Assembly: GCA_002863065.1 (NCBI GenBank)
Contig: PKDL01000144.1
Location: 1 to 42,472, forward strand
Reading direction: 5' to 3'
From: Pseudomonadota bacterium
GTDB taxonomy: Bacteria; Myxococcota_A; UBA9042; GCA-2863065
Length of the DNA: 42,472 bases
Positions within the stretch are counted from its first letter, which is position 1. Each line of letters opens with the position of its first letter. This document shows positions 1-42,472 of this stretch, in pieces. The notes under the pieces are model-generated. The model saw nothing but the letters and a program-made list of their open reading frames with translations. It was not told the DNA's origin and ran no database searches. The position numbers were made by a program, and so were the translations under genes.

Positions 1-1045
1 GTGTAAGGTTATGATGGGCATTTCCTAGACAGGCCTTCCGTTTACAAACATGTTCAGATGCAGGAACATGCACAATAATGCGAGAACAATGCACAAGCCG
101 AAATGCAACGGAAATCGAACATAATGCAAACTCACGGCAAACAGTGCGCAGGGCATCGATTGCATCGATAACTCCGGCATGTGCCCCGTCCATTAGTGTT
201 CTGTCTTCGGCAGAGAGCGAGCTCCCAGGAGCACGTAGGATGTCTAAAGTTCGTGCAACACCTCTCAACGGTGCTTTTAAATCGTGCGTTATTTGATGCA
301 ATCGGCCCGGAGTCATAGACGACCTAGTATTCCGACTTGTTCCCGTTTCGGACGGAAGGAAGATACCCACTAGGATGCGTTGTCCATGTTCATCAAGCGA
401 TCGCGTGAGTACTATTTGTCCCTGAATTGCTCGGCCTTCCGAGTCTTGCAACGTCACATTATCCCACCGGTGAGGTTGCCCCTCGCTCGGTAGCCAGTGG
501 TCGACAGACTCTGACTGGAGACGAGTTAGAAGAGCAGACTGTAGGCTCGCGGCATACATATTCGTCGATAGAGGCCCCGATACTCGTATAAGGGTCCCAC
601 TGGTATTCATTACGAACACCAGCCCGCCGAGAGCGTGGACAACTGCCTCCGGAATACCGCCACCGGTAAGAGTATCGGTTTCACCTTCGAATACATCGAT
701 TACCGTCTGCGGTAGTGAGAGGTATCCACTTGGATTTTTAGTAATGCGTCGGTGGATCGCATGTTGGTCGAGGTTGTCTGCTAATTCTAGCTCATGTTCA
801 GCTACAAGAAGAATGACTGGGATAGAGTTAGAGAACAGAGCCCGCAACAATTCAGGGGCGCTGCAAAAGCCAGGTTGTAGACCTATGATCGCGATATCTA
901 CCGACCGCTCTCCGACGATTCCAAGATAGTCGAGAGAGTTTTGTACTTCTCGAACGTGTAAGTCGAATCCGGACATCTCAAGAAGGCGCGCGCAGAGGGT
1001 GCGTTCCTCAACATTAGAATCTGCAATGAGTACTCGATACGCCAT
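1..1045 (-). CDS. Partial hybrid sensor histidine kinase (N-terminal receiver-like domain, PAS-like middle, HisKA H-box); runs off the window start
   Basis: Manual translation from ATG at 1045 (MAYRVLIADSNVEERTLCARLLEMSGF...VDIAIIGLQPG) stays open to position 1 and contains LHQITHDLKAPLRGV (HisKA H-box). It is absent from the ORF track because there is no stop codon in the window. Confidence 0.8.
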   Translation of the reverse strand, partial: MAYRVLIADSNVEERTLCARLLEMSGFDLHVREVQNSLDYLGIVGERSVDIAIIGLQPGFCSAPELLRALFSNSIPVILLVAEHELELADNLDQHAIHRRITKNPSGYLSLPQTVIDVFEGETDTLTGGGIPEAVVHALGGLVFVMNTSGTLIRVSGPLSTNMYAASLQSALLTRLQSESVDHWLPSEGQPHRWDNVTLQDSEGRAIQGQIVLTRSLDEHGQRILVGIFLPSETGTSRNTRSSMTPGRLHQITHDLKAPLRGVARTLDILRAPGSSLSAEDRTLMDGAHAGVIDAIDALRTVCREFALCSISVAFRLVHCSRIIVHVPASEHVCKRKACLGNAHHNLT

Positions 1046-1191
1046 GTCTCTTATATGTATCGCACTGTTCGCGCACTCATAAAAGGCAAAGTGACACGAA
1101 GCACAGAAAGCGTGGTTTGCAGCGGCATCTAACCGCCTAACCTGGTGCGGTCAGGCGCATCCCGTTTCTTCATGTTATTTGGGGTGGGGTA

Positions 1192-1264
<73 letters not shown>

Positions 1265-1298
1265 ACCCGAGTAGAGCGCAGTGCGCTCAAGTGGCCGG

Positions 1299-1327
1299 AG
1301 GTTAGGGAAGGCGAACCGACGCGTCAA
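1299..1327 (-). promoter_or_regulatory. Sigma70-type promoter for tRNA-Thr
   Basis: Minus strand TTGACG-N17-TAACCT followed by a GC-rich discriminator CCGGCC, about 35 nt upstream of the tRNA. Confidence 0.65.
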
Positions 1328-1427
1328 GAGCGAAATAGTACGCATCTCGTCGATTCGTGAGCACGCGGTAATTTGGAACTGTTTTTTCCGGCTCTACCGC
1401 CGTAAGTGGACGCCATTACCCGTGTTG

Positions 1428-2894
1428 TTAGAAGCTGTAGCCCAGCGCTAGCTCTCCATTGAAAGGAAAGTTGACGACGGTGTTTTCGCTCAGGGGAACA
1501 ATATAGGCTGATGTTGAGGTGCGGACCGTCAGGTAGATATGCTTCGAGACGAAAAACTGCACTCCGAAGGCACCATGGACGCCCATCGTCACTTCTCCGG
1601 TCCCGAGATCAGTAAAGTTGGAATCGGCACACCGCGAGTCCCCCTTACCGGCAAATTTACACCACGGATCAGTGGTGGTTACGTAAGAACCTAGAAAATG
1701 TACGTCGAAGCCGAATCGCACATATACCCTCCACCAATGGCCCCTGAAGGCGTAACTGAGTCCCAGACTTGTGCGGACCGATGTGAAGCTATCTAAGAGG
1801 TCCCTGTCAGCATCCAGGGTCGATGTGAAGAGGTTCACTTGGGCAAATACGCCCAGTCCACGGAGAAATTGATACTCTGCCGAGATGCCCATCCCCAAGT
1901 TATGAAAGGGGCGCCTCGTAGTGAACTGACCATAGATGCTGTAGGCGAACCCAGTATCAATAAAGAACCGATTTTGGGGTAATGACGGAGTCGCGCTGGC
2001 GACTGGCTCACCCGTAGGTAGGCAGGTGAGCCATGCTGAAATAAATCGGTCGAGCCGCTCTTTGCTATTGGCCATTTCTTCTGAATCGAGTGTGCTCTCG
2101 AATCGAGCGGTTGCAACTTCACGGTCAAATATTGATATCCGTACGTGTACGTCTTGACCTTCGCGTTCAATGTACGGAAGTAGAACCGTTTCCGCACCGA
2201 TGTCGTCTTGAAATTGTCGCAACCGCGTCTTCACACCGACACGATTTTCTCTACGGAGGCTACTCGTGCGAAAATCGGAAAGGCCATCTTCCAAGAGCTC
2301 TTCGAATGCTGGTGGATAAAAGTCTTTTGTTAATTTTTGAAAGGGATCCAAGAAGAACATCTCTGCGAGCTCTCGACTCGCTTGACTACGTTCTTCTGTC
2401 ATCAGCTCGGTATCGGGTCCTGTACGTTCGGAGCGTGCATGGGCGAGGATGAGGAGCAAGTCCGCCATATCCTCAGGCTCAATCACGTCATAATAGCTCT
2501 CGCGGTAGGTCTTGAGCGACTTTTCCAACGAGCGAACAGCGCGTCTTAAATCGCCTTTCTCGTAATACCGTTCTCCCTCCAGGCGTAGGCGTTTCGCTTC
2601 ACGTATTTTTCCTGCGTGCAGTTGCTTGAGCCGCTTAGTGAAATCCGTTCTTGCAACAAGACGCAGCTGAGGCTCAACCTGAAGTCGGGTGAGAAGGTAC
2701 TGCTCTAATTTGCTTGCTGGGTCATTTTCTAGGACCGTCGCTTCCCAAAGGCTGGAACGCAAATACGTACTAACAGGCAATACTGCGATGCACTTTATGC
2801 CGGGCTCATCGCATATATCCGGCTCCGCTGCTGCAGCGGCATGAGCCGCACACATGGCAATACCAATGACAAGATATAGTCGCTGACGCTTCAC
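1428..2894 (-). CDS. Secreted protein with a TPR-like helical region and a C-terminal outer-membrane beta-barrel
   Basis: Signal peptide, TPR-like segment (GERYYEKGDLRRAVRSLEKSL), alternating amphipathic beta strands at the C terminus and a terminal GELALGYSF (C-terminal Phe, BAM-type signal). Confidence 0.7.
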   Translation of the reverse strand: MKRQRLYLVIGIAMCAAHAAAAAEPDICDEPGIKCIAVLPVSTYLRSSLWEATVLENDPASKLEQYLLTRLQVEPQLRLVARTDFTKRLKQLHAGKIREAKRLRLEGERYYEKGDLRRAVRSLEKSLKTYRESYYDVIEPEDMADLLLILAHARSERTGPDTELMTEERSQASRELAEMFFLDPFQKLTKDFYPPAFEELLEDGLSDFRTSSLRRENRVGVKTRLRQFQDDIGAETVLLPYIEREGQDVHVRISIFDREVATARFESTLDSEEMANSKERLDRFISAWLTCLPTGEPVASATPSLPQNRFFIDTGFAYSIYGQFTTRRPFHNLGMGISAEYQFLRGLGVFAQVNLFTSTLDADRDLLDSFTSVRTSLGLSYAFRGHWWRVYVRFGFDVHFLGSYVTTTDPWCKFAGKGDSRCADSNFTDLGTGEVTMGVHGAFGVQFFVSKHIYLTVRTSTSAYIVPLSENTVVNFPFNGELALGYSF

Positions 2895-3460
2895 GGCGTA
2901 TCAGTGCACTCGTCGCAGGCTTTGTCGGACACGGTCAGCTGCGACTCTTCGCTCAGTCTCACCATGGCAAAGTCGACGCTCATTGCCTCGGTGTCCGTGC
3001 TTGAATTGCCGCAGCCCGTACCCCCCCGCTTCTCATAGTCGTTTGTGCTGATAGTCCATACGAGTCGGTCATCTGTGTCTCGAACAATTTCCGCCATATG
3101 CGTGCAGCCATTGCAATCGAGAAAGTTGAATCGAAAGACATCGTCACCTCGATATGCTCCACGTATTGAGCGGCAACTACAGCCCTCGACCTCGCAGGTT
3201 GCGGGAGATACTCGGTTTTCGTCCCGATATAGCCGCAGTACGCCGACGACATCTTGGCCATAATGTCCCAGATTCATTTCAATAAAGAGTTCACAATTCT
3301 CGGTCTTACAGCCAAGAATTTGCGCTAGAGCGGCTGCATCGCCAGTGTTTTCTTGTAGAGTGAGTTCGTCACTGAACCACTTCCCTGACAGGAAACTGTC
3401 TGGGTCATGGCATCCGCTCAGAGTGGCGAGCCCCCACACAATCACGAGGAACCGAGTCAT
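2891..3460 (-). CDS. Cys-rich hypothetical lipoprotein
   Basis: Lipobox LSGC at residues 14-17, many Cys residues, overlaps both neighbouring genes (translational coupling). Confidence 0.7.
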   Translation of the reverse strand: MTRFLVIVWGLATLSGCHDPDSFLSGKWFSDELTLQENTGDAAALAQILGCKTENCELFIEMNLGHYGQDVVGVLRLYRDENRVSPATCEVEGCSCRSIRGAYRGDDVFRFNFLDCNGCTHMAEIVRDTDDRLVWTISTNDYEKRGGTGCGNSSTDTEAMSVDFAMVRLSEESQLTVSDKACDECTDTP

Positions 3461-4032
3461 TACTCACCTGCGCGGATCTGAGATTCTGAAAATACTTCTG
3501 CCGTAAATACGTACACAAAGCAGTCATCATCCTGATAGGCATCCTCAGGTAGCCCAGCTTTCACGCAAGTTTGGCGCAGGAATTGTTCACGGTCCCACTC
3601 CATTTGCGTCGCTACTTGAGGAAGTAACACGCCACGACTACGTCCTCGCACGATAAAAAGGCCGTGCACACCAAGTTCTACCTGTTCTGGGTAGGCTCCC
3701 TTTAGCGGGCTCACAACACTGAGTTCGATATCGGTGTGTGGGAGGTCTTGGACGGCCAGTCTTGGGAAACCGGATTCTTCGGACGCCGCTCGGATCGACA
3801 AATCAACGACTGTATTTATGAGCGGACCGTCGCCGTCAAACGTACCGACGCAGCCACGGTCGGTTCCACGTGTCGTCAGCGTAATAAATACGCCCTGTTT
3901 TTCCTCTAATCGAGAGTCATCTGTTTCGGGTTGTAGCTCTCGACCCCGGTGGATGGAGTTAAAAATTGCCTGCCTCGCAACCTGAAGCAGTACGATTTTC
4001 TGTTCCCGATTCAACGGCTGGATGTTCGACAT
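3460..4032 (-). CDS. AMMECR1 / AmmeMemoRadiSam system protein A family
   Basis: Motifs GVFITL, RGCVG, IELSVVSP, GVHGLFI, GVLLPQVA, EQFLRQTCVKAGLP and FTAEVF. Likely start is ATG at 4032 (MSNIQPL), not the track start at 4110. Confidence 0.88.
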   Translation of the reverse strand: MSNIQPLNREQKIVLLQVARQAIFNSIHRGRELQPETDDSRLEEKQGVFITLTTRGTDRGCVGTFDGDGPLINTVVDLSIRAASEESGFPRLAVQDLPHTDIELSVVSPLKGAYPEQVELGVHGLFIVRGRSRGVLLPQVATQMEWDREQFLRQTCVKAGLPEDAYQDDDCFVYVFTAEVFSESQIRAGE

Positions 4033-4671
4033 GGCGCGCCCCGTACTTCCCTTCAGATCAATCATTTCCGAAGACGGGTCACTCTCGCAGCCACACCGCG
4101 CCGCTGTCAAACCGGTGCGTTAGCGAGTACCAGTGTATCCTGTCGAGAGTAATGATGGCGAAGGCGCAGTTCCCATTGCTTGGAGTTCTCTGCACTCTGG
4201 GCAACATGAAAATCATACCGCCCGAACCACCGGATTCGAAGCAATTCTGCAGTCCGTTTCAGTGCTGCGCAGTCACCATGTTGGCCAACTGTTATCCAGG
4301 AATCATCGCCTGTAGACTTCGGTCCCGGAGGGGGAGCTGTGCATGCTATCTCGTCATCCAAAGTGTGCTCAGCGCAATCGCTGCCTTCGTAGATGCCATG
4401 TCCTAACTTTCACCAATGACGCATTTTTTGCTTTGCATGGCTTAGCCTCCTAAGGTTTGTTCAGCCACGAGGAACCGAATTTTTAGGGGCTGAAAGCACA
4501 ATAACAATAGTGCCGATTCTTGTAGTTACACCAGCGTAGAACGTGCGTTCATCCCCAGAGAATGGCATCAGAGTCTGCAGTAATCTATCCGTTGCCGTCG
4601 TTGCTTCAATAAGTACAGGAGACGTACGTCAAGCTGGTGCCGATGTTTGAAACGATTGAACTGCTTGACTT

Positions 4672-5424
4672 GTGCGACGTTCTCACCTACCTGCCTCCTG
4701 CGTGAAAGACGGACTCCTATCGGTCATTGTTCCTGCCTACAACGAAGCAGAACGTTTGGGACCAACGCTAGAAAAGATCCTTGCATGGGCAAACTTGCAG
4801 CAGTTCGCCACCGAAGTGCTGGTCGTTGATGACGGTAGTACAGATGATACGTTGAATGTAGCGCAGCTGCCCGATCCGCGAATACGGGTGCTCTCGAATG
4901 GTACGAACCGAGGTAAGGGATACTCGGTCAGGCACGGGGTTCTTGAGAGCCGGGGCGACTACATCCTGTTTAGCGACGCCGATTTGTCTACGCCGATTGG
5001 CGAGTACTCGAGATTGGCGTCTGCCTTGGCGTTTTCAAATATTGCGATTGGGTCGCGAGCGGTTGACCGGAGTAAAGTAACGCAACGCCAGCCTCTATAC
5101 CGAGAAGCGATGGGTCGTACATTCAATCGCATTGTGCAAGTTTTAGCTGTCGGGGGCATCAGCGATACGCAATGTGGCTTCAAGCTTTTTGAAGGTTCAG
5201 TGGCGCGGGAGCTTTTTGCGGATGTGACCGTCGAGGGCTTTGCATTCGATGTAGAAGTACTCTTTCTTGCTCGAAAACGGGGCTTTAAAGTAGTGGAAGT
5301 CCCCGTACTGTGGGCGAACGATGAGCGAACGCATGTCCATGCTGTATATCATTCGCTTGCTATGTTGAGGGACGTTGCGTTATTGCGCTGGAGGCACTCG
5401 CGCTTTCAGAACGGGAGAACCTGA
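4672..5424 (+). CDS. GT2 polyprenyl-phosphate glycosyltransferase (dolichyl-phosphate glucose synthase-like)
   Basis: [41 protein letters not shown] and FAFDVEVL. Confidence 0.9.
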
Positions 5425-6179
5425 TGAAGCTCAGTATTATTATTCCGTGTTACAATGAAGAAACGACCGTCGAGGAAATTGTCGCCGTGGTAAAAGCTAC
5501 TCCGTACGACAAGGAAATTATCATTGTCGACGATGGCTCTACTGACGATACACGAGAAGTACTGAAGCAGTACGAGCATGATCCCGTGGTCAAGGTGTAT
5601 CTTCAACCACAAAATATGGGTAAGGGTGCGGCTCTACGGCGAGGATTTTCTGAAGCAATTGGGGATGTCGTCATTATCCAGGACGCTGACCTTGAGTATA
5701 CTCCGGACGACTACCCCAAGTTACTAGCGCCCATCGAGGCGGGACGTGCGGATGTTGTTTATGGGTCACGGTTCCAGGGAGGCGCGGGACGCGTGCTCTA
5801 TTATCGACACACGATGGGTAATAAATTCCTGACCTTCTTATCGAATCTGGCCACCGACCTGAATCTTACGGACATGGAAACCTGCTACAAAGTCTTCAAG
5901 CGCGAAGTCATCCAAAATATCGTGCTGGAGTCGGACCGCTTTGGTTTTGAGCCCGAGGTGACTGCCAAACTTGCAAAGATGAGAGATGTGGTGGTCTACG
6001 AAGTACCGATTAGCTATCACGGGCGTACCTATGAAGAAGGTAAAAAGATCACCTGGCGCGACGGCGTATCAGCCCTCTGGTGTATTTTTAAGTACAATTC
6101 GAACGTTGCGGGCGCGAAGTACTTTCGTCGAGACAGCTCTCAATTGAAGTCGCTAGTTGCCAATCAGGACCGACAATAA
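5424..6179 (+). CDS. GT2 polyprenyl-phosphate glycosyltransferase (DPM1-like)
   Basis: [43 protein letters not shown] and [14 protein letters not shown] overlap with the upstream gene. Confidence 0.92.
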
Positions 6180-6191
6180 CTTCGCCTCACC

Positions 6192-7640
6192 TTACAATTT
6201 TATTAGCTGATAGCGGTCCACTCCGTCGATGACCTCTGTTTCTACTTCGCCTCTCAAGTCGTCGATTAGCTCTGAGATGTTGCTAGTAGGTGTGCTTGGT
6301 ACGACAATAAACTGACTTTCATACAACGGTTTGATTTGGATATCGGGGCGAAGAATTTGTCGCGCCACCAATGACGCTACTAGCTCGCGATAATCGCTGT
6401 TCTGCTCTAGTACATGTAACGTGGCAGATGGCGGTAGACTCTCATTTAGCTGTCCAATGAATTCCGCCGGCAAAGACTGGTCACCAGGTAGTTGCCATTT
6501 CCCGAGCTGACGTGGTCCTGACGTGCTGCGCATCGGTAGAAGGCTCAAACTGCCGCTCAGTGCGAACATGAATACGACGGCAACCAGTATTCGGATAGCT
6601 GTATTACGTTGTGCCCGAATATATCGGCCTACGCGAACCATACCGATTCCAGCGAAGAAGATGATTGGCGGCGTGAGACATACCATTCCTGAGTATCGCA
6701 GTCCCCAGGGTCCGCCGTTGATTGCGACTAGGGTGACAAGTGCAAAAGACAAAATGACAGTTCCACGGCGTACTGGATGGTCGGTACGGGTGTACGCCTT
6801 CGCTTGAGCGAATGCCATTATGGTCCAGAGCAGTGGGAATGCGGCGGCGGATAAGGCGAGTCCAGTTACAATGCCAGGCGTACGGGCTAGTCCCGAGACG
6901 AGCAGTACTCCATCAGCTCGGATATTTGGGTATGGGACGCGCATAGGGTGGCCGATGGCGGTTGTCAGTAACGCACCTAGTTCCATTGGGTCGTGAGGCC
7001 AAAGGGCGATGGCTATGAGCGGGGCGAGAATAAGCGCCAGCAGTGTTCTTATATGAACCGGTCGGAGTTCCACGACGCTGGAAGCCGTATTCCGTACTGT
7101 ACGATGGCGGTGTATTTCCAGCACGAACCAGGCTATCCAGATGATAGCGCCATATGACCAAGTGAGTATCGTCACTATCAGAGCAGAAGTCGTCATCCAG
7201 GCACCCAAGATCGTACCTGAGTCGACCGTATTGACGAGAAAGAGCAAACATATCGAGAAAAATATAAATGCCTCAGGACCAGGTCTCCCAGCCAAGCCCC
7301 ATGTAACCGGGAGCGTCAACGTCACTACGGCTGCCATGAGTGCTGCCGAGCGCCCTGCAAGGCGCCAAGTCGTGGCTAAAACGAGCATTATTCCCAAAGA
7401 GGTCGCTAAGCCCGCCGCAAACGACAGCGCCAATGATGCATCTTCAAATATCAGCCTACCTAGCGAAGTCCATAGTGCTTGCCCGGGCATCAGGCCATCC
7501 CGCATTGCTGCACTTAGGTCGGGTTGAAGTAGCGATTGTGCAGCGACTCGTTCGACATCTAATGGAAAGAGCCAGCCGACGATAGAGGGCATAAGGCAAC
7601 AGACCGTCAGCGTCACGGTCGGGAAAAGACGTCGAGTCAA
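6192..7640 (-). CDS. Polytopic membrane protein, probable GT-C (PMT/ArnT-like) glycosyltransferase
   Basis: About 10-11 hydrophobic segments plus a soluble C-terminal domain; the pattern WRLAGRSAALMAAVV..LP resembles PMT_2; adjacent to two polyprenyl-phosphate GT2s. Confidence 0.55.
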   Translation of the reverse strand: MTRRLFPTVTLTVCCLMPSIVGWLFPLDVERVAAQSLLQPDLSAAMRDGLMPGQALWTSLGRLIFEDASLALSFAAGLATSLGIMLVLATTWRLAGRSAALMAAVVTLTLPVTWGLAGRPGPEAFIFFSICLLFLVNTVDSGTILGAWMTTSALIVTILTWSYGAIIWIAWFVLEIHRHRTVRNTASSVVELRPVHIRTLLALILAPLIAIALWPHDPMELGALLTTAIGHPMRVPYPNIRADGVLLVSGLARTPGIVTGLALSAAAFPLLWTIMAFAQAKAYTRTDHPVRRGTVILSFALVTLVAINGGPWGLRYSGMVCLTPPIIFFAGIGMVRVGRYIRAQRNTAIRILVAVVFMFALSGSLSLLPMRSTSGPRQLGKWQLPGDQSLPAEFIGQLNESLPPSATLHVLEQNSDYRELVASLVARQILRPDIQIKPLYESQFIVVPSTPTSNISELIDDLRGEVETEVIDGVDRYQLIKL

Positions 7641-8248
7641 AGCGTCTCTCCGTGCGAGGAAGCGCTCAACTTGTCAACGGTGAGTTGGAAGCACACATGA
7701 CGCCACGCCGGATTTGGTGTGGTGAGCTCAATTGAGATATTCATCGGTCCAAGACTCGCACGAGGTGCTTTGATATCGAAGGTATGCCAGCCACGATACT
7801 CATCCGTCATCCGAACATTCCAGACTCGATTGCCATTTATCTTGAGTGTTGCCGAGATATGCGCTCCGTTGCGGGCGGAATCTAGTAATCCGATGTATCC
7901 AGACACTCGAGAGGCAGCAGATACTTTACGGTAGGTGATTTGGTTCGCCCCTCCTTGGCGCGGATGAATCCAAGTACACACACGCTTATCGCTTACTCCC
8001 TCTGACTGCACACTTCCGATGTATGCGCCGGCCCATTCCCAAGGGCGCTCTCCACATTGATAGCGTGTACCGACCCAGGCTGAGCAACGCTTACCTCCGC
8101 TCAGGATGCTAGCGTTCGGAAGCCCCGTTGTTGCAGTCCATTCGGGTTGCGCTTTTGAGAGTGGCGGTCTTGGCGGAACTGTTAGCACATACCACTGCAT
8201 AGCGCCGACAAGCGTTACAGCAATCAAGACCGGACCAACCGTTTGCAT
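7637..8248 (-). CDS. Membrane-anchored periplasmic beta-sandwich protein (possible carbohydrate-binding fold)
   Basis: N-terminal TM segment and a Trp/Cys-containing beta-rich domain (CTWIHP, GYIGLLDSA, WRHVCF); 4-nt overlap with the downstream GT-C-like gene. Confidence 0.6.
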   Translation of the reverse strand: MQTVGPVLIAVTLVGAMQWYVLTVPPRPPLSKAQPEWTATTGLPNASILSGGKRCSAWVGTRYQCGERPWEWAGAYIGSVQSEGVSDKRVCTWIHPRQGGANQITYRKVSAASRVSGYIGLLDSARNGAHISATLKINGNRVWNVRMTDEYRGWHTFDIKAPRASLGPMNISIELTTPNPAWRHVCFQLTVDKLSASSHGETL

Positions 8249-8495
8249 GAGCCCGGAGTATCTATTGCCGTTGTCAAACTGTCATCACAAAGTATGCTCA
8301 GCAGCTCGTCTCATCCAATTCTTCAATCATCTGCTCGATAGTCTGCTCGGAGAGTACCTCTAGAATTGACTATGACGGTGTCTGAGGTTAGTGTTCGCGC
8401 CGTTGTGAGACCGGCGATATGCGCCCCACACGGGAGGCTCTCCAATCCTTTTCGAATCCCTACATCCCCAACGGATTATTATCGGACTAGGGCTG

Positions 8496-8861
8496 TTGAC
8501 GTGTTTCAGCGCCGCATGTGTGCCCGATGAGATTTGCCCGCGGGGGGCTGTGAAGGAGAGCGGTGTATGCTTTCCAGAGCAACGAGATGCAGAGTTTCCT
8601 GCGATGGGTGAGGATATTCGGGTGAGTCTCGTCGATGTCGGGGCAGCTGGCTCAGACATAATATCGGACACGGATGATTCGAACGCTGAAACAGATACTA
8701 CCAGCGCTTCGGACGCGGACATCGCCAGCCTCGATGCTGACGACGAATCAGACACGCAAGCCGCTAGTGAGGACTCTTCTTCTGCAGACAACGCAGATGG
8801 ATTGTCGCCCGATGGAGAGACCCCATCGGCAGACACTAGCGACTCGGACAGTGGTATCTGA
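8496..8861 (+). CDS. Small Asp/Ser/Thr-rich, probably secreted or lipoprotein; start uncertain
   Basis: Possible lipobox SAAC, with in-frame hydrophobic residues (RIIIGLGLL) just upstream of the called TTG start; D/S/A/T low-complexity tail. Confidence 0.5.
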   Translation: MTCFSAACVPDEICPRGAVKESGVCFPEQRDAEFPAMGEDIRVSLVDVGAAGSDIISDTDDSNAETDTTSASDADIASLDADDESDTQAASEDSSSADNADGLSPDGETPSADTSDSDSGI

Positions 8862-8978
8862 CACGAGCCGCGCGAAGCCCAAAAACACCGCAGCCTCTGT
8901 TCATCAGAGAGACCTGCTCGAAACTACTAGAGCCTACGCTCTGGTGTTTGAGGCCGCGGTGTACTCAAGGAGCAAGCC

Positions 8979-11537
8979 ATGACCAAGCGGATGTTAATCT
9001 CGGTCGATGAGGAAGAAAGCCGGGTTGCAATTATCGACTCTCGGCGACTCGAAAATTTAGAAATTGAAGCCAAAGGCGGTGAAGGCCGCCGCGGAAATAT
9101 CTACAAAGGGGTGGTTCATAAAGTAGAGCCTAGCCTTCAAGCGGCATTCATTGACTTCGGGGAAGAAAAACAGGGGTTCCTGCCACTTTCAGAGGTGCAT
9201 CGCCGTTTGTGGCCAAAAGGTATTACTGACAAACGACCAGACATCAGCTTGCTTCTCAAGGAAAAGCAGGAGCTGATGGTGCAGGTTGTGAAGGACGAAA
9301 TCGGTACGAAGGGTGCGACCCTTACTACCTTCGTGTCGTTGCCGTCGCGTTACCTCATCCTCATGCCTGAGAGCGACAAATCGGGCATCAGCCGGCGTCT
9401 CGGCGATACTGAACGCCGCCGACTCAAGGAAGTCATAGCTGCTATTAGTGTGCCTGATGGCTTTGGGGTCATTATTCGAACTGCGGGTCAGCAGCAGCGT
9501 CCGATGGAGCTAAAAAAAGATCTGCTGTATCTGACGAAACTTTATGAGTCGATTGAGTCCAACTTCTCTCGTCGGCAGGGTGCTGGTCTCATTTACAAAG
9601 ACCGGTCTCACGCTGTGCGATTCATTCGGGATTATTTTACGGATGATGTTGATGAGATCTGGTGCAACAACCGTAGCACGCTCAAAGAGATAGGTGACTT
9701 CATGAGTGTTCTCATGCCGGTCGCGCGTCAGACCTTGCGCCTATACGAGGGCACTGCACCACTCTTTGTAAAATTCGCAGTGGAAGACCAGGTTGAAAGC
9801 GTGTTTGCTCGCGAGGTGCCGTTACCAAACGGTGGATCGATCGTGATCGATCAAACCGAGGCGCTCGTTGCGGTTGATGTCAACTCAGGAAAGGTCAAGG
9901 GACAAGATATTGAGGAAACCGCCCTCAAAACTAACCTTGAAGCAGCACATGAAGTGGCCCGCCAGGTGAAAATTCGCGACATGGGTGGATTGATAGTGGT
10001 GGACTTCATCGACATGCGTGAACGAAAGAATGTTCGCCACGTCGAGACTGAGTTGCGGAAAGCTTTCACGGACGACAAGTCGAAAATCAAATTCGGCCGA
10101 ATCAGCCAATTTGGCTTGATGGAGCTTTCGCGACAGCGCCTTCGAAAAAGTTTGATGACCCAGATCACTCGGCGTTGTGAAGCCTGCGATGGCACTGGAC
10201 AAGTACGAGCGCCCGCATCTGCCGGTCTATCCTTGTTACGTCGTATCGAGGAAGCATGTCTGCGTGGGAACGTGAAGTATATTCGCGCGACAACATCGGT
10301 AGGAATAGCAAACCTTCTGCTCAACCGTCGTCGCGGCGAGCTGAGCGCAGTTGAGCAAAAGATGGGAACAATCGTAGAGGTTGTAGGCCACAAAGACATG
10401 CCAGCAAACTTGGTAGCTCTTGATGTGGTCGTACTGCGGGGTGGCCGCTCTGCGCCACAGCGCATATATCAGCTTCTGGACTTGATTCGGAATAAAGTCA
10501 TCCGGAAGGATACGAGCCCGCTACCCCGACCGGAAGAAGGCCTCGAGAAGCTAGAGCTAGACCACGGTGCTATCTATCGCATGATTGCCGCACGTGATGA
10601 AGAGATGGCGAAAGCAGAGGAGCTTTCGACGGACTTCGAATTTTCGCCTCAGGAACCGGACTTGGAATCGGATGAAGCATCTGAAGAGTCAGACGCTACT
10701 AATAAGCGGCGTAGGCGTCGCCGCCGGCGTCGAAAAAAGTCAGACGCCGACTATGGAGATGGTGGCGACAGTCAAGTGTCCGTGAGGGGGGCTGATGCTG
10801 GCGATGATAATGATGCGGCCACCGATGATGAGGACGGCGACTCTGAACATGAGCTATCTCCTGAAGAAAAAGAGGAGATGGCGCGCCAAGACGAGCGCCG
10901 ACGAGGTGGCTTTGTCGGTTGGATGAAGCGGATCTTTGGTGGTGAGGGTGACGATGCGCAGCCGGACTACACCGACGTCTCTGATGCTGCTATTGGCGCA
11001 ATAGAGCCTCCTGCGACTTCATCGGACGACAGCGATGTCGCAAGTACTGAGGTGGAATCCGTATCAACAAAGGCGTCAGCTGAGGAGGGTACACCGTCGG
11101 AAGACTCATCGGCGAATAGCGGGGAGGAACAGGTTGATGGAGAAAAGCGCCGTCGCCGTCGCCGTCGTCGTCGCCGTAAGCCAGCGGGCCCGAAAACTTC
11201 CGCTGACACCGATGCAGACAATGCATCGGATACTGACATCGCAGCAGCAGACTCTGCTGAGGCGAGCTCAGTCGAAGACAATGTTCGGAGGCCAGCGGAA
11301 GGTAAATCAACGGATGCTGCGCAAGAATCGAAGGCAGCTCGCCCGCGACGTAAACCACGTCGTACGCCGAAGTCGAGGGCTGTCAAACCCGCAGAATCGG
11401 AGGCAGATGCGTTGGCTCGTGACGCTGCGCGGGCAGTAGCTGCGTTGGAGTCGGCCGCAAGCGCATCGGGGAAAAGTCAACCGTCTGAACCGGCTGCCGC
11501 CGAACCACCTCCGATCCCGACAGACTCAGAGGGGTAG
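8979..11537 (+). CDS. rne: Ribonuclease E (Rne/Rng family) with a long disordered C terminus
   Basis: GNIYKG, SLQAAFIDFG, GFLPLSE, IDQTEALVAVDVNSG, GGLIVVDFIDM, ISQFGLMELSRQR and CEACDGTG (Zn link); AAGGAG RBS. Confidence 0.93.
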   Translation: MTKRMLISVDEEESRVAIIDSRRLENLEIEAKGGEGRRGNIYKGVVHKVEPSLQAAFIDFGEEKQGFLPLSEVHRRLWPKGITDKRPDISLLLKEKQELMVQVVKDEIGTKGATLTTFVSLPSRYLILMPESDKSGISRRLGDTERRRLKEVIAAISVPDGFGVIIRTAGQQQRPMELKKDLLYLTKLYESIESNFSRRQGAGLIYKDRSHAVRFIRDYFTDDVDEIWCNNRSTLKEIGDFMSVLMPVARQTLRLYEGTAPLFVKFAVEDQVESVFAREVPLPNGGSIVIDQTEALVAVDVNSGKVKGQDIEETALKTNLEAAHEVARQVKIRDMGGLIVVDFIDMRERKNVRHVETELRKAFTDDKSKIKFGRISQFGLMELSRQRLRKSLMTQITRRCEACDGTGQVRAPASAGLSLLRRIEEACLRGNVKYIRATTSVGIANLLLNRRRGELSAVEQKMGTIVEVVGHKDMPANLVALDVVVLRGGRSAPQRIYQLLDLIRNKVIRKDTSPLPRPEEGLEKLELDHGAIYRMIAARDEEMAKAEELSTDFEFSPQEPDLESDEASEESDATNKRRRRRRRRRKKSDADYGDGGDSQVSVRGADAGDDNDAATDDEDGDSEHELSPEEKEEMARQDERRRGGFVGWMKRIFGGEGDDAQPDYTDVSDAAIGAIEPPATSSDDSDVASTEVESVSTKASAEEGTPSEDSSANSGEEQVDGEKRRRRRRRRRRKPAGPKTSADTDADNASDTDIAAADSAEASSVEDNVRRPAEGKSTDAAQESKAARPRRKPRRTPKSRAVKPAESEADALARDAARAVAALESAASASGKSQPSEPAAAEPPPIPTDSEG

Positions 11538-11630
11538 GAAGAATTGGCGCTAATGGAGTCGCACCGGCGTTGACGGTACTGGGTGATGCTCCTAACATCC
11601 CCCAGCGGGTGGAGTTCGGCAGGAGGAGAT

Positions 11631-12383
11631 ATGGGACGTTTATTTCGAATCATCAAAGGCTGGTTTCTGCGACTGATTGGTAGTGCGGAAGACGCTAATC
11701 CTCGCGCGATACTCGAGGCTGAAATCGCCGATTTTCATAAGGCGAGCGCGCAGTATAATCAGAATCTTGCAAAGCAAGCTGGCATGATCGAACGCCTGAA
11801 AGGGCAGATTGCGTCAGAGGGCAAGAAGCTTGAGATGCTAACTGCACGTGCTACGGCGGCGTTCAAGGCCGGTAATACGGAGAAGGCTGGGCAAATGGCG
11901 TTGCAGATAAAAGAGGTCACTCGAGAGCTGGAGGAAAATAAGAGCCAGCTTCTCGAGGCCGAAGATATCTACCAAAACCTGATGCGCCAGCGTGAGGTGT
12001 ATACCAAGGAAGCTCGGGCGCGCATCGACAAGATCAAATCGAAAATATCCCGTGTGGAGATGGCGGAAGCACAGGCTAAGCTGACCGAAGCAATGACTGA
12101 TGCGAATTTCAACTCAGACGGGACGGGACTCTCCAGCTTGGAAGATAAGTTGGATGAGCGAATCGCAAATGCTCAGGGTAAGGTGCGTGTCGCTACTGAG
12201 ATGTCTGAGCTTTCGGACTTTAGTGTGACGGAGGCAGAGCAAAGCGCCCTCGAACAGCAAGCACTGGCCGAGTTTGCAGCCCAGATGGGCTTGGCCGCTG
12301 CTTCACCGCCGGTAGATGCGGCGCCACCCGCCCGGGAATTGGGACCTGCTGAGCCAGAGCAAGCCGACGAGGTTGGTGCGTAG
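11631..12383 (+). CDS. pspA: PspA/IM30 (Vipp1, ESCRT-III superfamily) protein
   Basis: N-terminal amphipathic helix MGRLFRIIKGW, AEDANPRAILE, long coiled coil and LEDKLDE. AGGAGG RBS before ATG 11631. Confidence 0.82.
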   Translation: MGRLFRIIKGWFLRLIGSAEDANPRAILEAEIADFHKASAQYNQNLAKQAGMIERLKGQIASEGKKLEMLTARATAAFKAGNTEKAGQMALQIKEVTRELEENKSQLLEAEDIYQNLMRQREVYTKEARARIDKIKSKISRVEMAEAQAKLTEAMTDANFNSDGTGLSSLEDKLDERIANAQGKVRVATEMSELSDFSVTEAEQSALEQQALAEFAAQMGLAAASPPVDAAPPARELGPAEPEQADEVGA

Positions 12384-12469
12384 TCGTCAGAGGTTGGGTT
12401 ACCCCGCAAACGTTGCAGCTACCGCAGAACATTGGGCTTGTTCCTTACATTTTCTGCTCACGGAGTCCC

Positions 12470-14230
12470 ATGGCAAACCTTAACCTCCCTGCGTGGGCTG
12501 CTGAAATGCGGTCCAACTTCCGTGCGGGTTCTGTATCTCAATTCATTCTTCATGGCGCAGTTCGCGACCTCGTACCGTACATAACGCATAAGGATGGAAC
12601 ACGGTTTTTGGGGCTCGAGTCGTTTCTCGACGAGGTAATGTTGGGGCGCTTTGACCTCGTTGTACATTACGACCGGGGTAAGGGGATCCGCGCCTCGCGC
12701 GGTCACGATATACTGCTGCGATTTTTGAAGAGTTATGATGTGTGGAACGGGACGCAGTACGGAAAGTCTCCCGCTGCTATTCCGCGACAGCCCGATGTTG
12801 CTCTTGGGCTATTGGGTCGGCTAGTTGATTGGTGTTTGGCACAGACACAGGTGGTCGATAATGAAGCGATTCGAAGGCCCATTTCAGTGGCTCTCGTTCT
12901 CGACTATGCACAATTCTTAGCACCTCGTGGAGATAGCCTGCGGGTATCTAGTCAGCATGCGGAGGCAGTCATACGACTTCAGGACTGGTCGTCTGATCCC
13001 CGGTTGCTATCGGCCCATGCACTCACGGTGCTGCTGACAGAGAGTCTCTCCGACCTACACCCCACGGTGTCTTCGAACCCGTATTCAGCAAAGATTGAAT
13101 TGCGGCTCCCTTCAGAGTCAGAGCTCACTCACTTTGTTCGGTCCCTACTGGAGAACGAGCCAGAGCTCAGATCCTGTCTTGGGCTTGAGCCTGAATTACT
13201 TGCTCGGCGATGCTCTGGCTTATCCCGGGTCAACGTTCGTAATGCGATTTATTTTGCTGCCCGCAACGACCTACGTGTTGATCCGGAATATCTGGCCGCC
13301 CAGCGGCGGGAGTTGATTGAGAAGGAATGTCGAGGCTTACTCGATTTCATTGAGTCGGATTTCACACTCGATTCAGTGGCGGGTCATACGCAGGCGACGG
13401 GTTGGCTTCGAGAAGACGCTAGACTTCTGAAAAAAGGTGCACTTCGATCGATTCCGATGGGATATCTTCTCTGTGGTCGGATAGGCACCGGTAAGACCTT
13501 TCTTACGACATGCTGGGCGGGAGAGATCGGTATCCCATGTGTCGTGTTGAAAAACTTTCGCGATAAGTGGCAAGGGTCAACCGAAGGGAATCTAGAGAAG
13601 ATTTTCGCAATACTGAAGGCGCTAGGTCAGGTTCTGGTATTCGTTGATGAAGCGGACCAGGCGACAGGACAGCGCGATGGTGGTGGAAGCGATAATGGTG
13701 TGTCTGGCCGTGTGTACGGCATGCTCGCAAAGCAGATGTCCGATACGCGGAATCGGGGGCGCATCATATGGGTCTTCGCTACCAGTCGGCCGGATCTCGT
13801 GGAGGTGGATCTGAAGCGACCTGGGCGCTTGGATGTACACATCCCCTTATTTCCACCACAAGGATCAGAGGAGAGACAGGCGTTATTTCGCGCGATGGCG
13901 AAAAAAGTCGGGGTCGATCACCGTAGTCTTCCGGAATTACCCGATCATCTCGACGTCGGTGGAAATGAGATGGAAGCCATCTTGGTACGTGGTCGCCGGC
14001 TTTTTGACTTACAGACCGGGCGTACGAAAAAGCATAGCCAGAAACGAATACTTGAGGACGTTATTGCCGAATTTCGCCCCATGGCTCATACAGACCGCCT
14101 CGACTTCATGGACCTGCTTGCGGTGAAGGAATGTACTGATTCACGCTTCTTGCCTGAGCGATTCCGTGAGCTAACGCTCGATGAGGTCAACCAGCGTTTA
14201 GATACCCTGAAGCTCACCATTGGCGAGTAG
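12470..14230 (+). CDS. AAA+ ATPase with a degenerate N-terminal AAA domain and an intact C-terminal AAA domain
   Basis: Walker A GRIGTGKT, pore loop KWQGSTE, Walker B VFVDEAD, sensor ATSRP and Arg finger LKRPGRLD; N-terminal Walker-B-like LVLDYA. GGAG RBS before ATG 12470. Confidence 0.88.
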   Translation: MANLNLPAWAAEMRSNFRAGSVSQFILHGAVRDLVPYITHKDGTRFLGLESFLDEVMLGRFDLVVHYDRGKGIRASRGHDILLRFLKSYDVWNGTQYGKSPAAIPRQPDVALGLLGRLVDWCLAQTQVVDNEAIRRPISVALVLDYAQFLAPRGDSLRVSSQHAEAVIRLQDWSSDPRLLSAHALTVLLTESLSDLHPTVSSNPYSAKIELRLPSESELTHFVRSLLENEPELRSCLGLEPELLARRCSGLSRVNVRNAIYFAARNDLRVDPEYLAAQRRELIEKECRGLLDFIESDFTLDSVAGHTQATGWLREDARLLKKGALRSIPMGYLLCGRIGTGKTFLTTCWAGEIGIPCVVLKNFRDKWQGSTEGNLEKIFAILKALGQVLVFVDEADQATGQRDGGGSDNGVSGRVYGMLAKQMSDTRNRGRIIWVFATSRPDLVEVDLKRPGRLDVHIPLFPPQGSEERQALFRAMAKKVGVDHRSLPELPDHLDVGGNEMEAILVRGRRLFDLQTGRTKKHSQKRILEDVIAEFRPMAHTDRLDFMDLLAVKECTDSRFLPERFRELTLDEVNQRLDTLKLTIGE

Positions 14231-14265
14231 AGCACGCACCATAATGCGATCTGTGACCTATTTGT

Positions 14266-15978
14266 TCATGTGTCTGATGCTTTCTGTCGCACGAAGTACG
14301 GTCCTAAAATTAAATGGTCCAGACCGCTAGCTGTGAAGGCGCGGAGCGCATCATCTGGGGTACATACGATGGGCTCACCATGCATGTTGAAGCTTGTGTT
14401 TATGACGGTCGGGGTTCCGGTTAGCTCATGGTATCTGCGGATGATGTCGTAATACCCAGGGTTATCTTCTCGATGGATCACCTGCGGTCTCGCCGTACCG
14501 TCGAGATGCACAATCCCTGGTGACCGCTTTCTCACCGCTTCCGTTACCTCAAATGTGACTGTCATATATCGCCAGGCAAGTTCTCCGCCTTCGTAGTTCC
14601 GGTAGCATTCGGCAGCGTGTTCGCTAAGGGTGACCGGTGCGAAAGGCATGAACTCCGTCCGCCTTAGCCGCTTATTTAGCCAGTCGTTTACCGAACGGTC
14701 GTCTGTGGGGTACATAATCGTCCGATTTCCAAGGGCACGTGGCCCGTACTCAAGTCGTCCATCATATCGTGCGATTACTTTGCGTTCAGCAAGGGCCTTC
14801 GCCGCCGTATCCGGCATGCTTTCCGGCCTTTCATACGGGAGTCCATGGGCTTCAAGCGCCAATCCTATTTCTTCTTCCGTATAGCTCGGGCCGAGAAAGA
14901 CCGTGTGTAGTGGTTCGTTTGTGACGCCGCCTTCTCGTTCAGCAAGGTGTGCCAAGCCTGCTCCCATGCTGATGCCCTGGTCGTTCATCGCTGGGTGAAC
15001 GTAAATGCGCGACACCTCGGGAAGCTGTAGGATTTTTTGATTGAGAACGACGTTTGCGAAGCAACCGCCAGCCATGACTACGGTCGACCGACCCGTTTCG
15101 CGAACTGCGTGCCGCACGTAATCAACGAGAACATCTTCAAATCGCTTCTGAGCTGCTGCTGCTACATCCGCGGGCTTCATTTTGGACAAGGTATCGAACG
15201 GTGCACGTCGTCGGTTTCGCCACATGAGGTCGGGACAGCGAAACTTCGTTTTTGACTCATCCAGCGAAAAGATCTGCTCCATGTATGGGTAGGCGAGATT
15301 GGGGTCGCCATACGCGGCTAACCCGGTGACTTTTCCAGCGTTCAGGTTATGAAAACCAAGTAATTGTGCCACCTCACCGTAGAATTGACCGGGCGAGTGA
15401 CGTGCGGAACTCCCGTATTGAAAGATGCACCGGCCATTCACGCAGTCGAACACCTTAGAGGACCAGCCATCTCCCATATTATCGGCAGTTACGGCCACGG
15501 CATCTGAATATCCGGACGTGAGATAGGCGGAGTATGCATGCGCGGTGTGGTGGTCGACAAAATCTGCTAGCTGCGGAAACTTACGCTTGAGCATCGCTCG
15601 GGAGAGCCCACGTGCCGCTTTGTGCATCGCGCCGCCCTGGCTCAAGGTATGTTGAAAGTAGAGCCAAGCCTTGTGGCGTGCACCGAAATAGTCGTGTTCT
15701 CCGTCCGGTAGTAACGTCCCAGCGATTCGTGGCAAGAAGTGGGTTTCATTCGCGGGTAGAACGGTAGTGATATCCTTAAGCTGAATTCCGGCCCATTCGA
15801 GCGCGGCATCGATAGCCATGCGTGGAAACCCGCCGGCATACTTAACACGACTAAGTCGTCCTTCAGCCACTGCGAAAACCGGCACCCCATCGCGAAATAA
15901 GGTCGCGTTGGCATTCGAGTCTTCATGAATGCTTAGGAGCCAGTTGTGGCGTCCAGCTTCGTGCGTCTGCGTTTCCAT
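14266..15978 (-). CDS. NodU/CmcH/TobZ-family O-carbamoyltransferase (copy 1)
   Basis: HHTAH, GKVTGLAAYG, MAGGCFANV, EYGPRALGNR, PFAP, VHLDGTARPQ and NTSFNMHGEPIV. Likely start is ATG 15978; the longer track start overlaps another gene. Confidence 0.9.
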   Translation of the reverse strand: METQTHEAGRHNWLLSIHEDSNANATLFRDGVPVFAVAEGRLSRVKYAGGFPRMAIDAALEWAGIQLKDITTVLPANETHFLPRIAGTLLPDGEHDYFGARHKAWLYFQHTLSQGGAMHKAARGLSRAMLKRKFPQLADFVDHHTAHAYSAYLTSGYSDAVAVTADNMGDGWSSKVFDCVNGRCIFQYGSSARHSPGQFYGEVAQLLGFHNLNAGKVTGLAAYGDPNLAYPYMEQIFSLDESKTKFRCPDLMWRNRRRAPFDTLSKMKPADVAAAAQKRFEDVLVDYVRHAVRETGRSTVVMAGGCFANVVLNQKILQLPEVSRIYVHPAMNDQGISMGAGLAHLAEREGGVTNEPLHTVFLGPSYTEEEIGLALEAHGLPYERPESMPDTAAKALAERKVIARYDGRLEYGPRALGNRTIMYPTDDRSVNDWLNKRLRRTEFMPFAPVTLSEHAAECYRNYEGGELAWRYMTVTFEVTEAVRKRSPGIVHLDGTARPQVIHREDNPGYYDIIRRYHELTGTPTVINTSFNMHGEPIVCTPDDALRAFTASGLDHLILGPYFVRQKASDT

Positions 15979-16226
15979 AAGATGCCTCCCGCAATCGCGA
16001 GCACCACAGTTCCCTGAATTAAGATGAAGGTCGCACTGATATGGGTTCGGACTAAAACAGCCAATGAAAATGCAAGCAGGGGAAGGGTAAAGACCCCTAT
16101 CGCGGTGCCTAACGTCACTGTTAGCAGCCATTCATCTGACTGAAGCCAAACGCACGCGAGCGCTATGCCGGGTAGCACAATGGCGTAGAGGAACAGCGCA
16201 ATATCGGCGATTAGTATTCCAGTCAC
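15933..16226 (-). CDS. Small membrane protein with 3 TM segments
   Basis: 97 aa, almost entirely hydrophobic, with LPG; overlaps the start of the carbamoyltransferase gene. Confidence 0.65.
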   Translation of the reverse strand: MTGILIADIALFLYAIVLPGIALACVWLQSDEWLLTVTLGTAIGVFTLPLLAFSLAVLVRTHISATFILIQGTVVLAIAGGILWKRRRTKLDATTGS

Positions 16227-16350
16227 GGGTCAATCCTAGCAGGATGCAACGTCGCCGTCAGTCGATGTACGCCAGCATTTGGTTGAGTTGACGTGAGCCA
16301 TAAACCATCGGCAACCTCCCGTGGTAGTCTCCCATTTTGAGGAGTGCGTC

Positions 16351-17025
16351 TTGCAAGTGTCAGTTGTTATCGCAGCCCATAATGAGGCTCAGACCATCGG
16401 CGGTGTCATTGAAGGGTGCATTGCGGTGCTTGGAGAACAGCTGCATGAACTGATTGTAGTGGACGATGGGTCTACAGACGAAACGTACCTCGAGGCACGC
16501 TGCCGTGGAGCCCGTGTCATACGCTTGGTTCCTAATCGAGGCAAGGGAGTGGCCCTTCGCCGCGGTATCGAACAATCCACAGGCGATTGGCTCGTATTTC
16601 TGGATGCCGATGGCCAAGATGATCCGGCAGAGATTCCCAAATTACTGGATCAAGCGGGTCCTGACGTTGCCTTAGTCAACGGGTCGCGCTTTACTGGGAC
16701 ACTGAATCAGGGGGCGATTAGTCGGCCGAATTATATCGGTAACCTGCTTATGACGGGATTACTCGACCTAGCCTTCCGTGCTCGAATTACGGATAGCCAG
16801 GCGGGGTTCCGAGCGATACGGGGAGACATCGCTCGGAACCTGAAATTGGTGTCTAAAGAGTATGAGATAGAGACGGAAATGCTTGCGCAAATTCTTCGTG
16901 CTGGTCATCGGATAGTCGAAGTGCCAGTGAATCGATATGCACGTGCAGCGGGTCGAACGGACTTTCGTCGCATCCGAAATGGCATGAGGATTCTGTGGAC
17001 CATCGGTCGTCAGAGGATGTTGTGA
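16351..17025 (+). CDS. GT2 glycosyltransferase (DPM/DPG synthase-like)
   Basis: [45 protein letters not shown] and YEIETE; GAGGAG RBS before TTG 16351. Confidence 0.9.
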   Translation: MQVSVVIAAHNEAQTIGGVIEGCIAVLGEQLHELIVVDDGSTDETYLEARCRGARVIRLVPNRGKGVALRRGIEQSTGDWLVFLDADGQDDPAEIPKLLDQAGPDVALVNGSRFTGTLNQGAISRPNYIGNLLMTGLLDLAFRARITDSQAGFRAIRGDIARNLKLVSKEYEIETEMLAQILRAGHRIVEVPVNRYARAAGRTDFRRIRNGMRILWTIGRQRML

Positions 17026-18638
17026 GAGCTGACCGTCGATTTACTTGGGTCTTTTCCGTTGTACTGGTCGTGACCAGCCTTGCTGCACTGTTTCGTTATG
17101 ACGGTCCGGCGGAAGGTTACTGGGATACATATATTACCGCCCCAGCAATGCACATGAATAAGCAGCTGGTCGACTTTCGAACAAAGAACGGTGAGTCTGC
17201 ATACTTGGACGTGGAGCTTCGTGGAGTGTTACCGGATGACTTGATTGACATTCGGGATGGTGATGCAGCAGCAAAAGCGAAGACAACGAAAGATAATCAA
17301 GGTGCACATGTGCCGCGAGGGTTCGGTGTAATTACCAAAGATCAGCGCCTTATTCCCGGTGTAGTGGCGAGCGCAGAGTACGCTTTTTTTGGGCAGCTAG
17401 GATTCCGAATACTCTTCGCGATTACGGTCGGATTACTGATCCCATTGTGCGTGTTACTGTACCGAGAGGTGGTGCCAGGTCATGACTGGGCAGGGCTATT
17501 TGGTGGAGTAGTACTCGCCTGGAATCCCTATATGCTCAGCGTCGATCGTATGAATGCGAATCTCTTCGTATTTCCCCTAATGCTTGGCACCCTTCTATTG
17601 ATGTTTCGCTTAGATCGGCGGAGCAACGCGACATGGCGAGATATTGTTCCGTTAGGTATTGCCTTCGGAACGGTCGCTGCGCTTCGAAATGAAGCAATAT
17701 GCTTTGTCCCGGCAGTAAGTTATTACATGCTCTACGGTCGGCGAAACGGACCGAACTTTTCACGCCGATTTGTCGAATTGGTGGCGGTTGGTGCGCTCAC
17801 AGTATTCGTGATGCTCCCGGATTTTGCTTGGAAGCAATGGGCTTTCGGTAACGCTCTTATGCATCCGAGTCAGTTCAATCATTTTCATGGGTGGCGTCCG
17901 ACGTTTCCTCACCGAGTTCTAGGGGACTTCAACGGTCTGTTCAACTGGCCTTTCCATACCGATTTCATCCGTACGCCGCATTTTGGATACCCCACGTATT
18001 TCCTGTTCTTCATGGTTACGGCACGCGCTCTCGGTACCGGCCTGTCGGCGCTATCGCTCATCGGTCTTGTATGGCTCGGTAAACACAAGCGGACGATAGC
18101 CGTTACGTCAGTTCTCTGGTCAACCCCAGTCTATCTATTATTTGGGCCTCAAGAGAATTGGGAAGAGGTCAAAATGACCTTCATGTTGTTGGCTTGGGCC
18201 CCAATACCATTGCTGCTGTCTGCAGGCTTCACCTGGGCGACTAGTACAAAGTGGACTCTTCCTCGGAAGGTCCTCGTCTGGGCTGCTGTAGTGTTGACAG
18301 TTGTGGTCTTTATCAGAGCTCTAGGCGCTATTGATGTACCACAGGACGCTCGCTGGTATCATCGGTTCCCCAAAGCGGACAAAACACTAAATAGTGAAGC
18401 GCGTGCTGGTTTAGATGAGAGTGAACGCAACGATTGGACCTATTTTCAAAGTTACGAGACGCCCGAGGAGATCACCCGGGAGCGCAACAAGCTCACGGCG
18501 ACATTGCCGTGGCCTGCGCAATACCTTCCCTTATCTTGGGACGCGGTTCGCGAGTGGTCGGAAATGCAAGAGGAGTACGGAAAACGAGAGCTCGTCGTAC
18601 TCGAGATATGGGGATACATCTATGGTTCACGGAAATAG
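17022..18638 (+). CDS. Polytopic membrane protein, probable GT-C glycosyltransferase
   Basis: First TM followed by an acidic periplasmic motif (EGYWDTYI), then about 10 more TM segments; GTGA start/stop overlap with the GT2 gene. Confidence 0.62.
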   Translation: MRADRRFTWVFSVVLVVTSLAALFRYDGPAEGYWDTYITAPAMHMNKQLVDFRTKNGESAYLDVELRGVLPDDLIDIRDGDAAAKAKTTKDNQGAHVPRGFGVITKDQRLIPGVVASAEYAFFGQLGFRILFAITVGLLIPLCVLLYREVVPGHDWAGLFGGVVLAWNPYMLSVDRMNANLFVFPLMLGTLLLMFRLDRRSNATWRDIVPLGIAFGTVAALRNEAICFVPAVSYYMLYGRRNGPNFSRRFVELVAVGALTVFVMLPDFAWKQWAFGNALMHPSQFNHFHGWRPTFPHRVLGDFNGLFNWPFHTDFIRTPHFGYPTYFLFFMVTARALGTGLSALSLIGLVWLGKHKRTIAVTSVLWSTPVYLLFGPQENWEEVKMTFMLLAWAPIPLLLSAGFTWATSTKWTLPRKVLVWAAVVLTVVVFIRALGAIDVPQDARWYHRFPKADKTLNSEARAGLDESERNDWTYFQSYETPEEITRERNKLTATLPWPAQYLPLSWDAVREWSEMQEEYGKRELVVLEIWGYIYGSRK

Positions 18639-18674
18639 TATGCTTGTGTGTCTCGCCTCGCCGGTGCCCGTCGT

Positions 18675-19463
18675 ATGAGTGAGTTGTCGCTGACATACTT
18701 AAGGACCTCATCTGTCCTCATCGAGTACGACGGTTATACGCTGTTGACGGACCCTTGGTTTTCTATGGTGATGCGCATTGTTCCTGTCTTCCGCGCTCCT
18801 GGTATTCCGCTGCATCGACTACCGAAGCTGGATGCGATTGTCGCGTCGCACCTACATCCTGACCATTTCGAGGTTCACTCGGTGGAGAAACTGGCCCACC
18901 CTGGACTTGAGATTGTGGGCACACGCGGTGTTTCCGCGGTATGCGACCGCATGTCGCTCAAGAAAGTACATGACTTATGGCACTGGGAGTCAGCCACTGT
19001 CGGGCCATTTACTCTAACCGCAACCCCAGCGGTGCACACGGGGCCTGCACCGCTTGAAGTGAATTTCATTATCGATGCCGGGCCATATCGACTGTTTTTC
19101 GGAGGGGATGCGCGTTGGAGTGACTCATACCGTCAGGTTGCCGATCGCTTTGATCGGATTGACATCGCTTTACTGCCTATTGGCGGGACCCTCATTTTTG
19201 GTCATAGGACGACAATGGGTCCAGCGGATGCAGTCCGGGCTTGTAATTATCTTCGGCCGCGATTCGCGGTACCGATACACGAGGGTGGAGAGTGGATGCC
19301 GGTTCCACCAGCGAGCTGGCACCCGGGTCGGAACCGTCACTTTGTCAAACGGCTGCGGCGGTCGGGACTGCCGGTTGAACCGTGTGTGATCGCACCTGGT
19401 GAGCGAGCATCCTTTACTGCACATGGGCTTGTACGTCGCCAACCTTACGACCTCGCCGCATAG
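18675..19463 (+). CDS. MBL-fold metallo-hydrolase (UlaG/NAPE-PLD-like)
   Basis: LLTDPWFS, SHLHPDH (HxHxDH), TPAVH, FFGGD, DIALLPIGG and PIH. Confidence 0.88.
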   Translation: MSELSLTYLRTSSVLIEYDGYTLLTDPWFSMVMRIVPVFRAPGIPLHRLPKLDAIVASHLHPDHFEVHSVEKLAHPGLEIVGTRGVSAVCDRMSLKKVHDLWHWESATVGPFTLTATPAVHTGPAPLEVNFIIDAGPYRLFFGGDARWSDSYRQVADRFDRIDIALLPIGGTLIFGHRTTMGPADAVRACNYLRPRFAVPIHEGGEWMPVPPASWHPGRNRHFVKRLRRSGLPVEPCVIAPGERASFTAHGLVRRQPYDLAA

Positions 19464-19511
19464 CAATGGACGCTGGGTTATCAGCGCATTCGTGGGTCCG
19501 TTAGGGTTCAC

Positions 19512-19868
19512 TCAGCCAGCGGCTGCAGTCATTGCGTCGTCCGTGGCTGTAAACGGAATGGTCACCACCGGTTCGTCGTCCACACTTACGGTTTCGATGT
19601 CGTCAAGTGAATACGGAATGTCGCACGGCGTGGTGTCGAGACGTCCATTCAGATTGATATCTTCGAAGGCGAGGATTTCTTTAAGATCGGTTTCGAAGCA
19701 CTCTTTATGAAAGTCCCTCACCTTCTTGAGCGCAGGTACGGGTACACTCGCCGCCGTTAGAAGGGCTCGCATCGCGCCATGGTAGCCGATGAAGACGGTT
19801 AGGCCGGCAGCATAGCGTCCCCAACCAATTTTTTTCCCGGCATTTTTACCGCCGCAACAGTTTGCCAT
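19512..19868 (-). CDS. Hypothetical protein with N-terminal CCGG and one hydrophobic segment
   Basis: GAGGAGA RBS; follows the PP-loop gene after an 11-nt gap. Confidence 0.65.
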   Translation of the reverse strand: MANCCGGKNAGKKIGWGRYAAGLTVFIGYHGAMRALLTAASVPVPALKKVRDFHKECFETDLKEILAFEDINLNGRLDTTPCDIPYSLDDIETVSVDDEPVVTIPFTATDDAMTAAAG

Positions 19869-19879
19869 GGTGTCTCTCC

Positions 19880-20752
19880 TCAGCTCGCTTCTTGGTACTG
19901 GTTACGAGGTCCTGCTTCTTCCAATTGTTGCTTTCGGTCTTGAAGCAATTCGTCCAAGTCTACGCCCTTCTGGGCAAAATACTCGTTGACGATAGCTCTG
20001 GCGACCTCAGACTTCTCTTTTATAAAGCGTGCAACGTCGTACTCATCGTGTTTCACTCGCTTGTTAAACAGCAGGTAGGGCATGTAGTAGAGTTCGCCCG
20101 CTAGGCATGTCGGCTGAATACACAGATGTCGGTCCAGGACCTCGATACCCATATTGAGGTTTAGTTCACGAATGAGATTTTTACTGTCGGAACGTTTCAC
20201 GTCGTACACCGGCGTGCCGAACTCCACGGTCAGATCTTCATAGAAGTGTTGGATCATGCTCAATGACATCAGGGACTGCTCTACCATCTCTTCAGTGTCC
20301 ATATTGGAACCGTCCGTCATGAACCGGACACCGTTTTCAAGACAGTAGATGGCGGAGCGCATGTGCATGGCCATTTTGCAGCCCATAAACCATATGAACC
20401 CTGATCGGTATTTTTTGTAGTCGCGCAAAACATTGTTCACGAGGATCTGGTCAAAGTATGATTTCGTGGAGATCAGCGTGTATCGAAAGCGGTTACCTAA
20501 CTTGTCGTTGAGTTCTTCTACGCGCTTTGTTGTGCGGTCAAAATGGTAGTGACCGTATCCATTTTTGTACGTGACAAGGTGTACGCGGTCGTAGTGGTCC
20601 GACATTTTTATGGCGGATGCAGTTGAATCGATACCGCCGCTAAACATGAGGGTGATTTCTTTTGATTTCAATCTAGGATACCGACCGGGACCCATAAGCT
20701 CTGACGGCGGCTCGGACTCAGTCAACACATCTGAATGCTGCGTCTTTAGCAT
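19880..20752 (-). CDS. PP-loop (adenine nucleotide alpha-hydrolase, QueC/ThiI-like) ATP pyrophosphatase
   Basis: LMFSGGIDST PP-loop, then VHLVTY, GCKMAMH, DGS and QPTC; GAGGAGA RBS before ATG 20752. Not a clear QueC orthologue. Confidence 0.72.
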   Translation of the reverse strand: MLKTQHSDVLTESEPPSELMGPGRYPRLKSKEITLMFSGGIDSTASAIKMSDHYDRVHLVTYKNGYGHYHFDRTTKRVEELNDKLGNRFRYTLISTKSYFDQILVNNVLRDYKKYRSGFIWFMGCKMAMHMRSAIYCLENGVRFMTDGSNMDTEEMVEQSLMSLSMIQHFYEDLTVEFGTPVYDVKRSDSKNLIRELNLNMGIEVLDRHLCIQPTCLAGELYYMPYLLFNKRVKHDEYDVARFIKEKSEVARAIVNEYFAQKGVDLDELLQDRKQQLEEAGPRNQYQEAS

Positions 20753-20781
20753 ATGTATCTCTCCTCTCTCTCCATTGTGAC

Positions 20782-21804
20782 GTGTCTGGGCCCTTGGAAT
20801 CAAACGAGAACTTCACAGAAACCCTGACAGGGCGGCATCACATTGATGCACCGCACATCCCGTGGCATGCTCTCCGAGTGTCGACTGCCCTCCAATGTGA
20901 TGATGGGCTAGACGCTCAAGCGTTGCTGAACTTTGTCATTTCACCCGAAATTTTCGGTTCAGACAGGCGTGTGTTGAGTTGGCTAGACCCAGACCGAACC
21001 GGTTATGCGTACGACGAATGTACGGCGCTTTACGGTCGTCTCTATACCTGGTTGGGGAGAGCGCAAGACGCAATTGCAATGTCTAATGTTTTGGAAAGGC
21101 AATTGTCAGAGCAGGGGTGGCTTGGACGGAACGACATTGGTTACGCATTTGATACCGCACTCGGCATCGATGCTGTGCGCGAACCGTCTCTCCCGTTGAA
21201 TCAGGTAATACATTGGCTTACTTCTGGTGTTGCCTGCTCACGCGTCACACGACCTGGCTGGTGGTCGCAATCCTATGGTGCCCATTTACTGAAATGCTTA
21301 CCCCCATTGGCAAGGCATGGTCGACGAACATACGCCATTGCCATTGCGGATGACATTATCGAAAAATGCTACGATGGCGGCCGCTTTCGAATACATGCGG
21401 ATAGCCAGGCGACTTATATCCACAGTCATTGCTATGCAATGGAGGGAATGCTCGGGTTACAGGCCCATCCTGATGTTTTGCTGTCTGCGGCAGATTGGTT
21501 GTCTGCTCAGATGCTGCCAAGTGGCGCATTACCAGCCTGGGTTGGTGCTCAGAATGAAAGATATCCCAGTGACGTTGTTGCTCAGGCAGTGCGCCTTTTT
21601 TCCGCTGTGGATCCGTCTCGGTATAGCACCGAGATAGAGAAAGGCTTACAACGACTGGCTGAATTACAAGACCCCAGCACTGGCGGTATTCGCTATACCC
21701 TTTCGTCAAGACATGTGAACACGTGGGCGTCCGCATTTGCATTACAAGCCGTCTACTGGGCTGCTAGACCACCCGTAAAATCTGAGTTGCAGTGGTTGGT
21801 ATGA
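20782..21804 (+). CDS. Alpha/alpha-barrel protein (prenyltransferase/six-hairpin glycosidase-like); real start probably further downstream
   Basis: Repeats of the type AADWLSAQMLPSGA and LAELQDPSTGG (QW-like), plus HSHCYAMEG. Confidence 0.6.
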   Translation: MSGPLESNENFTETLTGRHHIDAPHIPWHALRVSTALQCDDGLDAQALLNFVISPEIFGSDRRVLSWLDPDRTGYAYDECTALYGRLYTWLGRAQDAIAMSNVLERQLSEQGWLGRNDIGYAFDTALGIDAVREPSLPLNQVIHWLTSGVACSRVTRPGWWSQSYGAHLLKCLPPLARHGRRTYAIAIADDIIEKCYDGGRFRIHADSQATYIHSHCYAMEGMLGLQAHPDVLLSAADWLSAQMLPSGALPAWVGAQNERYPSDVVAQAVRLFSAVDPSRYSTEIEKGLQRLAELQDPSTGGIRYTLSSRHVNTWASAFALQAVYWAARPPVKSELQWLV

Positions 21805-21828
21805 GAGACCAGGGGGGCGCTTAGTTTT

Positions 21829-23412
21829 ATGGACGTCCTTGGCGTATGGGATGGTCATGATGCCGGCGTTGCTTGGTGGCGTGATGGTAAATACCTCTGT
21901 TGCTTGAACGAAGAGCGAATATCCCGAGAAAAACGACAAGCGGGGTTTCCTTCTCTTGCACTGGAAACATTAATTGCAAAGGAAGGCTTGGATCCGAGTC
22001 GGATTGATCTAGTCGCTGTTCCCGGGCGATATGGTCGCTCGATAATGCGCTTTGCAGATTCGAGATATCGAGCTGAAACAGCCGGTCAAGATCCGCTTTC
22101 GGTTGCTTCTGCTTTGGTTCGTAACGCAGACAATGCGATCTCGAAAGTACCTATGTTGCGTCGATTTGAAAGCGAAGCAGGTATTTCTCGCGTTCGATCT
22201 CGCCTACGTAGGCAAGGCATATATGCACCGCTTGCGTCGGTTCAACACCATGATGCACATGCACATACGGCGGCCTGCACGAGGAACGGGAATTCTCTGA
22301 TCGTTACACTCGATGGTTATGGAGATGGGGAGTGTGGGCGTTTGGCGTATCAGACTGCGCGGGAGCGGACGCTTCATGTTCCTGGGGATAGTATTGCCCT
22401 CGTGTATGGAGCCGTGACGAATCTCTTGGGTTTTAGTGAAGGTGATGAAGGAAAAGTCATGGGGTTGGCGGCACATGGTGACCCTACTGTCTTACGCAAT
22501 ATATTTCAGCATCTCCTCACGCCTGGCAGTTGTTGTATCGATTTACGAGACTCGGCAATGCGCCGCCTTTTGATGACTGCGAGGCGCGAGGATGTGGCAG
22601 CAGCACTACAAGAGCAAACGGAAAAGGTTGCTTTACACTGGATCCGCTCCGTTCGCCGCGATGAAACCTCGCTGGCGGTTTCGGGTGGGCTGTTCGCCAA
22701 TGTGGCCCTCAACGGTAAGCTTCAAGAAGAATTCAAAGATGTTTATGTGTTTCCGCATATGGGAGATGGCGGTCTGTGCGTAGGGGCGGTTGAAGCCGTG
22801 GTTCAGTGTCATGCCTTTCCGGATGTTCCATTTCTTGGTCCGACGTGGACAAAAAAAGATATTCTCAATGCACTGGAAGCCGCATCATTATCTTTTCATG
22901 AATCTCGCTGTCCCGAGTTGGAGCTTGCGCAGACCATTATATCCGGTGAGATGGCCGCTCGATGGTGTGGGAGGTCCGCATTTGGGCCGCGTGCCCTCGG
23001 GCATCGCTCTATCTTCATCCGTCCAGACAAGCAGGAATTGGTAGACCAATTAAACACGCGTCTGGGCAGGGATGAGTTTATGCCTTTTGCTCCGATGCGT
23101 CGCACAGGCCTGGGGTCAAAGACCATGACTAGTGTCTTTCGAGCCGATGCTATGCTGCGAGAACATGCATCGGCTGCAGTGCACGTCGACGGTACATGCA
23201 GAACTCAAATTGTTTGTGAGTCGGCCGACCGGGGACTTTGGGACATGCTGGAGCGCACGGAAGCAGCTGGCTTACCTGCAGTTATTAATACAAGTTTCAA
23301 TCAACACGGTGAACCGATTGTTGAATCACCGGAAGATGCTGTGCGAACATTCATCGCAGCCGGGCTCGATCGGATGCAACTGGGACCGTTCATCGTCGAG
23401 ATTCCCCGTTAG
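21829..23412 (+). CDS. NodU/CmcH/TobZ-family O-carbamoyltransferase (copy 2)
   Basis: GHDAG, EERISREK, HHDAH, DGYGD, EGKVMGLAAHG, SGGLFANV, GPRALGHRS, PFAP, VHVDGT and NTSFNQHGEPIV. Confidence 0.92.
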   Translation: MDVLGVWDGHDAGVAWWRDGKYLCCLNEERISREKRQAGFPSLALETLIAKEGLDPSRIDLVAVPGRYGRSIMRFADSRYRAETAGQDPLSVASALVRNADNAISKVPMLRRFESEAGISRVRSRLRRQGIYAPLASVQHHDAHAHTAACTRNGNSLIVTLDGYGDGECGRLAYQTARERTLHVPGDSIALVYGAVTNLLGFSEGDEGKVMGLAAHGDPTVLRNIFQHLLTPGSCCIDLRDSAMRRLLMTARREDVAAALQEQTEKVALHWIRSVRRDETSLAVSGGLFANVALNGKLQEEFKDVYVFPHMGDGGLCVGAVEAVVQCHAFPDVPFLGPTWTKKDILNALEAASLSFHESRCPELELAQTIISGEMAARWCGRSAFGPRALGHRSIFIRPDKQELVDQLNTRLGRDEFMPFAPMRRTGLGSKTMTSVFRADAMLREHASAAVHVDGTCRTQIVCESADRGLWDMLERTEAAGLPAVINTSFNQHGEPIVESPEDAVRTFIAAGLDRMQLGPFIVEIPR

Positions 23413-23526
23413 GTTACTGCGAGCTGCGATCTGCATCTGATGAATAGCAACGGCGATGCAGCCTTCGTTGTTGGTGTGGCATAAGGTCTGCTCAAGAATG
23501 CTACGGGCCTTGGAGGATTAACCGCG

Positions 23527-24663
23527 GTGGCGACAGACCTTACCCAACGACCTCCTAGAGCTGCTCCGGCCGAAGCTACGATGGTAGGTAATCGCGGTAA
23601 AATCATCGGTCTGAATGATCTGATGTTCGTCTCAAAGACTGCGATGCACCGGGGCAATGGCCCGTTCAAGCTGACGATAGCGCTCACTTGGGTTTGTGAC
23701 CAGCAATGTAAGCACTGCTCTATATGGTCTCGCCCACGGTCGCCGGAGCTCAATCCAGGGCAATGGCGACAAGTATTTCGAAGTGCTAGACGGACACTCA
23801 ACTGGCTAGATCTTACCGGCGGAGAGGTGACGACTCGCCCTGATTTTGCTGAAATTGCATTGGCCGCTATCGAAGAGTTACCCAATCTCGCAATGCTTCA
23901 TTTTCCAACTAATGGCAGGCGGCCTACGCGATTGGAGTCCGTGGTTAAAGCCATTATGACCGGTGGTCCACGTCGGTTGGTGGTCAGTCTTAGTCTCGAT
24001 GGTCCGCCAGACGTTCACGCGGAGGTGAGAGGTGATGAACGCGGCTTTGAGCAAACGGTTGAGAGCTTTCAGCGGCTGAGGAAGCTCGGCATAGAAACGT
24101 ATTTTGGGCTGACGGTTTCGTCCCTGAATATTCAGTACGTGGATGCAGCATACGATGCATTGCAAGAGCGTATTCCCAACCTCAGTTGGTCTGATCTTCA
24201 CGTGAATATTCTGCACGAGTCTGCGCACTACTTTGGTAATACTGGGATCGGCCGCCCCGACTCTCAAAAAGTCCATGCATTGATTCGCTCGCTAATTCAT
24301 AAACGAGGACTTCCCACACACCCCACACACTTGATGGAAAGATTGTATCTACGCCGAGTCGGTGACTACCTGAAGAGCGGCCGTTCTCCTGTGCCGTGTA
24401 CATCCTTGCGGGGCAATGCCTTTATTGACCCAACAGGGCAGGTGTACCCGTGCCATATTTGGGATGAACCCATCGGTGATCTTAACAATTACAACCTGTC
24501 GCTACCTCTCCTATGGTCGAGTCACCGGCGTATTGAGCTACGAGACCGAGTAAAGGCAGAGAAATGTCCCGGGTGCTGGACGCCGTGCGAAGCGTACCCA
24601 TCAATCATGAATAGCCTGCCATCGTCTCTTTGGAGTACATCAGGAGCAGATACAAGCCCGTAG
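23527..24663 (+). CDS. Radical SAM enzyme with a SPASM/twitch domain; start uncertain
   Basis: CDQQCKHC (CxxxCxxC), TGGE, SLDG, and C-terminal C...GQVYPC...CPGCWTPC. Confidence 0.9.
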   Translation: MATDLTQRPPRAAPAEATMVGNRGKIIGLNDLMFVSKTAMHRGNGPFKLTIALTWVCDQQCKHCSIWSRPRSPELNPGQWRQVFRSARRTLNWLDLTGGEVTTRPDFAEIALAAIEELPNLAMLHFPTNGRRPTRLESVVKAIMTGGPRRLVVSLSLDGPPDVHAEVRGDERGFEQTVESFQRLRKLGIETYFGLTVSSLNIQYVDAAYDALQERIPNLSWSDLHVNILHESAHYFGNTGIGRPDSQKVHALIRSLIHKRGLPTHPTHLMERLYLRRVGDYLKSGRSPVPCTSLRGNAFIDPTGQVYPCHIWDEPIGDLNNYNLSLPLLWSSHRRIELRDRVKAEKCPGCWTPCEAYPSIMNSLPSSLWSTSGADTSP

Positions 24664-24667
24664 CGGC

Positions 24668-26062
24668 TTAGTCCTTCAGAGCAAGAATTGCCCGGGCGAG
24701 AATATGATCACAAAGGACATGGTTTACGAAGCCACCACGCACGATTGCTCTGGCAGAACGCGCTTTTCGTGCTCCTGTCGCGAGTAGGAGTACCAACTTG
24801 TTCTTATCAACGAGACTCATGCGCCGTAATTGATCTGGGTCAATCCCAATAAGCTGGTCGATATTCTTGCTGGTTTGTCGAAGTGATAGCCGCTCGCCAT
24901 TCTCATCTATTGGGTTTAGGCAGACGTCCGCAACAGCTCGTTCTGGATTCGCTAATTTATATCCCTGCATGGCTAGAACACGCTGAAGGCTACCGTTCGG
25001 AGTGAGGCTATCACCTACTCCTAAAACGGCTACATCCACATCGGTAATCTGGTCGAGTACGCTCGTAACAGAGCGGCTTCTCAACACGACATCACCGTCG
25101 TCAGTAAGATATCCGAAGGCTCTCAAGCTGTGTCCGTGGACGGATTCGCTTCCTAGAAGCGCACCTACCCGATGACACAGTTCTCCAACGAGGGCATCTG
25201 CAAGTGCATTCTGCTTGCTGAAGGGTTCTATTGTGAGAGGGTAGATGCGGTAGATACGTTCGGGCCAGAGTAGTTCTCCTAGGCCAACCTGGTGGACCAG
25301 AGAAGCTACATGGAAGCCACCTGCTAAGCCGATATGGCTGACATGCGCATTAGCCTGTAGGTAATCGGCTAAGACCTCAAGACCGTAATTGCCTACTAGT
25401 AGTGGGCCGATATGTCCGCCATCACGGAAGCTGCTGTGTACCGGGCTACGAAGGACAGTAACTTTCAGACGATTGGACAGGTGTTGCGGAGTAAAGGGGT
25501 CCTCCACCAATACCTTACGGACTTGCTCGCTTAGCTCATGGTCAACCGCCTGGCGCCCAACATTTAGTTGAGCTACGCCGAGGAACACTGCTGACTGTGC
25601 TAGTCGACCAAGTTCCCACTCCAGCTTTTCGCGGCCATCTTCAGTGTCGAAACGGTCGGTTACTAAGCCTAGTTCGGTGCAAAGTTCGCTATCGAATTCT
25701 GCCCCGCCTAATAGGCGCTCAAGTGCAACCGCAAATCGTGTCCGAGATGGACTCAATGCAGGGGTACGTCGTGCCCATCGGACCCCACCAGCCCCCTCGA
25801 GGCTCATTTCTCCGAGGAGAAATTCAGGCGAAACCTCAAAAATACGAGCTAAGGCGACCAGCTGTTGGACTGTCGGTGACCGGCGATCCGAACGAAGTAG
25901 GCTGTAAGTAGAAGGAGATAATGGAACATCAAAACGTTCGCGTACAAGTGCGCAAATTTCGCGGGCAGCGATTGTTCGTCCCATTCGTTGACTGAGTGAG
26001 GGCTCCGCTTGCTGAAGTCGGGCCCCGATTTTTATATCTACCGCACTTGTGCCTTCATCCAT
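24668..26062 (-). CDS. Transcriptional regulator: XRE HTH fused to a SorC/DeoR/LsrR-type sugar-binding domain
   Basis: N-terminal HTH (SPTVQQLVALARIFEVSPEFLLG); C-terminal IGLAGG, DVAVLGVG, DENGE, IGI, GARKARS and GGFVNHVLCD. Confidence 0.78.
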   Translation of the reverse strand: MDEGTSAVDIKIGARLQQAEPSLSQRMGRTIAAREICALVRERFDVPLSPSTYSLLRSDRRSPTVQQLVALARIFEVSPEFLLGEMSLEGAGGVRWARRTPALSPSRTRFAVALERLLGGAEFDSELCTELGLVTDRFDTEDGREKLEWELGRLAQSAVFLGVAQLNVGRQAVDHELSEQVRKVLVEDPFTPQHLSNRLKVTVLRSPVHSSFRDGGHIGPLLVGNYGLEVLADYLQANAHVSHIGLAGGFHVASLVHQVGLGELLWPERIYRIYPLTIEPFSKQNALADALVGELCHRVGALLGSESVHGHSLRAFGYLTDDGDVVLRSRSVTSVLDQITDVDVAVLGVGDSLTPNGSLQRVLAMQGYKLANPERAVADVCLNPIDENGERLSLRQTSKNIDQLIGIDPDQLRRMSLVDKNKLVLLLATGARKARSARAIVRGGFVNHVLCDHILARAILALKD

Positions 26063-26185
26063 CCCGGGATTGTAAAGCGCTTATACTGAAAGTACCAGTG
26101 CCTGTTAATTTCGCGATGCCAGCTTGTCTGAGAGGATAGTAGTAGTGTCTTCGGTCTGACTCCAAGCGTCTGTTCGACCGAAATG

Positions 26186-26602
26186 CTACTGAGATGAGGG
26201 ATCTAGAAGTTCTACCAGTACCCCATTGCAGGATTTCGGGTGTAAGAATGCTACTGGAAAACCCTCAGCTCCAACGCTCGGAGTCGTGTTTATTACTCGC
26301 ACCCCGTTTTCGCTCAGAGTCGACAAGCTCGAAAGAATATCCGGAACTTCGAAACAGATATGGTGAATACCCTCGCCTCGCGTTTCTAGAAATCGGCTTA
26401 TTTCACTGTCCTCTCGTAGCGGTGCCAATAGTTCGACGAGCACGTCACCGGCTTTCAGAAACGCCACGCGCAGCCCCCGGTCCTCGATATCTACAATCGA
26501 GTCAAGCGGTAGTCCGAGCTGGTCACGATAGAAGGCGAGCGCTGGCTCAAGTTTATGTACCGCTATCCCAAGATGATTTATTTTTTTGGCGCTGGCTGAC
26601 AT
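26186..26602 (-). CDS. mce: Methylmalonyl-CoA epimerase (VOC family)
   Basis: INHLGIAV, VAFL, VELLAP, RGEGIHHICFEV, GAEG and AFLHPKSCNGVLVEL. Confidence 0.92.
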   Translation of the reverse strand: MSASAKKINHLGIAVHKLEPALAFYRDQLGLPLDSIVDIEDRGLRVAFLKAGDVLVELLAPLREDSEISRFLETRGEGIHHICFEVPDILSSLSTLSENGVRVINTTPSVGAEGFPVAFLHPKSCNGVLVELLDPSSQ

Positions 26603-26658
26603 CAGCACTCCGTCACGTAGTCCGAGAGCCTGGCAGGTCTATCGGCCGACCTGACAGA

Positions 26659-26681
26659 GTGGGTTGGTGTATCCAACCCAC
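26659..26681 (-). terminator. Stem-loop downstream of groEL (possible terminator or mRNA stabiliser)
   Basis: GTGGGTTGG-tgtat-CCAACCCAC, a 9-bp perfect inverted repeat with no strong U tract. Confidence 0.5.
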
Positions 26682-26752
26682 CCGTACAGTGTACTCGCCG
26701 ATGAGCTGCTGGCGATAGTACTATACACCTTGCAGCCCATTGACGAAGCGGC

Positions 26753-28471
<1,719 letters not shown>

Positions 28472-28500
28472 TCAGTGGTTGTGTGTTGGTTTCGGGGCAG

Positions 28501-28788
28501 TTACTCGACGATACCGATGATGTCGTCTTCGCGTAAAATGAGGTGCTCTTCACCTTCGATTTTGACCTCTGTGCCTGCGTATTTGCTGAAGAGGATGGTG
28601 TCTCCCACCTTGACCTCTAGGGGCAAAACGTTGCCGTCATCGAGTCGCTTACCATTTCCAACGGCAACCACAAGAGCCTCTTGGGGCTTTTCTTTTGCAG
28701 TGTCCGGAATGATAATTCCGCCAGCGGTGGTTTGCTCTTTCTCTACTCGCTTTACAAGTAGGCGGTCATGCAGGGGTCGGATGTTCAT
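28501..28788 (-). CDS. groES: Co-chaperonin GroES
   Basis: [30 protein letters not shown] and KYAGTEV. Confidence 0.99.
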
Positions 28789-28813
28789 GTGTTTTTCTCC
28801 TGGTTTCGGTGCC

Positions 28814-28840
28814 TTAGCACTCAGGCATACAGAGTGCTAA
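28814..28840. promoter_or_regulatory. CIRCE element (HrcA operator)
   Basis: Perfect TTAGCACTC-AGGCATACA-GAGTGCTAA (N9 spacer), 25 nt upstream of groES. Confidence 0.97.
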
Positions 28841-28857
28841 CGTGTTCATCGGCCCGA

Positions 28858-28885
28858 ACAGTAACCGCGCTATTGAAGTGCGCAA
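28858..28885 (-). promoter_or_regulatory. Putative sigma70 promoter of groESL
   Basis: Minus strand TTGCGC-N16-TACTGT with an AT-rich tract upstream; it would place CIRCE just after the transcription start. Confidence 0.4.
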
Positions 28886-29108
28886 CCCCTAAGCGAAAAA
28901 TTTTTATTTATGAAGCACAACATAGACTTCTCAATGCTTTGCCTCGAAGTACCGTCGCCAATATACTACGGCCGTTGAATCGTGGGCTGTAGTTCATCTA
29001 TCGCGTCGCGCTACGTGCGACTTGCAAGATGGGCTTACCCGTTATTGACGTATCTTAGATTTTTCAGGCATTGCCACAGCGAACGCTCGTAGAATCGGAA
29101 GGCAACGC

Positions 29109-32100
29109 GTGAATAGCGCGCTCTTGGATCCGCAAAGCGCATCGGAAGGGATACCACTTGTGAACGCTGCCCGTTCATTGGCACTCATGCTCGTCTTAGC
29201 TTCCTTGAGCTCGTGTCCAGATGACACCGTGGTTTACCAGGACTTTTACCTGTCGGTTACAAGCGAAGTACCTGCCGATGGCCTATCGATCGACCGGCTA
29301 GTACTCACTTTTCGGAACCACGATTCTGGAGTCTTAGGCCTCTTTGGGCAGTTCGACAGTGACGTTCTTAGATACGAGGTAAGTCTACCCACCGTGGCTG
29401 ATATTACGAACTCAGCGTACGTTGTGCAGATCAATTCTGGCGAAATTATACGGGGAGATGTACTCGCAGTTATATGGGGACTTCATGCCAATGAAGATCG
29501 CCCCCTTGTCTCCTGGAGTGGAAGCCTCGATCTCGATAGTAATGGCGTAATCTCGGTGCGCTTGGACGCTATTGCACCGACTTGTGACGTCGATGGCGAT
29601 GGCCTTTTAGATTGCAGTATCGAGGGGTGTTGTTCGTCGGCGGATACCATACTTGAAGATTGTGATGACAGTAACGCGGCATCTCATCCCCTTGCAGCAG
29701 TACCAGCCTGTATTCCTTGCGAGCCACAGACGGATTACAATTGTGACGGTCAGATCGATCGTTGTCCCGATCGAGATGGTGACAATGCTGCCGATTGTGA
29801 TGCCACGGTTGATTGTGACCCAGACGATAGCTCTGTCCATACCTCGGCCGAGGAAATCTGTGATGGTAAGGACAACGACTGCAATGGTGTAACCGATGAA
29901 AAATTTACTGACACAGACGCAGATGGGACCAAAGATTGCGTTGACGATGATATTGATGGCGATGGTGTCGCCAACGATATGGACTGTGCTCCGTTGGACG
30001 GCGCGACATATCCCGGGGCGACCGAGTTGTGTGATGGTGTAGATAACGACTGTAATGATGCCACGGACGACAGCCCAGGGTGCGTGGAGTGGGAGAATGA
30101 CTGGGACGGTGACGGTATCCTTCCCGGGCAAGATTGTAACAACTACGATTCCAAAACTTTTCCCGGGTCTACCTACGCCGGATGTTGCATTCCTGATACG
30201 TCACTCAGCCCCGAAGCGGTGTTGCTGGCGTGCGATTTTGACTGTGATGGGAATGCCAATCTGTGCTCCGACGACGATGATGATGGGGATGGCTATTCGA
30301 ACACTGTCGACTGCCCTGGAGGCCAGCAGGACCCAACCATATACCCAGGCGCACCAGAAAAATGTGGTGATGGTATTGACCAGGACTGTCTCTTTGGAGA
30401 CCAAGACTGCGAGTCAATTGTTGATGTAGATGGTGACCAATACGGTGCGGAGGTGGACTGTGATGATAGCGATCCGACCGTTTATCCGAATGCTCCAGAG
30501 TTGTGTGACGGCAAAGATAATAACTGCAATTCATTCATCGATGATGGAAATCCAGAAGCCAGTATTGATTGTTTGAATCCAGATCCTGAACGACAGTTTG
30601 GCTTATGCGCCTTGGCTGAGAACCTGGGTACGACAGTTTGCGCCCAGAATACTGATAATCCCGCTCTACCGGTGTGGGCATCCGAGCAGGTAAACGGCGA
30701 AGGGCAAGCCGTTATCTGTATTGGTTACTACCCGCCACCGTTAGCAGAGACCCTTTGCGATAATCAGGATGAAGATTGTGATGGTCAGGTTGATGAAGAC
30801 TTTGAGTGGGTGGAGATACACTCTGCATCCGACGGGTCTAATATTGTTTTGGCGAAGGGAGACAGTTGCGGCACGGGTGCATGCCTCGGTGGCAATGTCG
30901 TGTGCCATCCTGCTGCGCTAAGTCGAGATATCTCTGGGCAACTTACCTGCGACAGTCTGTCCAACCAATCAAGTGAAAATAGCGGCGGCGGTCCGGGGGT
31001 ATCGTTCTGTGATGGTATCGATAATGACTGTGATGGTGTTGTAGATGGACACTCACTGCCCTTAGCTCAGACGACTTGCAAGCAGCTAGGTGTCTGTGGC
31101 GCCGAACCGGAACTAGTTCAGACTGCATGCGTGGATGGTGTATGGCAATGCGGATACACCATGGATGCATACGACGGCGAAACGGAGCTGCGTTGCGATG
31201 GGCTGGATAATGACTGCGATGGGAATGTTGATGAGGACTTGTCATGGGAGAACGTGCCGTTCGGCGCTCCTTGCGATGGGACTGGGGAATGTGGTCCGGG
31301 CATCGTAACGTGTAATAGCGAGCAGCAAGCGGTCTGCTCGACCAATCCGTCGGGTCCGCAAGCGGAGGCGCAGTCTGAGTTATGTGACGAAAAAGACAAT
31401 GACTGCGATGGGCTTACAGACGAAGGGCAATACTGGGAATGGAATGGAATTCAATATCCCTTGAATAGCCTGTGTGAAGGAATCGGAGAATGCGGGGTTG
31501 GTGTTGTCGAATGTTCGGACTCTACGCTTCTACCAGTATGTTCCACAAACCTAGACGGTACCGCGTCAGAGTCGTCCTCCGAGGTATGCGATGGCAAAGA
31601 CAACGACTGTGACGGCCTGACGGATGACGATCTTTTCTACGGAGCGCAGCCCGTGGGTGCGCTTTGCGATGGCATTGGTGAATGTGGTGCTGGAATCGTT
31701 GAATGCGCGGTGGATGGGAGCCTATCAGCCACGTGTTCTACGAATGTCAATGGAGCTTCGTCCTCCGATACTGTGGAACTTTGCGATGGACTAGACAATG
31801 ACTGCGATGGAGTCACCGACGAAGGGTTCGCTTGGACCGACCCAGTAAGTAATACGCAGATACCGTTGAGCTCGCCTTGTGATGGAATCGGTGAATGCGA
31901 CCTTGGAGTGGTGGTTTGCGCACCCGGCGACAGCACCATTGCGGTGTGCAGTACGAACACAGATGGTACCCAGCCTCAAAGCGATGCGGAGGTATGCGAT
32001 GGCCTGGACAATGACTGCGACGGTCAAACAGATAATGGATTAGGATGGTTTGATCCGGAGCTAAATGCGGTTGTTCCATTAGGATCACCTTGTGATGGTA

Positions 32101-35100
32101 TTGGGCAATGCGGTACGGGCATCGTCGAGTGTGCGAATGACGGCTCCAATGTCGCGACCTGTTCTACCAATCCAAATGGGAGTGACTACATATTTCAGGT
32201 TGAGATTTGTAATAACCTCGATGACGACTGCGATGGGCTCACTGATGATGTAGTCGGTACGGCAACGCCAGGAGTGACGTGCACACTAAGTGGCGCTTGC
32301 AATCCTGCCAATGTGACAGCGACTTGCATAGCAGGTAACTGGTCTTGCGATTACAGCATAGTCGTAGGCTACGAGGTATCGGAGCAAAGCTGCGATGGCA
32401 TAGATAACGACTGCGATGGACTTACCGACGAAGCCGGCTTGGTGGTGCCGACTGAATGCGACAAGCCAGGGGTTTGCTCAGGAGCCTCGCCTCAGTGCAA
32501 TGGCGTTTCTGGCTGGTCATGTGGCTTTGATGCGCTTCCAAACTATGCCCCCAGCGAGCAAGGAGCAGCGTTCTGCGATGGCGTAGATAACGACTGCGAC
32601 GGTTTTACCGATGAACATTTCCCGTCACTCGGGCAGGTGTGCACTTCAGGGCAGTCCGGGTGTACTGCCTCTGGCGTCACGATTTGTACGGCAGACGCGA
32701 CCAGTACTGTTTGCGATGCAGAAGGACAACCAGCGGGTACGCCCTGTAATGATGGACAGCTTTGCACATTCGGAGATGTGTGTTCGGGGGGATATAACTC
32801 CACATGTAATGGCACCGACTACTCGTGTGTTAGTGATGAACTTAGTTGCACGACTGACACATGTCTGGGTGATGGCAGTTGCGAGTATATTTTACAGCCT
32901 GATGCCTGTCTGATCGGCGGGGTATGTCGAAGTCCTGGTAGCTTGAATCCTCTCAACGACTGCCAGTTATGCGACCCAGAAAATCCTGAAGTATGGTCTG
33001 ATGTCGTAACAACGACAGCGTGTAATGACGGGAATGCTTGCACGACAGGCGACAATTGTGACGGAGCTGGACAGTGTCTTGGCACTGGAGGAATTGATTG
33101 CAGCGATGGTTTGCAATGCACTCAGGACAGTTGCGTGGAAGCAGGTGTTGGTTTTGAGTGCGAAAATACGCTGAAGGTTGGAGCGTGTCTTATCGATGGT
33201 GAGTGTTATGCGACTGGCGTGCAAAATCCTAGCAATCCTTGCCAAGTCTGCGACGCAAGCACCCAGACCGGTGCTTGGGTTGACCGTACGGATGGAACGG
33301 CATGTACGGACAATAACAAATGTACTCTCAACGACTCTTGCCAATCTGGTGTCTGCGCTGGGATCACGAATCCGTGTGATGACAACAACACATGTACAGA
33401 CGATAGCTGCGACCCGGGTGCAGCGTCACTCAATGGTTGTGTCCAAACAGATAATTCAGCCACCTGCGCTGATGACGGACTTCCGTGTACCGATGATATA
33501 TGCAGTTCGGGGGGATGTACTCATCCGCTCAAAAATAACCGGTGTTTGATCGAGGGCACTTGCTACGTCAAAGATGCGGGTAATCCCGACAATGTGTGTC
33601 AGACGTGCGACGCCGACAGTCCTCTTTCCTGGAGTCCGACCAGTCAGGGACAGGGATGTGATGATGGACTCGTATGCACCTCGGTTACTGAATGTGACGG
33701 CAGTGGATTGTGTGAAGCCATCACTACCCTCAACTGCGATGATGGAAATGAGTGCACGGCAGATTCATGTTCTGAACCCAGCGGATGCGTGAATGCGCCG
33801 CTAGATGGAACGCAATGTCAGGATGATGGACTGTTGTGTACTGCTGACCAGTGTTCTGAAGGTTCATGTGAGCACATTCCCACCTTCGGCACGTGCGCTA
33901 TCGATGGACAATGTTATTTGTTAGGGGCTGGGAACCCTACCAACGTTTGCCAGCGCTGCACTCCAGCACAATCTCAGTCGGATTGGTCGCCCGTAGGAAA
34001 TGGACTCATGTGTGATGCTGATAGCGATGGCTGCACCCCTGACGCGTGCCAGGACGGTCTTTGTGTTGCGGGTCCAACCCTCGATTGCAGCGCCCTAGAT
34101 ACGGAATGCACTCTTGGGGTGTGTATCTCTCAGTCAACTTTTAATGGTGAATGCAGCCTGGAAAATCGACCGAACGGTACGGCGTGTTCTGACGACGGCT
34201 TGGGATGTACCGCTGACCAGTGTCTAGAAGGGGTGTGCGACAGCTCTGAAGTGAGTTCAGGTTGCTTAATTGGCGGTGCATGCGTTCCTGAAGACACTGC
34301 CTCTCCAACGAATGCCTGTAAGTCATGTCAGAATTCCGTCGACCCGGCGGCGTACGCAAATAGTCCGATTGGTACGGACTGCAGTGACGATACCTTTCAG
34401 TGCACCTCAGATACCTGTGATGGCTCGGGCAATTGCACTGAATCAATCAATCCTGGGACCTGTCTCATTGATAGCAGCTGCTACGCACAAGGTGCAGTGA
34501 GTCCCTCAGGTTGCTCATCATGCCAGCCTAGTATCAGCGAAACTGCGTGGACCCTGTTACCCAATGCTACCGCATGTACCGATTCGGACGGTTTGAGTTG
34601 CACGGACGGTCAGTGCAATGGGACAGACCAATGCATCCCTACCTTAGCACCCGATGCATGCCTTATTGGAGGAATATGCTTTAGCGAGAATGCCATTTCT
34701 TCATCGAACCCATGTCAAGCGTGTCAACCCAGCCTTAGTATAAATACATTCACCGACGTACCTGATAATACGACCTGTCCATCAGATGGAAACGAATGCA
34801 CGCTGGATGTTTGCATATCCGGTGTGTGTAATACTCCTGCTGCCGATGGTTCATCATGCGGTGACGGGAGTGACTGTCTAACGAATACGTGCCAAACGGG
34901 CTTTTGTGACCTGTCTTCTCTTCCGGATGGCAGCTCATGTACAGATGACGGTAACGTCTGTACCAGCGATGCGTGCCAGGCCGGCGCATGTACCCACCCT
35001 ATAGTGGCCAATGGTACGGCGTGTCCAGATGACGGAGATTTGTGCACCAACGACCAATGTGAGTCGGGCGTTTGCCAACATCCTGCGAAATGTGTAGACG

Positions 35101-35366
35101 ACGGCTTAGCCTGTACGCTTGAGTCCTGCGACGCAGGGTCCTGCAGCACTATACTGGAATCAGATACTTGCCTGATTGACGGACTCTGTACCAACGATGG
35201 TACGGAGGATCCGGGTCCAGCATGTCAGTATTGCATTGCCGCAGTATCCAATTCGTCTTGGACAAGCTGGACGGGCGAGTCGAGCTCAGACAGCAATTGT
35301 GGAGACGGGATAGATAATGACTGTGATGGACTAACTGATGTTGAGGATGCCGAGTGTAACCCTTGA
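29109..35366 (+). CDS. Giant Cys-rich repeat surface (lipo)protein with MopE-like CDGxDNDCDG repeats and Dictyostelium-type CxDGxxCTxDxC repeats
   Basis: 2085 aa; possible lipobox LSSC near the N terminus; many E(I/L/V)CDGxDNDCDGxTD, DxDGDG and C(D/N)DGxxCTxDxC units. True start is probably 29160 or 29187. Confidence 0.88.
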   Translation: MNSALLDPQSASEGIPLVNAARSLALMLVLASLSSCPDDTVVYQDFYLSVTSEVPADGLSIDRLVLTFRNHDSGVLGLFGQFDSDVLRYEVSLPTVADITNSAYVVQINSGEIIRGDVLAVIWGLHANEDRPLVSWSGSLDLDSNGVISVRLDAIAPTCDVDGDGLLDCSIEGCCSSADTILEDCDDSNAASHPLAAVPACIPCEPQTDYNCDGQIDRCPDRDGDNAADCDATVDCDPDDSSVHTSAEEICDGKDNDCNGVTDEKFTDTDADGTKDCVDDDIDGDGVANDMDCAPLDGATYPGATELCDGVDNDCNDATDDSPGCVEWENDWDGDGILPGQDCNNYDSKTFPGSTYAGCCIPDTSLSPEAVLLACDFDCDGNANLCSDDDDDGDGYSNTVDCPGGQQDPTIYPGAPEKCGDGIDQDCLFGDQDCESIVDVDGDQYGAEVDCDDSDPTVYPNAPELCDGKDNNCNSFIDDGNPEASIDCLNPDPERQFGLCALAENLGTTVCAQNTDNPALPVWASEQVNGEGQAVICIGYYPPPLAETLCDNQDEDCDGQVDEDFEWVEIHSASDGSNIVLAKGDSCGTGACLGGNVVCHPAALSRDISGQLTCDSLSNQSSENSGGGPGVSFCDGIDNDCDGVVDGHSLPLAQTTCKQLGVCGAEPELVQTACVDGVWQCGYTMDAYDGETELRCDGLDNDCDGNVDEDLSWENVPFGAPCDGTGECGPGIVTCNSEQQAVCSTNPSGPQAEAQSELCDEKDNDCDGLTDEGQYWEWNGIQYPLNSLCEGIGECGVGVVECSDSTLLPVCSTNLDGTASESSSEVCDGKDNDCDGLTDDDLFYGAQPVGALCDGIGECGAGIVECAVDGSLSATCSTNVNGASSSDTVELCDGLDNDCDGVTDEGFAWTDPVSNTQIPLSSPCDGIGECDLGVVVCAPGDSTIAVCSTNTDGTQPQSDAEVCDGLDNDCDGQTDNGLGWFDPELNAVVPLGSPCDGIGQCGTGIVECANDGSNVATCSTNPNGSDYIFQVEICNNLDDDCDGLTDDVVGTATPGVTCTLSGACNPANVTATCIAGNWSCDYSIVVGYEVSEQSCDGIDNDCDGLTDEAGLVVPTECDKPGVCSGASPQCNGVSGWSCGFDALPNYAPSEQGAAFCDGVDNDCDGFTDEHFPSLGQVCTSGQSGCTASGVTICTADATSTVCDAEGQPAGTPCNDGQLCTFGDVCSGGYNSTCNGTDYSCVSDELSCTTDTCLGDGSCEYILQPDACLIGGVCRSPGSLNPLNDCQLCDPENPEVWSDVVTTTACNDGNACTTGDNCDGAGQCLGTGGIDCSDGLQCTQDSCVEAGVGFECENTLKVGACLIDGECYATGVQNPSNPCQVCDASTQTGAWVDRTDGTACTDNNKCTLNDSCQSGVCAGITNPCDDNNTCTDDSCDPGAASLNGCVQTDNSATCADDGLPCTDDICSSGGCTHPLKNNRCLIEGTCYVKDAGNPDNVCQTCDADSPLSWSPTSQGQGCDDGLVCTSVTECDGSGLCEAITTLNCDDGNECTADSCSEPSGCVNAPLDGTQCQDDGLLCTADQCSEGSCEHIPTFGTCAIDGQCYLLGAGNPTNVCQRCTPAQSQSDWSPVGNGLMCDADSDGCTPDACQDGLCVAGPTLDCSALDTECTLGVCISQSTFNGECSLENRPNGTACSDDGLGCTADQCLEGVCDSSEVSSGCLIGGACVPEDTASPTNACKSCQNSVDPAAYANSPIGTDCSDDTFQCTSDTCDGSGNCTESINPGTCLIDSSCYAQGAVSPSGCSSCQPSISETAWTLLPNATACTDSDGLSCTDGQCNGTDQCIPTLAPDACLIGGICFSENAISSSNPCQACQPSLSINTFTDVPDNTTCPSDGNECTLDVCISGVCNTPAADGSSCGDGSDCLTNTCQTGFCDLSSLPDGSSCTDDGNVCTSDACQAGACTHPIVANGTACPDDGDLCTNDQCESGVCQHPAKCVDDGLACTLESCDAGSCSTILESDTCLIDGLCTNDGTEDPGPACQYCIAAVSNSSWTSWTGESSSDSNCGDGIDNDCDGLTDVEDAECNP

Positions 35367-35460
35367 ACTCGCCGCATCCGGGCGTGCTGACCGATCTGGC
35401 CAGGGTTGCTTGGACACCTTTAGACGGTACGGCCGCTCGTTCAGCGAGACCAAACAGGTA

Positions 35461-36981
35461 TCACCCGAGCTTCTCTTTCAGCGCAGCAACGTCGACATCA
35501 TATTTTTTCATGAGCTTGCGAAAGTATTTCCGATCGATCTCGGCTTCCTTTGCTGCATGGGAAATATTTGAGTTGTTACGCCGGAGTAGATTCAACACAT
35601 AATCGCGTTCGAACGTACCGATCCATTCTTCTTTCGCTTCCTTGAACGTCTTTGCAAGACCCAGCGGCATGGCCGTCGACTCTCCGGATGCTTCATCGAT
35701 CTGAAGTGGCACGCCGTGGGGGGTGGGAGGACTAACAGAGCTCGCTTCAAGGTTCGCTGAGACCTCCGTCGTTGCTTGTTCGTTCACCGCGCGCGTTGTT
35801 ATGAAACCAATACCTGAAATGTGTTCCGGTAGGTCTTCAGGTTGTATGTACTCCGTTTCGGCGAAGCTGCAGGCTCTCTCCACGACATTGACCAACTCAC
35901 GGACATTGCCTGGCCACCGGTAATTCATCATGCAGTCGAGTGCATCTCGTGAGATACCTTTGACTCGAACACGCCCAGTACTCTCTTGGTTGAAGCTACT
36001 CTTTCTCAGGAAGTGCTTCACGAGCAGCGGTATATCTTCCTTGCGGTCGCGCAGTGGCGCGAGCACCAGTCGAACCACGCTAAGGCGGTAAAACAAGTCC
36101 TCTCGAAAGCGGCCATGCTTGACCTCTTCCTCAAGGTTGCGGTTCGTTGCAGCCACAACCCGAACGTCGATGCGGATCGGCTTGTTTGCACCGACGCGGC
36201 GTACCTCGCGTTGTTCAAGTGCGCGCAGTAACTTGGGTTGCAGGTCTAGGTTTAGTTCGCCCAATTCATCCAGAAAAATGGTACCGCCTTGGGCCATTTC
36301 AAATAGCCCTTGGCGAGCCATTATAGCTCCAGTAAAGCTACCTTTTTCGTGCCCGAATAGCTCAGACTCGATGAGGTTCTCTGGAACTGCACCGCAATCG
36401 AAGACTACGAAGGGGCCACGGTTGCGTTTACTGAACTGGTGGATTGCGCGGGCTACGACTTCTTTACCCGTTCCAGTCTCACCTTCGATAACTACGGTTA
36501 CTCCGGTGGGCGCAATCTTTTCCAAAATGCCGAAAATTTCACGCATCCGGACTGACTTACCCACAATGCTGCCGAAAGCTTCACGGTTGGAGGGCAGTAC
36601 CTCAACACGCTCATCTAATGACTGGAATCGGATGTCGGTCTTGCCCACGGTAACGGTACAGCCTGGCTTCAAGAAGGCTTCTTTGATGCGCACTCGATTT
36701 ACGAAGGTACCATTTGTGGAGTCTAAGTCTTGAAGCAGATAGTGGTCGTCATCTTGGTATATTCGGCAGTGGTAGCGAGACGCAGTGTCATCATCGATGA
36801 CGAGGTCGTTATCCTCCATAGCCCCTACGGCAATATTATTCTGGTCGAAAATGTATTCGGAGCTTTTGCCGTCATCCTTCTCGATAACGAGCTTACACTT
36901 TCGGAGGTGTATTGCGGTGGGTCGCCCGGAAATATAGGCGATCTTGGTCGGGGGGATATAGTCCGGAAACTTGCTACTCAC
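35461..36981 (-). CDS. FHA-domain sigma54-dependent enhancer-binding protein (FHA-AAA-Fis HTH)
   Basis: FHA (SRYHC, DLDSTNGTFVN), GETGTGKE, ESELFGHEKGSFTGA, FLDELGE, FREDLFYRL, WPGNVREL and a C-terminal HTH. Confidence 0.95.
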   Translation of the reverse strand: MSSKFPDYIPPTKIAYISGRPTAIHLRKCKLVIEKDDGKSSEYIFDQNNIAVGAMEDNDLVIDDDTASRYHCRIYQDDDHYLLQDLDSTNGTFVNRVRIKEAFLKPGCTVTVGKTDIRFQSLDERVEVLPSNREAFGSIVGKSVRMREIFGILEKIAPTGVTVVIEGETGTGKEVVARAIHQFSKRNRGPFVVFDCGAVPENLIESELFGHEKGSFTGAIMARQGLFEMAQGGTIFLDELGELNLDLQPKLLRALEQREVRRVGANKPIRIDVRVVAATNRNLEEEVKHGRFREDLFYRLSVVRLVLAPLRDRKEDIPLLVKHFLRKSSFNQESTGRVRVKGISRDALDCMMNYRWPGNVRELVNVVERACSFAETEYIQPEDLPEHISGIGFITTRAVNEQATTEVSANLEASSVSPPTPHGVPLQIDEASGESTAMPLGLAKTFKEAKEEWIGTFERDYVLNLLRRNNSNISHAAKEAEIDRKYFRKLMKKYDVDVAALKEKLG

Positions 36982-37065
36982 GTGGTGGAATCTATCTGGT
37001 GCTGTACGTATGCGTCAACTAGCCCCGGCTACCTAAAATATTTGTGCCGATGAAGGCGGCCTTCT

Positions 37066-37599
37066 GTGGGTGGTCTACAAATATTTCGCTATCGCGGTAC
37101 TATGAGACGACAACACGGCGGAGAGTGGATGTCAGGCGACGTAGTACAGCGAACGGTTATGTTGAGTGCGGGAGCCCTCAATGAAGATAAGGTCCTTTCA
37201 TGGCTCGCCAGTTTAGTGAGGGAGCTTCGGAGGACATTTGAAGTTCCTATCGGTACTGCAGGTACTCTGCTCGTGTCGTCAGATAGTGGTACCGTTGAAA
37301 TAGACCCTCGTACGAAACGTCCCGTGGCAGCTAATACATCCCGTTCCCTTGGTTTCACTGCTAGTGATGCGCTCCTTTCAGTGGTGAAAGGCGGTGTTTT
37401 GAACGATGAGCGATTAGCTCGGTTGGAGGGACCGGATGCAATCGGCAGTCTGTTCGCGAAAGCCTTAGCTGCCGAGTTGGTCGAAAACCGACGCGCAGCA
37501 ATCGGTAACTTTGGAGTATGGACCATAGGTCGTCTCCCGGACCTGACGGTGTTTGTTCGATTCCGCTCTCGGCCCGCCATAAACCGGATGTTGGCCTAG
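37066..37599 (+). CDS. Divergent HU/IHF-like protein with two tandem HU-like units
   Basis: Unit 1: EVPIGTAGTL...IDPRTKRPV...LGFTASDAL. Unit 2: AAIGNFGVW...VRFRSRPAI. Both match the HU pattern GFGxF..GRNPxTG..F. Start uncertain. Confidence 0.55.
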   Translation: MGGLQIFRYRGTMRRQHGGEWMSGDVVQRTVMLSAGALNEDKVLSWLASLVRELRRTFEVPIGTAGTLLVSSDSGTVEIDPRTKRPVAANTSRSLGFTASDALLSVVKGGVLNDERLARLEGPDAIGSLFAKALAAELVENRRAAIGNFGVWTIGRLPDLTVFVRFRSRPAINRMLA

Positions 37600-37611
37600 T
37601 GCTCCATGCTC

Positions 37612-38979
37612 TCATGTGATCCTGTGCCTCAACCAGCCATCGCCCTTCCACGCCCAAACCATCGCAGCGCCGAAAATTAACCGATAAATTGCAAATCCGA
37701 TCCAGAGCGCGATCAGTCCATGCCCGGCCTGAAGTCCAAAATACCAGGCGACTGGTAGGAAGACCCCCCACTGCGTGGCTAGGGACCAGACCATGACTTG
37801 TTTAGCAGCCCCCGCGCCTATTAGCGTATTCGAAAGCACTACGCCGCTTGCATCAATGATCATGACTAACCCAATGATGCGCAGAGGCATTGTGGCGAGC
37901 GCGACTGTCTCTGGATCACCACCGATAAACATTGACAATAAGCCAGGTGCCACGAAAATAGCTAAAAGCCCTGTCGCGAGACCAAATGCGGTGCCTGCCA
38001 TGAGAGCCAACCAGCCCCATGTTCGGGCATCGGTCGGTCTCCCTGCTCCCAAGCTTTGACCAACAAGACTGGCGGCACCCAAACCAATGCCCACCGACGG
38101 GAGTATGCTCACAAGGGCAAATGTAACTAGGACATGACTGGCACCGAGGGCTTCTGGACCCAGCTTGTCGGTTATCCAAAAAAACGCCAGAAATCCCAAG
38201 CTGAATAGCATCGACTGTAATCCAGCAGGGGCTCCCAATCGTAGCAATGATCTGAGTGCTGTTTTGCGTCCGCCGTTATAAAAACGTTGGCTTGGTCCAC
38301 GGGACATAGCTAAACGCACGTAGTAAATCGTGCCAACAGCTTGTGCGATCGTGCTACCTACGCCCGCTCCGAATACGCCCAGGGGTGGTATGGGGCCTGC
38401 ACCAAAAACCAGAATCATTGAACACATTACGTTGACGATATGAATGACAATAATGGTCTCTAGGTAAATGCGCGCTAGACCGAGACCATTCCAATAACCG
38501 CGGAAGGCGAAGTTGGCGGCGAGAAACGGAAGACCGGCCAATCTTGCCGCCAGATACGATGTACCGAGTATTTCCGTATCCGCCCGATTCGTCAGCAGAG
38601 TCATCGCGAAGTCAGATAAATACGCGCAAAGTAGAGCGAATGGAATCACTGTTTGTACCGTGAACACTAAGCTGCGTCGGAGTGCGCCAACAGCGCCATC
38701 AAGGTCGTCTTCGCCAACTTTTCGAGAGACGTATGCCTGTACCCCGGAACCAAGCCCGATAAAGAAGCTACTGAGGACCCAGTTCACGTTTCCAGCCAGA
38801 GCGACCGCTCCGAGGCGGAGGGTGCCGAGCTGTCCGACAATCCATGTATCAATAATATTCAGCAGGTTCTGTGAGGTGAGTGCAAGGATGATGGGAAGTG
38901 AGAACGCCGCAAGCTGACGACCGCGCTCGCGCTTATTCAGTTCGGATAGGGGCGCGACCTTCTTGATGTTAGCTTGCAT
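37612..38979 (-). CDS. MATE family efflux transporter/flippase
   Basis: About 12 TM segments; IDTWIVGQLG, LGAVALAG, PPLGVFGAG and LRLGAPAG. Confidence 0.92.
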   Translation of the reverse strand: MQANIKKVAPLSELNKRERGRQLAAFSLPIILALTSQNLLNIIDTWIVGQLGTLRLGAVALAGNVNWVLSSFFIGLGSGVQAYVSRKVGEDDLDGAVGALRRSLVFTVQTVIPFALLCAYLSDFAMTLLTNRADTEILGTSYLAARLAGLPFLAANFAFRGYWNGLGLARIYLETIIVIHIVNVMCSMILVFGAGPIPPLGVFGAGVGSTIAQAVGTIYYVRLAMSRGPSQRFYNGGRKTALRSLLRLGAPAGLQSMLFSLGFLAFFWITDKLGPEALGASHVLVTFALVSILPSVGIGLGAASLVGQSLGAGRPTDARTWGWLALMAGTAFGLATGLLAIFVAPGLLSMFIGGDPETVALATMPLRIIGLVMIIDASGVVLSNTLIGAGAAKQVMVWSLATQWGVFLPVAWYFGLQAGHGLIALWIGFAIYRLIFGAAMVWAWKGDGWLRHRIT

Positions 38980-39062
38980 CGACGGGGTCTTGATGGCGCA
39001 CTTTGAGGAGAGAATCAGGTGTAAGAGACGCCATCAGGTTCGGCTCACGGCACGTGGGAGGC

Positions 39063-39500
39063 TCAGAATGTGAAGGTTTCTTCGCGCAAGTGACGCTTTT
39101 TCAGGAAGCCCTTCTCTCTCTGTTCCTGCTCTTCTTTGCACATAATACAGAGCGTGGCCTCGGGACGCGCAAAGAGCCGCCGTTTTGAGATGATGGAACC
39201 ACATGATTCGCACTCATCGTACTCACCGTCTTCAATCCGGCGGAGTGCTTTGTCGATCTTACCCAAGAGATACTTGTCACGGTCTCGAAGCCGATTCTCG
39301 AAGGCCGCTTCATACTCTAGCGTTGCGAGGTCCACCTCATCGGGCGTTTTTGCCGTTGACGCCGCTAGGTTTTTACGCGCCTCTTCCGTGGCGCCAAGCA
39401 GGGTCGCGCGCTTGTCTTGGAGCAGTACTTTGAACTCCTCCAGTTCCTCCGGTGTGAGCGGAGCGTTTTCTTCGGCGCGCTCAGGTCGTTTTCGAGCCAT
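39063..39500 (-). CDS. dksA: DksA/TraR C4 zinc-finger RNA polymerase-binding protein
   Basis: Coiled-coil tip PDEVDLA, ALRRIEDGEY, CESCG..I..RRL.ARP.ATLCIMCK; AGGAG RBS. Confidence 0.88.
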   Translation of the reverse strand: MARKRPERAEENAPLTPEELEEFKVLLQDKRATLLGATEEARKNLAASTAKTPDEVDLATLEYEAAFENRLRDRDKYLLGKIDKALRRIEDGEYDECESCGSIISKRRLFARPEATLCIMCKEEQEQREKGFLKKRHLREETFTF

Positions 39501-39722
39501 TACGAACTCCTATTTCGTCTATGGTTCACCGTAACACCATATCGTGTACCGATGCCGCACGTATTTCAAGTACGAAAGCGCTGTTCACGGATAACCCAAT
39601 AAACATTCGGGCATATTTTGCTCGAAGAAGATAGCGTACGTGTCGCCAATGGCAAGTCTCTGCCCTGTACTGTTTACTTGTCCGCTTAGGAAATAGGGCT
39701 TAGCACCATGTTGTGTATTGGG

Positions 39723-40433
39723 TTAGCTCAGCAAGGAAATGAAATCCATCGCCAAGGCTACGGTGACATGTAGCAGGATACCTGGCCATATGGACCGTGT
39801 TCGGAGGCTGAGATACGCGAGGCCGACTCCGGCGAAAATAGCTCCGGCAGTCTCTAGCCACGGCTTTTGAAAGTGAATCATGACGTAGGGTAGTGTGGTA
39901 ATCCATACGCTTGTCTCTCCAATCTGCCGCTCCAGCAAATGAAGCATTGCGCCACGAAAGAAGAACTCTAGTGCTATAAATTGGCCTAGATAAACCCATT
40001 CGAACACGACCCAATCCGGCCAAATGACGTCTGATTTGAAGAATGGATACGTAGCCCGAAAGTCTGGGAGGTCTTTCACTGCGAGGATAAAGACGAGTAG
40101 CCCGACCGTGCAGCTACCTAAAACTTGCCAAGGCGTATTTTGTGGTTTGCGCCAACCCAAATCTGAAAAAGAAATGCCGTATGCAGACCGCAGGGCCACC
40201 GCAGGAAGGATCCCCCAGATCAATATGCTCGCTACGGCCCATCCCAAATTCGAGATCAGATCGGGTCGCGAATGGACCCATTCACTTGCTTCAAATGGCA
40301 GTGGCCGTAGCCAGACGTGTAACTGCGTTACGAGCGTATAACTCACCCATCCACTGGTTACGAGGTAGTGGTGCATGCAAATCAGGGCGGTAGCTCCGAG
40401 CAGGACCATTCGTGGTGAGGGGCTTTTGTGCAT
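39723..40433 (-). CDS. CPBP (CAAX/Abi) intramembrane glutamic endopeptidase
   Basis: LEFFFRG, MIHFQKP, RSIWPGILLH and multiple TM segments. Confidence 0.88.
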   Translation of the reverse strand: MHKSPSPRMVLLGATALICMHHYLVTSGWVSYTLVTQLHVWLRPLPFEASEWVHSRPDLISNLGWAVASILIWGILPAVALRSAYGISFSDLGWRKPQNTPWQVLGSCTVGLLVFILAVKDLPDFRATYPFFKSDVIWPDWVVFEWVYLGQFIALEFFFRGAMLHLLERQIGETSVWITTLPYVMIHFQKPWLETAGAIFAGVGLAYLSLRTRSIWPGILLHVTVALAMDFISLLS

Positions 40434-40584
40434 ATCCGGTGGTGTCGCACAAATCTGCTGGGTTTAGCCAGCTTTGCTTTACGGCGGTTTATTATGAATA
40501 GGCGCTCTCGCCGCACGTCTCTAGTTACGTCCGAGGACCTGATTTCCAGAGTCAGTTCGTGCAGAGGTACGGGAGCAAGCCACT

Positions 40585-41406
40585 ATGATCGCAGTTAATT
40601 TCGTCGCGAGTAAACTTCGTTTTGGATTACTTATTTTTATGTCATGCCTAGTCGCTGCACCGGCCGTGCTTGCCGAAACACCATCATCAGAGACGATGCT
40701 TATTCAAGATGAGGAACGTCATCCGCGACGTTATAGAGTAGTACGTCGTCGACGCGTGGTTACCGTGAGAACTCCTCCTGCTAGGCGTGTACGCCCGGTA
40801 GCATTCGTTGCGCAAAGCGATACGGGGCCAACACCGTTATTGGGTGTCGGTATTCGTATAAGCGGGATTGCGCTTGATGGTGAGAAGTTGAGTCTGGACG
40901 ACTTCGAGAATCCCGTCATGGGTGGAGTTGGCGTGCACTTTAGGACCAAGCTGACACGTCGCTGGGGGCTCGAGCTTAGCTTTGATTATCTCCGCCGAGA
41001 TGGTGACCAATCACGATACGTACAGGAGACGATGCCGCTGATGCTCAGTGGTATGTTCCATGTATTTCCCGACAGTCCTATTGATTTATATGCACTCGCC
41101 GGCGTGGGCGTCCACTTCACAAATTTATCATATGCAGAAGGTCTCTTTGAACATCATGCGTTGGAATTTGCCGGGCAGCTTGGTGCAGGTGTACAGGTTC
41201 GCTTTGGGGACCACTTTGCTATTTACGCTGACGTGCGCTTTGTAACTGTCTACAAAAACCTAGGGTCTGTTGATCGGGTGGCTAACGACTGCCTATCGAG
41301 TCGTGCAGGCGCTACAGGGTTTTGTGGAGGTCTCAACAATCTAGACCCGACAGATAAATGGAACATTGGGGCGCAGTTTCAAGCGGGTGCTACCTATTAC
41401 TTCTAG
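40585..41406 (+). CDS. Outer-membrane beta-barrel protein (OmpA/OmpW-like, probably 8 strands)
   Basis: Signal peptide, amphipathic strands (WGLELSFDY, LYALAGVG, GQLGAGVQV) and terminal GATYYF. Confidence 0.8.
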   Translation: MIAVNFVASKLRFGLLIFMSCLVAAPAVLAETPSSETMLIQDEERHPRRYRVVRRRRVVTVRTPPARRVRPVAFVAQSDTGPTPLLGVGIRISGIALDGEKLSLDDFENPVMGGVGVHFRTKLTRRWGLELSFDYLRRDGDQSRYVQETMPLMLSGMFHVFPDSPIDLYALAGVGVHFTNLSYAEGLFEHHALEFAGQLGAGVQVRFGDHFAIYADVRFVTVYKNLGSVDRVANDCLSSRAGATGFCGGLNNLDPTDKWNIGAQFQAGATYYF

Positions 41407-41819
41407 GGTGCGATGTCGCGCCATGAAAGCGAATGCGGCACGCAACCATCCCGCGCAGATGGGCAATCTGGGCGCTGGTATTCGCTCGGATACGCGCGCT
41501 GGTAATTATGTATATAGTGATCTATCCGGTTGGCGATTCTGGTGAGTTTTGCGTTGGCGACAGCTACTCAGAGGCCGTTCGAATCTTTCATTTCTTCATT
41601 GTACGCTGTGGCATATCGCGGTGCGCATTTTTACGATCGGAAACTGTGGCAAGCCACTGCGGGGTGTACACAAGCTAGACACCCGCCGAAGTGCTGTTCA
41701 ATTAATGAACGATGTTCATTTTTCATCACATTCACAAGGACTTAGGCTTTTGTTCTCACCGCTTGTGCACAGGATGTGGACAAAAAAAAAGAAAGTGCAC
41801 ACAGATACGACAGGTGCGG

Positions 41820-41842
41820 TATCAAATGATTTCAATGGGTTA
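41820..41842. promoter_or_regulatory. IHF-like binding site
   Basis: TATCAAATGATTTCAATGGGTTA holds two overlapping near-matches to WATCAANNNNTTR and lies immediately upstream of a -24 box. Confidence 0.45.
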
Positions 41843-41847
41843 TGTTT

Positions 41848-41862
41848 TGGCACGGTCCATGT
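41848..41862 (+). promoter_or_regulatory. Sigma54-like -24/-12 promoter; predicted +1 at about 41873-41874
   Basis: TGGCACG-GTCC-ATGT: a perfect -24 box and GG-N10-GT instead of GG-N10-GC. The predicted start coincides with the first helix of the structured region. Confidence 0.55.
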
Positions 41863-41872
41863 AAAGGGAAGT

Positions 41873-42472
41873 GGCCGAGCGCTGCAACGGCAGCCGGCGA
41901 GCGGACTAGCTCGCCTAACGCAGATTTTTCTGCTGACAAGCGAGTATCTAGTGAAAAAACGCTGCAAGGCGACATTCAACTAGATCAAATAGTCCAGGAA
42001 TCGACGAAGGGCGCTAGGTCTGAGAAGACAGTAGCTCTAGACACAATGACAAACCCTGAGGTCCAATCGCGACTAAGACGCCCGCACGCGGAGACGCTGC
42101 GGTTGAGTTGGTCGGAGAAAAAGGGCGAGAGTGGTGGTTAGGAGACTAACCTAATTATGCTCTGTAAACCTTCGTCGGAGCACGGCGCTCAAGGCGCTCG
42201 CGCTGTTGAAATACACAGTGCACGCGACTGAGTGACGTGTTTGTCTCAGAGAGCAGGCCGCAACCGTAAGGATACGGGCTGTGAATCTGAGAAATCCCAT
42301 GAGTGGGAGCGGTCTGAAAAACGACCGCATAGGCGGCACAGAAACCCCGCGAGGGTGTGAGAAACACCGAGGCGGGTGCCTTCGAGACTGGTAATCTCGA
42401 AGCGAGTCCAGCGCAAGCGAGACAGACTGTGCCGATGCACGACGCGCCAACGAGCTTGCCTCGAAGGCGACG
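41873..42472 (+). ncRNA. Candidate large, highly structured non-coding RNA (at least 600 nt, 3' end outside the window, family not identified)
   Basis: More than a dozen helices, long-range pairings (41876-82/42194-200, 42001-10/42169-78, 42334-41/42427-34), GNRA loops that read correctly only on + and a loop pseudoknot GGACTA/TAGTCC; no credible CDS. Confidence 0.75.

Follow-up and report, generated by a model that had tools for sequence, protein, structure and literature searches.

A ~3.69-kb structured non-coding RNA of a marine myxobacterium belongs to a family that is not present in Rfam 15

Positions 41873–42472 (+ strand) of the window, by which we mean the whole 42,472-nt stretch of DNA that was analysed, form the 5′-terminal 600 nt of one structured non-coding RNA of ~3.69 kb that a marine myxobacterium transcribes as a unit of its own. 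The RNA is folded over its whole length, with helices that are kept by compensatory change, and GNRA and UUCG tetraloops abound in it. Its family is missing from Rfam 15 and seems to be a new one, of very large bacterial non-coding RNAs. A preliminary description, made from the sequence alone, had proposed a large functional non-coding RNA of at least 600 nt on the + strand, possibly new. The RNA is indeed large, non-coding, structured and on that strand, and we infer that it is functional; 600 nt, however, is not its full size. Only 600 nt were visible in that description because the window stops inside the RNA.

The remainder of the RNA lies on contig C152 (locus L003), on the minus strand from 11269 down to ~8190, and the transcription unit spans ~41870–42472 plus this segment. 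The last bases of the window contig (C4) and the end of C152 are identical over 123 nt, and the junction is crossed by an independent contig, L068 (3598 nt, 97% identical). In coordinates of the joined sequence, L068 matches 41925–45521 at 97% and L070 matches 41888–45524 at 72%. The starts of contigs L058, L069 and L070 fall ≤20 nt from the predicted start of the RNA, the 5′-most of the contigs from RNA runs begins at joined position 41886, and the 3′ ends of L062, L068, L070 and L080 fall at 45516–45524. The RNA is single-copy in this genome, and its base composition is U-poor and purine-rich. Comparison of the RNA with itself gave one 29-nt repeat only, and an internally repetitive array was dropped on this basis.

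At the 3′ end of the RNA, a G+C-rich hairpin is followed by a U tract, as in an intrinsic terminator (L003 8218–8197, minus strand): the stem has 9 bp, 7 of them G-C pairs, and is followed by TTTTTGTTT. This terminator is conserved in L071 and L069. A simple terminator scan returned 4 sites versus 3.6 ± 1.8 in shuffles, such that only the position and conservation of this site count.

Near-identical sequence is present in the assemblies of 20 metatranscriptome runs (13 marine or aquatic studies), each containing at least 57% of the sampled words; contigs of this kind show neither RNA level nor strand. The RNA contigs are uninterrupted along the DNA sequence, with no joints found. Contigs from the RNA libraries of four studies span L003 from 8209–8226 to the contig end. 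Their stops at 8209–8226 are a weak hint at most, and in run X1 sequencing-adapter letters come after the end at 8209. Among the contigs of four RNA runs, none lies on L003 5000–8208, where the downstream genes are, which is no evidence of absence.

The 5′ 600 nt fold far more stably than shuffled sequence: the energy of 41873–42472 is -255.9 kcal/mol, versus -204.8 ± 6.1 for 100 shuffles that preserve dinucleotides, which corresponds to z = -8.38 for the + strand; the - strand gives z = -6.33. The preliminary description had listed 22 helices (118 pairs) here, all of which are present where it placed them. We mapped these helices, trimmed at mutual overlaps, onto an L-INS-i alignment (A1) of the region with six homologs, giving seven rows from ~5 lineages. 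Across the 118 mapped pairs, 80.5% of 753 cells pair, versus 34.2–39.9% when the 3′ partners are slid by 1–3 columns, a comparison in which a structure derived from the window sequence is favoured over the slid controls. Compensatory change on both sides was seen in 51 of the 118 pairs, as against 17–24 when slid. The covariation score was 0.326 versus 0.077–0.100 for the slid controls and was reached by none of 500 shuffles, a test inflated by relatedness, with row L068 being 97% identical to the window sequence.

Two of the three long-range helices proposed from the single sequence are conserved in A1. Helix 42334–41/42427–34, which closes the domain 42334–42434 (+ strand), is 100% paired in all seven rows, with five sequence variants and compensatory change in five of its eight pairs. 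Helix 42001–10/42169–78 is 87% paired with four compensatory pairs and is also predicted by RNAalifold; the domain that it closes (42001–42178, + strand) holds the hairpins 42070–114 and 42136–51, and the inner helices of this domain have seven and three compensatory pairs. Within it, 42082–102 with its inner GAGA hairpin is 87.5% paired (seven compensatory pairs), and in 42136–51 the stem covaries and the loop is GNRA (GAGA, GCGA, GTAA or GCAA) in six of seven rows. By contrast, the third long-range helix, 41876/42194, is only 35.7% paired, with 0 of 5 pairs formed in L071, and we conclude that it is not conserved. The three 5′ hairpins (41881–94, 41896–915 and 41920–33; 41881–41933, + strand) are 87–95% paired, the last with two compensatory pairs, and helices 42309–28, 42354–68 and 42264–71 are 100% paired. 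Weak or lineage-specific elements are 42018–29 (53.6% paired), the TGAA/TTCA step of 41946–85 (55%), and 42200–21, 42228–49 and 42411–18 (66–71%).

Structure continues along the whole RNA. Across 41701–45600 of the joined sequence, 300-nt segments gave z scores from -0.55 to -5.63, with 10 of 13 at or below -2, and eight flanking coding segments of the same length gave -1.25 to +1.33. RNAalifold, run on three pieces of the RNA, predicted 130, 214 and 336 pairs, of which 68, 118 and 157 are compensatory; shifted controls yielded 26–36 compensatory pairs for the middle piece and 21–36 for the 3′ piece. The 3′ piece folds at -372 kcal/mol, versus -100 for a column-shuffled control. Consistent with the + strand assignment, the whole RNA has 22 GNRA-tetraloop hairpins on the + strand and none on the - strand, versus 2.6 ± 1.5 in shuffles. 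CTTCGG occurs 39 times in 14 family members, versus 5.7 expected.

Conservation of codon type, which would have argued against a structured RNA, is absent. Mismatches are spread evenly over position modulo 3 (342/346/354), with no codon periodicity among substitutions; 19 of 20 indels have lengths not divisible by three; and, of 29 ORFs that are ≥25 aa long, none is open in all five diverged homologs. A coding or dual-function RNA was dropped on these counts. The U-poor, purine-rich composition of the region gives rise to chance ORFs on the opposite strand.

We compared the RNA with Rfam 15 using cmscan (4227 models, including OLE, GOLLD, ROOL, HEARO, raiA, group I/II introns, RNase P, tmRNA, 6S and SSU/LSU rRNA). 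At gathering score, the whole window gave only a tRNA at 1192–1264, and sixteen homologous loci gave no match. At E ≤ 1 there was no match in L003, which holds the remaining 3.1 kb, nor in eight homolog loci; for 41400–42472 the search returned only two chance-level matches to short sRNA models (E = 4.2 and 8.2). The suggestion that the RNA may be new is thus borne out at the level of Rfam 15, and a downstream group II domain V or reverse transcriptase ORF, either of which would have pointed to an intron, is absent: no intron model of Rfam 15 matched L003 or the eight homolog loci, no conserved ORF of at least 25 aa lies inside the RNA, and the next gene encodes a TIGR04551-family protein. In the literature searched, with subscription journals outside its scope, no large RNA of Myxococcota or Planctomycetota is described.

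BLASTN of the 3.5-kb continuation against 40 relatives gave no match because the family is too diverged. Homologs were located through synteny first and then through a motif; a search for related loci with the 561-aa downstream neighbour as query returned nothing. The core of the family consists of three helices, CC(U/C)C...GGCG...CGCC...G(A/G)GG, and then a hairpin whose loop, GAACCNAAUAG, is invariant. In 33 non-redundant sequences the core is 97.4% paired, versus 32–49% when slid, with 82 compensatory cells; 25 of its columns are invariant across two phyla, and the flanking helices covary freely. The core model R1 matches the RNA twice, at C152 8640–8785 (E = 5.7e-20) and 10104–10231 (E = 2.4e-14), both downstream of the 600 nt first flagged and outside the window. 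The family takes the form of ~1-kb units, tandem double units (as in L061), a unit enlarged by a 2.4-kb insertion, and 3.5–3.7-kb RNAs with the core twice. An nhmmer profile of four ~1-kb units aligns its positions 1–55 to 41846–41894 (E = 0.007, a weak match) and its positions 465–568 to 42279–42378 (E = 1e-8). Hence, the first hairpin (41881–94) and the promoter-like element correspond to the beginning of the short form, and 42279–42378 (+ strand), with hairpins 42295–308, 42309–28 and 42354–68, is a module common to the ~1-kb forms; among the long forms, this module is conserved better than any other block (45% of columns invariant). Homologs had been expected in Myxococcota, where they do occur, but the family is not confined to that phylum: core-bearing forms of ~1 kb and of 3.4–3.7 kb occur in Myxococcota and Planctomycetota, in ~5–7% of sampled genomes in each (151 genomes per phylum).

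The predicted start of the RNA lies just 3′ of a sigma-54-type -24/-12 promoter-like element, TGGCAC-GGTCC-ATGT, at 41848–41862 (+ strand), the TGGCAC being at 41848–41853. Compared with the consensus used, TGGCAC-N5-TTGC (GG at -24, GC at -12, fixed spacing), the element matches fully in its -24 half and is degenerate in its -12 half, which has TGT for TGC (it reads ATGT). The promoter-like element is present too in G002, G003, G005 and L071, where the -12 half reads TTGA. GGCAC-N5-NTGC/T was found once each in 14 of the 21 homologous loci searched, always 818–996 nt upstream of the core motif, and in those 14 other loci the -12 half is TTGC or CTGC. Among five genomes searched for rpoN (PF04552), it was found in the host genome (G000), G002, G231 and G233 and not in G230. 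About 150 nt upstream of the promoter-like element, the inverted repeat TGTTCA-N5-TGAACG (41695–41711) is a candidate enhancer-binding-protein site, judged from its sequence, and equivalent TGT(T/A)CA-N5-TGAACA palindromes lie upstream in L071, G002 and G003a. A second inverted repeat, TGTACA-N5-TAGACA (41665–41681), may have a similar role. As a lead only, an FHA-domain sigma-54 activator gene at 35461–36981 (- strand; Pfam Sigma54_activat and FHA) is a candidate regulator of the RNA promoter; in G002 an ortholog, 82% identical, precedes the RNA by ~4.4 kb, and in G003a none was found within the 5.8 kb upstream.

The upstream neighbour of the RNA is an outer-membrane beta-barrel protein gene (40585–41406, + strand; Pfam OMP_b-brl), which is syntenic with the RNA in G002 and G003a and has tblastn orthologs just upstream of the RNA in L026 and L028. 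The downstream neighbour encodes a 561-aa protein that matches TIGR04551 at 289 bits, just under the model's 300-bit cut-off, and in which no Pfam domain was found. The RNA lies upstream of, and codirectional with, the TIGR04551 ortholog in G000, G002 and G003a, with two other genes between them in G002. Unrelated genes lie downstream in G003b, in G005 (repeats, then a convergent gene) and in planctomycete loci (kynureninase), and G003 has a second copy of the RNA at another locus. Across the two phyla, no consistent functional partner emerges from synteny.

On balance, and by analogy, we lean towards a trans-acting, folded architectural non-coding RNA of ~3.69 kb, running from a sigma-54-type promoter to a terminator and belonging to a family outside Rfam. 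Action would be in trans rather than in cis because the downstream genes differ between loci. The RNA would work as a folded architectural molecule, through protein scaffolding or self-association, with a scaffold role being our best guess from what is generally known of other large ornate RNAs. It would be made on demand, when a particular enhancer-binding protein turns on the sigma-54 promoter. Through the core duplication, any surface that the core offers would be present twice in the long form. A bolder and more tentative reading, which we consider possible and not probable, is that this is a hitherto unrecognised class of giant RNA, the largest structured non-ribosomal one known in bacteria (~3.7 kb, larger than 23S rRNA), that grew by repeated duplication and expansion of an ancient ~1-kb core common to Myxococcota and Planctomycetota. 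The short form might then be a self-associating particle (RNA-only or RNA-protein), and the tandem or duplicated forms covalently linked assemblies, of a new, sigma-54-switched RNA machine that is common in ocean metatranscriptomes.

Other functions would account for parts of these data. A protein-titrating decoy, or sponge, induced through sigma-54 and soaking up an abundant protein such as a global RNA-binding regulator, as CsrB/RsmZ, CrcZ or 6S RNA do, would fit with an inducible-type promoter of its own and with ready assembly from RNA libraries; core duplication would raise the number of binding sites, and some sigma-54-dependent decoy sRNAs, such as CrcZ, do exist. We nonetheless regard this as unlikely, since there is no short motif at high copy number, and the conserved long-range helices and domain closures would be unneeded by a string of binding sites. 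The top 6-mers are the structural CTTCGG and GNRA-type words, and a sponge with repeated short motifs was dropped given that only such words are enriched; AGGA occurs 20 times in 3.7 kb, which is within the purine-rich composition by base-frequency arithmetic, without a shuffle control. Less likely again is a ribozyme, or the RNA core of a catalytic ribonucleoprotein, with the GAACCNAAUAG loop and the GGAAGACC strand in an active or ligand-binding site. The invariance of 25 core columns in two phyla amid free covariation is typical of functional sites, and large ribozymes are similar in size and multi-domain build. However, no Rfam 15 ribozyme family matches at E ≤ 1, the uninterrupted RNA contigs give no sign of self-cleavage or splicing, and the context suggests no substrate.

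We consider it very improbable that the RNA is a cis-acting leader or an antisense regulator of a neighbour such as the downstream TIGR04551 gene: the shared direction in three genomes would be consistent with a leader, but a strong terminator separates the RNA from this gene, two genes intervene in G002, and both the unrelated downstream genes elsewhere and the second copy in G003 argue against it. Equally improbable is that the RNA is part of a mobile or selfish element (an intron, retroelement, prophage or plasmid RNA). The patchiness of the family, at ~5–7% of sampled genomes in two distant phyla, could reflect horizontal transfer, and some members carry the 2.4-kb insertion; yet the RNA is single-copy in this genome, synteny is kept within the family, no intron or mobile-RNA family of Rfam matches, and no reverse transcriptase or transposase adjoins it. 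BLASTN gave no match among either 50,697 phage or 72,556 plasmid records, and the core pattern had no match in viral contigs; phage, plasmid or viral origin was dropped on these searches. Least probable of all, to the point of being negligible, is that there is no functional RNA here and that the signal stems from base composition, from gene decay or from misassembly. In favour of this are the U-poor, purine-rich composition with its chance opposite-strand ORFs and the giant repeat-protein gene that occupies the equivalent place in three relatives (G004, G006 and G007). Against it, independent contigs reproduce both the sequence and the junction, and an RNA is indicated by the covariation, by GNRA loops confined to one strand and by the occurrence in RNA libraries. 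Decay of a giant repeat-protein gene was dropped, the best tblastn match of the giant proteins to the region being at E = 0.94.

Compared with known RNAs, the one described here resembles OLE (ornate, large, extremophilic) RNA of Firmicutes, which is ~600 nt long, was of unknown role at its discovery and is reported to be abundant and to act in a ribonucleoprotein: both are large, intricately folded, independently expressed bacterial non-coding RNAs with many conserved helices. There is no sequence or structure match between them by cmscan, however, and the present RNAs differ in size (1–3.7 kb), in phyla and in having a sigma-54-type promoter. Like sigma-54-dependent sRNAs such as CrcZ, Qrr and GlmY, it is a non-coding RNA whose gene follows a -24/-12-type promoter, in its case a promoter-like element with candidate activator sites upstream. 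Those sRNAs are 100–400 nt long and act via short repeated or antisense motifs, whereas the present RNA is 10–30 times their size, has a conserved global fold and lacks an enriched short motif. In size class (3.7 kb versus ~2.9 kb) it is closest to 23S rRNA, and like it is purine-rich and U-poor, with nested domains closed by long-range helices and many GNRA/UUCG loops; it differs in matching no rRNA model at E ≤ 1, in having a sigma-54-type promoter rather than an rRNA operon, and in occurring in ~5–7% of sampled genomes. GOLLD and ROOL, which are <1 kb and often linked to prophages or tRNAs, are likewise among the largest ornate bacterial non-coding RNAs, multi-domain and tetraloop-rich. The present RNA has no Rfam match to either and is chromosomal, syntenic, single-copy, without a phage match, and up to 3.7 kb long. 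According to PMC12286853, GOLLD and ROOL form RNA-only homo-oligomers; self-association is accordingly a reasonable hypothesis for the present family, with its repeated duplication of the core.

With this family, the range of sizes seen among structured non-ribosomal bacterial RNAs would grow approximately fourfold. Large ornate bacterial RNAs are rare, and each has so far opened a new line of RNA biology. Here, a giant RNA would be tied to sigma-54 signalling, in a family that spans two phyla known for complex cell biology, and its architecture would be evolving via module duplication and expansion, which is usually discussed for rRNA. Given the near-identical sequence in RNA libraries of 13 marine or aquatic studies, test material and data already exist. 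The ~1-kb short form is within the size range of large bacterial RNAs already solved by cryo-EM (PMC12286853).

The window comprises all of contig C4 in a genome of 578 contigs, and its final 123 nt exactly match the reverse complement of the end of a second contig of that genome, C152 (locus L003); joined coordinates carry the window numbering on into the minus strand of C152. The unusual composition persists along this strand to about joined 45450, with T at 0.12–0.21 and purines at 0.54–0.62 in the RNA region and T at 0.26–0.31 in the flanking genes. Across joined 41701–45600, + strand folding z-scores (300-nt windows, 30 shuffles each) ranged from −0.55 to −5.63 and were at or below −2 in 10 of 13 windows; eight flanking coding windows gave −1.25 to +1.33. 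A public contig of 3598 nt, L068, matches joined 41925–45521 from end to end at 97% across the C4/C152 junction, which independently confirms the join. Three other contigs cover the joined RNA in part (L062, 99.9%; L080, 97.8%; L077, 99.4%), and a full-length homolog, L070 (3637 nt, 72% identical), matches joined 41888–45524.

Just 5′ of the first helix, a sigma-54-type −24/−12 element, TTGGCACGGTCCATGTA (41847–41863, + strand), is perfect in its −24 half and degenerate in its −12 half. At the far end, a predicted terminator hairpin of 9 bp, 7 of them G-C pairs, followed by TTTTTGTTT, lies on the minus strand of L003 (8218–8197) and is kept in the homologous contigs L071 and L069. A terminator scan returned 4 terminator-like sites versus 3.6 ± 1.8 in shuffles, a count that is meaningless in itself; the case for this putative terminator is made only by the position and conservation of the one site. 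The contigs L062, L068, L070 and L080 have their 3′ ends at joined 45516–45524, the foot of the hairpin, and L058, L069 and L070 begin at about joined 41886–41889. Because promoter element, terminator and contig starts and stops fall at those ends, we conclude that the RNA spans ~41870 to ~45555 (joined), roughly 3.69 kb; its 3′ end, which the preliminary description placed beyond the contig, is reached in C152. Of the 21 loci searched, 14 have a single GGCAC-N5-NTG(C/T) element, which lies 818–996 nt upstream of the family's core. Five of the other seven have too short an upstream sequence; L054 and L071 lack the element despite enough upstream sequence, L071 having a TTGA variant. Some 150–200 nt 5′ of the promoter element lie two inverted repeats, TGT(T/A)CA-N5-T(G/A)(A/G)AC(G/A) (41665–41681 and 41695–41711), which are also present in L071 and, as TGTTCA-N5-TGAACA, in the relative G002 and in one of two copies in the relative G003 (G003a).

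The + strand of window 41873–42472 folds at −255.9 kcal/mol versus −204.8 ± 6.1 for 100 dinucleotide shuffles (z = −8.38); for the reverse strand, z = −6.33. This sequence contains the hairpins and long-range complements proposed in the preliminary description. We aligned window 41865–42472 with six long-form homologs (seven rows). Standard pairs of the proposed structure filled 80.5% of cells versus 34–40% when 3′ partners were slid by 1–3 columns, 51 pairs were altered on both sides versus 17–24, and the covariation score was 0.326 versus 0.08–0.10, a value matched by 0 of 500 shuffles; the expected covariation among homologs is thus borne out. Two of the three long-range helices said to nest the hairpins into domains hold: 42334–41/42427–34 is paired in all seven rows, in five sequence versions, and 42001–10/42169–78 pairs in 87% of cells and includes 4 compensatory pairs. 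The third, 41876/42194, is not conserved (36% paired; 0 of 5 pairs in L071), and a few small hairpins are lineage-specific. An independent RNAalifold run gave 130 pairs, 68 of them compensatory, and included most of the proposed helices.

Pairing extends through the rest of the RNA. For joined 42473–43715, 214 predicted pairs were paired in 91.6% of cells, with 118 compensatory versus 26–36 in shifted controls; for joined 43716–45557 the figures were 336, 94.9%, and 157 versus 21–36, and the alignment scored −372 kcal/mol versus −100 after column shuffling. GNRA-tetraloop hairpins (stem ≥4 bp) number 22 on the + strand and 0 on the − strand of the whole RNA (shuffles 2.6 ± 1.5, maximum 8), and the RNA is therefore assigned to the + strand, as the preliminary description had it. 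The + strand of window 41873–42472 has no ORF >99 aa. The 1042 mismatches against L070 are spread evenly by position modulo 3 (342/346/354), all but one of 20 indels have lengths not divisible by three, and mismatches against L068 divide 34/41/30. None of 29 RNA-strand ORFs of at least 25 aa is uninterrupted and in frame across all five diverged homologs, so that codon-type conservation, which would have spoken against a structured RNA, is not seen. Judged from these substitution and reading-frame patterns, the RNA is evidently non-coding. These data show an independent promoter-to-terminator unit that encodes a very large RNA with a fold under selection. A 263-aa ORF antisense to the RNA (L003 10141–10932, +), with no Pfam match, is explained by the scarcity of A on that strand; L058 likewise has an antisense ORF, of 509 aa and not conserved, and gene callers may label both hypothetical proteins.

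The sequence is present in RNA libraries. Between 57% and 92% of sampled 31-mers of the C152 part were found in 20 metatranscriptome runs (13 studies, marine, seawater or aquatic); on L003 5000–11392, contigs of four runs (four studies) cover 8209–8226 up to the contig end, most pieces at ≥99% identity, although assembled contigs give no level, strand or ends.

Homologs were reached through orthologs of the downstream 561-aa gene and then through a shared 27-nt hairpin motif. G002 and G003 have the order of the window, namely an outer-membrane barrel gene, palindromes, a TGGCAC promoter and a purine-rich ORF-free stretch, which there is only ~1 kb long. With the strict motif pattern, 4 of 107 genomes from the class yielded 6 matching places; the reversed control yielded none. 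A relaxed pattern found 8 stretches in species-representative genomes (4 Myxococcales-type and 4 Planctomycetota MAGs) and 41 metagenome contigs, and composition upstream of the motif was alike in all 49 stretches. The three-helix core is 97.4% paired versus 32–49% when slid, with 82 compensatory cells among 33 non-redundant sequences; standard pairing at the two stem positions left free by the search pattern is seen in 31 and 32 of the 33, with 4 and 3 pair types, and covariation extends to a fourth helix of longer range around the core. We searched samples of two phyla with R1, a covariance model built on the core; it matched 10 of 151 Myxococcota genomes (8 at E ≤ 1.4e-10, source genome included) and 11 of 151 Planctomycetota genomes (10 at E ≤ 4.1e-11, two starting genomes included), and the new matches have the family's composition.

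Rfam 15 gave no match to the flagged stretch at gathering score and only two chance-level matches (E = 4.2 and 8.2) at E ≤ 10; 24 family loci also gave none (16 at gathering score, 8 at E ≤ 1). The RNA resembles OLE, GOLLD and ROOL in kind (large, ornate, orphan), and in its size, composition and domain architecture it is like 23S rRNA, but every Rfam test was negative, which places it in none of these groups, and the membership of a known class that the preliminary description had considered was not found. A literature search, with subscription papers and supplements largely outside it, found no prior description; an earlier report is possible. We rate the family as new, and as departing from known large RNAs in its size of up to 3.7 kb, module duplication, sigma-54-type promoter and two-phylum distribution. 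The sole Rfam match in the window is a tRNA gene (1192–1264, −; 77 bits).

In this family of Myxococcota, the order in G000 (the source genome), G002 and G003a is beta-barrel OMP gene, RNA, and, 0–2 genes on, TIGR04551; the downstream 561-aa gene has no Pfam domain and scores 289 bits against TIGR04551, just below the model's 300-bit cut-off. The second G003 copy lies at another place, and the copy in the relative G005 has other neighbours. In one planctomycete clade the order is bipA/typA, RNA, kynureninase and a PF04199 (kynurenine-formamidase-like) cyclase, kept in L038, L039, L041, L045, L055, L067, L074, L086 and others. Downstream genes differ across the family, with no one gene common to all of it, and a terminator is present, which argues against a cis-regulatory role and makes a leader less likely. 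A decoy would be expected to carry many copies of a short motif, whereas 6-mer enrichment finds no high-copy motif apart from structural words, the top one being the structural cUUCGg (39 versus 5.7 expected); this reading, too, is less likely. We also regard a mobile element as less likely; the RNA has one copy in the source genome and no match in phage records, plasmid records or viral contigs. A ribozyme, one suggestion of the preliminary description, we likewise rank as less likely than an RNA that would act in trans, as a folded molecule with an architectural role. Towards this last reading, taken jointly with the identity claims, we lean slightly.

Sigma-54, together with a dedicated activator, would be required for transcription. 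Of five carrier genomes searched, four have rpoN, and a gene for an FHA-domain sigma-54 activator (window 35461–36981, −) lies 4–5 kb upstream of the RNA in G000 and G002; the G002 ortholog (L026 1891–3381), in the equivalent relative place, is 82% identical, with other neighbours at 46–63%. Upstream of the activator gene is a 2085-aa ORF (29109–35366, +). L029, L030 and L031 (genomes G006, G004 and G007) encode giant repeat proteins of >3536, >1058 and >1832 aa that are TSP3-like, rich in aspartate and end in a MYXO-CTERM-like tail. In the first two, the giant ORF immediately precedes the TIGR04551 ortholog, the place taken by the RNA in G000; in L031 it lies ~4 kb upstream of that ortholog. 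A relic of such a gene was rejected as an origin of the RNA (tblastn of the giant proteins against the region, best E = 0.94).

A profile of four ~1-kb units aligns to the + strand of the joined RNA at 41846–41894 (profile 1–55), 42279–42378 (465–568), 43235–43612 (612–840) and 44247–45049 (168–843; E = 1e-24), and R1 matches this RNA twice. It follows from this map and the two matches that part of the unit is duplicated internally in the long form, which also carries insertions specific to lineages and is extended at its 3′ end by ~480 nt; the five other long forms searched of the clade (L070, L058, L085, L071 and L079) have the same pattern. By the map, the flagged 600 nt comprise the family's 5′ hairpins, a lineage-specific domain (~41915–42280) and one conserved module. 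The metagenome contig L061 (1–2049) is a natural tandem dimer: two complete ~1-kb units, 73% identical to each other, follow one another head to tail, and no promoter-like element separates them. In three 3.36-kb contigs (L047, L049 and L076), a single short-form unit, its core motif on the + strand, is split between profile ~385 and ~404 by a ~2.4-kb insertion (about 330–2790) that is G+C-rich (67%), A-poor and free of ORFs >300 aa. In this family the core is deeply conserved and the periphery can expand. Direct repeats of ~100–200 nt, two or three in number, lie directly 3′ of short-form genes in L037 (~1700–1960; second G003 copy, G003b) and L032 (~1750–2160; G005).
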